Source of the DNA: a virus
Taxonomy: Duplodnaviria; Heunggongvirae; Uroviricota; Caudoviricetes
Direction: 5' to 3' (one strand)
Virus record (IMG/VR): IMGVR_UViG_3300029849_000006
Coordinates: 1-64,000 of that record
DNA: 64,000 nt
The notes beneath the pieces were generated by a model. It saw only the letters and a program-made list of their open reading frames with translations, made no database searches and was not told the origin of the DNA. A program made the position numbers and the translations under genes. Below, in pieces: positions 1 through 64,000 of the stretch. How positions within the stretch are numbered: the stretch's first letter is position 1; every line of letters begins with the position of its first letter.

Positions 1-2
1 GG

Positions 3-100
3 CTTATTGTATTTTTTTTAAAAATTAGGTATGCTTGATTATCAATTAGTTAGGTTTTATAATACCCGTATTTTCGGACATACTTATTGTATTTTTTTTA
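3..100 (+). repeat. 18-bp direct repeat CTTATTGTATTTTTTTTA (copies at 3-20 and 83-100)
   Basis: Two identical copies read directly in the AT-rich left end, 80 bp apart. Confidence 0.5.
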
Positions 101-272
101 TTTTATGTGGTGGTTTTTATTAGTAGCTGACTTTTATTTTCTGTCGGTTGGTATTCGCTCTATGTTGGAGTACGGACCGGATCAGTATAATATCGTAATG
201 GTTTTTTGCTTTTCTTTGTTGGCTTTGATTATAGGCTTAAATATCTATCTTGATAGGAGGAGCAGGCGGTAG
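87..272 (+). CDS. small hydrophobic ORF (61 aa), doubtful
   Basis: ORF track; very hydrophobic, low-complexity; begins inside the second copy of the direct repeat. Confidence 0.2.
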   Translation: MYFFYFMWWFLLVADFYFLSVGIRSMLEYGPDQYNIVMVFCFSLLALIIGLNIYLDRRSRR

Positions 273-454
273 GGCGTGGGCTGAAGTCTCTCTATTCTCT
301 CTATGGAATGATATTATCTCCAAATCCCCCATATTCCATGCCAGAGTATAAGCTTGTAGCGCTCTCCGTATGCCTGTGGCGAGGCTGATAGCGCAGGTTC
401 TATGCGGAAAGCCGGAGGATTAGCCGGAGTTGGAGAGGGGGAGAGGGAGGGCAC

Positions 455-932
455 TTCCTTTCAACAAAATTCAACTTCCTTTCAACAAAATTCAACTTCC
501 TTTCAACAAAATTCAACTTCCTTTCAACAAAATTCAACTTCCTTCCAACAAAATTCAACTTCCTTCCAACAAAATTCAACAGATCAGCGTTTTAAAACAG
601 CGTTATGTAGTTCCTTTCAACAAAATTCAACTTCCTTTCAACAAAATTCAACTTCCTTTCAACAAAATTCAACTTCCTTCCAACAAAATTCAACTTCCTT
701 CCAACAAAATTCAACAGATCAGCGTTTTAAAACAGCGTTATGTAGTTCCTTTCAACAAAATTCAACTTCCTTTCAACAAAATTCAACTTCCTTTCAACAA
801 AATTCAACTTCCTTTCAACAAAATTCAACAGATCAGCGTTTTAAAACAGCATTATGTAGGGTTTTCCCACAAAATTAAGACATACAGTGCTTTAAAACGG
901 CATAATGTGAGTTTATTCTACAAAATTCAATA
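455..932. repeat. iteron-like tandem array: 15 copies of the 21-bp unit TTCCTTTCAACAAAATTCAAC (variant TTCCTTCC...) in blocks of 6, 5 and 4
   Basis: Units counted directly: 455-580, 611-715, 746-829. Each block is followed by a 30-bp spacer AGATCAGCGTTTTAAAACAGCGTTATGTAG (581-610, 716-745, 830-859) containing the palindrome GTTTTAAAAC. A degenerate fourth block lies at 860-932. Confidence 0.9.
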
Positions 933-1004
933 GGTTGAGAGTTGAAAACTATATTCTATAGATTAGTAGTAATCGGAATATATAACAATTAAAACATAAA
1001 CAAC

Positions 1005-1265
1005 ATGAACGTATATGCCTTTGCGCCTGACTTAGATTTGAGTAAGGAGGGAGGAGGTTCTATTTTTGGGGTGAAAGGAATAGAAGGCAGTGATGGTATA
1101 GTATATGCTAAGGTAGTTAGCTGTGTAGACGTTAAGGATTACGGTTGTGAGAGGTGTATTTTTTATGATTGTTATAAGGATAAATGTTTGTTATCGCGTA
1201 GTGTTAGTTGTGTAGATGGAGACCGGATTTGTAGGTACGAACAGGCTGCCATAGAGGGGGAGTAG
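1005..1265 (+). CDS. small Cys-rich hypothetical protein (86 aa)
   Basis: ORF track; first ORF after the repeat array; nine Cys residues. Confidence 0.4.
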   Translation: MNVYAFAPDLDLSKEGGGSIFGVKGIEGSDGIVYAKVVSCVDVKDYGCERCIFYDCYKDKCLLSRSVSCVDGDRICRYEQAAIEGE

Positions 1266-1372
1266 GCGGCGCCTTGGGCTAAGGCCTGCGGTTGTAGGTG
1301 GAACGTAGGTCGGAGCAGAGCCGGAACAGTTTGTTGTGGAACTAAAAAAAATAAAAAGGAGGAGATAGCGAT

Positions 1373-1453
1373 ATGAAAAAGGCATTTAAGATATTTTCTA
1401 TTATGTTTGTCATAGAAATAGTGTTGATAGCTATTTTAGATGCTATGGCGTAA
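1373..1453 (+). CDS. 26-aa hydrophobic peptide ORF (MKKAFKIFSIMFVIEIVLIAILDAMA)
   Basis: Strong SD AAGGAGGAG 6-9 nt upstream of ATG at 1373; translated by hand; TAA at 1451-1453. Confidence 0.3.
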   Translation: MKKAFKIFSIMFVIEIVLIAILDAMA

Positions 1454-1490
1454 GTGAGAAAAATTTCTTCATTAATTTTCTTATGCTTTA

Positions 1491-1580
1491 GACAGAGTGC
1501 TCCCGTCTGCGAAGATCGGAGCACTTGCTTTATGGGATTCATGGTGCGGTAGGTCGGTTCGATTCCGGCGATCTCACACA
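1491..1580 (+). ncRNA. tRNA-like element A: 8-bp hairpin AGTGCTCC/GGAGCACT (loop CGTCTGCGAAGATC), then canonical T-arm GTCGG-TTCGATT-CCGGC and acceptor-like tail GATCTCAC
   Basis: The GGTTCGATTCC T-loop signature and the preceding variable-loop-like GGTAG are read from the sequence. No 5-bp/7-nt anticodon arm or matching 5' acceptor strand could be folded by eye. Confidence 0.4.
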
Positions 1581-1606
1581 ACATTAAAAACAAAGGAGGA
1601 AAGAAA

Positions 1607-1948
1607 ATGAAAGATGGTATTACATTACATCCAGAACACGGATTGAATCCGTCTATAGAAGTTTGCATGATATGTGGCGAAGAGATGGGGATTGCTTTAT
1701 TAGGGAATAACATCAAGGGGCAGGCGCCGCATCATATATGCACGGGCGAAGTATGTGACAATTGCAAAAAGATAATAGACGAAGGAGGTTGTTTTATTAT
1801 CGAAGTCGAAGATGGCTCAGATCAAAAGAATCCGTATCGCACAGGAAGATATTGTGCGATAAAGAAAGAGGCAGCAAAGAAAATGTTTGGACAGGAGCAT
1901 AATATTGTGTACATGGAAAAGTCTGCATACAGTCTAATAATACTATAA
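1607..1948 (+). CDS. hypothetical Cys-rich protein (113 aa)
   Basis: ORF track; SD AAAGGAGGAAAG upstream; CxxC...CxxC pairs. Confidence 0.5.
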   Translation: MKDGITLHPEHGLNPSIEVCMICGEEMGIALLGNNIKGQAPHHICTGEVCDNCKKIIDEGGCFIIEVEDGSDQKNPYRTGRYCAIKKEAAKKMFGQEHNIVYMEKSAYSLIIL

Positions 1949-1963
1949 AAAACGAAGAGAGAT

Positions 1964-2278
1964 ATGTTTACAAAAGAAGAGCGATTATTCATATGGAAAA
2001 AGGTATATGAGATGATTGATAGGCAAGAGGATGGGGAATACATATGTGTTGCGTTAAGAAATGTAGTGTTTATGTATTTCAAAAAACATAAAAATATCTA
2101 TGGGTTTCGTTCAGACGAAATGGTGAGAATATATTTCCCGGAATTGGAGGAGAAGATAAGTATGGCCACAGAACCAGAGGAAACAAGAACGTTTTATGGG
2201 TGGTTTGGTTGCATTAGTCCAGAAACGAAGGAGGTAAGGCTGAATATTGTGAAAGATATTATAAAAGAGTTAGAATAG
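1964..2278 (+). CDS. hypothetical protein (104 aa)
   Basis: ORF track; tight spacing in the + strand block. Confidence 0.45.
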   Translation: MFTKEERLFIWKKVYEMIDRQEDGEYICVALRNVVFMYFKKHKNIYGFRSDEMVRIYFPELEEKISMATEPEETRTFYGWFGCISPETKEVRLNIVKDIIKELE

Positions 2279-2324
2279 TATTTTTGTTAATCTATTTTAT
2301 TCATCAAATTAAGTTTTGGGTTTT

Positions 2325-2435
2325 GGCATGTCGGTTCGTGAGAATAGGCATGTCTATTTGTGTATCATAGAGGGATGGCGCGGCGTGCCGGTATGTATGT
2401 GCCGGTCCTGGTTCGATTCTGGGCATCTCACAAAC
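2325..2435 (+). ncRNA. tRNA-like element B: T-arm CCTGG-TTCGATT-CTGGG and acceptor-like tail CATCTCAC, preceded by duplicated GGCATGTC and GTGCCGG motifs
   Basis: The 3' 35 nt are near-identical to element A (GGTTCGATTC[CT]GG[CG][GC]ATCTCACA). GTGAGA at 2338-2343 can pair with TCTCAC at 2426-2431, but no full cloverleaf was found. Confidence 0.4.
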
Positions 2436-2684
2436 AATAAAACATAATTATATGGAAGTAATAACATTCGGTCCGAACATGGATTTGTCTTCTAAAAAAA
2501 ACAGGAGATGTATTTAGATTAAAATTGTATGGTATAGAGTATGATGTCAAAGTAGTTGGTGACGACGAAGATCCTCTTATGTTCTGCAAAGATTGTATAT
2601 TTTTTAACAACTCCGAACGGTGTTCACTCTCAGAATCGCAAGACTGGTGCTTAAAAAAGCAAGTTGTTTACTGTAAAATAAGAC

Positions 2685-2876
2685 ATGATGAGGGAATTTA
2701 ATGCGAAAGACGCCAATTTCTTATGGCGTCAAATTGGTAGGATTGATGGGGTGATAGAAACTCTGAACCGTACCGAAGGAGAGATGCCGGAAATTATAGC
2801 CGGAGTGCTAAAAAGAATAAGAGACGATATAGATAAGTTTGTAGACAATAAAACGAAAGATTATGAGAATATATAG
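2685..2876 (+). CDS. hypothetical protein (63 aa)
   Basis: ORF track. Confidence 0.35.
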   Translation: MMREFNAKDANFLWRQIGRIDGVIETLNRTEGEMPEIIAGVLKRIRDDIDKFVDNKTKDYENI

Positions 2877-3168
2877 GAATGATATTATAAAGGCGTCAGC
2901 GATAAGCACAGACGACGACAGAGGTTTGTTGTTGTGTTCAATAACAGATTCAGGCTTTACGTCTATAGCGAGCGTGATATCGGCTGTTAAAGACAAGTTA
3001 CCAAACAAAGATCATAAGAAGATGGTGTTTGAAATCTTGAATGATACGAAAAAGAGTACGGACGATATAACAATTGTGGGACAAAAGTATTGTAATAAAG
3101 AGCAGAAAACAATATGTTTATGTAATGTTAGTTTTTTTATTTTTATTGAAAAGAGCGCCGGCCTGTGA
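2863..3168 (+). CDS. hypothetical protein (101 aa)
   Basis: ORF track. Confidence 0.35.
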   Translation: MRIYRNDIIKASAISTDDDRGLLLCSITDSGFTSIASVISAVKDKLPNKDHKKMVFEILNDTKKSTDDITIVGQKYCNKEQKTICLCNVSFFIFIEKSAGL

Positions 3169-3214
3169 AGGTATGCGCTCTTTGTATTTGTATAATATAT
3201 AAAACGATAATAAT

Positions 3215-3469
3215 ATGACAGATAATAACATAGATGTGAATATCGTACCTGTAAAGAATGGTGCGAAACGTGTTGTGGTATCATATTACCATTATTCACG
3301 CAAGGACAAAAATCACATGAGTTCTCAAACGGATTACGTGTGGGAAACAAAGAATGAAGAAATGTTTAAATACTTTGAGGCCAGGAGGACAAAAGTATTT
3401 TATAGTCAGATTCGTGCCATGTGTAGATTCTATGGCAAGAAAAATGTACGTAAATACAAAAAGCTATGA
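3215..3469 (+). CDS. hypothetical protein (84 aa)
   Basis: ORF track; 4-nt overlap with the next gene. Confidence 0.4.
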   Translation: MTDNNIDVNIVPVKNGAKRVVVSYYHYSRKDKNHMSSQTDYVWETKNEEMFKYFEARRTKVFYSQIRAMCRFYGKKNVRKYKKL

Positions 3470-4275
3470 TATTAAAAACGACAACCAACGAGTTTTGTTT
3501 CATTAACGTAAGTTTCTATGAAACAATAGCAGATCCTCGCTATTTCTTTGAACAAGATTATGAAGAGATGCCGGAATATGAGGAGGAATTAGATTTTGAT
3601 TTTGATTCTTATTGCAATAAGTTTATTCCTTTTGTACAGGAATGGGCGAATAAGGTGGGCGAACGCCTTTATGAATATGGTGTGAATAACATAAAGGTAA
3701 TATCGGTCGGACATCCAAAAGAATACAATTATGGTACCGATTGGATAAACGTAGAGGTAGAGTTTTGTGATGAATGGAGGCAAAAGATGTTATCTAACAT
3801 TGGTAAGATTGTTAATGATGATAAATGCAAGAAGTATGCGGAGGCTAATTATCGGTCGGTATCAGGATACATCTTTTTAGGACCTGAAGATTTAAAGGAA
3901 TTTGAAAAGAAAATAATAGAAAGAAAGTCAGATTCGGGATATGATGTAACAATATTATTAAATATGTATCTAACTTTGGCTTTTGTAAAAGAATTTGGAT
4001 TTAAAGCCGGAGAAGCGTGGAGTGAAATAACAGAATATGCTTACGGATGTTTATCGTATTCCGATTTTGCAACAACAGAGATGCTTATACCGGAAGGTTC
4101 GGAGCATTTATTCAAAGACATTTACACGGCAAAGGCCGACGAATTATATCATCATGTCCTGGATAAATTCGGATGGGCGTGGCGTGATCCGAAATATAAA
4201 TCAGAAACAGAATTATGCTCGATGTTAAAATGGGCAAAAGAAAAAGGCTTGACCATTGAAGAGTTAAGTATTTAA
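3466..4275 (+). CDS. hypothetical protein (269 aa)
   Basis: ORF track; globular-looking composition. Confidence 0.55.
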   Translation: MILKTTTNEFCFINVSFYETIADPRYFFEQDYEEMPEYEEELDFDFDSYCNKFIPFVQEWANKVGERLYEYGVNNIKVISVGHPKEYNYGTDWINVEVEFCDEWRQKMLSNIGKIVNDDKCKKYAEANYRSVSGYIFLGPEDLKEFEKKIIERKSDSGYDVTILLNMYLTLAFVKEFGFKAGEAWSEITEYAYGCLSYSDFATTEMLIPEGSEHLFKDIYTAKADELYHHVLDKFGWAWRDPKYKSETELCSMLKWAKEKGLTIEELSI

Positions 4276-4283
4276 TTGTTAAA

Positions 4284-4325
4284 CATAAGGCAGTAGTGGT
4301 GCGTGAGTATAGGTGCTGCCGTTAA
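4284..4325 (+). terminator. hairpin GGCAG-(loop TAGTGGTGCGTGAGTATAGGTG)-CTGCC followed by an AT/T-rich tract
   Basis: Read directly 9 nt after the stop of 3466..4275. The loop resembles the 6358-6392 terminator loop. Confidence 0.35.
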
Positions 4326-4587
4326 AATATTTTATAAGATGAAAAAAGAAGAGATTCAAACTATTTTATACACAATCAAAGAAGGAGACAGTATTAAAAT
4401 CAAAGTACAAGACAAAAGTGAAGAGATAAGATTGCGGGATCATGTAAGAAGAACGCAGAAATACGGATACAGGTTTTGTTTGTCTCATTTGCATGATGGA
4501 ATTTTCTATTTGGAGAAGTTGGAAGAGGGAGATAAAGATAAATACTATAGAGTAATAAACAGAGGAAATGGAAAGACCGGAGTATAA
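4303..4587 (+). CDS. hypothetical protein (94 aa)
   Basis: ORF track. Confidence 0.4.
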   Translation: MSIGAAVKIFYKMKKEEIQTILYTIKEGDSIKIKVQDKSEEIRLRDHVRRTQKYGYRFCLSHLHDGIFYLEKLEEGDKDKYYRVINRGNGKTGV

Positions 4588-4861
4588 TAAGCTACGCAAA
4601 ATGGCTAAGACTACTCCAGGTCTGATAGTGGACGAGGCGCAAAACATGATGCGTGTATCGCTGTATGATAATGGGGAACTTAAGAAGATCGTAGTAGTAA
4701 TGAAATGCGATTCTTTTTTACAGTCAAAAAGTAACATAGAAAAGATAATGTTATTATCATCTTCTATAGAAGATAGAAAAAACAAAGAAAAAAATAAAAC
4801 AAAATCAGAAAATGAACAGAACAACAAAAATAAGAGAAGAAATAGGAGGAAAACAGGTTGA
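4568..4861 (+). CDS. hypothetical protein with Lys/Asn/Arg-rich C-terminus (97 aa)
   Basis: ORF track. Confidence 0.35.
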   Translation: MERPEYNKLRKMAKTTPGLIVDEAQNMMRVSLYDNGELKKIVVVMKCDSFLQSKSNIEKIMLLSSSIEDRKNKEKNKTKSENEQNNKNKRRNRRKTG

Positions 4862-5195
4862 TTTGACCTTTTATGGGCGTTTTTGCAGCCTTATTGAAGG
4901 TGATAGAAAGATAATACTAAAGGCAATAAAAAACGGTCGTAAGAAAGGCGTAATCGGAGCCATTCAGCCTGGAAGACATGATAGAATTTGGACCACATGG
5001 GCTATTGCTTTTGAGGATCTGAAGGTAGGGGATACGGTAGAGTTTAGTACATCCGGGAAATACAATCCAGGTTTTCATTCTACAGAAAAGTATGTAGGAT
5101 GTGTAGAATGGATAAAAGGATCGGAATGTGCGATAAAAACCGGCAAAGGGATGGCAGTAGTATTAATTAAACACGTGGAAAGGGTAGTAAGATGA
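4812..5195 (+). CDS. hypothetical protein (127 aa)
   Basis: ORF track. Confidence 0.45.
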   Translation: MNRTTKIREEIGGKQVDLTFYGRFCSLIEGDRKIILKAIKNGRKKGVIGAIQPGRHDRIWTTWAIAFEDLKVGDTVEFSTSGKYNPGFHSTEKYVGCVEWIKGSECAIKTGKGMAVVLIKHVERVVR

Positions 5196-5473
5196 AATTG
5201 AGAGAATTTGTAGAACTCTTTGATAAGAATGATGTAAAGGATTTGTTTAAGTCATTATCTTTATGTATGGAATACGTAAGGATAGATTTACATGTATTTA
5301 ATGTAGGTGCTTATGTTACGTGCCTGTACAGTAATGATCTTGAACAGCTTTCAACGATGAAAGGGTGCGCTATATACGCGATAGTAGAAGTACCATGTTT
5401 ATTTGAGGCATTTATGGAATATGCTTCACCGGAATTGAAAGCATATTATGATAAACTAACGAAAGAAGTGTGA
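5192..5473 (+). CDS. hypothetical protein (93 aa)
   Basis: ORF track; 4-nt overlap with the upstream gene. Confidence 0.45.
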   Translation: MKLREFVELFDKNDVKDLFKSLSLCMEYVRIDLHVFNVGAYVTCLYSNDLEQLSTMKGCAIYAIVEVPCLFEAFMEYASPELKAYYDKLTKEV

Positions 5474-5474
5474 C

Positions 5475-5948
5475 ATGAAAGAGGAAGTAGAACGGATAAA
5501 GAAGTTGGTAGGCATAGATCATAATAGATGGGAGCAACCTTGTACATGTGATAAATGCAAGAACATGTGTAAGGTTCCTTGTATTGGTACGCCAAAAGAC
5601 ATAGAGGCTATCATAGATGCCGGATACGCTGATAGGTTAAAAGAAACAATGTGGATGGTAGGGTATCTTGCAGTGAAGGAAAAACCAATAGCGATGATCC
5701 AGCCGACAGAGAAAGACGGGTGGTGCGCATTCCGCCGGCCAGACGGTCTCTGCGAGCTGCATGACCGTGGACTAAAGCCGACCGAAGGAGTTCTGGCTTC
5801 TTGTAAGGTGCTTGAAGAAGACAATATTCCAACATATGAAACGTCTGTACTTAGAGCAGTAGCTCATGAGTGGATTAAGGTAGAGAACTTCGCAACTATA
5901 ATGAGAGTCGTTTTTAAATTTTTGCATGAAAATGAACGTAGAAAATAA
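5475..5948 (+). CDS. hypothetical Cys-rich protein (157 aa)
   Basis: ORF track; CTCDKCKNMCKVPC motif. Confidence 0.5.
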   Translation: MKEEVERIKKLVGIDHNRWEQPCTCDKCKNMCKVPCIGTPKDIEAIIDAGYADRLKETMWMVGYLAVKEKPIAMIQPTEKDGWCAFRRPDGLCELHDRGLKPTEGVLASCKVLEEDNIPTYETSVLRAVAHEWIKVENFATIMRVVFKFLHENERRK

Positions 5949-6336
5949 ATTAGATAAAGTGGTTAATATCCTAAAAGAAAAAGGATTTGTAGTATATAGA
6001 AAGGGCGGGAAGGAGCCAGGTGTGTTTTACGCTAAAGAAGGTGACAGCCGGATAGGATTCGTTTATCCCAACAACGGATATATATATGATAGAATAAAAA
6101 TGTGGTCTTTTTCAAGGATATATAAACCACATAAGAAAACCGGGTCTTCGTGTTTAATGAGCGTCAGCGACGAATTTACGATAGAGAATGCGATTAAGAA
6201 CATAGAGGATAGACTGTGGGTGAATTATATAAAAGATGGTAACAGAAAACGACCAGAAGAATATAAAAATATAAGAGAATTTGTTGGTAGCTTCACTAAA
6301 TTCTACGGCTCTGTAGAATTAGTTGAGGTTAAGTAG
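5926..6336 (+). CDS. hypothetical protein (136 aa)
   Basis: ORF track; followed by a clear intrinsic terminator. Confidence 0.5.
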   Translation: MKMNVENKLDKVVNILKEKGFVVYRKGGKEPGVFYAKEGDSRIGFVYPNNGYIYDRIKMWSFSRIYKPHKKTGSSCLMSVSDEFTIENAIKNIEDRLWVNYIKDGNRKRPEEYKNIREFVGSFTKFYGSVELVEVK

Positions 6337-6357
6337 TTTTCCATGTAAGTTAGTTGC

Positions 6358-6392
6358 CGGCACTGGTCTGCGAAGATAGGTGCCGTTTTTTT
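6358..6392 (+). terminator. rho-independent terminator: stem CGGCAC/GTGCCG, loop TGGTCTGCGAAGATAG, then T7
   Basis: Read directly; lies downstream of the stop of 5926..6336. Confidence 0.6.
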
Positions 6393-6413
6393 ATTCAATA
6401 AAGGAGGACAAAG

Positions 6414-7304
6414 ATGGAGAAAAGAGACAAGAAGATACCTTACGAGGTAGTCATACAGGAAAGAAAAAGAGTGGATTTATATGGTAACGTAGTGTATTAT
6501 ATCTATTGGTTTGATAAATATGGGTACAATATCACAAACGAATGGAAATTCTGGAGCAAGGGTCCGAAATGCCCTATAACTAATTGGGGTTTGTTTGGGT
6601 CATTCTTTTTTGAATACTCTGATACGCATCGATTGCATGATGAATGCAATTGGAAAACTTTCTTCTACGATAACAAGCATGATCTTAGAGATGTTATTGA
6701 TGCTATTGTAATGAAGCATATAGAACAGAAAGACATTGTAAAATATTTAAAGAAAGGGGAAGCGAATGGGATCTCATTCACATACAACAGAGGTGGCAAT
6801 GTATGGGAGTTGAAGCATAAGACAAGTCCATATATAGGTCAAGAGTTTTTACCAGGTGATTTGAAGGACTTTGATTACAGAGGAGAATTAATAGAGGATC
6901 TGGATGACGAAGATTTGTTAGATATCATATCCAAATATGGAAAAGATGTGGTAGCTATAGAGTGGTCAACAAGGGGTTATAATCAAGGTGATTATATAAA
7001 AGGGATAGCATACGTTACAAAAGAAAAATATGATAATGAAGTCTGCAACAAAGAAGGAGACTGGAAGGAAGATTGTGCCAAAATTATAGATAATGAAGTA
7101 AAGTCCATAGGTATGTGGATGTGGGGAGATGTAAAAGGGTACGTTCTTGAAAAGAAGGTAGCATTTACCAAGAAATACAAAGACGAATCAAGAGAGGATG
7201 AAGATTGCGAAGAATGGGAAGAGGTTGATTCTTGCTGGGGATGTTACGAGGAGACAGATGAATTGATAAAGGAAGTCATGATAGAGAATGGCTTAGAAGA
7301 ATAG
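6414..7304 (+). CDS. hypothetical protein with acidic C-terminus (296 aa)
   Basis: ORF track; SD AAAGGAGGACAAAG upstream of the ATG. Confidence 0.55.
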   Translation: MEKRDKKIPYEVVIQERKRVDLYGNVVYYIYWFDKYGYNITNEWKFWSKGPKCPITNWGLFGSFFFEYSDTHRLHDECNWKTFFYDNKHDLRDVIDAIVMKHIEQKDIVKYLKKGEANGISFTYNRGGNVWELKHKTSPYIGQEFLPGDLKDFDYRGELIEDLDDEDLLDIISKYGKDVVAIEWSTRGYNQGDYIKGIAYVTKEKYDNEVCNKEGDWKEDCAKIIDNEVKSIGMWMWGDVKGYVLEKKVAFTKKYKDESREDEDCEEWEEVDSCWGCYEETDELIKEVMIENGLEE

Positions 7305-7448
7305 GTTGTAATGGCTGATAGTGACGGACGCCGCAGGAGACAGGTGGGTAAAGCGCGAAGAGTTCCGGTTCAGAGGAGACGCGGCCTGCTCTGCGTGGCG
7401 TAATGCTACAGTAGATGAAATTGTTGAACATTTTAAAAACAGATAATT

Positions 7449-7862
7449 ATGGGATATATATGTACAAGATGTGGTGGAACAAATGTTGTCTGTGAAGCCA
7501 TAGTAAATCCGAATACTGGAAAAATAATAGATTATCTTGATGAATCTTTCATGCATGCTATTTGCTCGAATTGTGAAAACGAGGTGATAATATCCAACAT
7601 TGAAGGAGTCAAACATGAAATTGATTTAAGGTTTCATGAATTTGTAGAAAAAACAGGTAAGGAGCCTGAATACGTAGAATGTCAGATTGTACGGAAAGAG
7701 ACAGGAGATGAACAAAGAAAGACAATAAAACTATCATTGAGCATCAACGATGATGACAATGATGATGTTTTTTGTTATTGCAATGGGATAGAATCGTTTA
7801 AGCAACTTGCTGAATACGGAGTGGGAGGATTTATCGTAACATTTTGTTGGAGTTTCTTTTAA
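7449..7862 (+). CDS. Zn-ribbon protein (137 aa; CTRCGG...CSNCEN)
   Basis: ORF track; two CxxC pairs. Confidence 0.5.
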   Translation: MGYICTRCGGTNVVCEAIVNPNTGKIIDYLDESFMHAICSNCENEVIISNIEGVKHEIDLRFHEFVEKTGKEPEYVECQIVRKETGDEQRKTIKLSLSINDDDNDDVFCYCNGIESFKQLAEYGVGGFIVTFCWSFF

Positions 7863-7875
7863 AACCTATACAGAT

Positions 7876-8241
7876 ATGAAAATAATAAAAATTCCTATTA
7901 CAGAGCAAAACAGAGAAGTCTATTGGTCTAGAAACAAAGATAAGAAGGCTTGGGAGAAGTTAATGAGTGAGTGCCCATCCATGACATCAAAAGAGTTTTG
8001 GAATAATGAATGGGAAGAATTTGATAAAGAAGAGATTTCGACGCATTGGTATTTCATTGTTGGCAAACCGGAATCGATAATAGATGAGTTGATTAATTTG
8101 GAGATAGGGGACACAAACGTATTCTATCCACATATAAAGAAGAATAGACCTTGGGATATTGAAGAAATGGACTGGTATGATCTTAGAGAACATGCCAATA
8201 CCATGAGTGATTTTATTCAGAAGTTATATAACTACATTTAA
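7876..8241 (+). CDS. hypothetical protein (121 aa)
   Basis: ORF track. Confidence 0.45.
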   Translation: MKIIKIPITEQNREVYWSRNKDKKAWEKLMSECPSMTSKEFWNNEWEEFDKEEISTHWYFIVGKPESIIDELINLEIGDTNVFYPHIKKNRPWDIEEMDWYDLREHANTMSDFIQKLYNYI

Positions 8242-8725
8242 AAAATGCTTTATGAATGGAATAATATTTGAATTAGAAGAAAAGTCGAAATATACAGGGA
8301 GATACATGGATGGGGAAATCTCCTATAATAACACATCTATAGATTACACGAAAGAAATACGAGAATGTGACAGAAAGAGTGAGATCAAGGATTTATTAAA
8401 TGACCCTTGTCTTGGTAAAATATTTGAAAAGGGGGAAGTTGATGATGAAATTATATATAATGGTAATATAGAAGATGTAAAAGAGGAATGGATGCGTGCT
8501 ATACAAAATGGGGTAGATAAAATGAATGTTAACAAAGATATGAATGGGCATAATCTTATTTATGTAATAAAATATGGGATTTGCAGATACGCGTATCGTA
8601 TTTGCATTGATTCATATCCGGGATATGTTGTAAAAGATCCAATAACACTAATAGAATGGGTTCAAGGTTTAAAGCCTGGAACCGTCATTAAAATAAGAGG
8701 AATATTCATTTATCATTTTTTATAA
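8207..8725 (+). CDS. hypothetical protein (172 aa)
   Basis: ORF track. Confidence 0.45.
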   Translation: MILFRSYITTFKKCFMNGIIFELEEKSKYTGRYMDGEISYNNTSIDYTKEIRECDRKSEIKDLLNDPCLGKIFEKGEVDDEIIYNGNIEDVKEEWMRAIQNGVDKMNVNKDMNGHNLIYVIKYGICRYAYRICIDSYPGYVVKDPITLIEWVQGLKPGTVIKIRGIFIYHFL

Positions 8726-8733
8726 CATATTTT

Positions 8734-9126
8734 ATGAAAACACAAGAAGAATACGCACTTGAAATTGACGAAATTGTTCGCCGGGATGTGGAGAGTTGCC
8801 AGAATGACTGGTTTAGGATTGACAGGGAGATATTTATGCAACCGGAAAACAGGAATAAGATATTTATTCTTGGAACCCGGAAGACCGGATGTGATTTAAT
8901 AATATTGGGTGGCACTAATTGTGATGAAGGCAGTATGGATTGGCTTTTTGGGAGTCTTGGCAATGAAAATTTCTATGTATGTAAGCCGCTATCTTTCTAT
9001 AAATCACAACAAGAAATCCAGAAAGTAAATCCGCTTTATGCTTTCAAGGTGGCCACTGCTTATTTTAGAGAACAAGGGAAGGTTCCGGTATTTGAAGATA
9101 GTAACTGTAGATTAATAAAACTATGA
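8734..9126 (+). CDS. hypothetical protein (130 aa)
   Basis: ORF track. Confidence 0.45.
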   Translation: MKTQEEYALEIDEIVRRDVESCQNDWFRIDREIFMQPENRNKIFILGTRKTGCDLIILGGTNCDEGSMDWLFGSLGNENFYVCKPLSFYKSQQEIQKVNPLYAFKVATAYFREQGKVPVFEDSNCRLIKL

Positions 9127-9359
9127 GCATAAAAGTAATAAGATACAGGTTGCCCTCTTATTGGGCTTGCCCGTTAATCAATGATGATTACACTGGATTA
9201 ACGGATGAAGAATGTGAGGAAATCCAACGCTTCTTGGAAGCAGCAGAAGGTTATCCGGTAGATGTAGATTTGGAAACACAAGGGTTTTACCGTTGTAATG
9301 ACGCAGGAACACTTCCCGGAGACTGTGCAGATTTTATTTTTCATAAGTGTAATGATTAA
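9123..9359 (+). CDS. hypothetical protein (78 aa)
   Basis: ORF track; 4-nt overlap with the upstream gene. Confidence 0.4.
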   Translation: MSIKVIRYRLPSYWACPLINDDYTGLTDEECEEIQRFLEAAEGYPVDVDLETQGFYRCNDAGTLPGDCADFIFHKCND

Positions 9360-9370
9360 ATTGAAATAAT

Positions 9371-10267
9371 ATGGAAACTACAAACAAACTGTTTTATTCA
9401 GATACAAAATTCTTTACAGAAAATGAAGAAGATTATAGAATAACAGTTAGAATCTCTTTGGATGATGACTGCAAAAATAACATATGCGACTGGAGCATAA
9501 CAGCCGACGTTGACTGGAAAAACAAGCATGGAAAATATGAGGATTACTCAGGAGGCTGCTGCCGTGATGAAGTTGCAAAACATTTTCCGGAATTGGCAAA
9601 ATTCATATCGTTGCATCTTTGTAACCATTATGGTGCTCCTATGTATCCGGTGGAAAATGGCATATATCTCGTTAGAAGAAGCGGTATGTCTGTGGCAATG
9701 GAGTATTTGCGTATATCAGAACAAGAATGCGTAGAATTATATAAAGCCTCTGAGGATAAGTTGTATTTCAGGTATATGCTTTTCAATCTGGGGATCGTGG
9801 ATAGATGGAAAAGAGAATCAGAAGAACTTATTGCGGAACTTGAAAAATTGTGTGGTAAGAAGTGGGTTAATCCATATAAGCCGGAAGAAGAAAGATTTGT
9901 TTTAACACTAACGGACGAGGAACGATCTCTTATTGAAGAGCGTATTAAAGCCGGGCATTATTCCTCAGAAAATATAGAGAAACGCAGAGTGGAAGCCCAT
10001 AAAGCAAAGATGGCGGCAAAACGTGCTGAAATTTGTGAGCGATACGATAAGAAAATCAGACAAGCAGAAGCAGAAAAGAAGATAATGCTCTGTGTGTTTG
10101 ATTATGGGTTGTCTACCGGTAATGTTATATATTATTCTCACACGAACACTTTGTCTTTCAACTGGAACGGTTATGGAGAAAAAATCACACAGGAAGAGTT
10201 TGATGATTTTGTGAATAAGGTAGACCGCTCTCAGTTGCCGGAAGGTATTAAGTTTGAGCTTAAATAA
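9371..10267 (+). CDS. hypothetical protein (298 aa)
   Basis: ORF track. Confidence 0.55.
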   Translation: METTNKLFYSDTKFFTENEEDYRITVRISLDDDCKNNICDWSITADVDWKNKHGKYEDYSGGCCRDEVAKHFPELAKFISLHLCNHYGAPMYPVENGIYLVRRSGMSVAMEYLRISEQECVELYKASEDKLYFRYMLFNLGIVDRWKRESEELIAELEKLCGKKWVNPYKPEEERFVLTLTDEERSLIEERIKAGHYSSENIEKRRVEAHKAKMAAKRAEICERYDKKIRQAEAEKKIMLCVFDYGLSTGNVIYYSHTNTLSFNWNGYGEKITQEEFDDFVNKVDRSQLPEGIKFELK

Positions 10268-10568
10268 AATACAGGATATGGAAAGATTGGATTTTGAAAC
10301 ATTGTTTCGTATTGTAAGATGGGATTACAACCGTTGTTTCAAGGATGAGTCGTTAGACAAGGATTTGTTTATGGGAAAATACGGGAAAGTTATGGGTGAA
10401 CATTATTATAACAAGTTTGTCCATGAATTTGACGGAAATATTCTGAAGATGGTTGGTTACTTCAGAGGTTCCGAAAAAGAGGGGCAAGTCTTCTGCGATA
10501 TGATAACCGAACGTATTGAAAAATACGAAAAGAGAATGTCATATGATAAAGGTAAGTTAAACAATTAA
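10254..10568 (+). CDS. hypothetical protein (104 aa)
   Basis: ORF track. Confidence 0.4.
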   Translation: MSLNKIQDMERLDFETLFRIVRWDYNRCFKDESLDKDLFMGKYGKVMGEHYYNKFVHEFDGNILKMVGYFRGSEKEGQVFCDMITERIEKYEKRMSYDKGKLNN

Positions 10569-10580
10569 AAAGATATTTAT

Positions 10581-10832
10581 ATGAACAATTCAATGGTCGC
10601 TCACTTGTGGGCTCATGAACAAGAAGAATCAGCATCAGGGAGCAATTTCTTCTTTGAAGGTACAAGTATTTATTCTTATGGGCATCACTTTGAAGTCGGG
10701 AGAATAGTAAAAAACAAACAAGGGAAGAAAGCATACCTGATAAATGAAGATTATTATTCTGTTACCACGAGCAAACATCAATGCTATGTTCGTAATGCGA
10801 TACCAACTTGGGCAATGGTTTTCAGTTATTAA
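10581..10832 (+). CDS. hypothetical protein (83 aa)
   Basis: ORF track. Confidence 0.4.
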   Translation: MNNSMVAHLWAHEQEESASGSNFFFEGTSIYSYGHHFEVGRIVKNKQGKKAYLINEDYYSVTTSKHQCYVRNAIPTWAMVFSY

Positions 10833-10936
10833 AAGTAAAATTTATTCAAAAATGTGCATGCGGGGCGGTCACTATCAGATTTGATAATGACCGCTGAATT
10901 AAGTAACATAGCTAAGAATTGTAAAATATAGAAAAT

Positions 10937-11191
10937 ATGTATGAGAATATTTTAAGCAACATGTTAGGATGTCAGACATATTGTATATCAGACAGTCCCT
11001 CGAATAGATACTGTCTTATTGGACCTATTGAGTGCAATGAGAAGTTAATAGAAGTGTTTGAGAAGGGGATAACAGTAAAACTCAAATACGTGGAAAAACG
11101 GGTCCTGGATGCATTTACGGACAACGGAATCGACCTGAGTAATTACACTCATTGTATTATTGTGAAGCGGAATTTTTATCTCGCTTGGTAA
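10937..11191 (+). CDS. hypothetical protein (84 aa)
   Basis: ORF track. Confidence 0.35.
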   Translation: MYENILSNMLGCQTYCISDSPSNRYCLIGPIECNEKLIEVFEKGITVKLKYVEKRVLDAFTDNGIDLSNYTHCIIVKRNFYLAW

Positions 11192-11209
11192 CGGCAAAAC
11201 ATAAACAAT

Positions 11210-11872
11210 ATGAATAATTTTGTAATAGATACTCCAGATAATTTCTGGCAAATAAGATGGCTTGACAAGTATATGGAAGGCCACAAAGGATTCATAGCTG
11301 GTGGATGTTTTAAAAATATCCTTTCCGGAGAAAGAGTAAAAGACATTGATATTTTCTTTGAAAGTGAAAGCGATTTTCAGGAGGCTATTGATTCGTTCAA
11401 TGATGAAAAACATCAGAAAGAAGGATGGAAATTTAAGTACAGAAATGAGAAGGTATGTGCGTTCCAGAAAGAGGGAGAAAATGTATGGATAGAGTTCATA
11501 GAGTCAGAGTTTGGAAAGCCGAAAGAGATTCTTAGGAGCTTCGATTTTACTGTGACAAAAATGGCTTACTATAAGGAGCCCAAATACGAAGAAAAAGAAG
11601 ATGATTATTTTCCATTCTCATCTGCAAGTATAGTAGCATACGAGTACAAACTACTCTATCATGAGAAATTCTTCGAACATCTTCATATGAAGAGGCTGGT
11701 TATTGACGAAAATATCCCTTTTCCAGTAAGTACATGGGAGCGCTCATATCGGTATAAAGGATATGGTTACAATATGTGCCGGGAGACAAAGAAAAAACTT
11801 CTACAGGCTATTAAAGGTGTAAACGTAGAGGAGGAAGATGTATCTTTGTACACTACTGGAGGATGGAATTAA
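11210..11872 (+). CDS. Pol-beta superfamily nucleotidyltransferase-like protein (220 aa)
   Basis: Translated motif GGCFKNILSGERVKDIDIFF (G[GS] then hDhDh) plus a downstream SFDFT third acidic site, matching the established nucleotidyltransferase-fold signature by eye. Confidence 0.5.
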   Translation: MNNFVIDTPDNFWQIRWLDKYMEGHKGFIAGGCFKNILSGERVKDIDIFFESESDFQEAIDSFNDEKHQKEGWKFKYRNEKVCAFQKEGENVWIEFIESEFGKPKEILRSFDFTVTKMAYYKEPKYEEKEDDYFPFSSASIVAYEYKLLYHEKFFEHLHMKRLVIDENIPFPVSTWERSYRYKGYGYNMCRETKKKLLQAIKGVNVEEEDVSLYTTGGWN

Positions 11873-12330
11873 CCTATAAAACAAAATTGCTTATGAAAAC
11901 ATTAGAACAACTTAAAGAATTAGCATCAAAATGTTTAGACGGTAGAGATTTTAACAGACTGGCTAAATTTATCCCATATAACATGATAAAGGATTTCGGT
12001 ATGGAGCCGAACGAAGAATACAATAACGAAGAAAGGTGGAACAGTACTGTAGTTGAATTTACCAGGGAGAATGTTTTGAAACAGCTTGAAGAAGATGTAA
12101 GATTCGGTTTTGAAAAGGCATTAAATCAGAGAGGGATATCAGCCAGTTTAATGTTTGAATGTGTGATGATGTGGAACTACATCCTGGAAGAAGGTCTTGA
12201 AGACTGGGATGAGGATGATTATGGATTTTACGGGCTACCTCTATTTAAAGCTACGGCTGTAAAATACGGATGGGATAATCCTATAGGGGAAGACAGCGGG
12301 AGAGAAAGAAAATATGATTCACAGTATTAA
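11863..12330 (+). CDS. hypothetical acidic protein (155 aa)
   Basis: ORF track. Confidence 0.45.
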   Translation: MELTYKTKLLMKTLEQLKELASKCLDGRDFNRLAKFIPYNMIKDFGMEPNEEYNNEERWNSTVVEFTRENVLKQLEEDVRFGFEKALNQRGISASLMFECVMMWNYILEEGLEDWDEDDYGFYGLPLFKATAVKYGWDNPIGEDSGRERKYDSQY

Positions 12331-12341
12331 ATGGGCATATC

Positions 12342-13196
12342 ATGAGCACAAGTAAAGAATACAAGGCAGTAAGGAACTGTATATTAAATGAACTTCACCT
12401 TACCAAAGAAGATATAATCAAAAACATAGAGCCGTTATTGGAGAAACACGTAAAACGGTACATGGTTAATACATATGGAGGTGACAACCAGATAGAAAAC
12501 TGGATCAGATGCATGGTGAATGATGAACTCAAACGAAGAGATCATGATTTTGTAAGAAAAGCGTGCGAGAGCGTCATCAGGGGTCATGTATTAAATGAGT
12601 TGAATATAATCGTAAGATCCAAAAGTGAGAAATGTACATGTGAAAACAGAGTACCATCCGAAGAGGATAAGAAAGAGTCAACTGACGGACTGTATATAAT
12701 CTACAAAGACGGACATGCAGAGCCGTTTACCGGCGATAACTCCAAAGATTGTGTACGATACATCGGGTTGAAGCACAGATACATGTCATTTGCAATCTCA
12801 CTGACGGAGCATGATATCGTACAATTGCTTGACGATGATAGCCGTGAAGAATCCGGAAGTGGGACATATTATGAACGTGAATGTGATGCGCTGTTTGACA
12901 TTGACGGACGCGGCAATACGGAACGCCTTGTAGCCAGAAATCCAAAATTGAGAAATCTGCTGGAAGATGGCGAGTATATACCATCTCTTGGTCAATTAAA
13001 TTTAATGGCCCATAATATGGACGAACTAAACAAAGCATTCACTTATGTTTCGGCATCTCCCCTCTCCTCGACGTGGTATTGGTCCAGTACTGAGAGCAGC
13101 CAGGCCGTCGCGTGGTACGTGGTCTTCTCCAGTGGCCTCACGGGCACTGGCAACAAGCACATCGGAGACAAGGTTCGGACGGTAATTGATTTTTAA
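12342..13196 (+). CDS. protein with C-terminal DUF1566 (Lcl C-terminal lectin-like) domain (284 aa)
   Basis: C-terminus ...LSSTWYWSSTESSQAVAWYVVFSSGLTGTGNKHIGDKVRTV matches the DUF1566 hallmark (YWSST...AW...F..G...K...VR.V) from memory. Confidence 0.55.
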   Translation: MSTSKEYKAVRNCILNELHLTKEDIIKNIEPLLEKHVKRYMVNTYGGDNQIENWIRCMVNDELKRRDHDFVRKACESVIRGHVLNELNIIVRSKSEKCTCENRVPSEEDKKESTDGLYIIYKDGHAEPFTGDNSKDCVRYIGLKHRYMSFAISLTEHDIVQLLDDDSREESGSGTYYERECDALFDIDGRGNTERLVARNPKLRNLLEDGEYIPSLGQLNLMAHNMDELNKAFTYVSASPLSSTWYWSSTESSQAVAWYVVFSSGLTGTGNKHIGDKVRTVIDF

Positions 13197-13207
13197 AAAG
13201 GATTACA

Positions 13208-13603
13208 ATGATAACATCAGTAAAAATAAAAGACAATACGAAAACTCCATTTGAATATGTTTCTGACATAGAAGCGTTTGAAAATGGCAGAGAATTTATT
13301 TTCAAGCCAGGAGTGAATGTGATTGTAGGTAAAAACGGTAGTGGAAAATCAACCTTGCTTAACATCATATCAATGTATGCGTTATGTGAGAAATCCATGT
13401 GCTCTGAAATACCGATCGAGGCACTGGATTTTCCACCTATATTTGATGATGATGATGATGACAAGGTTCTTGATGGGATTGACATATCATCCGATTATGC
13501 AGGGAAAGTATTCCGTTTATTGCCATCGGCGGAGATAAATCAAGATAAAACAGGAGCGTGCGTACAACATCGACCTTTGCATGACTTTCGAAAGATATAT
13601 TGA
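13208..13603 (+). CDS. P-loop (Walker A GKNGSGKST) ATPase N-terminal part; probably continues in frame 0 to 13733 after a frameshift
   Basis: Walker A in translation. Hand translation of frame 0 (13539-13733) gives protein-like ...ERAYNIDLCMTFERYIEIADKDAERAMAFLKEAYPFNEETEVFIRKRYNMSIDVDPEEN*, which overlaps the 3' end of this ORF. Confidence 0.5.
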   Translation: MITSVKIKDNTKTPFEYVSDIEAFENGREFIFKPGVNVIVGKNGSGKSTLLNIISMYALCEKSMCSEIPIEALDFPPIFDDDDDDKVLDGIDISSDYAGKVFRLLPSAEINQDKTGACVQHRPLHDFRKIY

Positions 13604-13749
13604 GATAGCAGATAAAGATGCGGAGCGGGCTATGGCTTTCTTGAAAGAAGCCTACCCGTTTAATGAAGAAACAGAAGTCTTTATCAGGAAAAGATACAAT
13701 ATGTCTATCGATGTTGACCCGGAAGAAAATTAATTTATATTAAATCATT

Positions 13750-14055
13750 TTGTTTCTTATTAAGCAACAAAAGACATATCTTTGTCCGAAAAAAAACAGA
13801 ATGGAAGAAAAAGAGATAAAAGAAGCTATGATTGAAGCCCTAACGCACTTAGAGGGGTGTAAGTATTTCGTAGCTACGATAGTAAATGAAGAGGAAAGAA
13901 GATTTGATATGAGCCTAAGAATGTCACAACATCAATTGGCATTAATTATAAAAGGCATCTTATCTAATAATGAGATGATGATGATGGATGTTTTGCAGTG
14001 GTGTTCTGAAAGATTTAAAAACAGTATAGAGAAAGGAAAGAAATCAACTAATTAA
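13750..14055 (+). CDS. hypothetical protein (101 aa)
   Basis: ORF track. Confidence 0.4.
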   Translation: MFLIKQQKTYLCPKKNRMEEKEIKEAMIEALTHLEGCKYFVATIVNEEERRFDMSLRMSQHQLALIIKGILSNNEMMMMDVLQWCSERFKNSIEKGKKSTN

Positions 14056-14066
14056 ATATTAATACA

Positions 14067-14537
14067 ATGAATCGCTGGTTTGAAATTACGGTAAAAGCCG
14101 AGATTGATAATGTCGAGAACGGCAAAAAAAAGAAGGTAACTGAAAAGTATTTAGTGGATGCCTTGTCTTACACAGAGGCAGAATCAAGATCGTTGGAGAT
14201 CTTCAAGGATTTGTACAATTCTTTCGAGGTTGTAAAAATTAATCCTATTAAAGTGTCGGAAATCTTCTTCAACGGAGAGGCTGAGTACTGGTATAAGTGT
14301 AAGGTGAATTACATTACACTGGATGAAAAGAAAGGTAAAGAAAAGAAAACACCATGCTATATGTATGTCCAGGCCGGCAATCCCAAGGATGCCGAAGCTG
14401 TGTTGACTAAAGGCATGCAGGGTACGTTGGGCGACTGGAATTGCGAAGCTATTGCTGAAACGAAGATCATAGACGTATTCAAATACGATCTTCAGAAGGG
14501 AGCTGAAAAATTAGGCGAGAAGAAGAGTGAAGAGTAA
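14067..14537 (+). CDS. hypothetical protein (156 aa)
   Basis: ORF track. Confidence 0.45.
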   Translation: MNRWFEITVKAEIDNVENGKKKKVTEKYLVDALSYTEAESRSLEIFKDLYNSFEVVKINPIKVSEIFFNGEAEYWYKCKVNYITLDEKKGKEKKTPCYMYVQAGNPKDAEAVLTKGMQGTLGDWNCEAIAETKIIDVFKYDLQKGAEKLGEKKSEE

Positions 14538-14766
14538 GGCTGATGTAGTTTCCAACATAGCGCTTGTTGTGGCGATAATATCATTGCTTTCAGCAGGCGC
14601 TTTCCTTCTGATAGTGATTAAGACAGACGAGGTATCTAAATTATTAATGAACGTACCTTATCTACTGGCTTCAGTGGGATTGTTCTTTTCAATAATATCA
14701 TTATTATTCGAATGGAAAGCAAGGAAAAGAAGCTATACGTCTGCGAACGATGCGGACGAAAAGTGA
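14527..14766 (+). CDS. small membrane protein with two predicted TM helices and a charged C-terminus (79 aa)
   Basis: Hydrophobic stretches IALVVAIISLLSAGAFLLIVI and YLLASVGLFFSIISLLF in the translation. Confidence 0.4.
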   Translation: MKSKADVVSNIALVVAIISLLSAGAFLLIVIKTDEVSKLLMNVPYLLASVGLFFSIISLLFEWKARKRSYTSANDADEK

Positions 14767-15233
14767 TGATAAGAAGTCATGGCTTATGCCAGGCTTGCAG
14801 GAGCAAAGAGTTGACTCCGAAGAAAAAAAACAGAATTACATCCATTAAAAACAGCAGCAAGAAGAAAAAGTTAGAGAACCCGGATTTATCCGGGTTTTTT
14901 CGTCTTATGTTGGAGGAGTTGAGTACTATTCGAATGTCTATGACTGGTAAGGCTATTCATTTTCCTACAGTATGTAACGTCTGTCACATACTTCCGAAAA
15001 GGATATATAAGTCGGTTGCTACTTGCAGGGATAATATAGTTTTCCTTCATGAATCGGAGCATACGGTATTCGACATGTATCTTGACCGGATGGAATTTGA
15101 TAAACTTGAAACAGAATTTCCTTTTGTATGGAAGTATGCGGTAAAGAAGGTACTGGATATGGAAAGCAGGGGAATGATCAAAGAAAGAGGTAGGTTGATT
15201 ATTGAAATAATTGACAGATATAACCCCAAATAG
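14712..15233 (+). CDS. Zn-ribbon protein (CERCGRK...CQACRSK), possibly HNH-like
   Basis: ORF track; CxxC x2 at the N-terminus; downstream CNVCH...HESEH is weakly HNH-like. Confidence 0.45.
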   Translation: MESKEKKLYVCERCGRKVMIRSHGLCQACRSKELTPKKKNRITSIKNSSKKKKLENPDLSGFFRLMLEELSTIRMSMTGKAIHFPTVCNVCHILPKRIYKSVATCRDNIVFLHESEHTVFDMYLDRMEFDKLETEFPFVWKYAVKKVLDMESRGMIKERGRLIIEIIDRYNPK

Positions 15234-15580
15234 TATTAACCTGATATAATTCTATTATAAAAGTTTAATACATCTCTTTCAGAGATCGGGTTATTAGCCT
15301 AAGCCTTGAAACAAAGGCTACGTTATTTGAGAATAGATAGTTACCTACGGATGTTTACCCAAGTTCGTAGCTCTAAGAATGGTGGTTAAACAGGAGTAGT
15401 GTATTTGACGAAACAGTGTTGCCATTATATAAAACCTCTTATAACATTGGCGATGGGTACTAACAGGATGAAATATTCCTGACTTATCCCTAACGGGATT
15501 TACATCTACCTCGGAGACCGAAAGGTCTCCGAGGGGATGTATTAAAACAGATGAATAGCTTTAAATATATTTAATAGAAT
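15234..15580 (+). ncRNA. ~350-nt ORF-free region dense in short hairpins (candidate structured ncRNA or UTR)
   Basis: Hairpins read directly at 15272-15286, 15303-15318, 15345-15370, 15486-15499 and 15509-15534. No ORF of 20 aa or more on either strand. Strand unproven, assumed + as the flanking genes. Confidence 0.35.
15509..15534 (+). other. perfect 11-bp hairpin CCTCGGAGACC-GAAA-GGTCTCCGAGG with a GNRA (GAAA) tetraloop; no U-tract follows
   Basis: Read directly from the sequence. Confidence 0.8.
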
Positions 15581-15763
15581 ATGGGATATGAAAAAAAATA
15601 TAAGGTTACAATAGAAGCTGACGATGAAATTATTTTCATTGCCAACGTAAAAAGAGGAGAGAGTGAGAGAGAAATTGATTTTGAGGGAGCAGCCGCAGAT
15701 ATGGATGAGACTGTAACTGTGTTGTATTATGTTAAAGAGGAATTAATTGAGAAATTGCGATGA
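15581..15763 (+). CDS. hypothetical protein (60 aa)
   Basis: ORF track; 4-nt overlap with the next gene. Confidence 0.3.
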   Translation: MGYEKKYKVTIEADDEIIFIANVKRGESEREIDFEGAAADMDETVTVLYYVKEELIEKLR

Positions 15764-17079
15764 TAGAACAGAAAATAAAAATATTGACAGATTTAGGGTT
15801 TGTACCTATGGTGGAGGGAAAAGGAAATACGTTGTTTAGAATGAACGATGTTGTGATGTCGGTGTCAGATCCTAATCAAACACCGGAGCAGTTGAAGAAG
15901 GAGGTTATGTCTTTAATAAAGAACAGAGACATAGCGGAAAGAGGTGGACAGGTTCCAGTAGTTGAAGAGCCGGCGCCTGAGCCAGAGCAGGCCCAGAAGG
16001 AGGAACCGGAAGCTCCGGCGGAGGAAGCCGCTCCTAACCCCGGAGAAGAGGATTCGAATCCGTTTACAGAAAATCAGGAAACGTTAGAACCGTTTTATAT
16101 CTGTGATGAGTTAAAGAAGATCGAGACTCCCAAATTCGTAAGATTGACATTAGACGGTAATCGTTTTTATGTAAGAAAGATGGACGATGGGACAGCCAAG
16201 ATATACGCCTCGGTAACAACCATGATCAGAGACGGATTCGTAGATGACAAGACGGCTCTTCAAGAATGGAGACAGGAGATGAGGATGATTGGTCGCAATC
16301 CGGAAGAAGTATCAGAATATGATGCAGATAAAGGAACGATCATGCACTACCTATACGGATTGTACTTGACAGGTAGAGATATGGTCTTAAATCGAAGTTT
16401 TATAGTTAAGACAGTGCAAGAAGGCAAGCTTAAAATATCAAAAAAGAATCTTGACAAATTCTTTGGTAGCATAGATGATCTTGATGATATGATTGTCAGA
16501 GTTATGAAGTTTGCTAAGTTTTGTTCGGAGTATAAGGTTAAGCCGATGATGATTGAAAGAATATTGTCATTAGAAGATTATTTGGTAGCTACGCCGATAG
16601 ATGCGATGGTTAAAATGACATTCAAATACAAAGAAGAAGGTTATTTTGGAGCCGTGTATCAAAGGGCTACGGGGCAGTTCAAAAAAGGCGATCCGAAGAA
16701 GGAAGTGAGAGAAGTGGAGAAAGAAGAGATTGTTATCTTAGATTTTAAATCAGGTGACATACGAAATGAACATGCTTTTCAATTGGAGGCTGAAAGGAGA
16801 ATGGTTAAAAACTGGTACGGAATTGATGCACGTATTATGAATTTTTCTCCAAAAAGCACGAACAGTAAAGGTTATACGCTAAAAGAATGGTCTGATAAGA
16901 ATGCTGCTATGGAGAAAGCGGACTGTGTGTTCCAACAAGGGATGTTGAATCATATCAGAAAAGATAAGAGGTTCAAAGTGAGAAAAGGAGTGCTGAATAT
17001 CAATAAGCCGTACAATGAAGAGGATCATACGGTCGTGTATGATATTGCAGAGGAAATGTCTAAAAGATTCATAATATGA
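15760..17079 (+). CDS. PD-(D/E)xK (RecB-family)-like nuclease domain protein with Pro/Glu-rich linker (439 aa)
   Basis: Motif VILDFKSGD (hhDhK[ST]G, nuclease motif III) in the translation; assignment tentative. Confidence 0.45.
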   Translation: MIEQKIKILTDLGFVPMVEGKGNTLFRMNDVVMSVSDPNQTPEQLKKEVMSLIKNRDIAERGGQVPVVEEPAPEPEQAQKEEPEAPAEEAAPNPGEEDSNPFTENQETLEPFYICDELKKIETPKFVRLTLDGNRFYVRKMDDGTAKIYASVTTMIRDGFVDDKTALQEWRQEMRMIGRNPEEVSEYDADKGTIMHYLYGLYLTGRDMVLNRSFIVKTVQEGKLKISKKNLDKFFGSIDDLDDMIVRVMKFAKFCSEYKVKPMMIERILSLEDYLVATPIDAMVKMTFKYKEEGYFGAVYQRATGQFKKGDPKKEVREVEKEEIVILDFKSGDIRNEHAFQLEAERRMVKNWYGIDARIMNFSPKSTNSKGYTLKEWSDKNAAMEKADCVFQQGMLNHIRKDKRFKVRKGVLNINKPYNEEDHTVVYDIAEEMSKRFII

Positions 17080-17309
17080 ACGATATTGTTATTCCTGAAG
17101 GAGATTATATAGAAATCGTAAAACCGATATGCATCAATCCTTTTGGTGATTATTTTATTAACATCAAAAGGGGTTCGAGATTAAGATTATCGAAAGATTT
17201 GAAAATAGGAGATAAATATGCAATATGTGTACTTGCATCTCATAAGAAATATGGCAAGACCATCGAAATAATAATGCCTATATTGGTCAGAAATACAAGA
17301 AGAGTATGA
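17076..17309 (+). CDS. hypothetical protein (77 aa)
   Basis: ORF track. Confidence 0.35.
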   Translation: MNDIVIPEGDYIEIVKPICINPFGDYFINIKRGSRLRLSKDLKIGDKYAICVLASHKKYGKTIEIIMPILVRNTRRV

Positions 17310-17656
17310 AAAGAAAAATTAGAAGAACAGGAGAGATAATAGACGTAATCACTTTCAGTAGCTCAACTACAAGAAGCGACCATGACAGAATACAGTTCTA
17401 TGGTGATAATGGGAATGTGATAAGTGAGAGTTTAAATTTTTATCTCGATACCCTTCCTGTAAATGACGAAAACAAAGATGTAGACTGGGAGCAACGTAGA
17501 TTCGATCTTATCAAGGCTTATTCTATTGAGTTTGTTAAAGCACAAAATAGAAAAGGTGAAATAGATTGCGGAGTATATGTACCAGATGTGGTGTCATGGT
17601 CTATAACTATAGCAGATAGAATCATAGAGGCGATGAGAGGAGTTAAAAATGCTTGA
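17306..17656 (+). CDS. hypothetical protein (116 aa)
   Basis: ORF track. Confidence 0.4.
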   Translation: MKRKIRRTGEIIDVITFSSSTTRSDHDRIQFYGDNGNVISESLNFYLDTLPVNDENKDVDWEQRRFDLIKAYSIEFVKAQNRKGEIDCGVYVPDVVSWSITIADRIIEAMRGVKNA

Positions 17657-18686
17657 TTTTAGAAAATACGAAAACGTACCTCGGTTTCAACTTGACCGCA
17701 GGCCGGGCAGGAGCCGACTGAAGCTAACCTGCCCAGCTTGCGGGAAAAGCCGGTGCCTCACTCCTTATATTGATGTGGCAACAGGTCAGGTTGTTGGCAA
17801 CGAGTTCGGAAGATGCGATCATGAACGGACTTGCGGTTACGATAAACGACCTACCGGTAAGGATGTAGGTGACAAAGATCTTTGGATTTCAGGAAACAAG
17901 TGTATAAGAGCTTATCGTCCTCCTGTAAATCCTGACGTTGTAAATTACATACCTTTTAGCGAGTTTGAGAGGACTGTGGTTCCAGATGATAGAAATACTG
18001 TATTTAGATTTTTATCGTCTCTGTGGGGGAAAGAAAGGGTGTCTGATGTGTTCAGAAGGTACCATGTCGGAACAATGGATTTATGGGGATGGAAAGGGTG
18101 TTGTATATTCTGGCAGATAGACAAAGATTTTGTATGTAGAACCGGCAAGATCATGGACTTTTATATAAAGACCGACAGCCAGGGGAATGAGATTGATGTA
18201 AAAAGAGTGAAGGAAAAAGACGGTGACAATGAGCGGCCTCATGTTATGTTTTATCACTCGTTGCATGCAAGAGACTTCTTGTTTAGGCAATGCCTGTTCG
18301 GAGAGCATCTTCTAAGCCAGTATCCGGATAAGGTGGTTAATCTGGTGGAATCAGAAAAGACGGCTATTATATGCGCTGTGAATAAACCAGATGAGTTATT
18401 TGTAGCTACCGGTGGGTTGCAGAATCTAAGGCCGGAAGTGATAGATGTTTTAAAAGATAGAAAGACTGTAGCTTTTCCGGACAAAGGACAAGCATTTGAG
18501 ACATGGAGTAAAAAGATAGATGGGATGATGATGAAGTCAAGGATAAAAGTATCGGACTATCTTCAAAATGTTGAAAATGTAGGAGACGGAGATGATGTGG
18601 CAGATTTGATAATTAGTAACAAGGTAAAAGAAAAATATTATGAGCCTGGATGTTTATATCAAGAACAAAAAGAAAGAAGATCGTGA
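17649..18686 (+). CDS. DNA primase-like protein (N-terminal Zn-ribbon CPACG...CDHERTC plus TOPRIM-like region)
   Basis: Zn-binding motif in the translation; downstream LVESEKTAI ... VAFPDKG resembles the TOPRIM E / DxD pattern. Confidence 0.5.
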   Translation: MLDFRKYENVPRFQLDRRPGRSRLKLTCPACGKSRCLTPYIDVATGQVVGNEFGRCDHERTCGYDKRPTGKDVGDKDLWISGNKCIRAYRPPVNPDVVNYIPFSEFERTVVPDDRNTVFRFLSSLWGKERVSDVFRRYHVGTMDLWGWKGCCIFWQIDKDFVCRTGKIMDFYIKTDSQGNEIDVKRVKEKDGDNERPHVMFYHSLHARDFLFRQCLFGEHLLSQYPDKVVNLVESEKTAIICAVNKPDELFVATGGLQNLRPEVIDVLKDRKTVAFPDKGQAFETWSKKIDGMMMKSRIKVSDYLQNVENVGDGDDVADLIISNKVKEKYYEPGCLYQEQKERRS

Positions 18687-18990
18687 ATGGGTTGCAAACA
18701 TTACCCACAACATGAACAAGATGGCACAAAGAATATTCGTATCAGAAAATAAAGAAACGCTGTACGATTATGTTTGGAGACCAGAAGAATTGGGTAGGGA
18801 AATAGATACCGATGAGATGAAGAATGTACTTACAAAAGGTATATGTATTATGATCTCTAAGAGAAAAAGTCTTTTGAGATACGAGCCGGAAAATGGATGG
18901 GGGTCTTATGATTCATTTCTTAAGTTTCTTATCGAATATAAAGAGGCGTGTGAAGATCATCCTGGTTATATAATTGAAGCAAGCAGATAA
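18640..18990 (+). CDS. hypothetical protein (116 aa)
   Basis: ORF track. Confidence 0.4.
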   Translation: MSLDVYIKNKKKEDREWVANITHNMNKMAQRIFVSENKETLYDYVWRPEELGREIDTDEMKNVLTKGICIMISKRKSLLRYEPENGWGSYDSFLKFLIEYKEACEDHPGYIIEASR

Positions 18991-19249
18991 TATGGAAAAT
19001 TACAAAAACACTTTAAATGAGGTAGTGGTGATTGAATCATCACCAGAAACGTATTTTGTTTACGCTATTCGTAATGCTATTCGTATCTCTAAATGTGCGT
19101 ATCCGACAGCCAAGAAAGTAATTTTCAAAAGAGAGGACGTAGAGGTAGAGATCTCGGAAATGGAAACTGAAAGCAGTTTGTATGAAAAGTTTAAAGAAAA
19201 ACAAAAGAATAGGGTATGGAACTTAATGAGCGCCAACAACGGGTTTTAA
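18974..19249 (+). CDS. hypothetical protein (91 aa)
   Basis: ORF track. Confidence 0.35.
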   Translation: MKQADNMENYKNTLNEVVVIESSPETYFVYAIRNAIRISKCAYPTAKKVIFKREDVEVEISEMETESSLYEKFKEKQKNRVWNLMSANNGF

Positions 19250-19782
19250 GAGGCGAAATTTGTCCTTATTGCGGAAGAGAGACTGAGCTGGTCAATGCCG
19301 ATAAAATATATAGCAGAAAAGGCTTAGGGATGGTTATGATGTGTAAACCATGCAACGCTTATGTCGGTGTTCATGAATCAGGGCCGAATAAGGGAAAAGC
19401 TAAAGGCCGGCTTGCAGGACCATCACTGAGATCTCTTAAGATAAGAGTCCATGCCGAACTTGACAGACTATGGTCTACGCCGGAGGAACGGGAAAGGATG
19501 TATAAAGATTTATCTGAATTTCTCTCTATACCGGAAGAGTACACACATATAGGTATGTTCGGAGAGAAGACGATGGGGAAAATCTTTCAGTTCTGTCATG
19601 TAAACAAAGAACGGTCAGGTTCAAAAATAGAATGGCATAAACCTGGAGATAAGTGCCCTAATAAAAACAATCAAATAGTGTCAGGCAGTAGCGCATGTAG
19701 AGGATGTCCTGAGTATCTTCATGATGAGAAAGACGGATATGTCTGGTGTGATCCTGATATGAGCTACGGCAGGTTGAAATAG
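19216..19782 (+). CDS. Zn-ribbon protein (CPYCG...CKPC; 188 aa)
   Basis: ORF track; two CxxC pairs. Confidence 0.45.
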   Translation: MELNERQQRVLRGEICPYCGRETELVNADKIYSRKGLGMVMMCKPCNAYVGVHESGPNKGKAKGRLAGPSLRSLKIRVHAELDRLWSTPEERERMYKDLSEFLSIPEEYTHIGMFGEKTMGKIFQFCHVNKERSGSKIEWHKPGDKCPNKNNQIVSGSSACRGCPEYLHDEKDGYVWCDPDMSYGRLK

Positions 19783-19833
19783 GGCGCGAATTGCCTATCT
19801 TTGTGCTATTATTAATCAAAAAAATATAAGCAC

Positions 19834-20112
19834 ATGGGCAGATCAACAGAGTACTACAGGACTCATCCCGAAGCCAGGAAGAAAAAGGCTAAAAAGGACA
19901 AGGAGATAAATGCCAGACCGGAACAGAAAGCCAAACGCCGAGAGCTTGGTCGTAAAAACTACGAAACGGACAAGAAGAAGGGTAAGGGCTGGAGAAAAGG
20001 AAAGGATTGTTCTCATACCAAGAACGGTCTTAGGTATAAATCAGTAAAAGCTAATAGGGGATCCAAATCGGATACGAAAGGTGACAAAAATGCAAGAGGA
20101 TCTGAAAAATAA
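19834..20112 (+). CDS. highly basic Lys/Arg-rich small protein (92 aa), possible nucleic-acid binder
   Basis: Composition of the translation. Confidence 0.4.
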   Translation: MGRSTEYYRTHPEARKKKAKKDKEINARPEQKAKRRELGRKNYETDKKKGKGWRKGKDCSHTKNGLRYKSVKANRGSKSDTKGDKNARGSEK

Positions 20113-21214
20113 AATAGATATAAGAAGGATATTCAAGACCTCTAAACAGGTTATGGAAGAGGCGTATGAGAATATCTTGAAATACAGGCGGGGAGAGCTT
20201 ATCCCCGCTAAAACCGGATACGATTATATTGATGAGGCTTTGCTTGGAGGTATTTTTCCTCAGCATGCTATTGCCATAGGAGCCCGGCCATCTGTGGGTA
20301 AATCGTATGTGGCCCAAAAGATATTGGAAAATGTGATGAATCCGATGATCAACCCGCAAGCAGAAGATTATTTTCTTGTCAATTGCGAGTTCGAAATGAA
20401 TCCTCAAGATCTTCTTCTTCGTAGAATGAGCCAGGATATGAAAAAGCGGGCTCCTGAAATATTAAGAAGGCAAGATTCTAATACAGTGGAAGAGATGAGG
20501 ATGTTTGAAATCCTTCAAGGTGAAATCAGGAATAATATAATATACATCGATGCTCCGTGTACGGTAAAAGAGTTTGAGGCGGCTGTGTATCATATAGCTA
20601 CCAAACACAAAGACAAACGTCTTATAATATTTAAAGTCGATCATATTGCTTTGATAAAAAGAATGGGGTTAGATCCTAAGTCGGCTATAGATGATTTGGT
20701 GGCGGTTATGAACGAGGCTAAATTAGTATATAAAAACATATTTTTCCTCATCATATCCCAATTCAACAGAGAGATAGAAGGAAGGATAAAAAGCCCACAA
20801 GAACAGCCTCCGCGTCTTTCTGATTTTTACCAGTCTGATACGCTGGGTCAGTTATGTACGTTAATGATAGGTTTGCACAATCCTCGTAGGTACGGGCTGG
20901 ATAAGTATATGATATTTGGGAAAGATTGGTATCAGACTCTTGATAGGTTTAAAACTGAAAACAAAACATCATTCAGGACAGCCGGACTGGTGTTTCATCA
21001 TATACTGAAGGTAAGGCAAGTTAGTATGGAAGAGCTTACTAATACAATCCACCCAGAGATACTGCCGGGACATGGATGGATGTACGGGGAGGGCGGGACG
21101 AAGTTCGTGAACCCCAACCAGCCGCCGACGCCGCCCAAGCTCTATACTGTGGAAGACGTTACGGACAATCAGGAACAAGAACAAGAGACAAAAGAAGAAC
21201 AGTCATTGTATTAA
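20081..21214 (+). CDS. DnaB-like replicative helicase (RecA-fold ATPase domain)
   Basis: Walker A AIGARPSVGKSYVAQ, Walker-B-like LIIFKVDHIALI and overall DnaB C-terminal-domain layout in the translation; lies 1.4 kb downstream of the primase-like gene. Confidence 0.6.
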   Translation: MTKMQEDLKNKIDIRRIFKTSKQVMEEAYENILKYRRGELIPAKTGYDYIDEALLGGIFPQHAIAIGARPSVGKSYVAQKILENVMNPMINPQAEDYFLVNCEFEMNPQDLLLRRMSQDMKKRAPEILRRQDSNTVEEMRMFEILQGEIRNNIIYIDAPCTVKEFEAAVYHIATKHKDKRLIIFKVDHIALIKRMGLDPKSAIDDLVAVMNEAKLVYKNIFFLIISQFNREIEGRIKSPQEQPPRLSDFYQSDTLGQLCTLMIGLHNPRRYGLDKYMIFGKDWYQTLDRFKTENKTSFRTAGLVFHHILKVRQVSMEELTNTIHPEILPGHGWMYGEGGTKFVNPNQPPTPPKLYTVEDVTDNQEQEQETKEEQSLY

Positions 21215-21229
21215 AAAAAAATAAGAACC

Positions 21230-21832
21230 ATGAGACTAACAGTAGAAGAAAACGAATACCTGATAAGTAAGTTCCTTTTGGTTCTTACTGAGTTTGCAGG
21301 GGATGAAAGAGAGATGTTTTTAATCAACTCCATACATGATAAGGCGGTGGCGGATATGAATTATCGTCTTCCGTCTTTAATAAGCAGAGAACGTAAAAGA
21401 CGAGTTATTGAACTCCTTAAAGAAGGGACCAGAATAATCAAAGACTTTTCCGGCTATGCAGGTGATATGGGTATGATTAACGAATACGATCGTTTAAAGA
21501 AAGAAATAGGAACCGTCCAAGACCAGCTTGGTGACGTAGAAGGTCAACTTCGGGCAGCAGGAGAAGTTATTAAAAAAGAACTTGATATGATTGCTGACCG
21601 AATCAAAGAAGACCTCCTCGACCGGGAGCTGGTTAAAAGTAATGCCGAGGCTGAAAGAAAAGCCAAAGTAGATCCGAGATACGAAGTAGCTTTAGGTGAT
21701 TACAAGGAGATGCTGGAAGTGATTTTTACAACCAGAAACAAGTATTCTACGGTAGATTCTGTACATGACGATCTTCGCCAGTCGGTATCTACCGGTAGAA
21801 ATTCGATTATTAAAGAAGGGTACAACAGTTAA
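21230..21832 (+). CDS. hypothetical coiled-coil protein (200 aa)
   Basis: ORF track. Confidence 0.45.
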   Translation: MRLTVEENEYLISKFLLVLTEFAGDEREMFLINSIHDKAVADMNYRLPSLISRERKRRVIELLKEGTRIIKDFSGYAGDMGMINEYDRLKKEIGTVQDQLGDVEGQLRAAGEVIKKELDMIADRIKEDLLDRELVKSNAEAERKAKVDPRYEVALGDYKEMLEVIFTTRNKYSTVDSVHDDLRQSVSTGRNSIIKEGYNS

Positions 21833-21847
21833 AAACAAGGAGGGAAT

Positions 21848-22045
21848 ATGGAAAAGAAGGAATTTAAAGTAGGAGAAGTATTTACTGCCGGACTTGTAAG
21901 ATTAAAATGTGTGGAAGGTGATACATGCGATAGGTGTATATTCGAAAAATACAATTATTGTTCATGTACAGACATGATTATTGGTCCATGTGAACATATT
22001 GATAGACAAGATAACAAGGATGTTATTTTCATTAAAGCTGATTAA
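21848..22045 (+). CDS. small Cys-rich protein (65 aa)
   Basis: ORF track; SD ACAAGGAGGGAATATG upstream. Confidence 0.4.
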   Translation: MEKKEFKVGEVFTAGLVRLKCVEGDTCDRCIFEKYNYCSCTDMIIGPCEHIDRQDNKDVIFIKAD

Positions 22046-22047
22046 GA

Positions 22048-22761
22048 ATGTACATCAATTTCAGACAACTTGCAGCATCAGACATGACTCCTAATGATCT
22101 TGCCAATCTTCTTGCCATAAGACAGAAGGATTCGGTTATGACCGAAGCCATGCCGGAAGAAGATGCTGGGAGGTATATAGAGCTTGGCCTGGTTGAGAAA
22201 TTAAAATCAGGCGTGATGAGATTGACCAACAAAGGAACGTCTTTTGTGAATTATATAGAGACACCGGAAATGACAGACGAGGTTCTGGAAACGTTGAAGA
22301 TTATGATAGGAATGTACGAATCGTATTCAAAAGACATAGGTGTCAGCAGAAAAGAAGCAGAATCCAGGTTGTGTTGGTTTATGGGTAACACCTCATTCAA
22401 GAAAGAGGTCATACTTCAGGTAACGGAATCTTATATAGCAGAGTCAGGAGATTATACAATGAGCTTATGCAACTTCATATGGAAACCGCCTTCTCAGGCT
22501 TTTTCAGTCCATATGAACCTTAAAAATTCAAAGCTCTTTGACTTAATAGCTGAAAAATTTAAGATCGCTACCGAGCCTTATTTGGAGTCTAAGAAGAATA
22601 AGGAAATGGATTGGTTGTTTGCCGTATCTAAATTGCCTACGCCGCCGGCTAAAGGCAATCCGGATTATTTGTTTACCGGAAGTTCTGAAACAGACAAAGA
22701 GAGATTGAAAAACATAAAAACGTATTTATTTAACAAAATTAGAAAGCAATGGAAAAAGTAA
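22048..22761 (+). CDS. hypothetical protein (237 aa)
   Basis: ORF track. Confidence 0.5.
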   Translation: MYINFRQLAASDMTPNDLANLLAIRQKDSVMTEAMPEEDAGRYIELGLVEKLKSGVMRLTNKGTSFVNYIETPEMTDEVLETLKIMIGMYESYSKDIGVSRKEAESRLCWFMGNTSFKKEVILQVTESYIAESGDYTMSLCNFIWKPPSQAFSVHMNLKNSKLFDLIAEKFKIATEPYLESKKNKEMDWLFAVSKLPTPPAKGNPDYLFTGSSETDKERLKNIKTYLFNKIRKQWKK

Positions 22762-23000
22762 GAATCAGAAAGATAATAGAGGATATAATTATTACTCAGT
22801 TTCTTAATTCAGAAATGGATATAGTTCATGAAGAAGATGTGACGTTTAAAGAACTTGGATTAGATTCTCTTGATCAAATTGAACTTGAAATGATGGTGGA
22901 ACAAAAATTCAATATTGTTATTATTGATTATGATATGGAGACCATCAAAGATATGACTGATCTTGTTTACAAAATAATAACAGAAGGATATGGGAAGTGA
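22749..23000 (+). CDS. acyl carrier protein-like (83 aa)
   Basis: Translation ...FKELGLDSLDQIELEMMVEQKFNIVI... matches the ACP phosphopantetheine-site consensus (DLGaDSLDtVELVMalEeeFgieI), with Ser in DSL. Confidence 0.6.
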   Translation: MEKVRIRKIIEDIIITQFLNSEMDIVHEEDVTFKELGLDSLDQIELEMMVEQKFNIVIIDYDMETIKDMTDLVYKIITEGYGK

Positions 23001-23484
23001 TATAATTTTATGCATGGCTTTAATAGCGTCATTTGCTTTTGTTATACAGTTTTTGTTGTCGATATTAGGATCTGATCTGGATACGGATATTGACATTGAC
23101 AGTGCTTCTGATTTAAGCATGTCTTTGTCGGACATCATATCATTCAAGGGCATAACACATTTCATTCTTGGATATAGCTGGACTACTTACTTTTCGGGTT
23201 CCCATTTAGTAGGGGTTGTGATAGGGTCGTTTTTCTTTATCGTTTTGTTTTACGTATATAAGTTACTTCTTAAGTTAAAGCAAGAAATGGTGTACGAATG
23301 TCCGGAAGATTTGAATGGCAGAGAGGTGGAGATAGTATTTAGATCAGGGAAGAACCATTATATGGTAAATATTTCGAAAAATGGAAGACAGGAGCAAATG
23401 AGAGTAAGATGCTTGTCTGGAAAAACCTACAAAAACGGCGACAAGGCGAATATAAAATATGAAGAAGGAGAATTAAGTATCTAA
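22990..23484 (+). CDS. NfeD-like membrane protein (N-terminal TM segments plus C-terminal OB-fold-like tail)
   Basis: Hydrophobic N-terminal half and beta-rich C-terminus (EVEIVFRSGKNHYMVNI...RVRCLSGKTYKNGDKANIKYE). It sits immediately upstream of an SPFH gene, as in yqiJ-yqiK / yuaF-floT operons. Confidence 0.5.
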   Translation: MGSDIILCMALIASFAFVIQFLLSILGSDLDTDIDIDSASDLSMSLSDIISFKGITHFILGYSWTTYFSGSHLVGVVIGSFFFIVLFYVYKLLLKLKQEMVYECPEDLNGREVEIVFRSGKNHYMVNISKNGRQEQMRVRCLSGKTYKNGDKANIKYEEGELSI

Positions 23485-23516
23485 TTTTTTTTATCAACAA
23501 TTAAATTTTAAAAGTT

Positions 23517-25217
23517 ATGACAACAATCATGTACGTGTCAGCTATCTTAGCTGTAGTGATTATTTTAACAATCATCGGAGTCTTATCAAGGTATCGTAGA
23601 TGTAAGCCTAATCAGGTCTTGGTCGTTTATGGTAAGACAGGTGGGGAAAAGAAATCGGCGAAATTATATCATGGTGGAGCGGCATTTGTCTTGCCTATTA
23701 TTCAAAGCTATGATGTTTTGTCAATGGAGCCTATGCAAATAGATTGTAGGCTCACCGGTGCTTTGTCGTCTCAAAATATCAGAGTGGATGTACCTACTAC
23801 TATTACAGTAGCAATCAGCACAAATCCTGAAATTATGCAGAATGCAGCAGAAAGGCTTTTGGGGATGGATACTGAATCTACTGAAAATCTTATTACGGAT
23901 ATTGTTTATGGCCAAATGCGTTTGATCATTGCTGAAATGACGATTGAAAAACTTAATTCTGACAGGGATGAGTTTTTGGATAAGGCAAGAAAAAACATTG
24001 ATAACGAACTTAATAAGTTAGGCCTTTACCTCCTAAATATCAACATCAGTGACATCAGAGACGAAGCCGGCTATATCATGAATCTTGGCAAAGAAGCTGA
24101 AAGTAAGGCCCTGAACGAAGCACAGGCTAATATCGAAGAACAGGAAAAGCTGGGTGCTATTAAGATTGCTGTACAGCAAAAGGAAAAAGAAACGGCTGTA
24201 GCTAATACCCAAAAAGAGCAAGAGATTCAAATTGCCCATACTGAAAAAGAAAAGGAAACGGTAGTAGCTGAAACAAAGAAAGAAAAAGAAGTAGCTTTGG
24301 CTTTAACCGATAAAGAAAAACAGATCGGTGTAGCTCAAGCCGATAGAGATAGGGCTGCGGTTATTGCAAAGACTTTGGCTGATAAGGAATCAGCGATCGC
24401 AAGATCTAAGGCAGAACTTGAGGTAAACAAAGCTGAAGCTGAAAGAATGGAAGAAGTCGGAAAGAATAAGGCTGAGGCTGATAAACAAGCAGCTATAGCA
24501 ATCCAAGATTCCGAAGCTCAGATCAAGAAAGCTGAAGCTGAGAAAAACGCATCTGTGGGTTATAACAATGCCCAGAAAGAGGTTGCTATATCAGAATCAG
24601 AATTACAGGTTATCAAAGCTCAATCAGAAAAGAAGGCTGGAGAAGAGAGGGTTAAGTCGGAAGCGGCTGTAAAAACGGCAAAAGAGCTTGCTGATAAAGA
24701 AGTGGAAGAAGCTAAAGCTAAGAAGGTTCAAGCTGCGCTTAAAGCTGAAAAGATTGTGCCGGCTGAAATTCAGAAGCAGGAGGCTATGTTGCAAGCTGAT
24801 GCTGAAGCTGAGAAGATCAAACGCCGGGCTGATGCCGAAGCAGCAGCACATTTGGCAAAAGCAGAAGCGGAAGCAAAAGCTATTCAGATGAAGCTGGAGG
24901 CAGAAGCCGAAGGTAAGAAAAAGTCGTTGATGGCAGAAGCCGACGGATTTAAGGCTATGGTGGAAGCGGCAGAATCCAATCCTCAGATAGCCATCCAGTA
25001 CAAGATGGTTAATCAGTGGAAAGAAATTGCTGGAGAACAGGTTAAGGCATTTGAGCACATTAACCTCGGAAATATCACGGTATTTGACGGCGGTCAGAAC
25101 AGTACCGGTAATTTCCTTAACAATGTTGTTAAGACCGTCGCTCCGGCATTGGGAGTCATTGATCAGCTTCCGATTGCAGATACTTTAAAGAAGCTAAAAG
25201 GAGATGACAAAAAATAA
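23517..25217 (+). CDS. flotillin-like SPFH/Band-7 protein with Glu/Ala-rich coiled-coil (566 aa)
   Basis: N-terminal TM; SPFH-like core (YHGGAAFVLPIIQSYDVLSMEPMQIDCRL...); long KAEAEA/EA-repeat coiled coil typical of FloT/YqiK. Confidence 0.7.
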   Translation: MTTIMYVSAILAVVIILTIIGVLSRYRRCKPNQVLVVYGKTGGEKKSAKLYHGGAAFVLPIIQSYDVLSMEPMQIDCRLTGALSSQNIRVDVPTTITVAISTNPEIMQNAAERLLGMDTESTENLITDIVYGQMRLIIAEMTIEKLNSDRDEFLDKARKNIDNELNKLGLYLLNINISDIRDEAGYIMNLGKEAESKALNEAQANIEEQEKLGAIKIAVQQKEKETAVANTQKEQEIQIAHTEKEKETVVAETKKEKEVALALTDKEKQIGVAQADRDRAAVIAKTLADKESAIARSKAELEVNKAEAERMEEVGKNKAEADKQAAIAIQDSEAQIKKAEAEKNASVGYNNAQKEVAISESELQVIKAQSEKKAGEERVKSEAAVKTAKELADKEVEEAKAKKVQAALKAEKIVPAEIQKQEAMLQADAEAEKIKRRADAEAAAHLAKAEAEAKAIQMKLEAEAEGKKKSLMAEADGFKAMVEAAESNPQIAIQYKMVNQWKEIAGEQVKAFEHINLGNITVFDGGQNSTGNFLNNVVKTVAPALGVIDQLPIADTLKKLKGDDKK

Positions 25218-25224
25218 ATACAAT

Positions 25225-25255
25225 GGCCCAAGGTTACACTTGGGCCTAATTGAAG
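25225..25255 (+). terminator. hairpin GGCCCAAG-GTTACA-CTTGGGCC followed by a weak U-rich tract
   Basis: Read directly 8 nt after the flotillin stop. Confidence 0.35.
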
Positions 25256-25380
25256 AAATAAAAGCAGCATTTATAGATTTCATGCCAGCAGGAATAGTGA
25301 TTTTTAGTGCTTTATTGATTAATATATTTTTAATATGGATTTTGGACAAGATTTAGAACCAGAAGAACTGACCAAGCATT

Positions 25381-25740
25381 ATGATCAGTGTTATGGAATT
25401 GATTTTGAAACAGAAGAAGAGGAGGATGAAGAGTATGACTGATGAGGAATTTGTATTGGATAATAAGAAAAAGGTTATTGTAAGAAAAAGAATATCTTAT
25501 TTAAACAAAGGTGATAAAGTATGGATCGTGTCTTCCGACGGGTATCTGCTACACACGGACGTAGTTAGAGCCGAACGCGGACGGTCTTATGTGGATATAG
25601 ATGGGATTCTGTATTGGAAGCGAGGATTAGATGGCAAGCATCGTAATCGTAATAACTACATGCAGTTTGCCATGACACCAGAAGACGGTAAGAAGTATGT
25701 CGTATATTACCCGGAAGGATTTAAAGACAATGACTTATGA
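25381..25740 (+). CDS. hypothetical protein (119 aa)
   Basis: ORF track. Confidence 0.4.
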   Translation: MISVMELILKQKKRRMKSMTDEEFVLDNKKKVIVRKRISYLNKGDKVWIVSSDGYLLHTDVVRAERGRSYVDIDGILYWKRGLDGKHRNRNNYMQFAMTPEDGKKYVVYYPEGFKDNDL

Positions 25741-26756
25741 TGGTCCCGGAAACGCATTTGCTATATAAGGAGTTTAATGGTGTAAAACGTCTTGCCATAT
25801 CTTATTCCCAGATAGATACGTTTCTTACCTGTCCAATGAAATGGTATAAGACTTACGTAGAGGGCAAAAGGTCTACGGAAAAACAAGAAGCTACGTCTTA
25901 TGGTACGGTTATCCATAAGACACTGGAATACTTTTTTAAGAACGGAAGACAGCCTTCTGGTAAAGACCTTGGAGAAGCAATAAGTTACTATTCCTATCAA
26001 GAAGACATACCTTGGCAATCACCGGAAAATATGATGATAGCCATGAAGCAATCTGGAGAGCTTCTTGCTTGGATTGTGGATCTGTTTAAAAAAGACGGGA
26101 ATAGGTTTATGATAGCTGATAGTGATCTTAATCCCTGCGAGAAACTTATCAGGCACGGCGCCATAGTTGGAGTCGAAGAAGATTTTGTGCTGCCGTACCG
26201 TCTTCCTAAGCCTGTTGATATAAATGGGGTAATTCATACCCATGTGTACATAGTAGGATCAGTGGATCTTCATCTGGCTATAAAAAGCAAGAACGTAGTT
26301 CACCATTATGTCATAGATTGGAAATCAGGGAATAAGGTTTTTGACTCTAAGAAGCTGGAAACGAATTTACAGCATCCTATATATTCATTTTACATCTATA
26401 GAAAATATGGTGGAGTTCTGCCAGATATGAACATCTATTTCTTTACCAGAACCAGGCAGTACCAAAAGGTTAAGGTAAATGAAGAGCGTAAAACAAAATC
26501 TATAGAAATGCTAAATGACACTTTATCTAAAATGTATGATTTTGAAGATAATAGTGTAAAAACATTTCAGGCATACATCCAGGGAGCAGAAGGAGCCAGA
26601 TATAGCAAGCGGCGTGCCACCCTAAGCCAGCCTGTTCCGCAAAACAAGCTGCCCTGCCCGTCGGCACTGTGTTATTATTGTGACTTTGGATTACATAACA
26701 AAAACGAATGCCCTTTCTCTTCGGATTGGGATCCGTCTAAAAAGATAAAACGATGA
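25737..26756 (+). CDS. Cas4/RecB-family PD-(D/E)xK exonuclease with Fe-S-type cysteines
   Basis: Motif III VIDWKSG (hhDhK[ST]G) in the translation. N-terminal Cys (FLTCPMKW) and C-terminal CPSALCYYCDFGLHNKNEC arrangement resembles Cas4. Confidence 0.6.
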   Translation: MMVPETHLLYKEFNGVKRLAISYSQIDTFLTCPMKWYKTYVEGKRSTEKQEATSYGTVIHKTLEYFFKNGRQPSGKDLGEAISYYSYQEDIPWQSPENMMIAMKQSGELLAWIVDLFKKDGNRFMIADSDLNPCEKLIRHGAIVGVEEDFVLPYRLPKPVDINGVIHTHVYIVGSVDLHLAIKSKNVVHHYVIDWKSGNKVFDSKKLETNLQHPIYSFYIYRKYGGVLPDMNIYFFTRTRQYQKVKVNEERKTKSIEMLNDTLSKMYDFEDNSVKTFQAYIQGAEGARYSKRRATLSQPVPQNKLPCPSALCYYCDFGLHNKNECPFSSDWDPSKKIKR

Positions 26757-26895
26757 AATACGAGGATGTTCAAAAGTTAAGAACGAAATACCGGCAAGAT
26801 CCGGAAGTTATAAACGTAGAATACATGAGAGACGTTGCTGTAAGATGCGGGAATTTCAAGAAAGCGTTTGAGCTTCAGGAGAAGCTGGAGGATAT

Positions 26896-27246
26896 ATGGT
26901 TCAACTATTTAAAAGGAGTGTAATGAAAGAAGATCTAATATGTGGAGTAGCGATCCTTTTGTATTTAGTTTTATTATACTTACTCACGACAGCTTTCATA
27001 AAAACAGGTAGAGCAGTAGAGCGTTATAAGATGAAGAAGAAAACTGACAAAATCAAAGTAGGTCAAAGATACGAACATAAGAGCTACTTTGAGGATCCAT
27101 TTGAAAGAGGCAAGCATGTGATTAAGATATTAGACATAAAAGAAGGGTACGCTCTATATGAGTACGAAGAAAAACTATATATACGTTCTTCTGTGAGTCT
27201 TGAAGATATTGTTAAAAAATATATTTTAATTGCTGATATAAAATAA
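26896..27246 (+). CDS. hypothetical protein with N-terminal TM helix (116 aa)
   Basis: ORF track; LICGVAILLYLVLLYLLTTAFI. Confidence 0.4.
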   Translation: MVQLFKRSVMKEDLICGVAILLYLVLLYLLTTAFIKTGRAVERYKMKKKTDKIKVGQRYEHKSYFEDPFERGKHVIKILDIKEGYALYEYEEKLYIRSSVSLEDIVKKYILIADIK

Positions 27247-27252
27247 GGGATT

Positions 27253-27639
27253 ATGGAAAAGAAAGTCACAATCAAAGAAGGAATGGATATTTTTTACAAA
27301 AATGCAGGGAAAGATATATGGGTCTATATTGGACTTTTTGGAAATAAAGTGCTATCCATTTTAAAAAACAAAGGTGTTATTGCATGCGAAAACGATGCTG
27401 AATATTGCGTGTTGATGGATGGAGAAGATCATTTTATAAGTATAGCAAAAGACATGAGTCACGACTATTGTTGTGAGTACGTTGTAGAAAGAGCAGAAGC
27501 CTACAGAGACTACCCCTCCAAAGGTGCTACATGCAGTGTATGCCTGTTTGAAGATAATGAGAATAAAGCAAGGAAGATGTTGAAAGAGGCGATAATAGAA
27601 CTTTCAAAAAATAATATAATAGATTGCGATGGGCTTTGA
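27253..27639 (+). CDS. hypothetical protein (128 aa)
   Basis: ORF track. Confidence 0.4.
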   Translation: MEKKVTIKEGMDIFYKNAGKDIWVYIGLFGNKVLSILKNKGVIACENDAEYCVLMDGEDHFISIAKDMSHDYCCEYVVERAEAYRDYPSKGATCSVCLFEDNENKARKMLKEAIIELSKNNIIDCDGL

Positions 27640-29050
27640 ACTTAGACCTTACCAAAAAGAAGCAGTAGATGCCGGGCTTAAGTTTCTTACAGGAAGATCT
27701 AAGAAGCCTGGCATAATCGTAGCCCCATGCGGATGTGGAAAGAGCCTTCTGATATCCAAGATAGCACATGAAATAAATAGACCGACATTAGTATTACAGC
27801 CCTCAAAAGAGATTCTGGAGCAGAATTATGCAAAGGCCGTATCATTCGGTTCTAAACCTACTATATATTCTGCTTCATGTGGTATAAAGGAGCTGTCGGC
27901 TATGACTTATGCAACATTAAAGAGCATAAAGAAAGATGTAGCGAGGTTGAAGGATATAGGGATAGATACCTTATTGATAGACGAATGTCATTCAGGATAT
28001 TCTCCTGAAGAAGGTTCTGAATTTATGGAGTTTATGAACAGGTTCCCAGAGGCGAAGGTACTGGGCTTCACCGCCACTCCCTGCCGCCTCCAAACCTACA
28101 GTTCCATGCTGGAAGGGAACTATAGCAAGCTCAATATGCTGACGAAAGACGAGCATAACTTCTTCAAGAAAATAGTTCATGTGACTCAAATACAAGAACT
28201 AACTTCTCAAGGGTTTTGGTGTCCACTTAAGTACGAACGATGGTCGTTTGATGAATCGGCTCTGATGTTAAACAGTACCGGAGCCGAATACACCAACGAA
28301 TCTATTAAAGAAAGTATTGTACGAAACGGCTTAAACAACTCTATCTACAAGCGCCTTCTTCAACTTATGAACGAGCGTAAAGCCATTTTGGTTTGCATGG
28401 ATTCTATCGAATCATGTAATAGAATATCAGAGTTCATGAATGCCAGGATGGGAGCCATAACCGGTGTCGTAACATCGCTAACAACCAAAAAGAAAAGAGA
28501 GCAAATCATATCCGATTTCAAAGAAGGTAAGTTGAAGGTGGTTTTTAATTATTCAACGCTTGCTACCGGATTTGATTTTCCTGAACTTGATTGTGTGATG
28601 TTTGGTCGACCAACTTTCTCATATTCAACTTATTACCAAATATTAGGCCGCGCCGTCCGCATCCATCCTGACAAGAAAGAGGCGCTGATAGTTGATTGCT
28701 GCGACAACATGAGACGCTTTGGTCGGATAGAAGACCTGACAATCGAGCAATTCCCTTCTAAGGGCTGGTGTATGTTTGCCGGCGATCAACTTCTGTCTAA
28801 TATAAGGATGGGTGATATTATTACCAAAGACGAGATCCTTCGTCGGGCAGCCTCGCTTAAATCTGTGAATGGAGATGGTAGGAGAGAAGACGATCTTGAC
28901 AGCATAATAATGTGGTTTGGAAAATATGAAGGAATTAGATTCAAGGACATACCAGTGTCGTATTTTAGGTTCTTGGCTGAGAATATGGCAGTAAAACCAG
29001 GAGACAGGAAAGAAAAGATTATCGAATATTATAATAGAATAAAAGCATGA
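27629..29050 (+). CDS. SF2 DEAD/DEAH-box (DECH) DNA helicase
   Basis: RPYQ motif, Walker A APCGCGKS, DECH box LLIDECHSG, helicase C-terminal motifs in the translation. Confidence 0.65.
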   Translation: MGFELRPYQKEAVDAGLKFLTGRSKKPGIIVAPCGCGKSLLISKIAHEINRPTLVLQPSKEILEQNYAKAVSFGSKPTIYSASCGIKELSAMTYATLKSIKKDVARLKDIGIDTLLIDECHSGYSPEEGSEFMEFMNRFPEAKVLGFTATPCRLQTYSSMLEGNYSKLNMLTKDEHNFFKKIVHVTQIQELTSQGFWCPLKYERWSFDESALMLNSTGAEYTNESIKESIVRNGLNNSIYKRLLQLMNERKAILVCMDSIESCNRISEFMNARMGAITGVVTSLTTKKKREQIISDFKEGKLKVVFNYSTLATGFDFPELDCVMFGRPTFSYSTYYQILGRAVRIHPDKKEALIVDCCDNMRRFGRIEDLTIEQFPSKGWCMFAGDQLLSNIRMGDIITKDEILRRAASLKSVNGDGRREDDLDSIIMWFGKYEGIRFKDIPVSYFRFLAENMAVKPGDRKEKIIEYYNRIKA

Positions 29051-29409
29051 ACAGCAAAAGACGTAAGAAAATAGAGGATATTATTTCCAATTTGGAAAAG
29101 CATAAAACAGATCTTGAGTTTATCAAATCAAAGCTGTCAGAGGTTAGGCATAATCTGGATTCAGCCAAGGATGATGTTGATATGATTTTAGACGAAGAGA
29201 CGGAAGCAAGAGATAATATGCCGGAGTCGTTACAAGATACAGAAAGATATTATCAATCAGATGAGGCTGTAGCTAATATGGAGGCGGTTGTTGATGATAT
29301 AGAAAGTATTGTAGGGGATTTAGAGAATGCGGTTTCAACCATTGATGATAAAATCAATGACATAGAAACTGGTATTATAGGGAATTTAGAGGCAGCCATA
29401 GGCGCATAA
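29047..29409 (+). CDS. acidic coiled-coil protein (120 aa)
   Basis: ORF track. Confidence 0.4.
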   Translation: MNSKRRKKIEDIISNLEKHKTDLEFIKSKLSEVRHNLDSAKDDVDMILDEETEARDNMPESLQDTERYYQSDEAVANMEAVVDDIESIVGDLENAVSTIDDKINDIETGIIGNLEAAIGA

Positions 29410-29457
29410 CGTAAAAATATAATCATAAAATTTAACACAATATATTTGTATAGATAT

Positions 29458-29492
29458 AATACGATACATATTTTTGTATCGTATTATTTTTT
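29458..29492 (+). terminator. rho-independent terminator: perfect 11-bp stem AATACGATACA/TGTATCGTATT, then T-tract
   Basis: Read directly; overlaps the annotated 5' end of ORF 29474..30241, whose true start is more likely ATG 29507. Confidence 0.6.
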
Positions 29493-29506
29493 ATGTGTTA
29501 TATTTT

Positions 29507-30241
29507 ATGAAAACAAATGTTACAATGGTATCAAAAGACCGAGAATTATTTGGCGTAATAATTAAGCAGGACACTAAAACTTCGTTTATGTCCTTAACAG
29601 ACCTTCAGGAAGCCTATACGAAGAAGAGGGTTGAGATGGGGTGGAATGAAAAGAGAATAGAGAATATCCTATCTAATAAGGAGAGTGCGGAACGTGTTTA
29701 CTATATCCTTGAAAAACAAGGATATAAGATAGAATCAGGATTTCCTGGTTTTATACAATCTGTTGAAAAAGAGTCACTTATAAAAGTGATGAAAAAAATG
29801 GGAGCTTATAAGACAATGGGTAGAGGAGAGAATAGGAGAACTATGTGTAATCCATATATATGGGTGCTTGTAGCTATGGAACTAAACCCTATGTTGTATG
29901 CTGAGGTTGTTACGTGGTTAACAGATAAGCTTATCTTAAACCGAATAGAGGCAGGTGATAAATACAATGTCTTGTCAAGAGCTATATCAAGATTTCCGGA
30001 TGCCGATTACTCCAAGATGGCTAAAGGCTTAAATTGGATTGTATTTAATGAGCATGAAAGCATGATAAGAAATAGGGCTACACAGGAGCAGTTGAAAGAA
30101 CTTGAAACCCTACAGTCTAATCTTGCATTCTGCATAGAGATGGGAACCATCTCTTCTTTCTCTAATTTAATGAACATGATGAGATCTATATATGTAAAGA
30201 AATGGGGAGAAGAGGCTGTAACTTCTAAAAACGTAAAATAA
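29507..30241 (+). CDS. KilA-N/Bro-N-like DNA-binding domain protein (tentative)
   Basis: ORF track with start moved to ATG 29507 to clear the terminator hairpin. N-terminal segment FGVIIKQDTKTSFMSLTDLQEAY is weakly KilA-N-like. Confidence 0.4.
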   Translation: MKTNVTMVSKDRELFGVIIKQDTKTSFMSLTDLQEAYTKKRVEMGWNEKRIENILSNKESAERVYYILEKQGYKIESGFPGFIQSVEKESLIKVMKKMGAYKTMGRGENRRTMCNPYIWVLVAMELNPMLYAEVVTWLTDKLILNRIEAGDKYNVLSRAISRFPDADYSKMAKGLNWIVFNEHESMIRNRATQEQLKELETLQSNLAFCIEMGTISSFSNLMNMMRSIYVKKWGEEAVTSKNVK

Positions 30242-30242
30242 T

Positions 30243-30530
30243 ATGGGAGTAAAAGAAATAAGAGAACTACTTAGACTCTACAATCTCGAACATAGTGTCG
30301 TCCAGAACAAAAACTCTGGGCGGTATTCTATTATTCTCCATAACAACATCATAGGAACGAACGTAGATGGAGAGAAGGTAGTTGTGTTCAGAACCATTCC
30401 GGATGGAAGCAATACGTTCTCTATGGAGCGAAATAGATTCTATGAGGGGTTTGTAGAGGCTTTTGATGACGATAAGGCGATTGAAGCCGTAAAACAGTAT
30501 TTTGAGAAAAACAGAAATGATAGGGTATAA
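30243..30530 (+). CDS. hypothetical protein (95 aa)
   Basis: ORF track. Confidence 0.4.
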   Translation: MGVKEIRELLRLYNLEHSVVQNKNSGRYSIILHNNIIGTNVDGEKVVVFRTIPDGSNTFSMERNRFYEGFVEAFDDDKAIEAVKQYFEKNRNDRV

Positions 30531-30582
30531 GACGAAGATGGATTATATTACTATCGAAATGAGGTAAAACAACGATAAAGCA

Positions 30583-31140
30583 ATGGAAAAGATGGATGAT
30601 AATACTAAAAATATCCTTTATCCAAAAGGATCTATTTTTCGCATATTAAAAGATGATATAATCAGTGCCGAATTTAAAATCGTCAAAGGAGCTATAGCGG
30701 AGGCAGTATCAGACATAGAAGTAAATGATAAATATGCTGAGGTTTGTTGCAATGGGGAGACGTTCGTCATAGAAACGGATATTATGGATATTATTCTTAC
30801 CAAAGACCCCATAGAAAACAAATCGGTGAAAAATGACATCATTGACGACAAACTACGATGGGATTTGCTTCCAATGAAAGAGATTGAGGATATTGTAAGA
30901 GTCTATCATGCTGGTGCAAAGAAGTACGGACCCAATAAATGGCAGAACCTTGACAACGGGTTTGAACGGTATCGTGCTGCGGCTGCCAGACACCTAATGG
31001 AATACATGAAAGGGGAAAGAGTGGATTCCGATACAGGATGTTTTCATCTTGCACAATGTGCATGGAACTGTATAGCTATGCTGTGGTATGACAAGCATGG
31101 AAAAGGGTTGATACCATTAAACAAGGAGGAAAAGAAATGA
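30583..31140 (+). CDS. hypothetical protein; C-terminal region resembles phage dATP/dGTP diphosphohydrolase N-domain-like motif (tentative)
   Basis: Motif LRWDLLPMKEIEDIVRVYHAGAKKYGPNKW...AAAARHL in the translation, recalled from memory only. Confidence 0.35.
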   Translation: MEKMDDNTKNILYPKGSIFRILKDDIISAEFKIVKGAIAEAVSDIEVNDKYAEVCCNGETFVIETDIMDIILTKDPIENKSVKNDIIDDKLRWDLLPMKEIEDIVRVYHAGAKKYGPNKWQNLDNGFERYRAAAARHLMEYMKGERVDSDTGCFHLAQCAWNCIAMLWYDKHGKGLIPLNKEEKK

Positions 31141-31448
31141 CAATAGAACAACTAAATTATTTATTAAGAAAAGAGCTTTATGCTATAAAAAACCATAAAG
31201 ACAATATTGATAGAATCAAAAAAGAATACTTTGATTCCAATTATGGGTTAAAAGAAGGAAGTAAGATCCGTATTTTACACGAAACAGGAGATGAAATGAT
31301 AGGCTTCTTGAAAAAAGTTGAAGTATGTGAAGACGGAGATCTGTACTTGACAATCCAAAAACAAAACGAAAAAGGTGACAGAGGCAGAGGAACATGGAAT
31401 ATGTATCTATCATCAAAATCAATTAAAATTGAAAAATTATTAGATTAA
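31137..31448 (+). CDS. hypothetical protein (103 aa)
   Basis: ORF track. Confidence 0.4.
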   Translation: MTIEQLNYLLRKELYAIKNHKDNIDRIKKEYFDSNYGLKEGSKIRILHETGDEMIGFLKKVEVCEDGDLYLTIQKQNEKGDRGRGTWNMYLSSKSIKIEKLLD

Positions 31449-31455
31449 TAACGAT

Positions 31456-31986
31456 ATGATTAGAGCAAGATTTTACATTAAAAAATCCGACTGTAGTAAC
31501 GACTACCGTCCAGTCAAATGGCCTATAAAATACCCGTATTGGTGTAGCGCAGAATCCAGTAATTCATTTGTGCTGGTGGCGTATGCTGAAGACGAAGACA
31601 GTATAAAAGAACTGTGGCCGGAGGCGTATGATATTAATGTCTTAGAGAAAGATACCGAAATTAGATTCACATTAAGATTTCCTAAGCCGGAATGGTATGA
31701 ATTGTACGAAAGGGAATTAGAAGAATGTGATAGATTTATATGGGTTACGGATGCGTGCCTGAGAGACGGTATAATAAGAAAAGTAAAAGCTAAAATAGAA
31801 GAGTACGGCGGTCTTTTGTTAGCCGACATCCCTGATAGGTTCACTCCTTATGAAATAGGAATGGATGCTTTTGAGAGCAAAGAAGAAGCTTTAAAACATG
31901 CAGAGGAACGGAGAGCGTACCTAATCGAATATATTAAGAAACGATTGAATAAACTTGAAAATCTAAAATTTAAATGCGATGATTAA
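31456..31986 (+). CDS. hypothetical protein (176 aa)
   Basis: ORF track. Confidence 0.45.
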   Translation: MIRARFYIKKSDCSNDYRPVKWPIKYPYWCSAESSNSFVLVAYAEDEDSIKELWPEAYDINVLEKDTEIRFTLRFPKPEWYELYERELEECDRFIWVTDACLRDGIIRKVKAKIEEYGGLLLADIPDRFTPYEIGMDAFESKEEALKHAEERRAYLIEYIKKRLNKLENLKFKCDD

Positions 31987-32692
31987 TTACGCGGCAAAAG
32001 CCAGGAAAGCTTATTTGATAAACAATTTCGATAAGATTCTTAACAGTCTCAACACGCTTCATTCAACGGTTGAGACCATGACGTTGTTCGTAAACGACCA
32101 GGCTTATAATTACATTCTTAAGCTAAAGGAAGTAATTAAAACCAGTCCTATGTATAAGCACAATATCAAGCGTCTTTTAAATGATATGGACAAAGAGATA
32201 AAGAGGTACAATGCTTCTATCTACTACATAAATAAAGAACGTAGTGAGGTTATTGCTGATATAACACAGGTCATGGAAGACTGTCTCATGCCATACATAG
32301 ACGACCTGGCCGGCGCTATAAGGGCAGCCGTGTGGTCGAGGGGTGTGTCCGAGGAGCGGACGGAAGCGGCGGTACTGTCCCTAATCGTATCCTCCTTGGC
32401 CACGACATCAGGCAGACTTATCTCAGGTGGATATCAGATCATGAAAGAAATGGGTGGAGGTCAAGGTGGTAATCCATTTACGTTTATGAGCATTGATAAG
32501 ATAAGACACTTATCTACATCATTATCTGATGCTATTACCGGTGGAGAAATAGCTCTTGAAGAAAAAGAAGCCAATGACATAACTAAGGCAATGGATGTTT
32601 TTATTGAGAAAATGTCTGATTCGGATATTGTTGATAAGGTGATCAGCATACTCGAAGAGGCAGAATCTAAAAATAAGGAGGAGCGATCGTGA
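31979..32692 (+). CDS. hypothetical protein (237 aa)
   Basis: ORF track. Confidence 0.45.
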   Translation: MINYAAKARKAYLINNFDKILNSLNTLHSTVETMTLFVNDQAYNYILKLKEVIKTSPMYKHNIKRLLNDMDKEIKRYNASIYYINKERSEVIADITQVMEDCLMPYIDDLAGAIRAAVWSRGVSEERTEAAVLSLIVSSLATTSGRLISGGYQIMKEMGGGQGGNPFTFMSIDKIRHLSTSLSDAITGGEIALEEKEANDITKAMDVFIEKMSDSDIVDKVISILEEAESKNKEERS

Positions 32693-32880
32693 ATTATTTG
32701 GATGGGTATGTAGAAGAAGTTCTTTCTGAGCCGTACTATGATGATTATGGCTCTGGAATTTTTAGGTGGTGGGTGGAAGTATCTTACATTTGTGAAGGTA
32801 CAGAATCAACTACTATCTTAATGTTTGATACGAGAGAAGAAGCAGAGGCAGTAAAACCAGGTTATAAATTTTTATGTTGA
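32689..32880 (+). CDS. hypothetical protein (63 aa)
   Basis: ORF track. Confidence 0.3.
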   Translation: MNYLDGYVEEVLSEPYYDDYGSGIFRWWVEVSYICEGTESTTILMFDTREEAEAVKPGYKFLC

Positions 32881-32887
32881 AAATAAC

Positions 32888-33136
32888 ATGAGGTATTTTG
32901 TTTTATTGATGGCACTTGTGTTATCATCATGTTCGCATGATGATAGTCAGGTTAATAACGGATGGGTTATATATGATTTACGTCCTTTACAGGGTGGGCG
33001 TGTGATGTATTATGGTGAAGACGGAGGATTTTCAATATTTAACAGTAATAGACTTATAAAATTCGTTGGATACCAAGGGGAATACAATATAGGAGATTCT
33101 ATTAAGATCATAAAAGTGAAACAATATGGAAAATAA
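32888..33136 (+). CDS. small lipoprotein (lipobox LSSC at residues 12-15)
   Basis: Signal peptide MRYFVLLMALVLSSC with a lipobox-like LSSC in the translation. Confidence 0.45.
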   Translation: MRYFVLLMALVLSSCSHDDSQVNNGWVIYDLRPLQGGRVMYYGEDGGFSIFNSNRLIKFVGYQGEYNIGDSIKIIKVKQYGK

Positions 33137-33614
33137 TTTAAAACTCGTATGTCCAAAATGTGGCACTCCTCACCAGCCTCATTCTCCGCACACGATGGAT
33201 GCAGATGGATTTGAAAGGTGTGAGATAAGAACTGTCATGGAAGACAGGGGGTGGTGCTACGAATGCTCTTTTTGGCAAAATATGTACGACAAGCACAAAG
33301 ACGATCCAGGATGGGTTAGGATAGACGGTGAAAGCTGGGTGCTTAAGCCTATGGTGGAAAACGTACCGAGCGGATGGAACAGCCTTGGATGCGGTGGAAG
33401 AAAAATGTATATCAATATCGAAGGGAAAGGCATTGTTGTATCAAATAACTGCTGGTGCCAAGGTGATGTTTCGGATGCATTTAAGGATCTGATGCCTGAT
33501 AATGCCACTTGGGCTACGAAGGAGGAATTTGACAAAGCTCCTGTAGTAGGATATATTATAGAAGGTATTGGTTTAGTTTTCACAGATAGGGAAGGTCATA
33601 AAGCTAATGCTTAG
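33126..33614 (+). CDS. Cys-rich protein (162 aa)
   Basis: ORF track; CPKCG Zn-ribbon-like N-terminus. Confidence 0.45.
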   Translation: MENNLKLVCPKCGTPHQPHSPHTMDADGFERCEIRTVMEDRGWCYECSFWQNMYDKHKDDPGWVRIDGESWVLKPMVENVPSGWNSLGCGGRKMYINIEGKGIVVSNNCWCQGDVSDAFKDLMPDNATWATKEEFDKAPVVGYIIEGIGLVFTDREGHKANA

Positions 33615-33855
33615 GAATCTATTTCATGTTCCTATTAGAATATTTGAAAGGAAATTAACTAATGGGGAAATAGAATATTGGTGCCAATATCAAAACATTT
33701 TTGGGAAATGGAAAAACAGAATAAAATATAATATGTTTGGCGTGTCGTATTATGCTGTTTTTTATTCATTCGAAGATGCGTATGAATTTAATTATGGTGA
33801 GAAAGAAGAAGGAAAGGTAAAGGTAGTGGATTCTTGTTACAAGAGAAGATGGTAA
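33607..33855 (+). CDS. hypothetical protein (82 aa)
   Basis: ORF track; last gene of the + strand block. Confidence 0.35.
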   Translation: MLRNLFHVPIRIFERKLTNGEIEYWCQYQNIFGKWKNRIKYNMFGVSYYAVFYSFEDAYEFNYGEKEEGKVKVVDSCYKRRW

Positions 33856-33860
33856 CTACA

Positions 33861-33901
33861 ATAATCCCCGGCCATACAATAGGTGTACGGTTGGGGATTA
33901 T
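33861..33901. terminator. long imperfect hairpin (17-nt arms ATAATCCCCGGCCATAC / GTACGGTTGGGGATTAT, loop AATAGGT) at the convergent block junction
   Basis: Read directly; lies between the last + gene (ends 33855) and the first - gene (ends 33970); followed by a U-rich stretch on +. Confidence 0.45.
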
Positions 33902-33969
33902 TGTAATATATGATTAATAACCGTCTTATCTTATACTAATACATTTTAGTACTATTTTTATATCTTTTA

Positions 33970-34419
33970 TTATAATTCTACATAGGTGTCAATAGGAACA
34001 AAGCTGCCAATTGTACTTATCTTATATATTGAATGAATAAGGTGAGTACTTGGACTTAATTTCAGTTGAGGTACTTGATTGGATCCTTCTGTAATAAAGA
34101 AATAATAAAAAACGTCTCCAATCGTAAACTGTAACATAATATCACCTGTTACCGATCCTTCATTAAAGTAAGCCTGGATATATTGTCCAGAATTTGATAT
34201 CGTACAATTTATAGGATTACCGCCCATCGTACATACCTTGCTATTATTAATTTCATCTAAAACATAGGAAGCCGCCATAGTTGCTCCATTAGATCGGTAT
34301 CTACAACCAAGAATAGGTACAGGATTTCGCCATGTGGTTGTAGGGGCCGAAATCGAACAAGCAAAAACAGGGATCTTGCCGCCAGCAACTGTATTAATAT
34401 TTTCAAATCTTCTTCTCAT
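33970..34419 (-). CDS. hypothetical protein (149 aa), N-terminus MRRRF
   Basis: ORF track. Confidence 0.45.
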   Translation of the reverse strand: MRRRFENINTVAGGKIPVFACSISAPTTTWRNPVPILGCRYRSNGATMAASYVLDEINNSKVCTMGGNPINCTISNSGQYIQAYFNEGSVTGDIMLQFTIGDVFYYFFITEGSNQVPQLKLSPSTHLIHSIYKISTIGSFVPIDTYVEL

Positions 34420-34423
34420 AATT

Positions 34424-35042
34424 TTATAAAATTAATTCAGTAAAAGGACGGACATAATGTGAACTACCCCTTGAACCTGTATCCAAATGATCTCCTTGGA
34501 TGTTTATATCATAATACCACGAATAGGAAAATTTTTCATTTCGAGTGGATGTCCACATTCTATTACTCATTATCGTACCTCCTACCATTAAAAGGCATTC
34601 GTTTATTTCATTAGCATACAATGATATCAAAAAAAACTCTCCGGCGCCACCTACATATCCATTTTGACCATTTTTAAATAAATAGCTATTAGCTTTATTA
34701 AAAGCGTAATCTGTATTACTGGTATCATATTCAAGATACGCATTCTGATTTTCACGCCCCCAATAATCCTTTTTAATAGTTCCCATATGAGAACTATCTT
34801 GTGCAAATATATTGTCTATTTCTCCATCCTTACCCCAACGAAATGTGCCAATATATTCGGTGGCTATAACAAAACACACTTTATCTACAAGAGCTATTCC
34901 ATTGCATAGATCATTGGAATATCCTTTATTAGACCAATTTTCTTTTGTATATAATCCTCCATCTACATGTTGGATGTATATGCCTTTATTGATTATAAGC
35001 GAGGGATTTACCCCCCATCCCTATTTGAAATCTTCGTCTCAT
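34424..35042 (-). CDS. DUF1566-like lectin-domain protein interrupted by a frameshift at a G6 homopolymer (C6 on + at 35011-35016)
   Basis: ATG at 35042 gives MRRRFQIGMGGKSLAYNQ*. Removing one G gives MRRRFQIGMGVNPSLIINKGIYIQHVDGGLYTKENW...KVCFVIATEY..., which runs into ORF 34424..34879. C-terminus MWTSTRNEKFSYSWYYDI...SSHYVRPF is DUF1566-like. Confidence 0.45.
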
Positions 35043-35069
35043 GATTTTTGTTTGCAAGATAGCAATAAT

Positions 35070-35119
35070 TGACAACATAAAAGAAACCGGTTCCCTATCA
35101 TCTCTGACTGAGAACCGGT
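35070..35119 (-). terminator. hairpin ACCGGTTC/GAACCGGT (18-nt loop) with a T-rich tail on the - strand
   Basis: Read directly downstream of the 2140-aa gene. Confidence 0.4.
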
Positions 35120-35256
35120 AAGAAAACAATTTCAGAAAAAATTAAACCTACATAATCTTTCAAGTAAGAACAAAAAAACGTACAATCTACTCTTTGACGA
35201 TGCTAATATAACATATTGGAATCATACAAAAACAATGCAAGTCCGATATTCTTCGT

Positions 35257-38200
35257 CTATTTGTAACTAACGTCATCGTCTCCTTCCGAATCAGGAGTAG
35301 CGCCGATGAAGAACATCATTGACTTGTTGTTTGTCTGCTGCCACCAATTATAGGCGCGCGCTACGTCTTCCGGCGTCTTGATATTATACCATTGTTTGAT
35401 AAACGTCTGTTTGGCGAGTTGCCTAAATAGCTTAGACTCTCCTTTGTATGTACCGGATGTTACTTTATCAAGTGAATAATTCCTAAGATCGGTAAGATCC
35501 TTCAGCTTCCTTCCCATAACAAACGGGTCGTTAATGATATCTACAACGTTAAGCTCCATAATAAACGGCATCTGTGAAGCTATTTCGTTTATGGTTCTGA
35601 ATCCAACGTAAGATCCAAATTGAGTAAGCCAACTTTCTTCGTTTTCATCATCATCACGCCATCCGGCAAGAAGCATGGATACGGCTTGCATGATAAGGAA
35701 CGTGCCGGCATAGACACTGAGGCGTTTGAGATTAGTTTTTTCTACCTCATTCATATTGTCTTTATTTTCGTTCCAGGCATCTATGATGTTTTTCATACCA
35801 GACTCGGAAGCCAGGCTAAATGTTTTGGCTATCATATTCTTTAACGTAATTGACAACCCTTCCTCTTCTTGCATTGTTTGGAAATTGAAGCCACGTCTTT
35901 TCCACAGACGTTGAGCCGCCAGCACCAACCATCCTCGGTGGGCGGTCATGAACCTGGCTATCCAGTTGCGCGATGCGGCAGTTCGGTTTTCTTCATTCAA
36001 AGATCCGTTACATATCTGCGACAAGCTACGGACTTGATTCCTGGTTATAGCCATCTGGGTTTCAACTTCCTCAACAGTAACACCCGATCCTGGCTTTACA
36101 ACCACCTTCCCATCCACGACGTCTACCATACTCCATAAAGTACGATCTTTTAATGCGTTCCATTCTCTTTTTATGGTACTCTGTTCTTTATTACGTTCTT
36201 TTTCCATCTTGAAATCTTGGAACGTGTAGAACCGACCTTTGTAATAACGAACATTGTCCATAGTAGCAATCATAACCTGCGGATCAAGAGGGTAGTTCAG
36301 GATTTCCATAAAAGCATACATAGGCGAACGCATTAAGGTCCTGGCCGCTCTATTGTATCCGGCACCATACATACGATTTCGGATATTGAATATCCCCATT
36401 CTCTCACCTATGACATATAATTTGCTTTTCCTATCTATGTCTCCGGTTTCTGCTATACAAGATGGAGCAAGGCGTGAAAATTCAGCCGATGCGTATTTAA
36501 GGGAGTCTTTGCTTATATACTGTCCTACGGCAGATTCCATGATGAGGTTGATATGACCTGTTAAGGCGCCGGTAGCTGCCACAAATGGAGACAGTGCCAA
36601 GTTCATGACCGACATAAATCTTTCAACAGCCATCATAATTCTTGTAAGGTCTACCGTATATCCTCCGATGTTCACCGTAAGTTTTTTGGTGTTCATCCTA
36701 ATGCCATAATAATGATCGTTGAAGAAGTCCCTGAACATCTGATATGCTTGGGTTGCTTCAGCCTTTTTACCACCTTCAAATTGTTTATTCAGTAACATCT
36801 GCTCCAGTCCTTGAGCGAGCTCTATAGACTTCTGCTTTTCGTTGTATAACGATGACTGCATCATAAGCATCGAATAAGAGTAGCCAAAATCGTGAGATAC
36901 ATCATCTTGGTTCTCCAATTCATATATGTAGTATTTAGGTATAGACCTAAGTCTGTCTTCCGGGTCATACACTTCTCCTTGCCTGGTCTTACCATATAGA
37001 GAATCGTCTACTCTGTCCAGGCACAGATCTGATACAAAATTACGAACCGTATTTTTGAAGTTAATACCCAATCCTTCCATACGTTCTATATCTTGTTTTG
37101 ATATCTGTGGAATAGCATACAGGTTCGGGCTCTGCTCTTTGTATAGATCAAGGGATTGTCTTTTTATTTCCTTGAGTTTTTGAATCATATTCCACTGCTC
37201 TACGTTTTTAGTAGCAACCTCATTACCGTCAGCATCATACTTGATACCAAAGTCATTGAAATACGATTCGTCACGATACAGGCTTTTCTTAGGCATTCGA
37301 TGACCATACCCATGATCTTTTACATAATCAGGATTACGACCGCTATTTTCGGCTTCAGATTCAGCCACCCATGCCCTTGCAGGGTCGAAAGACAAGTACG
37401 ATATGTCCATGCCATAATCTTGGGTGGATGTACCGTTTTGTACGTCCTTAACCATTTGCGCCACATCTATCTCACCTCGACCGATTTTGTCGATCATAGC
37501 TGCATATCCGGTAGGCGCCATGCGTTTATAGTACGAAAAAACCTGGCTTCTGGCAAATTCATTAACAATAGCATTAGCTTCTTCTACGCCCTCTTCTCTT
37601 GTATTATTTAAAAATAAACTGGCCATCTTAGCATTAACAGCATTCCTGAAATCTCTACCGTCTAATTCTTTGCTTATACCAAGCTTTTCTGACAGGTAGT
37701 TGGTTTCAGATACGGTAAACAGATATCGGTTATCAGCAGCCTTAAACAGCTTATCCCTTAAAGCCTGAATCCTTTTTGCTTTCTTCGCCGTAGTATGACG
37801 TTGTACGAACTTCCATTCCACTTCCTTGGAGTCAGCAAGAGCATTTAAATAAGACTGATTTACTTCGTTTTCAGCCTTACTGCTTTTAGTAAGGTACTTA
37901 TCAATATCTTCAAGACCCACCATCTTAGCATAATCTATCAAAATAGCGTAATCGGCTTCAATAGCTTCAGATGCGGCCCTAAAAGCATCTCTTTCAGATG
38001 AGGTAAATGTCGCTTCGTTAATCTCTCCGATATCAGCCACATCGCGATTGTTTCCAATTATTTCCTTGATAATGGCCTTATTTTTTTCTATATCTTTTAC
38101 AATCGAATCCACGTCAGTCGCATCTCTATCACTTGTCGTAGAACTAATGATATCATGCGCCATTTTAAGATACGAAGCCTTGTTATTTGATTCGGTACGT

Positions 38201-41200
38201 GCCGACTGTTCTGATTCTACGTCATTCCAAAACCGATCGTTGAATGACAGGTGACCCCCCAACATAAGCGTCTTCAGCGCAGCTTCTCCTCCAGACTCGC
38301 TCTGAATCGTTCTTAATTTTTGCAAAAACGATTCTGATACGGCATTAGTGACATTATTTGATTCCTTTCTCCAAACTTCATTTATGGCTTGTATTTCTTT
38401 GGCCATCTTAAGTTGGTCGCCGGTTTTTCCCACTCTCCTGGTTCCTACATATATGTATTCTGAAGCTGCTTCCTTACGTTGTTTACGAAGCAGTCCTTCT
38501 TCTTCGTAATTGCTGCTTTTAAAATAGGAGGCCTCATCAAAATTACCACCGCTATCAATAAAAGGCTGCCTCAATATCCGTTTTTGCCTGGATAGAGCAT
38601 TAAGGTATTCTTTGGTTGTTTGAGAAACCGGATGCCCTAATTCTTCTTCAGCCTTTTTGTATATGGATTCCATTCTTGTGGCATAACTTTCGCTAAATTC
38701 CAGTTCCGAATTTTCAGCATCCCACTTTTCCATCTGCTCTGTATAGATCTTTTCCTGCTCGATGGTAAAAATATCGGTATTAACTCTATCAGACGATGGT
38801 TTGAATTTAGCGTTTTCAGTAACCGTATTTCCATCCTTGTCAACTACTTCTCTTTTAAATACGTAATTACGGTTATTGTCAACCACATCACCAATTTCTT
38901 CTTCTGATATCTCTATGTTCATGGCAGTCGCAAACGCTCGCATCTGCGCCAGCTTCTTATTACGATCGTATTTAGCCATATCAAGAGCACTACGAAGGTA
39001 ATTAGAAGTTTTGCCGTCTACTTTCTGAAGCAGTTTTTCAAATTCAGATTTGTTAAAACCATGCTTTTTCGCATATGCCAGGAAGTCGGATATGGCGGGC
39101 TGGGCATTCACCATCGCATTGTAATTGTCTTTGGCAATCATAGCTCCAAGAGCGTTATTGAACGGACTGGAAGAATGCTCTAATATACCAAACCACCTAC
39201 TTATCCAAGAAACATCGTGTTGAACCTTGTCGAAAAATTCTTTTACTCTCTTTACCTTATCTGCCGGCACATGAAGTTCGTTCATTAACTTATCAAGCAA
39301 CGTGCTTTCATCAAGGTCTTGTACTGATTTAATATCAGACTGAATACCATTGATGTCGGCAATGACGGTATTGATCCTATTTGTATAATCCTGCTTTTCA
39401 CGTTCATCAAATTCGGTACTTCTGTTACGGATATATCCTCGAAGATCGTTCATGATCGGAAGAACCTGATTGTTGATAATATCTACGTTCTTTCGATCAT
39501 TGGTATTGAAATGAAGCTTGCCGTCTTTGGTATCACCATGAAGGATGGTGTTCACCACATTACTTAAGTATCTGACCTGAGCTTCGGCTGTGGAGATCAT
39601 GCTGTTCATGGCAGCCGCCATCTCATTCTTGTCTATTTCGGTCTCTACCTTATTTATCTTATCTTCTATGGTCTTAAGCTGAGCAAGGGTCATAGACGTA
39701 GTTACAGCCCTATCAGAGCTTATCTGACGTAAGTCTCTTAATGTTTTTCTTAGTGATCTGATCTTGGACTCAAGAAACTTGTTCTTGTTCATAGAAGAAA
39801 GGGAGTATAATGTAAAGTCATTATCCTTTAACAGAGAGGTGTCAAATCCTTTATCTATGTCGGTAATGGCAAGATCACGAATGTTTTTAATAACGTTATT
39901 CAAATCTTGTCTTTGGGTAGATAAAGTTGATTTAAGCCAGCTTACTATTCCAGAGAGAAGCTGCCGGACGCTCCCCAGGAAGGAGGTGGGCTCTACCGGC
40001 GCCTGTGCTGTGCCGGTCTGCATCTCCCTGGCGAGGATCTTTCCAAGAATTTCTCTCCTAACAGCATTATCAAGTTCAGAGCCTTCATATACCTTACCGT
40101 ATGTATTATAATACTGACCTGCATATTGGTTCCACTCTTCCGTACCTTCTACATCTTGCAGAACAGCCTCAACAGCATTCTGATCTCTGTATGCCTCTAC
40201 AAGGAAGTGGGCTGTTTCTTCTACTAAATCGGATAAAGTAGCATCTTCACCAACTGCTATTACGTTATTGGCAATATCCGCCAATGCCTTAGCAGAAGGT
40301 TCATGCCCGTATTTGGTTTGGTACTTCTCTATATAGTCGGTCATACCTATGACACTAACGCCAAGAGTTTTCAGTATCTCGACAATAGAATTTCGTTGAT
40401 CACGTTCCTGCCTGCTATAATCTGATACGATCTTAGCTTTAGTATCAGCATAAAGATCGTTGTCTTCTAATATGAATGAAACTACAAGCGCATCAAAATG
40501 ATCGTACTTGGCGTCCAATTCATTGTATCTTCCTGACTTAAGATCGTTCTTTATCTGTTCCCTACTAACCCTTTCCGTTCCTCCGGTGGCAAGTCTCATA
40601 GTTACCTTACTGTTATCCAACGAGCTTATGGTTATCATACCCTGGTCGTTCATGGAAACATCGGAACCAAAATGATTACGGAGCTCAGTGTATGATAAGG
40701 CTGAATTGAAAAGTCTAATTTGTCCTGTATGACCTTCTCCTGTAAGATAATAGCTTCTTGTTTCAGGATCGAATATCTTAGATCCTGACAAAAGACCTTT
40801 CTTTATAAGGTAGTTAATTATCCCGCCTTTTGTTGATAAAGAAGTAGAAGCAGAAGCGGTCATGACCGGTATAAAAGACTTGGGATTATTAAGAACATAC
40901 TTTCCAGCTTTGTAAGTAATGTCTGCCACGCCATCCCAGGCAGATTCTTGAACGGTGCCTGATAAGAATCCTATTCTAATATCATTCCCGCCAGAGCGAA
41001 GAGCTTCTCCGTAATCTTCAAATAATTGACTACGATCGTTCATGAAAAACAAACGAGGCTCTCCGGTCTGATACGTTACACCCACAGGATTAGAATCTGT
41101 CTGTGGTAACTCTTCTGGGCTAAATATCTTAAGACCGTCTTTTATAACCATATAATTAACACCCTTATCCTGTACCATAGATACGGGAGTGAAGTCCGAA

Positions 41201-41679
41201 GATATAGCATCTTGTAGATACTGCCCGGCGTCTATTCCAGGTCCTTCCGGTACGGAAATACTTGACGGAACCATAGCATCCACCAACATAATATTATCAC
41301 CCAGATCTTGGCTATAGAATCCGAAGCCTGATTCTTGAATCCCATAAGTTGCATCTGATTTTGATACAAGAACAGGATTACTCATCTTAGAAGCCTTATC
41401 CAGTACCCTTTCTCTATAAGCTTCCGGAATAAGATCAATGTTGGATTTAACCTTATTATAAGCCGGTTTGTTGATAGGCACTCTCTTTCTCCAGTCGCCA
41501 AAATCCTTTAAGAACTTATTAGAAAATACGGTTTTAAAAACAGTAGTAGCCCGTTCCCTGTTCTCCATAAGAGGAATAGATGCTATCTTATCAAACAACA
41601 TAGACCTGTCCCCTGATCTGGTAGAGACAGAAACAACTTTCTTTTTATTATCTCTTTTAATAATACACGTTGATACCAT
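35257..41679 (-). CDS. giant virion-associated protein (2140 aa); possibly a tail/ejection protein or virion-packaged RNA polymerase-like protein
   Basis: Uninterrupted 6.4-kb ORF with balanced composition. Giant genes in a structural block are typical of large podophages such as crAss-like phages. The closest match to a DxDGD catalytic motif seen by eye is YDADGNE. Confidence 0.7.
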   Translation of the reverse strand: MVSTCIIKRDNKKKVVSVSTRSGDRSMLFDKIASIPLMENRERATTVFKTVFSNKFLKDFGDWRKRVPINKPAYNKVKSNIDLIPEAYRERVLDKASKMSNPVLVSKSDATYGIQESGFGFYSQDLGDNIMLVDAMVPSSISVPEGPGIDAGQYLQDAISSDFTPVSMVQDKGVNYMVIKDGLKIFSPEELPQTDSNPVGVTYQTGEPRLFFMNDRSQLFEDYGEALRSGGNDIRIGFLSGTVQESAWDGVADITYKAGKYVLNNPKSFIPVMTASASTSLSTKGGIINYLIKKGLLSGSKIFDPETRSYYLTGEGHTGQIRLFNSALSYTELRNHFGSDVSMNDQGMITISSLDNSKVTMRLATGGTERVSREQIKNDLKSGRYNELDAKYDHFDALVVSFILEDNDLYADTKAKIVSDYSRQERDQRNSIVEILKTLGVSVIGMTDYIEKYQTKYGHEPSAKALADIANNVIAVGEDATLSDLVEETAHFLVEAYRDQNAVEAVLQDVEGTEEWNQYAGQYYNTYGKVYEGSELDNAVRREILGKILAREMQTGTAQAPVEPTSFLGSVRQLLSGIVSWLKSTLSTQRQDLNNVIKNIRDLAITDIDKGFDTSLLKDNDFTLYSLSSMNKNKFLESKIRSLRKTLRDLRQISSDRAVTTSMTLAQLKTIEDKINKVETEIDKNEMAAAMNSMISTAEAQVRYLSNVVNTILHGDTKDGKLHFNTNDRKNVDIINNQVLPIMNDLRGYIRNRSTEFDEREKQDYTNRINTVIADINGIQSDIKSVQDLDESTLLDKLMNELHVPADKVKRVKEFFDKVQHDVSWISRWFGILEHSSSPFNNALGAMIAKDNYNAMVNAQPAISDFLAYAKKHGFNKSEFEKLLQKVDGKTSNYLRSALDMAKYDRNKKLAQMRAFATAMNIEISEEEIGDVVDNNRNYVFKREVVDKDGNTVTENAKFKPSSDRVNTDIFTIEQEKIYTEQMEKWDAENSELEFSESYATRMESIYKKAEEELGHPVSQTTKEYLNALSRQKRILRQPFIDSGGNFDEASYFKSSNYEEEGLLRKQRKEAASEYIYVGTRRVGKTGDQLKMAKEIQAINEVWRKESNNVTNAVSESFLQKLRTIQSESGGEAALKTLMLGGHLSFNDRFWNDVESEQSARTESNNKASYLKMAHDIISSTTSDRDATDVDSIVKDIEKNKAIIKEIIGNNRDVADIGEINEATFTSSERDAFRAASEAIEADYAILIDYAKMVGLEDIDKYLTKSSKAENEVNQSYLNALADSKEVEWKFVQRHTTAKKAKRIQALRDKLFKAADNRYLFTVSETNYLSEKLGISKELDGRDFRNAVNAKMASLFLNNTREEGVEEANAIVNEFARSQVFSYYKRMAPTGYAAMIDKIGRGEIDVAQMVKDVQNGTSTQDYGMDISYLSFDPARAWVAESEAENSGRNPDYVKDHGYGHRMPKKSLYRDESYFNDFGIKYDADGNEVATKNVEQWNMIQKLKEIKRQSLDLYKEQSPNLYAIPQISKQDIERMEGLGINFKNTVRNFVSDLCLDRVDDSLYGKTRQGEVYDPEDRLRSIPKYYIYELENQDDVSHDFGYSYSMLMMQSSLYNEKQKSIELAQGLEQMLLNKQFEGGKKAEATQAYQMFRDFFNDHYYGIRMNTKKLTVNIGGYTVDLTRIMMAVERFMSVMNLALSPFVAATGALTGHINLIMESAVGQYISKDSLKYASAEFSRLAPSCIAETGDIDRKSKLYVIGERMGIFNIRNRMYGAGYNRAARTLMRSPMYAFMEILNYPLDPQVMIATMDNVRYYKGRFYTFQDFKMEKERNKEQSTIKREWNALKDRTLWSMVDVVDGKVVVKPGSGVTVEEVETQMAITRNQVRSLSQICNGSLNEENRTAASRNWIARFMTAHRGWLVLAAQRLWKRRGFNFQTMQEEEGLSITLKNMIAKTFSLASESGMKNIIDAWNENKDNMNEVEKTNLKRLSVYAGTFLIMQAVSMLLAGWRDDDENEESWLTQFGSYVGFRTINEIASQMPFIMELNVVDIINDPFVMGRKLKDLTDLRNYSLDKVTSGTYKGESKLFRQLAKQTFIKQWYNIKTPEDVARAYNWWQQTNNKSMMFFIGATPDSEGDDDVSYK

Positions 41680-41779
41680 GATAAAACATTTTTGTTATGA
41701 GACAAAGGTAGTTAAAAATAAAGCATATCATAAAAAATAAAGCCACCTAACTTCTCAGTCTGATGGCTTAAAAATAATA

Positions 41780-41813
41780 TGAAAAAAAAATTATAATCTG
41801 ACGAAAAATCGTC
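41780..41813 (-). terminator. weak hairpin GACGA-AAAA-TCGTC with a T9 run further downstream on the - strand
   Basis: Read directly after the stop of gene 41823..42146. Confidence 0.3.
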
Positions 41814-41822
41814 AAGTTCAGC

Positions 41823-42146
41823 TTATATGTAATGCATGTACCCATCTCGGTGTATAAACCTTCCCGATTCAAAGCGCTCAATATCTTCAGGGCAAATAGA
41901 GCCCGAATCCTCTCTCCTGGCTTCAAACCAAAGCCCCGGCTTACGAATTAGGCAAGTTATGATATAATTGAAGCAATTGTGCGTAAAATGGAAAACAGAT
42001 CCTACAGGGAAATACCTATCAGCTTGAAATACGATTCTTTTTCGTTTAGTATCAAACGTGATATCTCCTACTATCTTAGCCACGTAATAGCTTCTGCCAT
42101 TTAACGTTTCATCTGTTTGTGGTATCCAATAATAACCTCTTGCCAT
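41823..42146 (-). CDS. hypothetical protein (start moved to MARGYYW to avoid the terminator hairpin)
   Basis: ORF track 41823..42176; the first 10 codons overlap the terminator at 42160-42189. Confidence 0.4.
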   Translation of the reverse strand: MARGYYWIPQTDETLNGRSYYVAKIVGDITFDTKRKRIVFQADRYFPVGSVFHFTHNCFNYIITCLIRKPGLWFEARREDSGSICPEDIERFESGRFIHRDGYMHYI

Positions 42147-42159
42147 GCCACAAATATAT

Positions 42160-42189
42160 AAAAAAAAATCGGACAAGATATATGTCCGA
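42160..42189 (-). terminator. rho-independent terminator: TCGGAC-ATATATCTT-GTCCGA then U8
   Basis: On +: A8 at 42161-42168, then TCGGACAAGATATATGTCCGA at 42169-42189. Confidence 0.6.
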
Positions 42190-42196
42190 CTTTATA

Positions 42197-42367
42197 TTAC
42201 TTTGATTCGTTTTCAAACCGCTTTATAATAGAAGCAATATCATCACCACAAATAAACATCATTCGACGTTCTTCTTTTGGTTTATGAGACACTGGAATGG
42301 TTTTGTTTATCTTAATCTGATTCGCCAGACCTCTACCTAAACGAATATCAACTTTTTTACCTTTCAT
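42197..42367 (-). CDS. small protein (56 aa; MKGKKVDIRLGRGLANQIKINKTIPVSHKPKEERRMMFICGDDIASIIKRFENESK)
   Basis: Hand-translated; not in the ORF track (under 60 aa). Its ATGA start overlaps the stop of the upstream gene; followed directly by a strong terminator. Confidence 0.35.
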   Translation of the reverse strand: MKGKKVDIRLGRGLANQIKINKTIPVSHKPKEERRMMFICGDDIASIIKRFENESK

Positions 42368-42674
42368 GAATTATTTGTTTAAACAGACCAATTCCATCTA
42401 TTATAATATGACCGCTTTGCATACGACCATTATTAGGATTGTGTAGAAAATTGAAACCACTTTCTTTTTCCTGTCTTTCAAAAGAACTGATATCCTTTCC
42501 TCTACGGGCTCTTTCAAAAGCTTTCTTGAACAACTTGCCTCTAAAGGTCTTGACGAGGATCTTGGTAGCGTTATTGCCGACTCTTACCATTGCTTTCCTT
42601 GCCTGGTCCTCCGAGACAAAACTGCTTCGGAAAATATACGATGCTGCTGCTTGTATGTCCTGCTTGGTAATCAT
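42357..42674 (-). CDS. hypothetical protein (105 aa)
   Basis: ORF track. Confidence 0.4.
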   Translation of the reverse strand: MITKQDIQAAASYIFRSSFVSEDQARKAMVRVGNNATKILVKTFRGKLFKKAFERARRGKDISSFERQEKESGFNFLHNPNNGRMQSGHIIIDGIGLFKQIIHER

Positions 42675-42747
42675 ATGATAAACATTTCTTTCAGAATACT
42701 GATCTTTATTCCGTATATCAATTTCATCTCATCTCTATCATATACGT

Positions 42748-42778
42748 CAAAAAAGGATTCACTGGGGTCCTTTGAATC
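42748..42778 (-). terminator. hairpin GATTC-ACTGGGGTCCTTT-GAATC then U6 on the - strand
   Basis: Read directly about 50 nt downstream of the TnpB-like stop. Confidence 0.4.
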
Positions 42779-42825
42779 TGCGCTCAATTAAATTATGCAA
42801 TTACCAGTTTGACATACTCCCATCG

Positions 42826-43626
42826 CTAAAGCAAATGGGATTCTTGGATACAAGCGCAAGAAACCACGACATTACTATCACTGGAATTACTCTTGCTCTC
42901 CAATTCGGAAATGCCCTTCCGAAGTATATTACGGGCTGCAAGAACATCACGGTCGTTTACCGCTCCGCACGCCGGGCATACCCACGTGCGGTCGCGTAAC
43001 GACAATCCTTTATTAATGCAGCCACATTCACAAGTTTTGGAAGAAGGATACCATTTGTCAATCTTATGTACTATCACTCCATACTTTGAAGCAACATACG
43101 TAAGTTTATCAATAAAAGAAGAATGACTAAGATCAGAAACTTTCTTTCCCCACAAACGTTTCATTCCTTCAATGTTTAGATCTTCAATAAAAATATAATC
43201 ATATTGTTTACACAAATCATGAGCTAATTTCCATTGAAAATCCGATCGAAGATTGTTTATTTTACGATACGTTTGTTGGAGTTCAAACAGTCTCCTTCTT
43301 CTATTGTTAGATCCTTTCTTTGCATTAGAAAGCCGTTTGTTTAGTTTTCTAATCTTGTTTTGATATTGTTTGAAGAATAATGGAGACCCAATTTTGTTCC
43401 CATCACTTTTAGTTAGATAAGTTTTCAGGCCAAAATCCAATCCTATAGATGCACCATCCCCTCCTGTACATCCACAAATCAAACAATACGAGTCTCTTTC
43501 TGTCTTCGATTTGGATTGAAAATCTCTTACGGCTTTAATCCAGATAGGAGAAATAATCTTACCGGAAAATACAGGTACATCTAAGATTAATGTTTCCATT
43601 ATTTTGGCAAAATATTCATATAACAC
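42826..43626 (-). CDS. tnpB: TnpB-like RuvC/Zn-finger nuclease domain protein, N-terminally truncated (266 aa)
   Basis: RuvC-I IGLDFGLKTY, RuvC-II IFIEDLNIEG, Zn-finger KTCECGC...WVCPACG and RuvC-III NDRDVLAARNI in the translation. Only ~50 aa precede RuvC-I and an in-frame stop lies 8 codons upstream of the GTG start, so the WED/REC region is missing. Confidence 0.6.
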   Translation of the reverse strand: MLYEYFAKIMETLILDVPVFSGKIISPIWIKAVRDFQSKSKTERDSYCLICGCTGGDGASIGLDFGLKTYLTKSDGNKIGSPLFFKQYQNKIRKLNKRLSNAKKGSNNRRRRLFELQQTYRKINNLRSDFQWKLAHDLCKQYDYIFIEDLNIEGMKRLWGKKVSDLSHSSFIDKLTYVASKYGVIVHKIDKWYPSSKTCECGCINKGLSLRDRTWVCPACGAVNDRDVLAARNILRKGISELESKSNSSDSNVVVSCACIQESHLL

Positions 43627-43814
43627 GGCACATCTACCACATCTCTTCTACGAAGTCCCTTATCAAAATAGGAAACCATATAAGTGTTTTTACCTTCGTG
43701 ATCAGGTCTGGGATCAAAACATTCAAAAACGAATCTTGTTATACCTTCCAAATGACCAAGCATGAAAACAAATTCGCCACTGTATCTTTTATTAGCCAAT
43801 TCTTCTACAGTCAT
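43599..43814 (-). CDS. hypothetical protein (71 aa)
   Basis: ORF track; overlaps the TnpB-like 5' end by 28 nt in another frame. Confidence 0.3.
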   Translation of the reverse strand: MTVEELANKRYSGEFVFMLGHLEGITRFVFECFDPRPDHEGKNTYMVSYFDKGLRRRDVVDVPCYMNILPK

Positions 43815-44038
43815 AATCTGTCCCCTCCTAATCCTGAATTGATGCTAACGTACTTAACACGGACATCATTTCCACGTCCAAGCTGACCCCAGCCGGGCGA
43901 TGGCGTTCCCTTAGCCGGAGCAGGGACAGCCCTAAGCCGAGGCCAGTCCTGATTTTGCCTCATGGCTTCAGCCTCTTTGTAATACCGGTTACACAGTTCT
44001 TGATCTTCGTAACCAACGTAATCTTCCTTATTTTCCAT
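43811..44038 (-). CDS. hypothetical protein (75 aa)
   Basis: ORF track; ATGA overlap with the downstream gene. Confidence 0.35.
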   Translation of the reverse strand: MENKEDYVGYEDQELCNRYYKEAEAMRQNQDWPRLRAVPAPAKGTPSPGWGQLGRGNDVRVKYVSINSGLGGDRL

Positions 44039-44107
44039 ATAGAATACTTTTTCAACAAAAGTACGACATTCATGAATTAATTAGATTTAAAATAAAACAA
44101 TATGAAT

Positions 44108-44143
44108 TAAAATAAAAACCCGATACGTTAAAATCGCATCGGG
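44108..44143 (-). terminator. hairpin CCCGAT-GCGATTTTAACGT-ATCGGG then TTTTTATT on the - strand
   Basis: Read directly; lies 24 nt downstream of the small gene 44167..44343. Confidence 0.5.
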
Positions 44144-44166
44144 CCTGGTATTGAAAAAAAATAGGT

Positions 44167-44343
44167 TCAGATCTTGGGTAAAGATTCGAGCCAATTTTTA
44201 ACATCTTTATATTTAGGGTCTTTGTCTATTCTATCTTTCAGTTCATGCAATGCTGAGTCCATAACCGTATTCGGTACGCCAATCAACTCTCCTATTAAAT
44301 ACAATGGGGTTTTATTCGATTTAGATTCGTGTGCTATATTCAT
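44167..44343 (-). CDS. small protein (58 aa; MNIAHESKSNKTPLYLIGELIGVPNTVMDSALHELKDRIDKDPKYKDVKNWLESLPKI)
   Basis: Hand-translated; protein-like composition; its own terminator lies downstream. Preferred over the antisense + ORF 44174..44407. Confidence 0.4.
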   Translation of the reverse strand: MNIAHESKSNKTPLYLIGELIGVPNTVMDSALHELKDRIDKDPKYKDVKNWLESLPKI

Positions 44344-44484
44344 GTCAAAAAAAAGTTATGTGAAACAAACCGGCCACGGGTATTCTATTGCCCGCCGACC
44401 GGTATAATATTTTTATTCCTTTTTTCCAAACGGGAAAAACGGGAATGCGGGAATCATATTTTTTACTATGGCTCCCGCACCACC

Positions 44485-44536
44485 GGAAGGACCTGGGTCT
44501 GGATCTCAGGTCAGATCCTTCCAGTTTATTTTTTCG
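44485..44536 (+). terminator. strong + strand intrinsic terminator (GGAAGGA...TCCTTCC imperfect hairpin, then TTTATTTTTT) inside the - strand block
   Basis: Read directly. No convincing + strand protein gene lies upstream. On the - strand the same hairpin is not followed by a U-tract. Confidence 0.5.
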
Positions 44537-44799
44537 CCGAGGTAATCTTGCACGGCAAGCCATCTTATAAAGGCTACTCCTTCGGGAGCATCCGGATCAT
44601 CCAAATACATTAACGTAGCTTTCACCAACTCGTTCTCACATTTGAAGACCTTCGGAAAACCATCCGAATAGTACATTGCAAAGACATATTGGACATCGCC
44701 CCATGTCGCTTTATCCGGCTTCTTCGCTCCGCACTTTTCAAAAATATCTTTTATTTCCGGCTGCTTCCAGATCCTCTTGGATCCATCGACGTTGACCAT
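44506..44799 (-). CDS. hypothetical protein (97 aa); in frame with the upstream RG/ER-rich ORF across a single TGA
   Basis: ORF track. Hand translation shows ...GRGRGRSY*GADAEDPAYQKYVDTYGYHFSNALADEAVKKMVNVDGSKRIW... Confidence 0.45.
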   Translation of the reverse strand: MVNVDGSKRIWKQPEIKDIFEKCGAKKPDKATWGDVQYVFAMYYSDGFPKVFKCENELVKATLMYLDDPDAPEGVAFIRWLAVQDYLGEKINWKDLT

Positions 44800-44892
44800 C
44801 TTCTTTACCGCCTCATCAGCGAGAGCATTAGAAAAATGGTAGCCGTAAGTATCTACATATTTCTGATAAGCTGGATCCTCTGCGTCTGCTCC

Positions 44893-45261
44893 TCAATAAG
44901 AACGACCTCTGCCACGTCCGCGACCTCTACGCATCTGAGGTCCGTCACCGTAGTATCTGTCGTCTCCATAGTAATCGGTCGGGTAGGATTCGTAACCCAT
45001 CCTCCGGTATTCCCGGTCCTCCATTTCATGACGACGTTCGCGCTCTTCAAGCCTTCTTTCCCTTTCTTCCAGCTCGTTTTCGCGTTCTTCCATTTCCTTC
45101 ATCTTCTCATGCATACCGTAATGGTCGTAAATACCACCACCGTACCCCATGTACGTCCCATCAGAACGCCGGCTTCTGCCTCTGCCTCCACCTCGTCTGT
45201 CTTCTATCTCGTCATATCCAGGATATTCTCTGTGTCCTGAATTTAAATCATATACTATCAT
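44893..45261 (-). CDS. low-complexity Arg/Gly- and Glu/Arg-rich protein (122 aa)
   Basis: ORF track; tightly follows 45269..45763; RGG-like repeats and an ER-repeat helix. Confidence 0.4.
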   Translation of the reverse strand: MIVYDLNSGHREYPGYDEIEDRRGGGRGRSRRSDGTYMGYGGGIYDHYGMHEKMKEMEERENELEERERRLEERERRHEMEDREYRRMGYESYPTDYYGDDRYYGDGPQMRRGRGRGRGRSY

Positions 45262-45268
45262 ATTATAC

Positions 45269-45763
45269 TTATTTCAAACGTTCTACAATTAACTTCTTTA
45301 AATCTTCGAATGAATCAGTAAGGTCATTCACCTTATTTTCTATACCAGCTATTTTACGATCCTGCTCTCTCGTTTGTTTGAATGCCGGATTGATGTCTTC
45401 TAATATAGATTCACAAGCCTCTATCTTGGCACGATGGGCATCTACGCTGTTTATTATGTCTTGACTGGTGTTTTTTATAGCATTCAGTTCGTTCATAATC
45501 GGATCTATGCTGGTAGATAATGTTATGCCCATAGCCTTAGCCACATTCTGGGATTCCGGGACCGTATAGGTCTTGGTTTCGCCAGTGAGCTCTACCGTCA
45601 GATCCACCACGCGGGTCTGCATCGCCTGATACTGACCTGGCTGAGGAGGAAGATACCTGGGTTCGGATACGGCTACTACCTTTCCCAATTCGTATTTAGG
45701 TACTGTATTAGTATCAAGGGTATGTACCTGAAACCCTTTCTTCAAATCTGAAAACATGATCAA
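45269..45763 (-). CDS. hypothetical protein (164 aa)
   Basis: ORF track. Confidence 0.5.
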   Translation of the reverse strand: MIMFSDLKKGFQVHTLDTNTVPKYELGKVVAVSEPRYLPPQPGQYQAMQTRVVDLTVELTGETKTYTVPESQNVAKAMGITLSTSIDPIMNELNAIKNTSQDIINSVDAHRAKIEACESILEDINPAFKQTREQDRKIAGIENKVNDLTDSFEDLKKLIVERLK

Positions 45764-45813
45764 AATATTAGTTAGGTGAAAATAGGGTGATGATCTTCAT
45801 CACCCTACTGAAA

Positions 45814-46227
45814 TCATTTACCTGCTTTAACTTCAGACGCCTGGGCTGTTGTTGTCGGAACACAACAATCCATTAATCTTAACACGCCACGAACTTTATT
45901 GAAGTACAGAAGGCGTTCTGTGCCATTTACCATAGCAGCACCCGTGACAGCTACGTTAATAGGGTTCACGACATTCACTCCCGTAACCGGGCAACAGGTG
46001 TCGGCTCCTACTGTTGAAACTGTGCTGTTTGCCGGGACCGCAATCTGTACCGGTAGAGCACTTCCGGCTGTGGGGACTACTTGCCTTATCTTAAGAAGGA
46101 TAAGACCCTCACACGGAAGGGCGATCCAAGCCCGTGGGTTAATACCGAAGACTGTATTTGTCGTACTGACAATAACATTCTTCGTAACCATCTCATACAA
46201 CGATCCTATTTTAGAAACACAAGCCAT
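45814..46227 (-). CDS. hypothetical Val/Thr-rich protein with two vicinal Cys-Cys motifs (137 aa)
   Basis: DTCCPV and MDCCVPT in the translation. Confidence 0.45.
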   Translation of the reverse strand: MACVSKIGSLYEMVTKNVIVSTTNTVFGINPRAWIALPCEGLILLKIRQVVPTAGSALPVQIAVPANSTVSTVGADTCCPVTGVNVVNPINVAVTGAAMVNGTERLLYFNKVRGVLRLMDCCVPTTTAQASEVKAGK

Positions 46228-46250
46228 ATTAGCCTCCTTTCTTAATAAAA

Positions 46251-47258
46251 TCAGACGGCAGCGTTGTTATTGCAACATCCGTTGTTACATCCGCATCCGT
46301 TATTACAGCAACCTCCTCCGAATACCTGTCCCCAAGTATAAGCCTGGTAAGGAGAACAAGAGGGGTAGGCCGGGACGGCCGTCGGGCGTAATTGACCAAC
46401 GATATTCTGGGTTTGTTGCTGAGATAATGCCGAAGCTGTCAAAGCCGCTTTTTCTTCACGAAGTTGAGCAATAGTGTTCTGCATTTCCCTCATTTCCAAC
46501 TGACAGAATTTGTCGTTGATCATAACGGTTTGGGCGTCAAGTTTCGCAGACAAGATATTGAATTGGCTTGTAGCTTGCTCACGATTGTTAGCCAGACCTT
46601 GGTTGAGACCGTTCTGCAAGACATTGGTTTGTTCCAACGTGCGAAGCTGGTTATCAAAACCTTGCTGAGTAATCATTCCCTGAGTCTGGCAAGTGCTTTG
46701 ATTGATCAACGAACTCAGATTGCAGCAGCAAGAGCTGATTTGATTTCCTATTTCACAACCTTGTTGTTGAACTGCGTTGATAACAGCCTGAGAAGTCATA
46801 CCTACCTGACCAGCTACTTTATCAATAGCACCCTGTACGTTGCAGATAGCGTTCTGAAGTTGAGTAGTAGAACAGTTCAAAGCAGAAGCAATCTGATCTA
46901 TGGCGCTACGATTACCTTGAATTGCCTGCATCAAAAGTTCACGACCGTAATCGTTATTCAACTGAGCCGGCAAACCATTGGCACAACAATCACCGCCATT
47001 TCCAAAACCGTTACCGAAGCCGCGTCCACCCCACAGCCAGAACAAAACAATTATCCAGAGCCACCAACCGTTAGCCCCACCGAAACCGTCCTGGTTGTTA
47101 CGACCGTTCATCAAAGCCGCCACCAGATTCGGATCCATTTTATTACCACCTATCAAATTAGCAAACATGCCGGGAATCATTGAAAGAAGACCGTTAGTGG
47201 CTGCACCACCACCGTTAGCCCCGGCTCCATCTAAAAGGACGATTTTATCACCACCCAT
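46251..47258 (-). CDS. Gly-rich N-terminus / Trp-rich TM helix / Gln-Asn-rich coiled coil / Cys-Asn-Gly-rich C-terminus protein (~335 aa)
   Basis: ORF track 46251..47333, start moved to MGGDKIVLLDG. Segments WWLWIIVLFWLWGG, long Q/N heptad-like region, C-terminus GGGCCNNGCGCNNGCCNNN. Confidence 0.5.
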   Translation of the reverse strand: MGGDKIVLLDGAGANGGGAATNGLLSMIPGMFANLIGGNKMDPNLVAALMNGRNNQDGFGGANGWWLWIIVLFWLWGGRGFGNGFGNGGDCCANGLPAQLNNDYGRELLMQAIQGNRSAIDQIASALNCSTTQLQNAICNVQGAIDKVAGQVGMTSQAVINAVQQQGCEIGNQISSCCCNLSSLINQSTCQTQGMITQQGFDNQLRTLEQTNVLQNGLNQGLANNREQATSQFNILSAKLDAQTVMINDKFCQLEMREMQNTIAQLREEKAALTASALSQQQTQNIVGQLRPTAVPAYPSCSPYQAYTWGQVFGGGCCNNGCGCNNGCCNNNAAV

Positions 47259-48014
47259 AATTTTATAGTATTTAATTGTTAAACATACGTGCATGAAGCA
47301 CGTAACAAAGATCATGATTGCAGGGTGGAACAAGGCTGAGTTTGTTTCCGATAAAATGGAAGGATTTTCAGTAAAAACGGAAATATAATATACAACGAGT
47401 AGTTTTCCCCATTTATGGGGAAAAATTGATAATCAGCAACTTTCGCTTTTCCTTTTTTGGGTAAAGCGCTGTAAATCAAAGCAGGATCCGCATCACTGCG
47501 AATCCTGCCTCAACCAATCTAAACTAAAATACCATGAAAAACTTTTCCCTACTAAAACTAAAGAACGAACAAATGTATGAAAATACATGCTTTTCACAAA
47601 GAATCCGTATCCTGTTCTTTGGTATGGTTAAGTACATGGGATATAGTTCTGATACTTAATCCGGTTTGATTTTGTATCAGATTATAAATATAGGATTTTG
47701 AAAATACAGTTCTTAATTGACCTAAATCATTCATAATGTTTTTATACATAAGATGAATGCTGTTGTTACGTTTGATGGTACTGATTCTCATTTCCTACTG
47801 TTATTAGTTACGTTCGGTTCTTACTTTTTCCCATTTCTATAATCCCTTCCTGAAACTAATATTGCAAATTTAATAAAAATAATCCATAAACGGAGAAAAT
47901 CTAACTTTTCTTGTATGTTATTGATATACGTGCATATATGAGAAAAGTGAGACTTTCACAAGCCTCACTTCCCAAATTATAACTATGAAAAAACTATATA
48001 TATATATACAAAAA

Positions 48015-50291
48015 TTACCTGCATTCCAATTTGTTAAGATCATCCAATTCAGACTTGCTTACGGTCATGTCTTGCGTCAAGCCAGATCTGTTTTGGTATG
48101 GAGCGTAATCAGTTTCTACCGTCTTAGCCTTCTGAGTAGAATCGTATTTCACCTCCGATTCGGTTCCTGTCAGATTTTGGTAGATAGAGCCGGAACTACT
48201 TTCGCCGACTTTAGTGAACACCGTGTTCCCTATTCTGATAAAATTATTATACAACCCTTCTACGATAACATTATCATCCTGATTAGTTATGTTATGACCC
48301 CGAACCTCATTTAAGAGATTAGGATGTTTTGTAAAAAGATCGTGATAGAAATCAGAACCGGCATATAACATATCATAATAATCCAAATAGAACAGATCTG
48401 TAAAAGAAGGATCGGTGCTGCTCATGCTATACTCAAATAACTGCTCACGATCATTACCTGCCAAAGATAGTTCAATTTGTTTTAACGTATCCTGATCTGA
48501 AACGGTAAGACCCAGTAAATGATCTGGTTTAAAGTCAAGATACTTGTATGCTCCTTCGTACACTTCTGTATTATGAAGCTTATTTTCAAGATAAGATTGG
48601 TATAAATCGAATAAGAGTAAAGGATTCTCTTTGTCCTGCTTTCTGTTTATGTATCGGCTAAACTCCCGTTCTTCGTTAACATACGGGCTTACAGGAATAA
48701 TAAGATGACCGAATGCCAATCTGGTAGCATTCATCTCTTCCGTATTCTGAGAATCGGTGTAAGACAGGACGTATTTTTTAATAGAATCAGCAAGGACCTT
48801 ACTATCTACGTTTTCCACGCTACGCTTATCTAAAACACCGTCCTTAAAACAATATTCAGGATAGATAGCAGGTGGGAAATAAGTTAGACTCTGCTTGGCA
48901 AGCTCGGCAGCCATATCGTATAAATCACTTAAATTATCTCTTTCTACCTTATGATATAGGTTTCCACCAAGATAAAGCAGGGAATGATTTTCAAATGCCA
49001 ATACCGGATCTATGTCAGATTCCATATAAACGATATTCATATTATCCATATACTCTGGCAAAAACATAACACGGCGATCCTGGCTATCTCCAAGAACGTC
49101 ATCAATAGCAGAAGCTAAGGTAGGAGCATAAGTATCATCGTTGCGCCTTGCTACATAAATATCAAGATCCAACATCAAGCTATCAATTTTATTCAGCGAT
49201 TCTTCTGTTCCGTCATATGCCTTAGACACGCCTACGATATCTATACCAAGACCCACACAGGCCTCTTCTACGTCCCATATCATACTTCTAAGGTCTTCTT
49301 CTGTATCAGCATTAACCCTATTTAGAAAGGCTGATATACGAGCTCGTAATGACTCAGATCCAATAGGGCTATAATAAGCATAATCTTGCAACTTTGATAA
49401 TGACCGCCTCTTCCCTTCTACGATATTATTATCTTCTAAAGTTACAACCGGAACGATGTTCATATTCGAAAATTCGTTGAACATCGACAAGGCAAAACTC
49501 TTATCCGACTGATATCTTTCAACTAACTCCGGATATGAATCAGATAAAGATCCGAAAGCAGCATCAAACTCTGAAGCAACACTAATACCTCCTACTGTAT
49601 TTTTTATAGCCTCATAAACTTCAGCCGGATTGTATGATGCTCTCTTTCCTAATTTATTGAAGACGCCTTTTTTATACACAACAGGACCGTATGGTTTTTC
49701 TACGGTTGTGAAGTAAGACTCTTTCCCAAGATCGTGTTCGTTATTGGAATAATCTAACAATAGCCTCATAAAAGAGCTAACCTCATTGAGTACAGAAGGA
49801 TTATCCAATATCCTACTTATTTCCGTCTCATTATACAAGCCGGATCTTCTTAGATTTTCTTCATTTAGGATAAGATTGCCATCCACATAGAAAGAGCTTC
49901 TAACTCTATTAATAAGAGATTGTATGCTATATATGGAATTGGATATCATAACATCTCTTACATCCTTAACATCCTGAGCCGTTAAAGGATCAGCAAAATA
50001 AGTCTGACGCTTCATATACGACAGCACATCTTCTAAAAGAGGTTCTCCATTGGGATCGGTATTAAACATCTCCCCTGGAGCCGGGTTATTCCAATGACTG
50101 TAATACGACAAAAAATCAGAAGTGTAAGCCTTAGCCCATACCTGAAGGGCCCGCTCGCTGTTTCCTAATAATTTTAAGGCACTTCCGTAAAGAACGGAAG
50201 GCTCCCCGTTAGGAGCCTTAACCCGTTTTATTTCATTTTCCTTTTTTTCTATCTGACATTTGACACCCATTGTAATTAACTTTTTTTGCAA
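48015..50291 (-). CDS. large structural-module protein (758 aa)
   Basis: ORF track; long uninterrupted ORF in the - strand block. Confidence 0.65.
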   Translation of the reverse strand: MQKKLITMGVKCQIEKKENEIKRVKAPNGEPSVLYGSALKLLGNSERALQVWAKAYTSDFLSYYSHWNNPAPGEMFNTDPNGEPLLEDVLSYMKRQTYFADPLTAQDVKDVRDVMISNSIYSIQSLINRVRSSFYVDGNLILNEENLRRSGLYNETEISRILDNPSVLNEVSSFMRLLLDYSNNEHDLGKESYFTTVEKPYGPVVYKKGVFNKLGKRASYNPAEVYEAIKNTVGGISVASEFDAAFGSLSDSYPELVERYQSDKSFALSMFNEFSNMNIVPVVTLEDNNIVEGKRRSLSKLQDYAYYSPIGSESLRARISAFLNRVNADTEEDLRSMIWDVEEACVGLGIDIVGVSKAYDGTEESLNKIDSLMLDLDIYVARRNDDTYAPTLASAIDDVLGDSQDRRVMFLPEYMDNMNIVYMESDIDPVLAFENHSLLYLGGNLYHKVERDNLSDLYDMAAELAKQSLTYFPPAIYPEYCFKDGVLDKRSVENVDSKVLADSIKKYVLSYTDSQNTEEMNATRLAFGHLIIPVSPYVNEEREFSRYINRKQDKENPLLLFDLYQSYLENKLHNTEVYEGAYKYLDFKPDHLLGLTVSDQDTLKQIELSLAGNDREQLFEYSMSSTDPSFTDLFYLDYYDMLYAGSDFYHDLFTKHPNLLNEVRGHNITNQDDNVIVEGLYNNFIRIGNTVFTKVGESSSGSIYQNLTGTESEVKYDSTQKAKTVETDYAPYQNRSGLTQDMTVSKSELDDLNKLECR

Positions 50292-50297
50292 AGTTAA

Positions 50298-50792
50298 TTA
50301 TAAAACCGACTTATACAATGACGGATCCCAAATTCCTTCTATATAAATCTCCGGAAAACTCAAACTGCCATCACGAAGAGTGGTGACTTCCAAGCTGGGA
50401 ATGTTGAAAACAGTACTGGCACTACCAAACTCACCATTCAACTTGATAGCATTTCCGCTGTTATTAGCCTCATAATAAAAATAACAATAATTTTCATTAA
50501 TGCTTGGATCATATTCGTACCAATATGTTAGATCTTGTATATGATCTTCTATGTTACCAATTTTGTTTTCACCTAATATAAAAATACCATTATTACTATG
50601 ATTATAAACCATAGATTCATAACCACCATAATTCCAATTACTATTAAACATTATGTAACTAACATCAGAATCATGATCTTTTAATACAGGTCCTATATGT
50701 ATATGAATTTTATTAAACTGACATACATAAGGTCTTTTTCCTCCAAGCCTTTTTATATCCTCATTAGATAACTTATTATAACATCCTCCCAC
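50298..50792 (-). CDS. hypothetical protein (164 aa)
   Basis: ORF track; 6-nt gap to the next gene. Confidence 0.5.
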   Translation of the reverse strand: MGGCYNKLSNEDIKRLGGKRPYVCQFNKIHIHIGPVLKDHDSDVSYIMFNSNWNYGGYESMVYNHSNNGIFILGENKIGNIEDHIQDLTYWYEYDPSINENYCYFYYEANNSGNAIKLNGEFGSASTVFNIPSLEVTTLRDGSLSFPEIYIEGIWDPSLYKSVL

Positions 50793-50831
50793 GAAATTAT
50801 CCGCAGCATTAAAAAAATCTCCTTCTCATAC

Positions 50832-53800
50832 TCAACACTCCTTATTTAACTCATTTATCGAATCCGAATTATCAGAACCTTCTACAAGATTCTTATTCCT
50901 ATCTATCTCTTCCTGGCTCATATTACTAATCATATTTTGTATTTTCCTACCAGATTGAGATAAAGAACGGATGAATGCGCTGGAACTTATCTTAACTCCA
51001 AGATCCGGTTTTGCCCTAAACGCTTCACCGGTACTGATATTATACAAATCATACACACCTGAGTTCATATAGAATTTATATATCCAGTTTCCACCAGCTT
51101 TTTTGTACCCTAATTTGGTTAACTCGACTACACTCATACCAAATTTAATGCCATTACGACCCATTATCTTCTCCGGTATAGGTTCTACCTTAGCCGGAAC
51201 AGATGTATATGCTTCATCGCCGCCGTACAGGAAATAAGGGGTTGTCACCCTTGATATGTGAGTAAGCGACTCTTCGGATATACGAGGTTCGTCTTTCGCA
51301 GCCTTAGATCCTTTCCTTAGATTGGATATTCTAATAAAAGGATCGTATGTCAAAAAGGTTAAGCCGTATTCTACTTTATAACCTGATACGCCGTTAAGGT
51401 CCCTTATAGCCTTAGTCGTATGCGAGTGATTGATGGTGTCTATACCATACCTTGATTCCATATCGGTCATAATACTATTAACCTCATCTCCCTCTACATA
51501 AACCTCTTCTCCTTCCGGGATAGAGGTTATGCCGGCAGCCCTTCTAAGTAGCCATAAAGTAACTTCAGCAATGTCAGAGAACTTATCTCCGTTCTTCCTA
51601 TAGTTATCTACTCTTCCTTCTTCAGATCCAGGTAATTCGACATTTCTTTCAACTTCGACATTTGTTCTGGATTGTCCTTTGCCTTCTCCATCTCCCTTTT
51701 TATCGCCATCTTCCTCAGTGCGTACTGCACCGCCTTCTGCACTTCCTTCTTTTCCATCATTTAAAATATTATCTGATTCTGACTCTATAGACTCCACGAC
51801 AGCATCATACTCTGGTATGCCGCTAAGGAAATCTGCTACGTTATTCAAAAACTCTATTTTTTCCTCGTTTGTCATATCAAGGCTTTCCACGGGCTCCCAT
51901 ATGGCAGGCAAGTTGTTTGATTTTATTGCAGTAGAAACATCTTCTACAGTTTTATTATCCACCGTAGGCAAAACTTTAGAAACCAAACTATTGATATCAG
52001 ATTCCATTTTTTCTACTTCCTCTTTTGTGCCATATTCTTTTAGGGTATCCATGCCATTGACTCTAAGAGAATAATTCAAAGCCTTGCTTGGAACAAAATT
52101 AATATATTTCAAAAAGTTTTTCAACTCTGATATAATTTGTTCGTCAGATCTTGGCCCAACATAATCAACCACCACCTGATCTGTTTGAGAACGAAGCCAA
52201 AAAACGTATTCTTCTAAGGTCTTACCACCTTTACTGGAAGGAGTGGATATTTTATCACCTACTGTTCCTTTAGGCTCTAATCCCATTTCTTCCTTAAGGC
52301 TTTTAGGATTACCTCTCTCACGAAGAAACCTCAAATCACCTCCTACAATCTTCCTTGCTATAAAATCAAAAATATTAGCATAAGACGGCAATCCTTCTTT
52401 TTCTATATGAGATTCTATTTCGTTTAACATAAGAGAGAAGTTTTTCCTGGAGGTACGCTTCTTGCCAGGTAAAGACCGCGCAGCTTGTGCCGCAGGAGTC
52501 GGCTGAGCTAATGGCGCTGGCTGAGTCTCCCGGACAGCCCCTTCCTCTGGCATTTCCTCTTCATAAACATCCACGTCTTCTTTAGAAGTAACGGTCTTAC
52601 CCTCATCAGAGAAAGGAAGATCATCCTCTATAAGCGACTTAGGACTGGAAGATGATTTACCAAACTGAATCCTGATCTTAGGAGCGACAAACATCTCACC
52701 TTCGAAATCTATTCCAGATTCTACTTCAGACGTCACAATGTCTTTCACGCTCCTACTTCCATCTTCTACCCACTTAACAACATCAGGAACTGTAGATAAT
52801 TTTTCTATAGCCTCACGAGCTTTTCTAAGCCCTGAAATAGGATTCAAATACGATACTTGATACGAAGCCGGATCAAGACCTAACTTGGTTAGATACGCAT
52901 TAAGATCTTGTATATCATCTTGACCCATCTGTAGCAATTCAGAATCACCGGATTCAAGCAGCATATCTATAAAAGACATCCATTTCTGCCCTTCCTCTGA
53001 TTCCACAGAACGTAGGCTAACTGGGAAAAGATAATTAAGACCGTTTTTACCTTTGATGACAACTACCGGAACTCTTACATTTTTGTAATTATTCCCCTTG
53101 TCATTTAATATAGAATAAGCAAATGGGAAGCCTGTGTATTTAGATCCGTTCTTAAGCACGACTTTACCATTTAATACATATCCGACATCAGATACTTTTT
53201 CAGCACCTTTTTCGGTAATAGGGAGATTTTCTACCTGGCCATATCCTTGACCGTTCACCTTCATGTTAAACACCGGTCTTCCGGGAAGGGTCTGGGCAAC
53301 AACATGCGTGCCGACGCCGATGGTAGCCGACCGGCCGGCGTCCTTCTTCCACTTGTTAAAAGCCGTTCTTCTTATTTTACTTATACCATCTATGCCTCCT
53401 GTATCAGCTTTTACAACAGAAACGAATCTGTTCCCACTCATGACCTTGATAACCATATTGGATACCAGTTTATTCTCAGCAGATTCTATTCTTTTTTTAT
53501 CGCCGGACTGAACAGCGTCATTGTATTCGGCAAAAAGAGACTGATTATAGGTATCATTTACATCTATTTCGAGATTAACCTTATCTCCTTTTTTCAAAGA
53601 AGATAATGCTTCCTGATCTATTTTATCTACCTCATTCTCTCCGAATCCGACACCTGTTCTGTACGGAACCAATTCATCTGAATCAAGACGCTTATAAACC
53701 AAAGAATAGGAATTACCCACGTCCTGAATAGACACGTCTGTGTAACGGTTAAGAACACGAGCCGATTCTTTGTCTATAGACCATCTCGCATGATAAGGCA

Positions 53801-56800
53801 GTTCAATTATAGTAGTCGTTTCTCCACCTATGTTAAGAGAATACCTTTTAGTACCATTAGCGTTCGTTTCAGAGCTTATTTGAATAGGAACCAATGATTT
53901 TATAGAAGATATAAATTTATCGGCTCTAAGACCCGCAATTTCATACCTTTCGTTGCCATCGTTGGATATTCTTCTAACCATCAACGTCTCTGGATTTTGG
54001 GCACTATCTATGTTAGCTCCAGGCGTATTATCGGATTCATCTAACTCATTTACAAGAGAATCTATATTGGTATCATCCTCCCCAAAATTACTTAACGTAG
54101 ATTCGGAAATACGACCTTTATCAATAATCCTGTTTTGTTCGATATAAGGAAGGAGATCTGTGATGTTTCCAACCTGGCCAAGATCTTCTATGGTAAATAC
54201 AGAATCGGCAAGCTTATCTTCGTCAACCTTCTCCCCTTTATCCCGTCTGTTCATTATATCAACATACGAAGAAATAGCATCATCAAGTTCCTTCCTTTGA
54301 TCTGGTTCCAAATTGGATTTAGCCATATCAATAATAGCTTTATTATCCTCATACACAGATCGATGTTCAGTAAGTCTCCTAACTTTATCTGATAAATCTT
54401 TTATCATCTTAGCCGGACTATCACCAAGATTTGATATATAATCATCAATATCCTGTTTATACTTTTCATATATCTCCTTCTCCCTTGGAGATAAAAGATC
54501 TTGATTACCTGTATATATCTTATCTACGATACGTTCTTTAACCTCTATAGGTGCAGACAAAAGATCTTCCATTGCCGACTCATAATCAAAATCAGACAAT
54601 ATATCTTCTTTCGGCTTCTGAGTTATACCATCGTTTAGATGACCAAATACTTTCATGGTAAATGCTTCATCTGAATTTATTTCTCCATTATTCAGAAGCT
54701 CATCTATTTTTTCATCCAAACTGATATTATTACCCTCTGTCTGGTAAAAACGATCACTTTCTATAGATTTAGTATTAGAAGATACCATATCATTTAAGAA
54801 CTTAGAAAATAAAGAAAAATCATGTCTCATGAATTTCTTATCCTGTATGGAGTTCATAAATGACCGTAAAACCTTATATTGGGTAATGGCTTTCTGGTAT
54901 TTCACCACCATATTTCTTAAATCCTCTGCTTCTTTCTTCCCTTTATTATTCTCAATATAAGTACTTAAAGAAGCTACAGAGTCATAAGCTTTCAATATAT
55001 CTTCAGCAGTTATTGTTTCGGATTTAAACAACTCAAGAGCTAATACTCCAGGATCAAAAGAATAAAATACTTCTTTATAACTACTAAGAAGATCTTCTGA
55101 CAACCTTCTATATTCCTTATTAAGATTATCGTATTTAATAGTTTTTTGTTTTATAGCCTCTGCTTCGGTATCATTGCCATCCTCTACTCTTCTCGGAGTT
55201 GTAGCCAACCTCTCTATTTCAGCATTCAGATCATTGATCTCATTACGCAATTCCCTTAACTGATTAACTGTATCAAAAGCTTGACTTGATAATGAATAAA
55301 ACGTATTTATATCATCAAACAAATTATTGTCATTTACATAATCAGCAATATCATTTGATGCTTCCATTGCTATATCTTCTGCATCCAACCCCTTAAACAC
55401 AGCATTAGCAACATTAGATCGATAAAGATCAGATGAAGTCTCAGCAGTAATAGCCTCAGCAAAAGAAGAAGCTTTTTTATAATTGGCTAACTTCTTATCA
55501 AAATCTTTTATAATATCTTCCTTGTATTTTTTAACAGTTTCTTCATCTACTTTCATTTCAGAAGCCAACTCATTTTCGTCAAGGCTTTTAACCATTGACC
55601 TGAAATTGTTAGCCGTATCCTCTAACATTCCCATTCTGTCAGATAATTCAAATTTAGAATAATAATCTGATTCAGGATCATTCATTTGAGCATTAAATTC
55701 GGCTAAATTTCGCATAGAGTCTTTTACGGATTGAGAAGTAAAAGCATTATTACTATTAAATTTCTCAACATCAGTATTAATAGTACGCTCTTTATTTCTC
55801 CTTTCATATAAACCAAAAGCACCATTTCTGGCTCCAAATAAACCACCAATCAGGGCTCCTATGCCAATCTCTTTCAATCCTTCTTTGGTTGTAAATTGTT
55901 CAGCTATGGCCTTAGAAAAAGAATCAACTATAGAAGACGTAGCATCAAGATACGTCTTATCATATCTTGATCTAATAAAATCTTCTCCCATGCGCTGAGC
56001 AACACCTTGCATGCCTTCCTCCCATACACCTTCAGATATGGGTCTTTTAGATACATTCCAAATAGTAGCTAAGGATTTCTGGAATAAATTTGCTTTTACC
56101 GTCTGTAATCTTCCAGCATCACCCGCTACCTTCTTAGTCCCTAATCCAAACAAATAGCGATCTACAAAACTCTTTGATCCCCTATATGTGTTTGATACAC
56201 CCTTTAATCCAGGTATGTATTTAGAAGCAAAACCAGTGTCTACTCCAAGATATTTTCCCAGAAGAAGATAATTGGATAATCCAACTATACCCATATTAGC
56301 TAAAAATATGCTGTTTGCCGTATCGGAAATAGAACTCTTAAATTCAGCCATCTCAGACTGATTAGGATTCCGACCATACATATTTTTAAAATATTCCTTG
56401 TATTTACTTTCAGAGTCTTTCATAAAGGACTGAGCCTCCACGGCAGACTCCCAGCCGGCGCCCACAAACGTATTTACTCCTACCTTGGCCATATTGCCTA
56501 TGGCCCTGCCGTACATCGCTCCTGCCCTATACGCTCCAAAAGCAGATTTTACAGCACTTGCCGCAATCTTAGACGCCGCCATCTTTCCGGCCACCCTCAT
56601 CCCTACTTTAGCACCAACAGCTCCAAGACTTGACACACCCATCCCACCTGTAAGGTAGGCAGACAAAATAGCTCCTGTCGTAAACGATAGACCATTTCCA
56701 ATAACATCATTAAAAATAAAATTTGCAGTTCCAAGACTCTGCAAAAATCCCATATCACGTTCTTCTCTTGTATAATAATGAGGAAGAGAGTGGTTTATTC

Positions 56801-57548
56801 TTTCATCTATATCATTTATGGTTCGTGTAAAATCATTGTCAAATGCAGAAGATAACGTACCAGTCTTTATAAGATTATACGCAGCCGGGATAATACCTAC
56901 TACTCCTGATACACCATATAATGCTGTTTTTGTGACAAGCTTCCCTATGCCATTAACAGCCTTATTCCAAGTAGTTTGACTTCTTCCGTAATAATCTTCA
57001 TTATCCCTTCCTGGCATATAACTTTTAAACTTTGCAAGACCGATGTTCCCATCGGATAAAAAGTCATATGCTTCATCTAACTTAATAGTTCTTCCTTTAC
57101 CAAATACACCAAAATCAGCAGCAGATGACTGTTGATTACCAGCTATAACCTCACCATAAGACGTTTGTTTACCAGAATAAGTATTCCTTGATTTATCTTG
57201 AATAGATTTTATCATGGAATTTAACTTATTATAAGACTCCTCTTTCTTCTTTCTTGGATCATCTCCACCATTCAGAGCCGATTTTAGTCCAGAAAAAGAT
57301 GTGTCTACATCAAAAGAAGTATCTATTCCGCTAATATCATATCCTTTTTCTGAATCATCATCAGGATTTATGGCTGATACCGGGGGAGTATATGAACCTA
57401 CTTTCATCCTCTCCATCTCTCTTTTTGCTCCCTCAATAAGAGAAGATTCTTCTTCATATCGCGTAGGAACTCCGGCATTATACCCTCTCAATCCAGTAGA
57501 TGGTAAGAAACCTGATTTCTCTACCAATGTCTGTTCCTTATTTTCCAT
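50832..57548 (-). CDS. giant virion-associated protein (2238 aa)
   Basis: 6.7-kb uninterrupted ORF with Gly/Ala-rich segments, an internal Pro/Ala-rich linker and an acidic KKGDGEGKG region; function not assignable by eye. Confidence 0.7.
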   Translation of the reverse strand: MENKEQTLVEKSGFLPSTGLRGYNAGVPTRYEEESSLIEGAKREMERMKVGSYTPPVSAINPDDDSEKGYDISGIDTSFDVDTSFSGLKSALNGGDDPRKKKEESYNKLNSMIKSIQDKSRNTYSGKQTSYGEVIAGNQQSSAADFGVFGKGRTIKLDEAYDFLSDGNIGLAKFKSYMPGRDNEDYYGRSQTTWNKAVNGIGKLVTKTALYGVSGVVGIIPAAYNLIKTGTLSSAFDNDFTRTINDIDERINHSLPHYYTREERDMGFLQSLGTANFIFNDVIGNGLSFTTGAILSAYLTGGMGVSSLGAVGAKVGMRVAGKMAASKIAASAVKSAFGAYRAGAMYGRAIGNMAKVGVNTFVGAGWESAVEAQSFMKDSESKYKEYFKNMYGRNPNQSEMAEFKSSISDTANSIFLANMGIVGLSNYLLLGKYLGVDTGFASKYIPGLKGVSNTYRGSKSFVDRYLFGLGTKKVAGDAGRLQTVKANLFQKSLATIWNVSKRPISEGVWEEGMQGVAQRMGEDFIRSRYDKTYLDATSSIVDSFSKAIAEQFTTKEGLKEIGIGALIGGLFGARNGAFGLYERRNKERTINTDVEKFNSNNAFTSQSVKDSMRNLAEFNAQMNDPESDYYSKFELSDRMGMLEDTANNFRSMVKSLDENELASEMKVDEETVKKYKEDIIKDFDKKLANYKKASSFAEAITAETSSDLYRSNVANAVFKGLDAEDIAMEASNDIADYVNDNNLFDDINTFYSLSSQAFDTVNQLRELRNEINDLNAEIERLATTPRRVEDGNDTEAEAIKQKTIKYDNLNKEYRRLSEDLLSSYKEVFYSFDPGVLALELFKSETITAEDILKAYDSVASLSTYIENNKGKKEAEDLRNMVVKYQKAITQYKVLRSFMNSIQDKKFMRHDFSLFSKFLNDMVSSNTKSIESDRFYQTEGNNISLDEKIDELLNNGEINSDEAFTMKVFGHLNDGITQKPKEDILSDFDYESAMEDLLSAPIEVKERIVDKIYTGNQDLLSPREKEIYEKYKQDIDDYISNLGDSPAKMIKDLSDKVRRLTEHRSVYEDNKAIIDMAKSNLEPDQRKELDDAISSYVDIMNRRDKGEKVDEDKLADSVFTIEDLGQVGNITDLLPYIEQNRIIDKGRISESTLSNFGEDDTNIDSLVNELDESDNTPGANIDSAQNPETLMVRRISNDGNERYEIAGLRADKFISSIKSLVPIQISSETNANGTKRYSLNIGGETTTIIELPYHARWSIDKESARVLNRYTDVSIQDVGNSYSLVYKRLDSDELVPYRTGVGFGENEVDKIDQEALSSLKKGDKVNLEIDVNDTYNQSLFAEYNDAVQSGDKKRIESAENKLVSNMVIKVMSGNRFVSVVKADTGGIDGISKIRRTAFNKWKKDAGRSATIGVGTHVVAQTLPGRPVFNMKVNGQGYGQVENLPITEKGAEKVSDVGYVLNGKVVLKNGSKYTGFPFAYSILNDKGNNYKNVRVPVVVIKGKNGLNYLFPVSLRSVESEEGQKWMSFIDMLLESGDSELLQMGQDDIQDLNAYLTKLGLDPASYQVSYLNPISGLRKAREAIEKLSTVPDVVKWVEDGSRSVKDIVTSEVESGIDFEGEMFVAPKIRIQFGKSSSSPKSLIEDDLPFSDEGKTVTSKEDVDVYEEEMPEEGAVRETQPAPLAQPTPAAQAARSLPGKKRTSRKNFSLMLNEIESHIEKEGLPSYANIFDFIARKIVGGDLRFLRERGNPKSLKEEMGLEPKGTVGDKISTPSSKGGKTLEEYVFWLRSQTDQVVVDYVGPRSDEQIISELKNFLKYINFVPSKALNYSLRVNGMDTLKEYGTKEEVEKMESDINSLVSKVLPTVDNKTVEDVSTAIKSNNLPAIWEPVESLDMTNEEKIEFLNNVADFLSGIPEYDAVVESIESESDNILNDGKEGSAEGGAVRTEEDGDKKGDGEGKGQSRTNVEVERNVELPGSEEGRVDNYRKNGDKFSDIAEVTLWLLRRAAGITSIPEGEEVYVEGDEVNSIMTDMESRYGIDTINHSHTTKAIRDLNGVSGYKVEYGLTFLTYDPFIRISNLRKGSKAAKDEPRISEESLTHISRVTTPYFLYGGDEAYTSVPAKVEPIPEKIMGRNGIKFGMSVVELTKLGYKKAGGNWIYKFYMNSGVYDLYNISTGEAFRAKPDLGVKISSSAFIRSLSQSGRKIQNMISNMSQEEIDRNKNLVEGSDNSDSINELNKEC

Positions 57549-57551
57549 ATA

Positions 57552-60500
57552 TTATTCCCTATTTACACTATTCAACAACTTCATCAACTTGCCGTTTTTA
57601 TTCAAAGACGTAGGCAAATTACCTCCTTCTTTTGCTGCCACCATATCCTTAATCTCTTCTGTTATGGCTGCCACAACAAAATCAACTATTTTTTTCTGAG
57701 GCGCAACAGCAAGTTCTTTAGACACATTATCCGCAAACCATACATTAGGAGTATCAAACGAATCTATTAACTCAGGTTTACCATTCTCCATAAGATAAAG
57801 CCTTGTCTCATATCCATAACCGTAACTTGTCTTAGGATCATAACCTTCAACCTTTACACCAAGCTTTCCACTGTTATCCAATATATCTTTAGCTGCATTA
57901 AGAAGCCAAACCTTTTGTTCTGGCATATCATCTAAATTATTACCAGATTCATTTATCATATCCGATAACACTTTCATCATTGAAGATACAGAAGCATAAG
58001 CGGGTGATATATCTGAATTTTCAAGCATCTTCGGATACCACATATTGGTATCACTTCCAAATGTAGGTCTTATAATACCACTTTCATATCCACCTATATC
58101 GACGGAAGGAGTATTAATACCAGGATCTATGCCATTATTTATCAACTCTGTTTCAGATACCTCAACAATATCTATTTCCTCTCTTTCACCAGTATGATTA
58201 GCAACCAAACTGTAAGTCTTCTCTCCATTGTCGGCTATTCCCGATTCTGTCAAAGAAAATGATTCAATAGTTGCCGATGATGATTTCGATTTACCAACAG
58301 GATGCTCTGCCATTTTCTTAGTAAATAGATCCCTGAGAACCCCCATCTCTCTATAACCAGCCTCCTTGGAGGTTAATTTGGTTGAATACGTTACTGTGTT
58401 AGGTGAATACAGTTCGAGATATTCTTTACGTATCTCATTTATACCATCATCTTGAACCTTAGTTATTTGATCAGCTATATTAATATCACTTACTGCATAG
58501 TTTCCAACGCCCTCCATTCCACTAATAGAATACAGTGCATTAAAAAACACCTTTTCTTCACCATCCGAGAAACTATTTTTTACATCATCGTATTTTTTTA
58601 AGAAATACCTGCCACTTTTGCTATCCCTCTCAAATACTTTAGATAAATCAATGCCATCATTTTTCACCCTCTTTCTTATAGTAGCTATATCAGCAGGCGA
58701 GAATCCTTTTTCATAATATCTTACTCCAGATTCTACATCGCCGACTGTACCTCTATTTTTTCTTAAAATATCATTAAGGGATAACGCTGTAGCATAGGCT
58801 ATATATTCTTCGGGTTTACCTCCTTCCTTCTGCGCGATCGCATTTGCTATTTCAGATACAATATTATCATAAATCTTATTCTCCTTCTTAATTCTATCAT
58901 TCTCTATATCCATCTTGTCTACAGCGCTATTAAGCTGCATATAAGCATCTGTGGCAGCTTTTCTCTCTGCCATAGGTAGCTTATCAAACATATCATTAGA
59001 AAGACCTCCATTGTCCTTTATATACTTAAGAAGTTTTTCTTCATCCATAAGATACTTGTATCCTGATGTTTCATCCGTCATATTTCTTGATATGGCAGCT
59101 TGAATATTTTTCATGTTTTCAGCACCAAGGGCCGTAGATAGTCTACTTCCGGATGTTACAAGATCTGTATATGCCTTATTAAACTTCTTATGAGTTTCTT
59201 CTGATATGCTAATATTTTTAGTTTCGATAGGATTAGCTGAAATAGTTCCACCAGAGTTTGTGCCAACGCCCACCTGCATGGCTCGGCTTCCAGCTCTGCC
59301 GCCTGCCGCTCCTGCACCAGAGGACATAAGTTTTGCTATTCTGGCTTCATTAAGCCTATTCTGCATCTTCAGACGTTCTTCGTCTAATCCAAATCTGGCT
59401 TCATCCTTATTCTTACCATATTCAAACTCTGCAATATCCCTATTTCTTTCATATTCAAATCCTATCTTCCATTTTTCGAAATTCAAATTAGCTAATCTTT
59501 CCCTCTGATTATATTCTTTGGTTTTCCAGTAAAGCTCGTCGGCTTTGATTATGAAAGACGAATTATCATAAGCATATGAAGCAGCAGCATTATTAATAAA
59601 ATTATTTTCAATAACCTTCATCGCTCCAAGATACGGATCGTAAGTCCTTTCATCCATTCTGCTAAATTCAGATTTCATGGAAGCTATTTCAGATTTGGCT
59701 CTCTTTATTTCATTTTCAACCATTTCTTTCTTTGCAGGATCAGAACCCAAACCGGAAAGATCGGCAGTAAGAGCATCAACATACCTCTGCTTATCACTTA
59801 TCTGCTTATTCATAAAACCAAGAACAGAATCATACGAATATAAAGAGGGATTAGAGTCTACCATGTAAATAGCCTCCACCTGCATCTGCTGCCTTGCTTT
59901 ATCTGATAACCCTGACAATGCGAAAGAAGCTATCTGTTCAGGAGTAAGCATATCCTTAGTTACTTCTTGTACTGCCCCGGTAGGATGACCATCCTTGTCA
60001 AGAATAGGAATCTGAACTTTAGCTCCTTTATGAAGCTTGCTTATAAAATCTATCCTATCTTTTAATTCCTTATTATAATCAGTATAAGGAGTATATTGAA
60101 GAGGAGCAAGACGGGAACCAGCCTTTCCATCATTCACCCATTCATTATACGGCTTTAAAGCCGCATAAGCATTCGCAGCAGAATAAAGTTCTGGATTATT
60201 TATTTGTAAATCAGATAGCATTTTATGCATTCTCCTGCCTTCTTTTGTGCCGGCAATCGCGTTAATGACCGTATCATCCAACACTGAACTGATCTCTCCT
60301 TGTATAGCTCTCGTAACACCATCAGAAGAAAGATCCACGCCTTTGAATTTTTGATTGATGTTAGCAATCACACCTGACATCTTATCTTCCATATAAGCGC
60401 GGGCTTCAGGCTTATCTATCTCTTGACCCATAAGATAATCTACCTGGGTATAGATCTTTTCACGAGCAGCATCAACCTTCTGCTGTTTGTACATCATGAC

Positions 60501-60575
60501 GTCCTTAACAAGATCTATGTTGTAAGGACTAACATACGGGGCATATTGCCTTAAAATACTATACTGTGAAGCCAC
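57552..60575 (-). CDS. large structural-module protein (1007 aa)
   Basis: ORF track; 4-nt gap to the neighbouring gene. Confidence 0.65.
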   Translation of the reverse strand: MASQYSILRQYAPYVSPYNIDLVKDVMMYKQQKVDAAREKIYTQVDYLMGQEIDKPEARAYMEDKMSGVIANINQKFKGVDLSSDGVTRAIQGEISSVLDDTVINAIAGTKEGRRMHKMLSDLQINNPELYSAANAYAALKPYNEWVNDGKAGSRLAPLQYTPYTDYNKELKDRIDFISKLHKGAKVQIPILDKDGHPTGAVQEVTKDMLTPEQIASFALSGLSDKARQQMQVEAIYMVDSNPSLYSYDSVLGFMNKQISDKQRYVDALTADLSGLGSDPAKKEMVENEIKRAKSEIASMKSEFSRMDERTYDPYLGAMKVIENNFINNAAASYAYDNSSFIIKADELYWKTKEYNQRERLANLNFEKWKIGFEYERNRDIAEFEYGKNKDEARFGLDEERLKMQNRLNEARIAKLMSSGAGAAGGRAGSRAMQVGVGTNSGGTISANPIETKNISISEETHKKFNKAYTDLVTSGSRLSTALGAENMKNIQAAISRNMTDETSGYKYLMDEEKLLKYIKDNGGLSNDMFDKLPMAERKAATDAYMQLNSAVDKMDIENDRIKKENKIYDNIVSEIANAIAQKEGGKPEEYIAYATALSLNDILRKNRGTVGDVESGVRYYEKGFSPADIATIRKRVKNDGIDLSKVFERDSKSGRYFLKKYDDVKNSFSDGEEKVFFNALYSISGMEGVGNYAVSDINIADQITKVQDDGINEIRKEYLELYSPNTVTYSTKLTSKEAGYREMGVLRDLFTKKMAEHPVGKSKSSSATIESFSLTESGIADNGEKTYSLVANHTGEREEIDIVEVSETELINNGIDPGINTPSVDIGGYESGIIRPTFGSDTNMWYPKMLENSDISPAYASVSSMMKVLSDMINESGNNLDDMPEQKVWLLNAAKDILDNSGKLGVKVEGYDPKTSYGYGYETRLYLMENGKPELIDSFDTPNVWFADNVSKELAVAPQKKIVDFVVAAITEEIKDMVAAKEGGNLPTSLNKNGKLMKLLNSVNRE

Positions 60576-63430
60576 TATTTGGTCCTCCTTCTTCTTTTAT
60601 TTTCGTCATCTTCTTCATTTAAACTTCTCAAGTAAGGTGTAGAATAATCACCCATATTCATCACATCCTGATTACCTTGAACGTAAATAATTTGGCCACT
60701 TGGAAGCATTCTCATATTCGGAGCTATGGAAGCTATGGTATTCAACGATGTACGAACATTGAACTTATTCTGTATTTCGCTGTTTATGCTATCATAATAA
60801 CGAGCAAGATTTTCATCCCTTATAGCCATAGCCTTCAATAACCCAGATTCATAACGTTGCCTTTCCGCTATGTTCTTATCGTCTGTCTGAACATAAGCCA
60901 TTTCATTGAATCTATCAGCTTCGTTTATTTGCCTTGCGTTATTGAAATTTACTTCGTTAATGTACTTGGCTATATTGCTTCCGGCTATGGCGTTCATATT
61001 AGCCAGAATAGCAGAGCGCTGGGAGTCGGGCACGTCACCTACTGCGTCCAACTGAGCCGATGTCGCGCGGTTGAGCTCGTTGATATACTGATCAGCAGAT
61101 TGCAGAACCGGATCTATTCTCGGAGCCTGATGCCTTTCCAATCCCTCTATCTCCAAGCCTGTATCGAGCGTTCTCAGCATCTCCGGGAAGATAGGACCGA
61201 ACGCCGCCGGTCTGCCCTGTCCTTTAGGTCCGTTGTCTTCAACCACCTCCTCTGTATCGGTGTCGGTTGCAGTCGTAGGCGTACTTGCTTTCGGTTTTAC
61301 CTCTATCCTTCCAGGAGATCCAATCTTAGGCGGTGTAAGGCCTGGTGCTATGGGACCGGCCTCAATAGGCTTCATTTCTGGTTTAACAGACTCAAGAACG
61401 AAGTCTATTTCCGGCATTAACCCACTATCTCTTAAAGCAACAAACTTATTATAATCGGAGCCCAGAATCTTCTTAGCGGCATCAGATTTATCACCAAATA
61501 AGTCAACATAATTCTTTATCCCTTTTTCGTTTAACAATCTTTTTTGCTCTGCCGAAACAACGTCCAACCCATAATAAGAACGAGTAGCTGTTGTCTGACC
61601 AAACTTATCATCTACGGCAAATGAATTATAAGCCTGATTCCCTCCGTAGCTTCCGGCGTCCTGGCCCCAGAATCCGTATTCATCTCTGAATTTCTTGGCT
61701 GCATCAGCATTCGTAATAGCGCCTACATCAGCTAACGCCCACAATGCATTTAATTGCCTGTTGTATCCTTTCTGGAAACCTTCTGTATCAAAATCACCAT
61801 CCGTATTGTACTTGTTAGCCCATCGGTTTATGTCGAGCAAATTAGATACCGCCTTATCATTTACCCTGCCGTATCCTAAATTGCTTCTATGTTGGAGATT
61901 CTGGTTGGCATTGACACTGGAATCAGGATTAAGAATCTGCTCACGACCACTAACATCAGATACAGTCATATTAAGAGTTCGTCCAAATAACTGATTAATA
62001 AGCTTATTGTAGCCGATAGCATTCTTTCTAAGTTCCTCCAGCTCCTTCTGAGTAGGTCCACCTTCAGCCATTTTTCTGGTTTGCTTAACATACTCGTCAT
62101 ATATCCAGTTCTTAGCATCTGATTCTGCAATATTAAAAGCCTTAGCTTGTTTCTTTACCTGATTCAGATCAACAACCCCGCCATCCCTGAAAAAAGCATC
62201 CATCCTCTCGTTACGCTTAGATTCTTCCTGTTTGCCATAAACGATTTCAGCGAAAGAACGAAATTGTGCTTCAAGCTCGTCTATCTCTTTCTGGTTTTCA
62301 TTGACGTACTTGGAAAGAATAGAAGCATTAAGATTAGATGTGTTTTTGTCTTTTACATCTTCATTTTTCTCTAATCTCTTATATACACGCTCCTGATCTT
62401 CGTACTTATCAGACAAACCTATCTTCTTCTTATATCGATCAAGGAGTGTAGCATACGTATCTTTTGACGTTGCCTTAATACCATAATTTTCTCTAACGTA
62501 AGAGGCAAACTCATCATCTATCTTACGATAATCGGAAACAATATAAGCCTCTGGCAAATCAACCGGAGTGCCACCATTTTCATGTCTGTTTCCTTTGGCT
62601 TCCATAGGCCCTACGGAGTCAGGAGTCAGCACGTACTCGCCTTTCTCTATCTCTACATTCGCAGCATCTTCCATAGACTTGGGAAGAGGATAAATATATT
62701 CGCCGGTCATATCAGACGTATCCATCTTCTGACCGTTACCTAAATTCACGCCACCACCTTCACGTTCCCACTTGATGAATTGCTGACGACGCTCCTTGGC
62801 AAGTTTTTCCCTCGCTGCCTGCTCGTCTCTGCTGGCTGCATACGCAGCAGATGAAGCTCCCATGATATTACGGGTAAGACCTAATCCTAAACTAACACCA
62901 GACAAGGCAGCTTGAGCCACATTAGCACCGACCTTATTACCGGCTCTTATCCGGCCAAGACTTGTACCGAACATTTGAGCTCTGCCGGTTAGATCGGGTG
63001 AATAATATGGGGTAGTCATAGGATCAAGAGGATTACCATCTTGGGAACGTTTTTCTTTAGAGGAATCAGCATCAACACCACCTACATTCATTGCATTATC
63101 AACGACTGATTTCTCTACGTTTTTAACCATACCCCTATTATCAGCGAGATATCCTGCATATCCTGCATCATTGTTTTCAAAAAACGGATCGGATGTAGGC
63201 ATACTACTAAATGGATTTATCTCCCCCTCCTCTGTTTCTAAAGTCACATCAGAAGGCATATATATATTCTGAATATCAGATTCACCCCATTTATTAACAG
63301 ACGTTCCATAATCAAGAATAGGCTGAGTAGAGGATACATTAATATCCTGTTTCTTATCCTGAACACTACCGCCAGGAGCGAATATCGGACGATTTTTTAT
63401 GATTCGTAATTTCATACTATCTTTTTTCAC
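60575..63430 (-). CDS. large structural-module protein (951 aa)
   Basis: ORF track; start/stop overlap with the downstream gene. Confidence 0.65.
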   Translation of the reverse strand: MKKDSMKLRIIKNRPIFAPGGSVQDKKQDINVSSTQPILDYGTSVNKWGESDIQNIYMPSDVTLETEEGEINPFSSMPTSDPFFENNDAGYAGYLADNRGMVKNVEKSVVDNAMNVGGVDADSSKEKRSQDGNPLDPMTTPYYSPDLTGRAQMFGTSLGRIRAGNKVGANVAQAALSGVSLGLGLTRNIMGASSAAYAASRDEQAAREKLAKERRQQFIKWEREGGGVNLGNGQKMDTSDMTGEYIYPLPKSMEDAANVEIEKGEYVLTPDSVGPMEAKGNRHENGGTPVDLPEAYIVSDYRKIDDEFASYVRENYGIKATSKDTYATLLDRYKKKIGLSDKYEDQERVYKRLEKNEDVKDKNTSNLNASILSKYVNENQKEIDELEAQFRSFAEIVYGKQEESKRNERMDAFFRDGGVVDLNQVKKQAKAFNIAESDAKNWIYDEYVKQTRKMAEGGPTQKELEELRKNAIGYNKLINQLFGRTLNMTVSDVSGREQILNPDSSVNANQNLQHRSNLGYGRVNDKAVSNLLDINRWANKYNTDGDFDTEGFQKGYNRQLNALWALADVGAITNADAAKKFRDEYGFWGQDAGSYGGNQAYNSFAVDDKFGQTTATRSYYGLDVVSAEQKRLLNEKGIKNYVDLFGDKSDAAKKILGSDYNKFVALRDSGLMPEIDFVLESVKPEMKPIEAGPIAPGLTPPKIGSPGRIEVKPKASTPTTATDTDTEEVVEDNGPKGQGRPAAFGPIFPEMLRTLDTGLEIEGLERHQAPRIDPVLQSADQYINELNRATSAQLDAVGDVPDSQRSAILANMNAIAGSNIAKYINEVNFNNARQINEADRFNEMAYVQTDDKNIAERQRYESGLLKAMAIRDENLARYYDSINSEIQNKFNVRTSLNTIASIAPNMRMLPSGQIIYVQGNQDVMNMGDYSTPYLRSLNEEDDENKRRRRTK

Positions 63431-63483
63431 AAAGATAAGAGAAACGAACGAGAAAATCCAACGTTATGGGATACGTTTAAAAA

Positions 63484-63975
63484 TCAATCATGTACGGCAG
63501 ACAAACCGCCCGAATCAGGGTCGTACTTAAGACCGCATGCCCGGCGATAGTTCTTAAGCGCTCTCTTGTACAAAAACAGCACTGTCTTGGAAACTATTTT
63601 CTTCATAGATTTGGTTAAAACCTCTTCTGTTGAAACAGACATCAGACAGCTATTCAAGAACGACCTGACATTAGAACCGAACAAGATCTTCACCATTTTT
63701 CTAAACGTTCTAAAAAGATATGATGCAGAAAGAGACTTTAACCCATTGCGAACCAGTCTCTTATTCAAATACGAAACAGCCTTTTCAGATAGACAGAGCC
63801 TATTCTTTCCTTCGCTATCTACCTCTGATGAAAACCACGAATATAAAGTGGTAGGATGTTTCTTAAGGTGATTGATGAAGGAAGTCATTATCCCTTCTTT
63901 TAAAGCCCTTTTGTGGGCTACGCATGCAGCAATCTTCTCTTCTCTTTTTAAAGAGCTGTCAAGGCATCTAAACAC
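63484..63975 (-). CDS. hypothetical basic protein (163 aa)
   Basis: ORF track; near the window edge. Confidence 0.4.
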   Translation of the reverse strand: MFRCLDSSLKREEKIAACVAHKRALKEGIMTSFINHLKKHPTTLYSWFSSEVDSEGKNRLCLSEKAVSYLNKRLVRNGLKSLSASYLFRTFRKMVKILFGSNVRSFLNSCLMSVSTEEVLTKSMKKIVSKTVLFLYKRALKNYRRACGLKYDPDSGGLSAVHD

Positions 63976-64000
63976 CGTCCTATCGTCTCCAATAAAATAC

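What the first reader, a model, noticed from the sequence alone, without database searches (positions are those of the whole stretch)
455..932. Iteron-like higher-order tandem array at the head of the + strand gene block
Fifteen copies of a 21-bp unit (TTCCTTTCAACAAAATTCAAC) are arranged as blocks of 6, 5 and 4. Each block is punctuated by the same 30-bp spacer carrying the 10-bp palindrome GTTTTAAAAC, and a degenerate fourth block follows. This repeats-plus-palindrome architecture is what replication origins or partition/regulator binding arrays look like. It sits just upstream of the first + strand genes and next to a GC-rich island at 272-455. The two long ORFs the track calls here are translations of the repeat and are not genes.
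Basis: seen in the sequence. Interest (0 to 1): 0.6.

Follow-up and report, generated by a model that had tools for sequence, protein, structure and literature searches.

The report
Hypervariable repeat array in gut phage
The repeat array is real, but its conserved unit is a 51-base two-part module found in 1-9 copies at the same spot in all ~170 related epsilon crAss-like gut phage contigs fetched; the fifteen 21-base copies are a recent slippage expansion of half of that module, and the array looks like a protein-binding control region, not a demonstrated replication origin.

Summary
Observation confirmed. There are fifteen 21-mers in blocks of 6, 5 and 4, each block followed by a 30-bp element, and then two degenerate units.

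The window comes from an epsilon crAss-like phage, 94% identical to crAssE-Sib. Comparison with about 170 related contigs changes the picture:
- The conserved unit is a 51-bp module. It consists of block 1 (CCAACAAAATTCA), a variable linker, and block 2 (CAGnGyTTTAAAACAGyATwnTGTAG).
- The module is present in 1-9 tandem copies and always ends 44 nt before the same small gene (1005-1265).
- The 21-mer runs are recurrent, lineage-specific amplifications of block 1. They occur in 37% of distinct arrays, with periods of 15-31 bp and a mode of 21.
- Genomes with identical flanks differ in copy number, and assemblies often break at this site.

The position-specific conservation argues for a protein-binding cis element. 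The origin or partition reading finds no support:
- GC skew shows no inflection at the array.
- No Rep or Par gene and no DnaA boxes were found.
- There are no matches in plasmids or bacterial genomes.

My best guess, at 0.4, is the transcriptional control region of the downstream, probably early, operon. A replication origin stays a live rival at 0.22. The array is undescribed but of a known kind, so interest is moderate.

The parts
432..451 (+). 20-nt homopurine run containing a perfect 15-nt mirror repeat (GGAGAGGGGGAGAGG). It ends the conserved GC-rich island, and the array always starts right after ...GGGCAC.
   Evidence: Sequence; TRF 432-447; the fixed left boundary GGGCAC in all printed arrays of relatives.
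455..580 (+). Block A: 6 x 21-mer (4 TTCCTTTC-type and 2 TTCCTTCC-type). Each is an amplified copy of the upstream half (block 1) of module 1.
560..610 (+). Module 1 (51 bp): the last 21-mer plus the 30-bp element AGATCAGCGTTTTAAAACAGCGTTATGTAG (581-610).
611..715 (+). Block B: 5 x 21-mer (3 T-type and 2 C-type). Together with 716-745 it is a 135-bp higher-order copy of block A minus one unit.
695..745 (+). Module 2 (51 bp); its 30-bp element is at 716-745.
746..829 (+). Block C: 4 x perfect 21-mer.
809..859 (+). Module 3 (51 bp); its 30-bp element at 830-859 is the CAGCATT variant.
860..911 (+). Module 4, diverged: GGTTTTCCCACAAAATTAAGAC + ATACAGTGCTTTAAAACGGCATAATGTGAG.
   Evidence: 3 mismatches; TRF period 51.
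912..961 (+). Module 5, the most diverged: TTTATTCTACAAAATTCAATAGG + TTGAGAGTTGAAAACTATATTCTATAG. It still keeps ACAAAATTCA, TTGAAAAC and ATTCTATAG.
   Evidence: (the a=63 class in relatives).
962..1004 (+). 43-nt AT-rich stretch (GC about 0.2) between the last module and the ATG, with no Shine-Dalgarno sequence.
1005..1265 (+). Gene for a conserved 86-aa Cys-rich (CxxC...C...C) protein. The array always sits directly upstream of it. No family match and no usable structure model.
272..454 (.). GC-rich non-coding island, 79-99% identical across 57 relatives. It forms the left border of the array and shows no RNA-fold signal.

Best explanation
The array is the non-coding control region of the operon that begins with gene 1005-1265. 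It is built from tandem 51-bp protein-binding modules.

Each module has two conserved sites separated by a free linker:
- Block 1 is YCCAACAAAATTCA, an A-tract with two YCAAC motifs one helical turn apart.
- Block 2 is CAGnGyTTTAAAACAGyATwnTGTAG. It contains the palindrome GTTTTAAAAC and the quasi-palindrome CATnATG one turn apart, and a -10-like yATwnT.

Proposed mechanism (inferred):
- The modules act as repeated promoter/operator units firing rightward into the small, probably early, genes.
- The polymerase could be the phage's virion RNA polymerase or the host polymerase assisted by a phage or host factor bound at block 1.
- Module number and the number of extra block 1 sites set the strength of early expression.

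The fifteen 21-mers are not the functional unit. They are replication-slippage amplifications of block 1 inside three successive modules, followed by a 135-bp higher-order duplication.

Shown: the anatomy, the position-specific conservation, uniqueness in the genome, the fixed junctions, hypervariable copy number, recurrent block 1 amplification, and predicted intrinsic curvature of the modules.
Inferred: that a protein binds, that the output is transcription, and that the downstream genes are early genes.
For: - The same module array lies directly upstream of the gp86 homologue in every related contig examined: 176 loci and 118 distinct arrays with 1-9 modules, with gp86 identity down to 68%.
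- Among 88 distinct modules, information content is 1.2-1.8 bits at block positions outside the search pattern (-25 to -13, -5/-4/-2, +15 to +19). It is 0.1-0.9 bits in the linkers. Even the most diverged proximal module keeps both blocks.
- All modules share the orientation of the gene. The last one ends 44 nt before the ATG, and the left edge is fixed at GGGCAC.
- The motif occurs nowhere else in the 64-kb window or in the 151-kb genome of crAssE-Sib.
- Block 1 alone has been amplified repeatedly in different lineages from their own local sequence. This is seen in 38 of 104 distinct arrays, with at least 12 unit types and different breakpoints that mostly converge on 21±1 bp. Block 2 is rarely duplicated without block 1.
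- Module arrays are predicted to be intrinsically bent. The window's 809-961 scores 0.75 against a genome minimum of 0.815, and 30 of 62 pure module arrays fall below the 5th percentile of the background.
- The published PhageTerm start of crAssE-Sib lies about 0.65 kb upstream (PMC11054128). In crAss001 the early operon sits at a physical genome end (PMC8375218). The downstream genes are small and unannotated, as early genes usually are.
- Weak sigma70-like pairs fall inside modules 4 and 5: AAGACA-18-CATAAT and TTGAGA-18-TAGATT.
Against: - There is no transcription data.
- The modules match neither the Bacteroidetes -33/-7 promoter consensus on the + strand nor an N4-type hairpin promoter.
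- The sigma70-like matches are 9 of 12 and promoter-like hits are not significantly enriched (14 found against 7.6±3.0 expected). The -35-equivalent region is the least conserved part of the module, while the 'spacer' TTTAAAAC is the most conserved.
- A 51-bp spacing would make bacterial-type polymerase footprints overlap.
- No terminator was detected between the upstream ORF 87-272 and the array, so the array may simply be transcribed through.
- crAss001 has no comparable array upstream of its early operon. For phi14:2, no common motif was found upstream of virion-polymerase transcripts (bioRxiv 10.1101/2020.03.07.982082).
- No contig end supports the PhageTerm terminus.
- No binding protein was identified, and the gp86 model is unusable (pLDDT 45).
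Confidence: 0.4

Rival explanations
1. Replication origin. The modules, and the amplified block 1 sites, would be iterons bound by an unrecognised phage initiator. That protein bends and melts the DNA and loads the phage DnaB-like helicase and primase, which recruit the host polymerase, since epsilon crAss-like phages encode no DNA polymerase.
For: - Contiguous 21-bp direct repeats at two helical turns, a palindrome in each module and phased A-tracts with predicted bending resemble lambda, R6K or P1-type iteron origins.
- The array is a unique site in the genome.
- It lies in the largest non-coding stretch of the window, on the arm that carries primase (17649-18686) and the DnaB-like helicase (20081-21214).
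- No iteron-like structure was found near those replication genes.
- Epsilon phages lack their own DNA polymerase (PMC7886860), so they need a defined origin.
Against: - GC skew shows no inflection at the array; the extremes are 18 and 40 kb away. This test is confounded by gene orientation.
- There are no DnaA boxes in 1-1300. The only AT-rich stretch is 43 nt.
- No Rep, O-like or winged-helix initiator was recognised. The protein annotated 'DNA replication factor' hits an exonuclease PHROG.
- Module and 21-mer copy numbers differ between genomes with 100% identical flanks, which is unusual for copy-controlling iterons.
- A second tandem array 2.7 kb upstream is an equally good candidate.
Confidence: 0.22
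2. The array is a largely neutral, slippage-prone variable-number tandem repeat. It persists because repeats beget repeats, and any function resides only in the flanks or in the single proximal module.
For: - Nine of 10 genome pairs with at least 98.5% identical flanks differ in array architecture.
- Periods of 15-31 bp occur.
- Pairwise identity in the array is 65-89%, against 93-100% in the flanks.
- Twenty-four of 80 contigs end inside the array.
- TCAAC and AC microhomologies sit at the unit borders.
Against: - Conservation is position-specific: blocks are kept and linkers vary across 88 distinct modules, and both blocks survive in the oldest, most diverged copies.
- At least one module, and usually two or more, is kept in every genome.
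- The junctions are fixed.
- Amplification is biased toward block 1, with a preferred period of about 21 bp despite different breakpoints.
Confidence: 0.13
3. RNA-level element. The region would be transcribed from the promoter-like site at 35-63 through ORF 87-272. The G-free, unstructured repeat RNA (UUCCUUUCAACAAAAUUCAAC)n would then act as a long leader or as a sponge for an RNA-binding protein or ribosomal protein S1.
For: - The 21-mers are G-free on the + strand, and their variable part stays pyrimidine-rich across unit types.
- The modules fold no better than shuffled sequence, so they are unstructured.
- No terminator was detected between 63 and the array.
- Highly expressed non-coding intergenic RNAs are reported at the early end of the crAss-like phage phi14:2.
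Against: - Block 2 is not G-free and contains DNA palindromes.
- There is no covariation or fold signal.
- There is no expression data and no candidate binding protein.
- Most relatives carry only 2-3 copies, too few for a sponge.
Confidence: 0.1
4. Terminus-associated or packaging repeats. The array, together with the second array 2.7 kb upstream, would flank the physical genome end in the way SRL and SRR flank the T7 terminal repeat. It would serve terminase recognition, concatemer processing, or a pause in DNA ejection (the T7 comparison is from my own knowledge).
For: - The PhageTerm-predicted start of crAssE-Sib lies between the two arrays, 0.65 and about 2.1 kb away.
- Three contigs of 145-152 kb are bounded by the two arrays and lack the 2.7 kb between them.
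Against: - None of 37 nearby contig ends coincides with the PhageTerm site. The breaks are explained by the repeats themselves.
- 650 bp is far for a terminase small-subunit site.
- The terminase genes are about 20 kb away.
- The two arrays share no sequence.
Confidence: 0.07

Closest known systems
Iteron arrays of theta-replicating plasmids and phages (R6K gamma ori 7 x 22 bp; P1 oriR/incA 19 bp; lambda ori 4 iterons with A-tract bends). From my own knowledge.
   Same: Contiguous head-to-tail direct repeats of about 21 bp at two helical turns. Dyad elements inside the longer unit, phased A-tracts and bending. A single site per genome.
   Different: No cognate initiator gene, no DnaA boxes, no clear unwinding element, no skew signal. 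Copy number is hypervariable between near-identical genomes. The conserved unit is 51 bp, not 21 bp.
Tandem early promoters near the leading genome end (T7 A1/A2/A3 at about 500-750 bp from the left end, upstream of gene 0.3). From my own knowledge.
   Same: Several same-orientation units a few hundred bp from a predicted genome end, directly upstream of small unannotated genes. Unique cluster in the genome.
   Different: The modules do not match host promoter consensus and are only 51 bp apart. The terminus rests on one published PhageTerm call. No transcription data.
Non-coding control regions of polyomaviruses (SV40 21-bp and 72-bp repeats; rearranged BKV/JCV NCCRs). Analogy only, from my own knowledge.
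   Same: A viral control region in which tandem duplications of binding-site blocks arise recurrently and differ between otherwise near-identical strains.
   Different: Eukaryotic virus with known factors. In those viruses origin and promoter functions are demonstrated; here neither is.
N4 virion-RNA-polymerase early promoters (hairpin promoters)
   Same: The phage group carries a virion RNA polymerase (PMC11054128). The cluster of repeated elements lies upstream of presumed early genes.
   Different: No stable hairpin forms on either strand (z between 0.2 and 0.95). The N4 promoters are dispersed rather than tandem.

Membership tests
Iteron-type replication origin | Tandem direct repeats of about 17-22 bp in helical phase | tested here: met
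   15 x 21 bp in the window. In relatives, however, periods of 15-31 bp also occur, and 63% of arrays have no such run.
Iteron-type replication origin | Cognate initiator (Rep or O-like) encoded next to or near the repeats | tested here: inconclusive
   The ten flanking proteins have no informative Pfam or PHROG match. Larger + strand ORFs give only primase, a DnaB-like helicase, an exonuclease-like protein and a zinc-finger protein. An unrecognised initiator cannot be excluded.
Iteron-type replication origin | Adjacent AT-rich unwinding element and/or DnaA boxes | tested here: not met
   No DnaA box with up to 1 mismatch in 1-1300. The only AT-rich stretch is 43 nt at 962-1004.
Iteron-type replication origin | Replication-related compositional switch (GC-skew extremum) at the site | tested here: not met
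   The skew extremes of crAssE-Sib are at 17,716 and 110,658, while the array is at about 150.5 kb. The window profile shows no sign change there. This test is confounded by gene orientation.
Iteron-type replication origin | Supports autonomous replication or exerts incompatibility | not testable with these tools
   Requires cloning and a host; no epsilon crAss-like phage is in culture.
Partition centromere (parS/parC/sopC-type) | ParA/ParB (or ParM/ParR) genes adjacent, and plasmid-like maintenance | tested here: not met
   No Par-like match among neighbouring proteins. No plasmid similarity. In 596 Gb of bacterial genomes the motif gives only chance singletons plus two short MAG contigs.
Host-type promoter (Bacteroidetes -33 TTTG / -7 TAnnTTTG; or sigma70 -35/-10) | Consensus hexamers or octamers at correct spacing on the gene strand | tested here: not met
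   No TTTG-N17-23-TAnnTTTG in 273-1004. The best sigma70-like pairs are 9 of 12 and are not enriched over shuffles. A canonical Bacteroidetes promoter does exist in the other intergenic region 2.7 kb upstream, so the host type is recognisable when present.
N4-type virion-RNAP hairpin promoter | Stable 5-7 bp stem with a 3-nt loop hairpin in the template strand | tested here: not met
   DNA folding of the modules on both strands gives -1.7 to -1.9 kcal/mol, with z between +0.2 and +0.95.
crAss-like virion-RNAP early promoter | Sequence recognised by the virion polymerase; rifampicin-resistant transcript 5' ends | not testable with these tools
   No consensus is known. The phi14:2 study found no common motif.
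CRISPR-repeat mimic / mini-array | The repeat matches a host CRISPR repeat; unique spacers between repeats | tested here: not met
   The segments between the 30-mers are themselves repeats. The block 2 pattern is not found in arrays in bacterial genomes.
Neutral VNTR | Copy number varies freely and no position-specific constraint exists within units | tested here: not met
   The first half is met. The second is not: blocks are conserved while linkers vary.

The most novel reading that the evidence does not exclude
The 51-bp modules would be the promoters recognised by the virion-packaged RNA polymerase of epsilon crAss-like phages. Block 2 would be the core promoter and block 1 an upstream recruitment site. 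This would be the first sequence-defined early promoter for any crAss-like virion polymerase. Copy-number hypervariation would then act as a rapid tuning knob for early gene dosage.
Probability: 0.15. Interest if true: 0.7.

Novelty: new member of a known kind. Interest (0 to 1): 0.4.

Why it matters
Epsilon crAss-like phages are abundant in the human gut, making up 13-18% of crAss-like reads in one survey (PMC7886860). None is in culture, and no promoter, origin or packaging site is known for them.

This array is the one unique, conserved, multi-copy cis element on their early/replication arm. That makes it the obvious first bait for finding the protein that binds it, and the first fragment to test for promoter or origin activity.

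It has two practical consequences:
- It is a main reason assemblies of these genomes break: 24 of 80 contigs end inside it.
- It is a strain-level length marker, because genomes with identical flanks differ in array length.

If it proved to be a virion-polymerase promoter, it would fill a gap left open by the phi14:2 study.

Tried and rejected
- Rfam on 1-3000 and on the homologous 3.2 kb of L003 found nothing relevant. RNA folding of the GC island gave z = +1.2.
- ARAGORN found no tRNA.
- Pfam and PHROGs on ten flanking proteins and ten larger ORFs found no DNA-binding, Rep or Par candidate. A PDB sequence search of the 439-aa 'replication factor' found nothing.
- The AlphaFold model of gp86 from 26 homologues reached pLDDT 45, so I did not run a fold search.
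- I looked for other iteron-like repeats near the primase and helicase genes and found none.
- A scan for Bacteroidetes -7 boxes showed no enrichment and none in the array on the gene strand. Block 1 on the minus strand reads GAATTTTG or TAATTTTG, which is -7-like, but the 21-bp spacing gives a -33/-7 spacer of 13. I rejected this reading.
- A CRISPR-mimic idea was rejected after the bacterial-genome scan.
- A search for inverted-repeat or invertible-segment relations between the two arrays found only weak 70-74% matches.
- crAss001 was checked as an analogue and has no array upstream of its early operon.
- A protein search with the primase against phage records did not retrieve cultured epsilon-group relatives.
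- Literature searches found no description of this array.
- The curvature model uses wedge parameters recalled from memory (Bolshoy/Trifonov type), so the curvature results are indicative only.

Full report
**The observation**

Reading 1-1800, TRF and a pattern search confirm fifteen copies of TTCCTTTCAACAAAATTCAAC at 455-829. Eleven are perfect and four carry T7C; none is expected by chance. They form blocks of 6, 5 and 4.

Each block is followed by a 30-bp element, AGATCAGCGTTTTAAAACAGC[G/A]TTATGTAG, at 581-610, 716-745 and 830-859. Two progressively degenerate units follow, at 860-911 and 912-961. TRF also sees a 135-bp higher-order period at 99% match.

Blocks A and B share the internal order 'T-type units, then two C-type units'. 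They are therefore one duplication that differs by a single unit.

The two long ORFs across the array are translations of a G-free unit of 21 nt, a multiple of three. They are not genes.

**What genome this is**

The first 6 kb are 94% identical to phage crAssE-Sib (OR575929, 151 kb, human gut). That phage is described as an epsilon crAss-like phage (PMC11054128).

In that record the co-oriented early/replication arm runs from 17.4 kb through the record junction to 110.9 kb. The array is therefore not at the head of a gene block. It lies about 18 kb into the arm.

The authors set the record start from a PhageTerm prediction. That point is about 185 bp upstream of window position 1, which is about 0.65 kb upstream of the array.

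**The conserved unit is 51 bp, not 21 bp**

In crAssE-Sib the homologous spot has no 21-mer run. It has three 51-bp units, each a 21-mer-like half plus the 30-mer.

I fetched 80 IMG/VR loci through the downstream 86-aa gene and further loci through a module pattern scan that matched 97 stretches. All carry the same architecture directly upstream of the gp86 homologue, including genomes whose gp86 is only 68-73% identical.

Across 176 loci there are 118 distinct arrays. Module number ranges from 1 to 9, with a mode of 2-3.

The arrays always begin right after ...GGGCAC, at the end of a conserved GC-rich island. The last module ends 44 nt before the ATG.

Aligning 88 distinct modules gives this consensus:

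- Block 1: YCCAACAAAATTCA
- A free linker of about 6 nt
- Block 2: CAGnGyTTTAAAACAGyATwnTGTAG

Information content is 1.2-1.8 bits at block positions that were not part of the search pattern. It is 0.1-0.9 bits in the linkers. Even the most diverged proximal module keeps both blocks.

The motif is found nowhere else in the window or in the complete crAssE-Sib genome. In viral contigs it occurs as one cluster per contig, apart from one contig cut within the array so that it appears at both ends.

**The 21-mers are recurrent slippage products**

Of 104 distinct arrays, 38 (37%) carry runs of block 1 without block 2. These usually sit at the 5' edge and are rarely internal, as they are here (also L107 and L162).

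At least a dozen unit types occur, each derived from the local first-module sequence of its own lineage. Periods are 15, 17, 19, 20, 21, 22 and 27-31 bp. Units with different breakpoints mostly converge on 21±1 bp. All keep CCA-ACAAAATTCA.

The closest relative (L003, gp86 98% identical) has a 4,1,1 arrangement of the C-type unit. The window has 6,5,4, and its array is the longest among those fetched.

Among genome pairs with at least 98.5% identical flanks, 9 of 10 differ in array architecture. For example, three genomes with 100% identical flanks carry arrays that differ in module and block 1 copy number.

Against otherwise 93-100% identical flanks, the array is the least conserved stretch of the locus, at 65-89%.

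Of the 80 contigs, 24 end inside the array. Another 11 end inside a second tandem array about 2.7 kb upstream, made of 27-33-bp units (GTTTATGTGATGAGGGATATGAAAGAT).

**Tests of the origin and partition reading**

- Cumulative GC skew of crAssE-Sib has its minimum at 17,716 and maximum at 110,658. These are the strand-switch points, and there is no inflection at the array (window profile). This test is confounded by transcription direction.
- No DnaA box lies in 1-1300, and the only AT-rich stretch is 43 nt.
- No Rep, O or Par-like protein was recognised among ten flanking and ten larger proteins. The arm encodes a primase (17649-18686), a DnaB-like helicase (20081-21214) and an exonuclease-like 439-aa protein.
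- No iteron-like repeats lie near those genes, so the array is not out-competed by another candidate inside the window. The upstream array outside the window is an equally good candidate.
- Nothing similar exists in plasmids.
- The block 2 pattern in 596 Gb of bacterial genomes gives only scattered single hits and two short MAG contigs.

**Tests of the promoter reading**

- The array has no Bacteroidetes -33/-7 promoter on the gene strand. A canonical one (TTTG-N18-TATATTTG) is easily seen in the other intergenic region.
- Sigma70-like pairs inside modules 4 and 5 score 9 of 12, and promoter-like hits are not enriched overall.
- The conserved yATwnT resembles a -10 hexamer (A2, T3 and T6 conserved). 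However, the -35-equivalent region is the least conserved part of the module.
- No hairpin of the N4 type forms on either strand.
- For the crAss-like phage phi14:2, no common motif was found upstream of virion-polymerase transcripts, so there is no consensus to test against.
- In crAss001 the early operon lies at a physical genome end. Its upstream region has no tandem array.

**Physical properties**

I used a wedge model whose parameters I recalled from memory, so the results are indicative only. In that model the 21-mer runs are straight, with an end-to-end/contour ratio of 0.975.

The module part is bent. For 809-961 the ratio is 0.751, against a genome minimum of 0.815 for windows of equal length. 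Across relatives, 30 of 62 pure module arrays fall below the 5th percentile of the genome background.

The A-tracts of block 1 and block 2 are 21-22 and 29-30 bp apart, roughly in helical phase.

**Conclusion**

The array is a real, conserved, genome-unique and hypervariable cis element. Its conservation pattern is that of protein-binding sites.

I commit, at 0.4, to the transcriptional control region of the gene-1005 operon, made of tandem promoter/operator modules. Block 1 multiplicity would act as a tunable upstream site.

A replication origin remains a serious rival at 0.22. Neutral VNTR (0.13), RNA-level element (0.10) and terminus/packaging repeats (0.07) follow.

No paper in the searchable library describes the array.

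Noticed in passing
window 15220-15464 (+): Rfam gathering-level hit to HEARO RNA (RF02033, the IscB-associated omega-RNA family), 95.9 bits, E = 2.3e-18. It lies in a 347-bp non-coding gap upstream of the 439-aa ORF 15760-17079. That ORF gave no Pfam match of any kind, so no HNH or RuvC domain. It may be an orphan or degraded OMEGA element.
   Followed up: no
window 1452-1606: Non-coding stretch, 89-100% identical in 80 relatives, with a strong hairpin (AGTGCTCC...GGAGCACT) and a tRNA T-arm-like GGTCGGTTCGATTCCGGCGATC. ARAGORN and Rfam find nothing; fold z = -2.0. The close relative crAssE-Sib encodes a Ro60/TROVE protein, so this is a candidate Y-RNA-like (tRNA-mimic) gene. A similar T-arm-like element is at L003 1630-1665.
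   Followed up: partly
window 1262-1340: GC-rich non-coding segment immediately after the stop of gene 1005-1265. It is 97-100% identical in 81 relatives, among the most conserved stretches of the locus. It begins with GTAGGCGGCGCCTTGGGCTAAGG, which resembles GGCGGTAGGGCGTGGGCTGAAG at 265-286 after the stop of ORF 87-272.
   Followed up: no
window 35-63: The best sigma70-like promoter of the region (TTGATT-17-TATAAT, 10 of 12) contains the perfect 11-bp palindrome TTGATTATCAA. TTGATWATCAA occurs 4 times in the 151-kb crAssE-Sib genome, all on the early/replication arm. One copy is in the upstream intergenic region, where relatives carry several near-copies. It looks like a dispersed operator for a dimeric regulator.
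   Followed up: partly
outside the window, about 2.1-2.9 kb upstream of position 1 (L057 720-1330; L003 1-560): A second complex intergenic region. It begins after an intrinsic terminator and holds a hypervariable tandem array of 27-33-bp units (2-10 copies, C-free on the + strand). After that come a GC-rich stretch, the TGATWATCA palindromes and a canonical Bacteroidetes promoter (TTTG-N18-TATATTTG). Assemblies break here too, and three contigs of 145-152 kb run from one array to the other without the 2.7 kb between them.
   Followed up: partly
window 1374-1451: A 26-aa very hydrophobic ORF (MKKAFKIFSIMFVIEIVLIAILDAMA) with a strong Shine-Dalgarno sequence (AAAGGAGGAG). It is sandwiched between the two ultra-conserved non-coding segments and is reminiscent of a type I toxin-like peptide. 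ORF 87-272 also looks like a small two-helix membrane protein.
   Followed up: no
window 432-451: A 20-nt homopurine run with a perfect 15-nt mirror repeat (GGAGAGGGGGAGAGG), so it has triplex and G-quadruplex potential. It lies directly before the G-free array, and a similar GGGAGAGAGGGGG run follows the upstream array in relatives.
   Followed up: no
gp86 homologues (alignment A1): Several homologues read past the window's stop position (...AAIEGGVGGALG), so the highly conserved segment after the TAG is translated in some genomes. This may be relevant to stop-codon reassignment, which is reported for some crAss-like phages.
   Followed up: no

Follow-up and report, generated by a model that had tools for sequence, protein, structure and literature searches.

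Short NfeD proteins and flotillins are encoded together in bacterial operons such as yuaF-floT of Bacillus subtilis and yqiJ-yqiK of Escherichia coli, and the E. coli QmcA-YbbJ cage (PDB 8z5g) provides a structural view of an SPFH protein with its partner. SPFH membrane complexes can also bear on the life cycle of phages, as HflK/HflC controls FtsH and lambda CII. The crAss-like phages rank with the most abundant viruses in the human gut, and most of their accessory genes have no assigned role. SPFH-NfeD systems have been tied to tolerance of membrane and protein stress (PMC13086221).

The DNA analyzed here, hereafter the window, is a stretch of 64,000 nucleotides (positions 1 to 64,000 of IMG/VR record IMGVR_UViG_3300029849_000006) that is 95.6% identical to CrAssE-Sib, an epsilon crAss-like phage (OR575929). 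It contains a gene pair which, from sequence comparison, appears to be a captured flotillin operon of a Bacteroidales host, preceded by an acyl carrier protein (ACP) gene. Such an accessory membrane module is rare, but it can be understood and is made of known parts.

Identity of the three genes

An earlier note, made from the sequence alone, had claimed three consecutive genes on the + strand, and these ORFs are real and lie where it placed them (22749-23000, 83 aa; 22990-23484, 164 aa; 23517-25217, 566 aa). Their annotation is not new, as GenBank already labels the CrAssE-Sib products acyl carrier protein (WOZ57347), transmembrane protein and flotillin family protein (WOZ57345). According to the same OR575929 annotation, the trio is flanked on one side by a DnaB-like helicase, a 200-aa ORF and a 237-aa ORF, and on the other by a PD-(D/E)XK exonuclease and a helicase; it sits in a replication-gene block on the same strand. 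The ACP gene shares 13 nt at its start with the end of the 237-aa ORF and 11 nt at its end with the start of the NfeD-like gene, and such overlaps of start and stop codons are the norm across this gene block. The features of the locus are as follows.

22749..23000, +, stand-alone ACP gene, 83 aa (Pfam PF00550, phrog_5934, NCBIfam ACP models, GenBank WOZ57347)
22866..22868, +, Ser40 codon TCT of the DSL motif, predicted 4'-phosphopantetheine site (sequence reading)
22990..23484, +, gene for the flotillin's operon partner, a short NfeD-like membrane protein of 164 aa (fold and operon context)
22993..23292, +, membrane region of the NfeD-like protein, helices 2-25, 52-69 and 72-101 (AF2 model)
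23074-23118, +, acidic loop DLDTDIDIDSASD within that membrane region (22993..23292)
23302..23481, +, C-terminal OB-fold (NfeD-type) domain, residues 105-164 (fold evidence)
23485..23516, +, 32-nt spacer between the NfeD-like and flotillin genes, with a poly-T tract (sequence; indels)
23517..25217, +, flotillin gene (FloT/YqiK-type SPFH protein), 566 aa (Band_7, Flot, PDB relatives, GenBank WOZ57345)
23529..23597, +, predicted N-terminal hydrophobic membrane anchor of the flotillin, residues 5-27 (sequence MYVSAILAVVIILTIIGVLSRYRR)
23604..24149, +, SPFH/Band_7 domain, residues 30-211 (Pfam)
24150..24863, +, Ala/Glu/Lys-rich coiled-coil region, residues 212-449 (composition, EA count)
24864..25193, +, C-terminal Flot domain, residues 450-559 (Pfam PF15975)

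The upstream product, which contains LGLDSLDQIELEMMVEQKFNIVI, is a genuine PP-binding carrier protein, as had been claimed: residues 22-71 match Pfam PP-binding (PF00550) at 27.7 bits, with a gathering score of 20.8, and the protein matches the PHROG ACP family phrog_5934 at 3.6e-11. Its matches to NCBIfam ACP models (1e-9) lie under the cut-offs of those models, and it also falls under the AcpP equivalog cut-off (TIGR00517 / PRK00982; best 38 bits versus 71, with 35.5 versus 70.45 for TIGR00517).

The description of the third product as a flotillin-like SPFH protein with an EA-repeat coiled coil also holds. It matches Band_7 over residues 30-211 (89.7 bits versus a threshold of 23.6; 3e-25) and Flot (PF15975) over residues 450-559 (38.4 bits versus 27; 1.5e-9), residues 212-470 comprise 22% Ala, 17% Glu and 17% Lys with 29 EA/AE dipeptides, and the nearest solved relatives by sequence are flotillin-2 (4e-23) and flotillin-1 (2e-18) in the PDB. 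The Flot domain and the EA-rich coiled coil place it in the flotillin subfamily, not with stomatin or HflK/C. It is a flotillin but not a FloT orthologue, scoring 147.5 bits against the NCBIfam FloT equivalog NF058507 (cut-off 700). The predicted membrane anchor is a reading of the hydrophobic residues 5-27.

The middle protein had no match in Pfam, NCBIfam, PHROG or PADLOC, and PADLOC profiles likewise gave no match for the ACP or the flotillin. The NfeD C-terminal domain profile PF01957 matched neither the window protein nor six relatives (four host, two other homologues), and only one of 75 family members at 6e-5; neither this protein nor its homologues matched the Pfam profiles for the YqiJ N-terminal and OB domains at E<=1, and the ClpP-like serine protease domain of long-form NfeD is absent from this 164-aa protein. 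The AF2 model has N-terminal transmembrane helices at 2-25, 52-69 and 72-101, followed by a domain modelled as a five-stranded OB-type beta barrel whose nearest solved structures are NfeD domains, and a Foldseek search of the PDB with the full-length model gave the YbbJ chain of 8z5g as best match (119 columns, E 0.013). The family to which it belongs has 412 representatives at E<=1e-3; a 75-member alignment shows conserved columns at D33, S51, K53, G54, H57, F58, G61 and G79, and the membrane region carries a conserved SFKG..HF motif. A member of this family immediately precedes an SPFH gene in the same orientation in the window, in 79 of 80 Bacteroidales loci and in three other loci (L006, L087 and L089). 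The label 'NfeD-like' is thus supported by modelled fold and operon context rather than by HMM matches, so that of the three genes for which profile support had been sought, the ACP (PP-binding) and the flotillin (Band_7, Flot) obtained it and the NfeD-like protein did not. The partner of the Bacteroidales flotillin, with 412 representatives and no Pfam match, is a divergent short NfeD and an unannotated family.

Host origin, distribution and selection

Flotillin is present in all 80 Bacteroidales genomes or loci used for the host comparison, at 62-67% identity to the phage copy in these loci and ~69% overall; the NfeD-like protein is ~42% identical to host copies. The gap between the two genes is ~35 nt in host operons versus 32 nt in the phage, where its poly-T tract differs by one T among genomes (indels at 23485), and two metagenomic chromosomal contexts (L087 and L089) have the same gene order. 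The pair is therefore a near-universal chromosomal operon in Bacteroidales, and the earlier note was correct that it reproduces a bacterial NfeD-flotillin operon. Within the flotillin, the SPFH domain is 77-80% identical to the Bacteroides, Phocaeicola, Parabacteroides and Prevotella proteins, and identity to host copies is 77-84% in the Flot domain, 52-55% in the anchor and ~56% in the coiled coil. The phage coiled coil has 33 extra residues relative to the host and is polymorphic in length among phage genomes (in-frame flotillin variants of 459-597 aa). In both gene trees the phage clade branches outside all sampled Bacteroidales genera. Because the same family precedes flotillin in 79 of the 80 Bacteroidales loci, the phage pair is a captured host operon, which this epsilon crAss-like species (CrAssE-Sib) probably acquired in a single event, both genes together, from a Bacteroidales bacterium. 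We consider the identity and host origin of the genes at 22990-25217 to be very likely.

At least 159 viral contigs in IMG/VR encode a protein closely related to the flotillin, and 80 loci were kept from these and checked for gene content. The arrangement is retained in a variant locus (L088) and in a second phage lineage, lineage 2, whose flotillin, NfeD-like protein and ACP are 83%, 63% and 40% identical to those of the window and which keeps the 11-nt overlap of the ACP and NfeD-like genes. Since it recurs in IMG/VR contigs and in a second lineage, the arrangement, for which a survey of related phages had been proposed, is not due to chance. A phage-borne flotillin is rare, as only 10 of 50,697 phage records matched it; some of these are short unannotated fragments, and the convincing ones are CrAssE-Sib and Vibrio phage KIT04.

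Intact flotillin and NfeD-like copies are under strong purifying selection, as shown by within-species dN/dS values of 0.037 and 0.052, on par with the essential-looking exonuclease (0.043). Among the IMG/VR copies, the flotillin has at least 90% of its full length in 78 of 80 and the NfeD-like protein its full 164 aa in 80 of 80. The flotillin has also been repeatedly knocked out in natural genomes, by loss of a single nucleotide at 24831 in the coiled-coil region (allele P0281, 348 member sequences) or at 24917 in the Flot domain, by truncation to 507 aa (allele P0253, 172 members), by a split gene (L181) and by deletion of the whole gene (L177), so the module is clearly dispensable. The frequency of these knock-outs could mean that it is often neutral or costly.

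The ACP, the pair and their proposed functions

Selection on the ACP differs from that on the pair. The ACP has a within-species dN/dS of 0.35, 9 of its 83 distinct IMG/VR copies are truncated, and its polymorphism is highest in helix II. Lack of conservation at the DSL serine had been named by the earlier note as a refuting observation, and on this point the picture is mixed: the residue is present in the lineage-2 protein despite 40% identity and in 80 of 80 IMG/VR copies, but among the 120 closest database variants it is lost in 26, where Ser40 is replaced by Pro, Phe or Tyr (CCT, TTT, TAT). These variants occur on many contigs, the CCT and TTT codons were confirmed in DNA of independent samples, and replacement of Ser40 has occurred independently at least three times; the modified form of the ACP would evidently be dispensable. 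A phosphopantetheinyl transferase (PPTase) elsewhere in the genome, for which the earlier note had suggested a search, was not detected: profile PF01648 had no match among 101 phage ORFs of 95-300 aa, and phmmer searches with AcpS and Sfp queries found nothing in 613 ORFs. Because no phage PPTase was found, 4'-phosphopantetheinylation of this ACP would need a host enzyme.

The explanation that we favor as a whole, comprising a captured scaffold operon, a function for the pair and a separate ACP, seems reasonably probable to us, while for the functional part of it the chances are about even. The genes at 22990-25217, the first for a short NfeD-like membrane protein and the second for a flotillin, would form a two-gene membrane-scaffold operon that is probably co-transcribed with the replication-gene block because it lies within it on the same strand. 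Both proteins are predicted to insert into the host inner membrane with the OB domain of the one and the SPFH domain of the other facing the cytoplasm, and by analogy with E. coli QmcA-YbbJ and with solved flotillin assemblies they may form an SPFH-NfeD cage or microdomain; this cage model and the role given to NfeD draw on the QmcA-YbbJ structure and on the Staphylococcus aureus FloA-NfeD work, as described in PMC13086221. Phage and host flotillins could mix, because the SPFH and C-terminal assembly domains are ~80% identical to those of the host protein. The likely benefit would be that the inner membrane and its protein complexes are kept functional during infection, a conditionally useful, non-essential accessory function.

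Other origins or roles for the pair account less well for these data. Bacterial contamination, an assembly chimera or duplication of an att site by a temperate phage can point to the short fragments among the phage-collection matches and to one temperate phage that integrates into host floA (PMC13245101), but these possibilities were rejected on the population data and retain almost no probability: the same phage flanks are found in every phage locus read (OR575929, L088, L170-L172 and L174-L190), from independent samples, a close flotillin relative occurs on 159 or more viral contigs, both genes are full length and just 42-69% identical to any host copy, unlike an att duplication, and the OR575929 record has no annotated integrase. 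A module without function, acquired from the host and now in decay, would fit the independent flotillin knock-outs (one with 348 members), the whole-gene deletion and the truncated ACPs, yet it is very improbable given dN/dS values like that of the exonuclease, nearly universal full-length copies in IMG/VR and retention of the pair between lineages whose synonymous sites are saturated (dS >1.7 or undefined). A conflict device, which blocks superinfection at the inner membrane or reinforces the membrane against depolarizing abortive-infection effectors, is rather unlikely. Fluctuating conflict predicts a non-essential accessory pair that is kept or lost by genome, the phage carries other counter-defence genes (two Tad2-like ORFs), and the link of SPFH-NfeD systems to stress tolerance (PMC13086221) is compatible with such a role; however, PADLOC gave no match, and purifying selection together with ~80% identity to a housekeeping host protein points to a housekeeping-type activity, not an arms-race interface.

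The remaining alternatives concern the ACP. If the three genes were one unit, the phage ACP would supply or carry acyl groups for lipid or microdomain remodelling organized by the NfeD-like/flotillin scaffold, and adjacency, the 11-nt overlap and the DSL serine are all kept across lineages in which the ACP is only 40% identical. This reading is unlikely, as no ACP was found within 4 kb of the host flotillin operon in any of 80 Bacteroidales loci, even at E<=10, the ACP dN/dS contrasts with 0.04-0.05 for the pair, overlapping codons are common throughout the block, and no PPTase, acyltransferase or fatty-acid/lipid enzyme was detected in the 151-kb phage genome. In addition, the losses arise independently, with serine-loss ACP alleles beside intact flotillin (L174, L178-L180) and flotillin knock-outs beside serine-intact ACP (L182-L190). 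It is similarly doubtful that the phage flotillin cage takes over host flotillin assemblies and re-purposes microdomains, as a replication/assembly platform or as armour against membrane-depolarizing defences, with the ACP serving for the most part in unmodified form, as a binding protein or as a decoy for acyl-ACP-dependent host enzymes; a decoy would explain the repeated replacement of Ser40, the polymorphism of helix II, which is the enzyme-recognition surface, and the missing phage PPTase. We favor instead the reading in which the scaffold operon and the ACP are distinct, the latter being best read as a separate accessory gene older than the split of the two phage lineages, although the conserved overlap means that it may be co-expressed with the pair and so have some functional link to it. 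What survives of the earlier trio is thus the ACP, SPFH and NfeD-like assignments, the operon logic and the rarity; the functional union of the ACP with the pair is not borne out.

A selectively maintained copy of a flotillin operon in an abundant phage lineage widens the scope of auxiliary genes from metabolism to membrane architecture. The co-circulation of intact and several independent knock-out alleles is a natural experiment on the benefit of the flotillin system, and with the serine-loss alleles it may be asked whether phage ACPs work in their modified form at all.

Comparison with known systems

The closest counterpart is the Bacteroidales operon itself (for example, that of B. thetaiotaomicron, L107, or P. 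vulgatus, L147), which has the same two families in the same order with a ~35-nt spacer, and which is ~69% identical to the phage copy in the flotillin overall, ~80% in its SPFH and Flot domains and ~42% in the partner. The phage copy differs in its position in a replication block, its 33 extra coiled-coil residues, its placement outside the sampled genera and the ACP in front of it. The yuaF-floT and yqiJ-yqiK operons are also short NfeD plus flotillin operons, but the similarity of the phage partner to YuaF or YqiJ lies under HMM thresholds (no PF01957 or YqiJ-type match), and the phage flotillin stays below the FloT equivalog cut-off. The QmcA-YbbJ cage supplies, in YbbJ, the best structural match of the NfeD-like model and, in QmcA, a weak sequence match of the phage flotillin (3.9e-4); it is the template for the proposed phage assembly, but QmcA is a stomatin-type SPFH protein while the phage protein is a flotillin.

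Among phages, the flotillin of Vibrio phage KIT04 (KIT04_048, LC487410), the only other convincing one in the 50,697 records, is 28% identical over 93% of the query and is likewise preceded by a small membrane protein, of 82 aa and lacking an OB domain; KIT04 is an unrelated T5-like phage of a γ-proteobacterium and has no ACP. The ACPs of jumbo phages (Yersinia phage fHe-Yen9-04 g153 and Pectobacterium phage CBB; phrog_5934) are also stand-alone and ~45% identical over ~50 residues around DSL, but they belong to other phage groups and hosts and have no flotillin neighbour. Finally, HflK/HflC is host-encoded and of the HflK/C subfamily, whereas the window protein is a flotillin encoded by the phage.

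The locus and its source phage

The three co-directional + strand reading frames described in the earlier note were borne out with exact coordinates, and they lie inside a densely packed + strand gene block that includes:

20081-21214, + strand, DnaB-like helicase, 5' of the three genes in the block
22749-23000, + strand, acyl carrier protein (ACP), 83 aa, coordinates as first noted
22990-23484, + strand, NfeD-like protein (ORF2), 164 aa
23517-25217, + strand, flotillin, 566 aa
25737-26756, + strand, PD-(D/E)XK exonuclease, downstream of flotillin

Also upstream of the three genes are a 200-aa ORF, a 65-aa Cys-rich ORF and a 237-aa ORF, and flotillin is followed by a 50-aa ORF, a 119-aa ORF, the exonuclease and an SF2 helicase. 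A promoter and terminator scan, which does not model Bacteroidales promoters, found no enrichment relative to shuffled sequences.

Window positions 22000-26000 are 95.6% identical to GenBank OR575929 ('phage csAssE-Sib'), the 151-kb epsilon crAss-like phage CrAssE-Sib (PMC11054128), in whose record the three products are named 'acyl carrier protein', 'transmembrane protein' and 'flotillin family protein'. The CrAssE-Sib paper makes no mention of a flotillin, ACP or transmembrane product (PMC11054128), and a literature search found no paper connecting crAss-like phages with flotillin.

Several other features of these genomes were observed. The window and OR575929 differ in accessory regions at about 13259-13547 and 40934-43934, within the first 2 kb of one part of OR575929 (L001) only 289 bases match the window, and the window stretch from the large structural gene to 43934 is without the DUF2829 gene of OR575929. 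Two ORFs annotated DUF2829 in that record (L005:391-1143 and L002:13792-14130) have Pfam Tad2-like matches (Thoeris anti-defence 2-like, best E 1.3e-17), and the one in L005 has no blastn match within the window. A T-run in the 32-nt spacer between the NfeD-like and flotillin genes (window 23485) gains or loses one T among otherwise similar genomes. In a second related lineage of epsilon crAss-like phages (lineage 2, the window belonging to lineage 1), TnpB (OrfB_IS605) and NAMPT/NAPRTase-family genes lie ~6 kb downstream of flotillin (L170:15180-16034, L170:16233-17707 and L171:14880-17342).

The NfeD-like/flotillin pair and its host operon

The SPFH/flotillin assignment was confirmed by two Pfam profiles that scored above threshold, Band_7 (3e-25, residues 30-211) and Flot (1.5e-9, residues 450-559). 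Its N-terminal residues 5-27 are hydrophobic, its middle region is rich in Ala, Glu and Lys, and the solved structures closest to it in sequence are eukaryotic flotillin-2 (4e-23) and flotillin-1 (2e-18). Its score with the FloT equivalog model is 147 bits (cut-off 700), and PHROGs holds no family for it.

ORF2 has no match in Pfam, NCBIfam, PHROGs or PADLOC, and a word-indexed homologue search returned close phage relatives only. An exhaustive profile search placed it in a family of 412 representative sequences (E<=1e-3), mostly 155-185 aa long and aligned end to end, whose hallmarks are an IQF-LS...D-D-D-D...SFKG--HF--G motif and a C-terminal beta domain. Pfam NfeD is reached by only 1 of 75 family members, and no Pfam match was obtained for four host homologues and two further relatives. 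The family profile aligned with the OB domain of YuaF over 59 columns (hhalign E 3e-4, probability 40%), a match with an E of 0.19 in a whole-PDB search. Since a phmmer search with the YuaF domain recovered none of the other NfeD structures, sequence comparison is weak in general even among true NfeD domains.

The AF2 model of ORF2 (mean pLDDT 72, ~85 for residues 112-163) predicts three membrane helices and a small beta barrel. Its top Foldseek-PDB match is 8z5g_AA (E 0.013, 119 columns), the YbbJ chain of the E. coli QmcA-YbbJ SPFH-NfeD complex, and comparison of this predicted structure ranks NfeD first. A viral structure library also matched ORF2 to a protein of 34% identity, which is listed in UniProt as 'NfeD-like C-terminal domain-containing protein'. 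This relative (BFVD A0A8S5RJ68, virus sp. ctML55, 175 aa) suggests that other uncultured viruses may carry the same kind of partner gene.

Two more distant homologues of the flotillin, P0289 (62% identity) and P0278 (49%), are encoded amid bacterial housekeeping genes, each with a 165-aa ORF2 homologue directly upstream. P0278 (L087:8001-9980, in a bacterial metagenomic context) is a 659-aa flotillin in which part of the SPFH domain is duplicated internally, and this duplication could be real or an assembly artefact. When the flotillin alignment was used to scan one genome per species, it found 80 loci at 62-67% identity in Bacteroides, Phocaeicola, Parabacteroides, Prevotella, Leyella and Xylanibacter. 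Flotillin is immediately preceded by an ORF2-family gene in 79 of these 80 Bacteroidales loci, with a gap of ~35 nt and matches of E 1e-50 to 1e-64 (bar one copy shortened by a contig end), and the lone remaining locus is cut by a contig end. Therefore, ORF2 represents the standard flotillin partner in Bacteroidales.

Short NfeD proteins are defined by an SPFH-adjacent context, as in yuaF-floT and yqiJ-yqiK, and the operon context settles the identity of the pair. The shared gene order upholds the proposal of the earlier note that the pair mirrors a bacterial NfeD-SPFH operon; its description of ORF2 as NfeD-like is supported by fold and operon context but not by profile searches, which gave no HMM match.

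In neighbour-joining trees of the two proteins, the phage clade falls outside every genus sampled, and identity to every host genus is ~69% for flotillin and ~42% for ORF2. These trees and even identities are consistent with one old capture of the intact operon. The phage flotillin is ~80% identical to the host proteins in its SPFH and Flot domains and ~56% identical in its coiled coil, which is 33 residues longer. An att-site duplication of host floA, for which a comparison case exists (PMC13245101), is ruled out, as both genes are full length and 42-69% identical to the host copies. We are highly confident of the identity and origin of the pair.

Selection, natural variants and the acyl carrier protein

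A relative of the flotillin is encoded on at least 159 IMG/VR contigs, and the 80 loci that were retained (96-99% identity) contain the NfeD-like gene in 80/80 cases, flotillin in 80/80 and ACP in 79/80.

Within-species dN/dS of genes at the locus (IMG/VR loci pooled and compared against the window)
Flotillin: 0.037
NfeD-like protein: 0.052
Exonuclease: 0.043
237-aa ORF: 0.058
ACP: 0.35

The low values indicate that the intact pair is as constrained as core replication genes. Each of the 80 IMG/VR copies of the NfeD-like gene has the full 164 aa, and in variant contigs the gene is called as 162 or 164 aa wherever it lies inside the contig. Flotillin is repeatedly knocked out in circulating genomes (loci L175-L177 and L181-L190). 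For example, a 1-nt deletion at 24831 defines allele P0281, with 348 member sequences from JGI, ENA and Logan data, a second 1-nt deletion lies at 24917, and a form shortened to 507 aa (P0253) has 172 members. In addition, the gene is split in L181 and wholly deleted in L177, and changes in coiled-coil length that keep the frame (459-597 aa) are frequent as well. These data show that a host-derived operon is kept under purifying selection in an abundant gut phage, and that this operon is non-essential to the phage.

The ACP assignment of the earlier note was corroborated by Pfam PP-binding (27.7 bits, gathering score 20.8) and by PHROG phrog_5934 'acyl carrier protein' (3.6e-11). NCBIfam ACP models match at 1e-9, well under their equivalog cut-offs, so that the product is a carrier protein and not an AcpP orthologue; it aligns with E. 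coli AcpP through an LG-DSLD-ELxM-E-F core. Lineage 2, in ENA and Logan assemblies, has an identical gene order and an identical 11-nt overlap of the ACP and NfeD-like genes; a second IMG/VR scan aimed at this lineage returned lineage 1 only. Between the lineages, amino-acid identity reaches 83% in flotillin, 79% in DnaB, 76% in the 237-aa ORF and 63% in the NfeD-like protein, but only 40% in ACP, in which the LGLDSLD motif is kept. The trio is thus stable in both phage lineages but not in the host operon, where no ORF resembling the phage ACP or E. coli AcpP was found within 4 kb at the 80 loci, even at E<=10.

A partner phosphopantetheinyl transferase (PPTase), which the earlier note had proposed to look for elsewhere in the phage genome, was not found: no PPTase or lipid-metabolism gene is annotated in OR575929 (151 kb), ACPS is absent from the 22 families that Pfam detects in 101 ORFs of 95-300 aa, and phmmer with AcpS and Sfp sequences found nothing among 613 ORFs. 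The conserved 237-aa ORF (22048-22761, dN/dS 0.06) overlaps the ACP start; it has no family match, and its single-sequence structure model is uninformative (pLDDT 34). Its size is near that of Sfp-type PPTases, yet PPTase motifs are absent by eye.

ACP itself is truncated in 9 of 83 distinct IMG/VR copies. Conservation of its DSL serine, by which the earlier note would have judged the assignment, holds in lineage 2 and in each of the 80 IMG/VR copies extending to codon 40, but Ser40 (codon 22866-22868) is lost in 26 of the 120 closest database variants (Pro 13, Phe 10, Tyr 3). The S40P (CCT) and S40F (TTT) alleles were confirmed in contigs from independent samples. S40P was seen on 20 contigs and S40F on 18, and for several serine-loss alleles the database search lists contigs as long as ~150 kb. 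Three different single-base changes on more than one helix-II background imply at least three independent losses. The 120 variants are cluster representatives, among which rare variants are over-represented, so that 26 of 120 is a share of representatives and not a population frequency. The apparent hypervariability of ACP is therefore partly an artefact of cluster representatives, but the alleles are real in independent DNA.

Common IMG/VR polymorphisms in ACP cluster in helix II (L/I/V41, Q/R/K43, E/D47, M/V/A/T48), the surface with which ACPs meet partner enzymes. Mutation of the Ser40 codon by a DGR was rejected by inference, as the changes fall on T and C rather than A and the annotated VR sits in a tail-fibre gene. 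Flotillin is damaged in 4 of the 8 serine-loss contexts among those listed, which are de-duplicated and biased, and strict coupling of the two losses is ruled out, as flotillin knock-outs also occur with an intact serine.

Because their codons overlap, ACP is likely to be co-expressed with the pair. Its absence within 4 kb of the operon at all 80 host loci and the dN/dS contrast leave unsupported the functional link to the pair drawn in the earlier note, and most simply ACP is an independent accessory gene whose holo-form is dispensable.

Possible function and comparison with known systems

A published summary describes E. coli QmcA-YbbJ as a cage of 26 heterodimers and S. aureus FloA-NfeD as stabilising unfolded proteins under stress (PMC13086221). 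By analogy with SPFH-NfeD systems, both phage proteins would enter the inner membrane and build a cage or microdomain, which might also take in host flotillin and would preserve membrane organisation and membrane-protein function during phage replication. We give about an even chance to this reading, in which a cage or microdomain sustains the membrane during infection. The pair might instead be a conflict device, acting in superinfection exclusion or as a shield against membrane-targeting defences; this seems improbable, and PADLOC holds no defence match for the trio proteins. The earlier observation is thus confirmed and its interpretation partly supported, and the most useful leads are the natural flotillin knock-out series and the serine-loss ACP alleles.

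Flotillins like this one are rare among phages. A tblastn search of 50,697 phage records matched 10, and the only convincing flotillins are those of CrAssE-Sib and Vibrio phage KIT04, the others being short unannotated fragments. Phage relatives of the window ACP come solely from jumbo Yersinia and Pectobacterium phages. For the DnaB-like helicase, the nearest other relatives belong to Cellulophaga phages phi17:2 and phi4:1 and to further crAss-like phages, none of which turned up in the flotillin and ACP phage searches. SPFH genes have been noticed in other phages with no explanation given (PMC13239085). The annotated flotillin of the unrelated T5-like KIT04 (L173:4929-6350) is 28% identical to that of the window and is preceded by an 82-aa membrane protein (L173:4680-4928), which has a DLDD patch and no OB domain and may be a reduced partner protein. 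Already in GenBank and undiscussed in the literature searched, the CrAssE-Sib pair is a new phage case of a known type of system.

Follow-up and report, generated by a model that had tools for sequence, protein, structure and literature searches.

A TnpB fragment fused to a phage gene: a probable decaying deletion derivative of an IS200/IS605-family insertion in a phage genome

Introduction

The closest described relatives of the locus reported here are the IS200/IS605 elements of the IS608/ISDra2 type, including the tnpB-only "IS1341-group", and a TnpB fragment within an IS200/IS605 remnant is a kind of feature that is already known. In IS608, the right-end terminus is TCAA and the target is TTAC. 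Among derivatives of TnpB, the TldRs retain the N-terminal half, which binds RNA and DNA; their RuvC catalytic residues and C-terminus are lost, and they are conserved beside specific host genes. They are TnpB-like nuclease-dead repressors (PMC10705468). In TnpB itself, binding of the TAM and of the guide-target duplex falls to the WED and REC domains, which also bind much of the RNA scaffold, and all the TAM contacts of ISDra2 TnpB (Y52, S56, K76, F77, Q80, T123 and N124) precede residue 187; the roles of its RuvC triad and zinc-finger residues are used here as given in the same source (PMC13639567).

The locus lies in the window, that is, the whole 64,000-nucleotide stretch that was analysed (positions 1 to 64,000 of IMG/VR record IMGVR_UViG_3300029849_000006, a Caudoviricetes virus), and the element family to which it belongs resembles IS200/IS605 in several respects. 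Members of this family encode a TnpB with the RuvC triad and zinc finger, have at either end a subterminal, imperfect hairpin that contains a bulged T, insert directly 3′ of a 4-nt motif (TTAT, or TTAC in the L002/L006 subgroup, of which MT839900.1 and L006 are representatives), contain a structured RNA that overlaps the 3′ end of tnpB, and finish at the right end in TCAA, as IS608 does; a 132-aa Y1 tnpA persists beside the frameshifted tnpB of the related copy in MT839900.1. Unlike the described elements, the family as found here resides in phage genomes, and the copy in the window is a 3′ half only, with no left end, tnpA, or WED and REC domains. Derivatives of 114 bp and ~205 bp in related phages (L037, L064 and L004) are PATE/MITE-like and reflect the same decay process, whereas the window copy lacks the left end and retains half of tnpB, and is therefore not a mobilisable miniature element. 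With the TldRs it shares a TnpB derivative shorter than its ancestor; the pattern of loss, however, is reversed, the N-terminal half being gone and the triad intact, and it is found in one strain rather than conserved. As the triad is intact and the opposite half is missing, the open reading frame (ORF) is not a TldR, and as no adjacent CRISPR array is present (no repeat array was found in 42000-44500), it is not a Cas12f or other type V effector.

The chimeric ORF

The ORF on the minus strand at 42826..43626 (266 aa from a GTG start) was confirmed; begun at the ATG at 43599, which shares bases with the stop of the upstream gene (TAATG) within a minus-strand late operon, its product has 257 aa. 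A preliminary description had reported three RuvC motifs, a zinc finger of the TnpB type and the absence of the WED/REC half, and on each of these points the profiles and the alignment with ISDra2 TnpB agree with it. The Pfam models OrfB_IS605 (5e-19) and Cas12f1-like_TNB (1.5e-20) both exceeded the gathering score, and the zinc-finger/TNB domain PF07282, inserted in RuvC, is whole (1.5e-20, model positions 1-60 of 60). The NCBIfam model guided_TnpB matched at 1.1e-53 with 182.9 bits (cut-off 100) over model positions 195-389 of 389, and the full-length model IS200_TnpB reached 158 bits, below its cut-off of 425. The TnpB match is confined to ORF residues 58-239. Comparison with ISDra2 TnpB (PDB 8bf8, 8exa and 8h1j) showed that residues 187-373 of the 408 in 8bf8 align with the ORF (E 6e-27), that D64, E148 and D227 of the ORF fall residue by residue on D191, E278 and D361, and that the zinc-finger cysteines are conserved as CxC...CxxC at 42967-43032; the counterpart of residues 1-186, in contrast, is replaced in the ORF by 47-56 unrelated residues. 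The WED and REC domains are thus absent, the matches beginning at guided_TnpB position 195 and ISDra2 residue 187.

With the full-length family member P0002 as the tblastn query, the window covers residues 170-379 at 95% identity, and no N-terminal TnpB half was found anywhere in the 64-kb window. As described before, no tnpA was found in the 64-kb window either. The tnpB fragment is free of stops and frameshifts, and the few substitutions that distinguish it either are synonymous or fall within the tail that overlaps the RNA module.

An in-frame TAG at 43648-43650, 8 codons above the GTG, also stands as previously noted. Recoding of this stop (TAG as an amino acid), which would lengthen the ORF upstream, was considered and rejected, since a conserved 71-aa gene and the start of gene Y itself, a native phage gene treated below, occupy this position; the 2140-aa and 2238-aa ORFs, which are intact under the standard code, also count against TAG recoding. 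A frameshift that would join the ORF to 43599-43814 had been suggested and did not hold, because the latter is the conserved 71-aa gene, unchanged in element-free relatives, with no Pfam match and no tblastn match to full-length TnpB. The approximately 50 residues preceding RuvC-I are indeed present; the N-terminus of the ORF consists of gene Y residues and is therefore not TnpB sequence. On these alignments, the ORF is a chimera in which 47 gene Y codons (56 from the GTG) run in frame into those for TnpB residues 170-379. The coordinates of the features are collected in Table 1.

Table 1. Features of the chimeric locus in the window
Feature	Position	Strand	Comment
Conserved 71-aa phage gene upstream	43599..43814	-	csAssE-Sib counterpart WOZ57314.1
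Chimeric ORF	42826..43599	-	gene Y N-terminus and TnpB residues 170-379; 257 aa from ATG, 266 aa from GTG at 43626
Gene Y, first 47 codons	43459..43599	-	native phage gene; deletion cut after ...CLICGCTGG
RuvC triad and zinc finger	42946..43437	-	D 43435-43437, E 43183-43185, D 42946-42948; cysteines 42967-43032 in between
Element remnant	42809..43458	-	650 of ~1243 bp: tnpB codons 170-379, stop and right end
Omega-RNA-like structured module	42809..42935	-	spans last ~35 tnpB codons, stop and right end
Subterminal right-end hairpin	42819..42839	-	CCCATTTGC-TTTA-GCGATGGG; one bulged T; stop TAG in loop
Terminal TCAA of right end	42809..42812	-	element boundary between 42809 and 42808
Flank expected as the guide of a read-through omega RNA	42789..42808	-	ACTGGTAATTGCATAATTTA; after TTTAT (TAM TTAT) in element-free relatives
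Remnant of disrupted 116-aa gene, 134-bp 3′ part	42675..42808	-	homologue of WOZ57318.1; premature TAA 42788-42790

Gene Y and the left junction

A 26-mer taken from the window-specific DNA nearest the upstream gene occurs in 26 contigs of IMG/VR (29-154 kb, the majority 80-154 kb), and in all 26 the similarity to the window ends at exactly 43459/43458. Because these relatives carry the same DNA up to exactly 43459, the segment 43459-43599 is the start of native gene Y, which in the relatives encodes a 67-aa Cys-rich protein. Past the breakpoint (marked here and below by a slash), nine relatives printed base by base read ...ACAGGAGGG/TGTAACTTGTGC (GGAGGG/TGTAACTTGTGC) and the window reads ...ACAGGAGGG/GATGGTGCATC, where GATGGTGCATC is tnpB codon 170. 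The 117 bp between 43575 and the tnpB part were at one point taken for foreign "filler"; this was rejected, as they are native gene Y and occur in the 26 relatives. The phage csAssE-Sib carries a different allele of this hypervariable island.

Downstream of gene Y, intact relatives have genes for products of 243 aa (DUF2829), 91 aa, 101 aa and 116 aa. In the window strain, the left end of the element, tnpB codons 1-169 and ~1.3 kb of phage genes are all missing, and tnpB codon 170 is joined straight to gene Y codon 47 with zero microhomology. An inverted second element in gene Y was considered as the cause of the deletion, and the junction that it predicts was not found in IMG/VR.

The insertion site and the right end

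More than 100 contigs (~150 kb) of related gut phages served for comparison. Among GenBank phages the nearest is csAssE-Sib (OR575929.1; 151 kb; from human gut), which matches the window at 95-97% identity to either side of the locus, lacks window positions 42809-43575 and has in their place 1599 bp encoding most of four small genes. Its similarity to the window restarts at 42808, and the element boundary at 42809 lies 17 nt past the tnpB stop. Comparison with insertion-free relatives, named in the preliminary description as a way of defining the boundaries, thus placed the right end at 42809/42808 and gave the empty site as TTTAT/ACTGGTAATTGC; in L001, L007, L009, L029 and L032 this site reads AAGGTTTAT/ACTGGTAATTGC.

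The right end ...GGGAGTATGTCAA is common to five independent copies with unrelated flanks beyond it, and the consensus of independent copies is ...CCCAT(T/C)(T/C)GCTTTAGCGATGGGAGTATGTCAA. In the window, the right-end junction is intact (...CCCATTTGCTTTAGCGATGGGAGTATGTCAA/ACTGG) and no target duplication is visible. Approximately 30 distinct left-end flanks define the TAM as TTAT and the left-end start as GATTATTTAACC, the element starting GATTATTTAACCAA... directly after (N)TTAT, and full-length relatives at the same site as the window copy keep this left end, preceded by TTTAT. Of the IS605-type ends anticipated for the locus, therefore, the subterminal hairpin of the right end was found, whereas the left-end motif was not found in the window at up to 3 mismatches.

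Same-site relatives and the element family

A search of IMG/VR for the junction of right end and flank returned ten loci. A full element with a 379-aa tnpB occupies the same junction in L034, L035 and L038 (1242-1243 bp) and in L041 (1138 bp). The same insertion with other deletions is seen in L039, where tnpB starts at residue 102, in L040, where it starts at residue 206, and in L036, where it starts at residue 346 and joins the 101-aa gene through an AATAT microhomology. L037 holds a 114-bp mini-element that is an internal deletion of the same insertion, and only right-end stubs are left in L033 (45 bp) and L023 (33 bp). Preservation of the right end at all ten loci was rejected as a biological signal and attributed to ascertainment, because the loci were found through that very junction and preserve it by construction.

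Full-length members of the family have 379 aa (360 aa from an internal Met) and are at most 96% identical to the window fragment. Among the 120 best listed of 1069 homologue matches, most are on contigs of 80-160 kb. At least 45 distinct insertion sites were counted from different right-end flanks, most phage copies are tnpB-only, and the genomes of close relatives often hold one to three full-length copies at other sites. Recurrent homologues of 227 aa might have represented a conserved short form; this was rejected, as they are frameshifted full-length genes, and the remaining short homologues have differing internal or 5′ deletions. Judging from the copies compared, decay is common in this element family. 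No account of csAssE-type phages or of the element was found in the literature searched, and the family, which is abundant in this prevalent group of gut phages, appears to be undescribed.

The RNA module

The terminal 127 nt of the element adopt a predicted compact multi-helix fold (MFE -41.3 kcal/mol, z = -3.6). In an alignment of 20 diverse copies, 92% of the cells pair and 13 base pairs show compensatory changes, a number of covarying pairs that was reached in 0 of 500 shuffles and is far above all slid controls. The best-supported helices are the right-end hairpin, in which L002, L003 and other copies show compensatory changes, and an inner hairpin. An Rfam search of the module gave no relevant match to a known omega-RNA family. 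As the element ends 17 nt past the stop, the guide-RNA scaffold would lie within the 3′ coding region and not downstream of it. The earlier placement of an omega RNA in the 50-150 nt downstream of the ORF was accordingly abandoned, the element ending at 42809 and the module overlapping the last ~35 codons; the terminator hairpin reported within 42680-42825 likewise found no support, since the terminator scan made no call in the region 42675..42808 and the sequence belongs to what is left, at the 3′ end, of the disrupted 116-aa gene.

Miniature derivatives of the family keep just the RNA module and right end together with the left-end hairpin, at ~205 bp (L064 and others) or 114 bp (L037), and Parabacteroides phage PF672P1 has two miniature copies. 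Three substitutions in the RNA module separate the window from the eight long copies compared, which are full-length or nearly so, with pairing kept or improved. These substitutions are shared with L037 and P0003 and are therefore not private to the window strain; L037 has all three, so it and the window copy derive from the same allele. The use of 42789..42808 as a guide would follow from the published mechanism of IS200/IS605 elements.

Distribution of the chimera

The exact 257-aa product is on record in seven contigs. Three of these (Logan ERR912142, ENA ERZ27256547 and JGI 3300045988) were compared with the window and match it at 100% identity over 13.4 kb; the Logan contig does so over 6.8 kb around the ORF as well. 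Scans of IMG/VR and JGI metagenomes did not return the gene Y/tnpB junction, and the N-terminal 56 residues are covered by none of the 1069 homologue matches. This distribution fits a young allele of one strain rather than a conserved protein. No full-length tnpB was found in the window or in the 9.4 kb past its right end, which together cover all but ~60 kb of the genome.

Origin and possible function of the locus

The locus is best explained, with a probability that we put at about 0.88, as a decaying deletion derivative of an ordinary copy of a tnpB-only IS200/IS605-family insertion, and not as a new miniature nuclease. Decay of an IS200/IS605-like insertion was one of the two origins offered in the preliminary description, and the exact right-end junction, the empty sites, the full-length copies at the same site and the deletion series all speak for it. 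An IS200/IS605-family element would have inserted after TTTAT in an ancestor, with its right end abutting ACTGGTAATTGC, and one illegitimate deletion, running from gene Y codon 47 to tnpB codon 169, would then have produced the fusion; this order of events is the one that we infer. Independent deletions of the same insertion in sister lineages would be the most economical history. Several observations count against this explanation: the triad and zinc finger are intact in an in-frame fusion, the RNA module is fully intact, and the left junction, besides having no microhomology, lies 1 nt from an opposite-strand TTAC site used by a related element in MT839900.1.

The chimera is probably translated from the start codon of gene Y, because the ATG of that gene was inherited. 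As WED and REC are absent, the ORF fails as a functional TnpB and would be incapable of RNA-guided cleavage; going by the published structure and function of TnpB, TAM recognition and holding of the guide-target duplex would be impossible. The remnant likewise fails as a mobile element: lacking a left end, and with no tnpA found in the window, it would be unable to transpose. The lack of inactivating point mutations would be explained by a recent deletion. The chimera most likely does nothing useful.

The second origin offered earlier, a miniaturised RuvC protein retained for another role, would make the fusion of gene Y to the RuvC and zinc-finger part a product maintained by selection, such as a nuclease that works independently of a guide, or a regulator. 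The in-frame fusion, the whole catalytic triad and zinc finger, and the absence of stops and frameshifts are what such retention would leave; an intact triad and zinc finger in an in-frame fusion are expected under retained function as well as under recent decay, and a deletion falls in frame by chance in 1 of 3 cases. However, the architecture is limited to one strain, no diverged copy was found, in sister lineages the same site holds the full-length gene, other truncations of it or an erased form, and all the TAM contacts and part of the RNA-binding surface are gone (PMC13639567), which together make this origin very improbable. Still harder to credit is an assembly artefact, with the gene Y/tnpB junction created by mis-joined reads of two variants of the phage: this locus is hypervariable in relatives that occur together, and such conditions can give rise to chimeric assemblies, but three pipelines (Logan, ENA and JGI) give an identical sequence over 13.4 kb.

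The intact RNA module, backed by covariation, is the point from which another account starts, namely that a full-length TnpB from another copy, in the same phage or in the host, loads the RNA module transcribed with the late operon. One to three full-length copies are often present elsewhere in close relatives, and miniatures with only a left end, RNA module and right end recur; such loading in trans is nevertheless unlikely, as neither the 64-kb window nor the 9.4 kb past its right end contains a full-length tnpB. The further step, in which the complex would cut the intact 116-aa-gene allele of co-infecting relatives (TTAT then ACTGGTAATTGCATAATT) and so bring about homing or exclusion, is equally doubtful, although the first 18 nt of the guide match the empty alleles after the TTAT TAM. 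In some relatives 33-45 bp are all that is left of the same copy, which shows the RNA module to be dispensable, and a guide acting in trans would leave the protein fragment unexplained. Were this account true, a "dead" transposon copy would be a guide for homing or exclusion of phage against phage.

Taken as a decaying deletion derivative, the remnant alone matters little; it does provide a well-documented case of TnpB decay, with empty, full-length and several deletion forms at one site. The wider comparison reveals high activity of an IS200/IS605 element with the TAM TTAT in a group of ~150-kb human-gut phages that is itself highly prevalent; because recombination occurs between co-infecting phages, TnpB-driven homing could naturally be studied in this group. 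The family also offers a compact TnpB of 379 aa and an RNA scaffold of ~120 nt, the ends of which are now defined.

Insertion site in the 116-aa gene

In all same-site carriers (L034, L035, L037, L038 and L041), the flank at the element's left end is ATGGGATTTAT, corresponding to positions 1-11 of the disrupted 116-aa phage gene, whereas the right-end flank begins at gene position 214 and is preceded by AAGGTTTAT. The 202 bp lying between two TTTAT target motifs are therefore absent, a loss that could have arisen from a pair of insertions that then recombined, or through a transposase-linked deletion. The window retains a counterpart of this locus as a remnant of the gene. In L008, L013, L014, L018, L021 and L027 the 116-aa gene is present as a second allele, which at the equivalent of window position 42808 reads GGTCTAT/CTTTACAATTG rather than GGTTTAT/ACTGGTAATTG and differs in the TAM as well as in the first bases that match the guide. 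This allele could represent escape from TnpB targeting or mere divergence.

Deletion junction in gene Y

The deletion junction that joins gene Y, the native Cys-rich phage gene, to tnpB in the window (43458/43459) is 1 nt away from an opposite-strand AGTTAC/ACCCTCC site of gene Y. MT839900.1 carries an element with both tnpA and tnpB at the homologous TTTTTAC/ACCCTCC (locus L002, about 3001-3003), within a gene-Y-like domain, and no element inserted at the AGTTAC/ACCCTCC site of gene Y was found in IMG/VR. The proximity of the junction to this site may be a coincidence, or may be the vestige of a second element copy.

Genomic surroundings of the chimera

The island of small genes amid large structural genes (window 42200-45300, compared across L007-L032) is hypervariable, with relatives being 95-99% identical elsewhere. 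It contains insertions of about 1.3-2.2 kb at window 44210 and 44040-44063, together with several differing deletions. The terminator-like hairpin upstream of the small-gene cluster suggests that this cluster, including the gene Y-tnpB chimera, begins its own, separate transcription unit. The 122-aa low-complexity ORF gave no family match and is conserved in csAssE-Sib, the closest GenBank phage, as WOZ57309.1.

Features of the window, its strain and compared loci
Feature	Location	Strand	Remarks
116-aa-gene remnant	window 42675-42808		counterpart of same-site carriers' flank
Terminator-like hairpin	window 44116-44146	-	strong; 12-bp stem, 6 GC pairs, T tail
122-aa ORF	window 44893-45261	-	very low complexity; RGG/RGRGRGR runs and ERERR repeats
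544-aa gene	L160 3028-4662		window's strain; weak TROVE (Ro60-like RNA-binding) Pfam match
Second, distinct TnpB (449 aa)	L005 7321-8670		directly after 379-aa TnpB, beside 2287-aa structural gene
Early-region mobile genes of relatives	L166 17899-18810; L167 16143-17054; L167 3764-4990
Miniature elements	L064, L071, L076, L098, L104, L107, L114; L046, L051, L057, L081; L004 (two copies); L037

Miniature elements and other mobile genes

Many related phages, as well as Parabacteroides phage PF672P1, repeatedly carry miniature elements at fixed sites. These measure 114 to ~205 bp and consist of a left-end hairpin, an RNA module and a right end, each element having its own flank sequence. At least 12 contigs have the L005 site, whose guide is AGAGGATCTAATATCTTGAA, occupied; the equivalent interval of the window's strain, beyond the right end of the window, holds no tnpB. 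The 544-aa gene with the weak TROVE match is located about 5-7 kb past that end, flanked by a giant structural gene on one side and a lysozyme-domain gene on the other. The early region of relatives harbors further mobile genes, comprising an IS1595-type DDE transposase together with genes that resemble RRXRR/HNH homing endonucleases. In the collection, 1126 blocks list the 104-aa protein encoded at window 1964-2278, indicating that this phage group is very prevalent.
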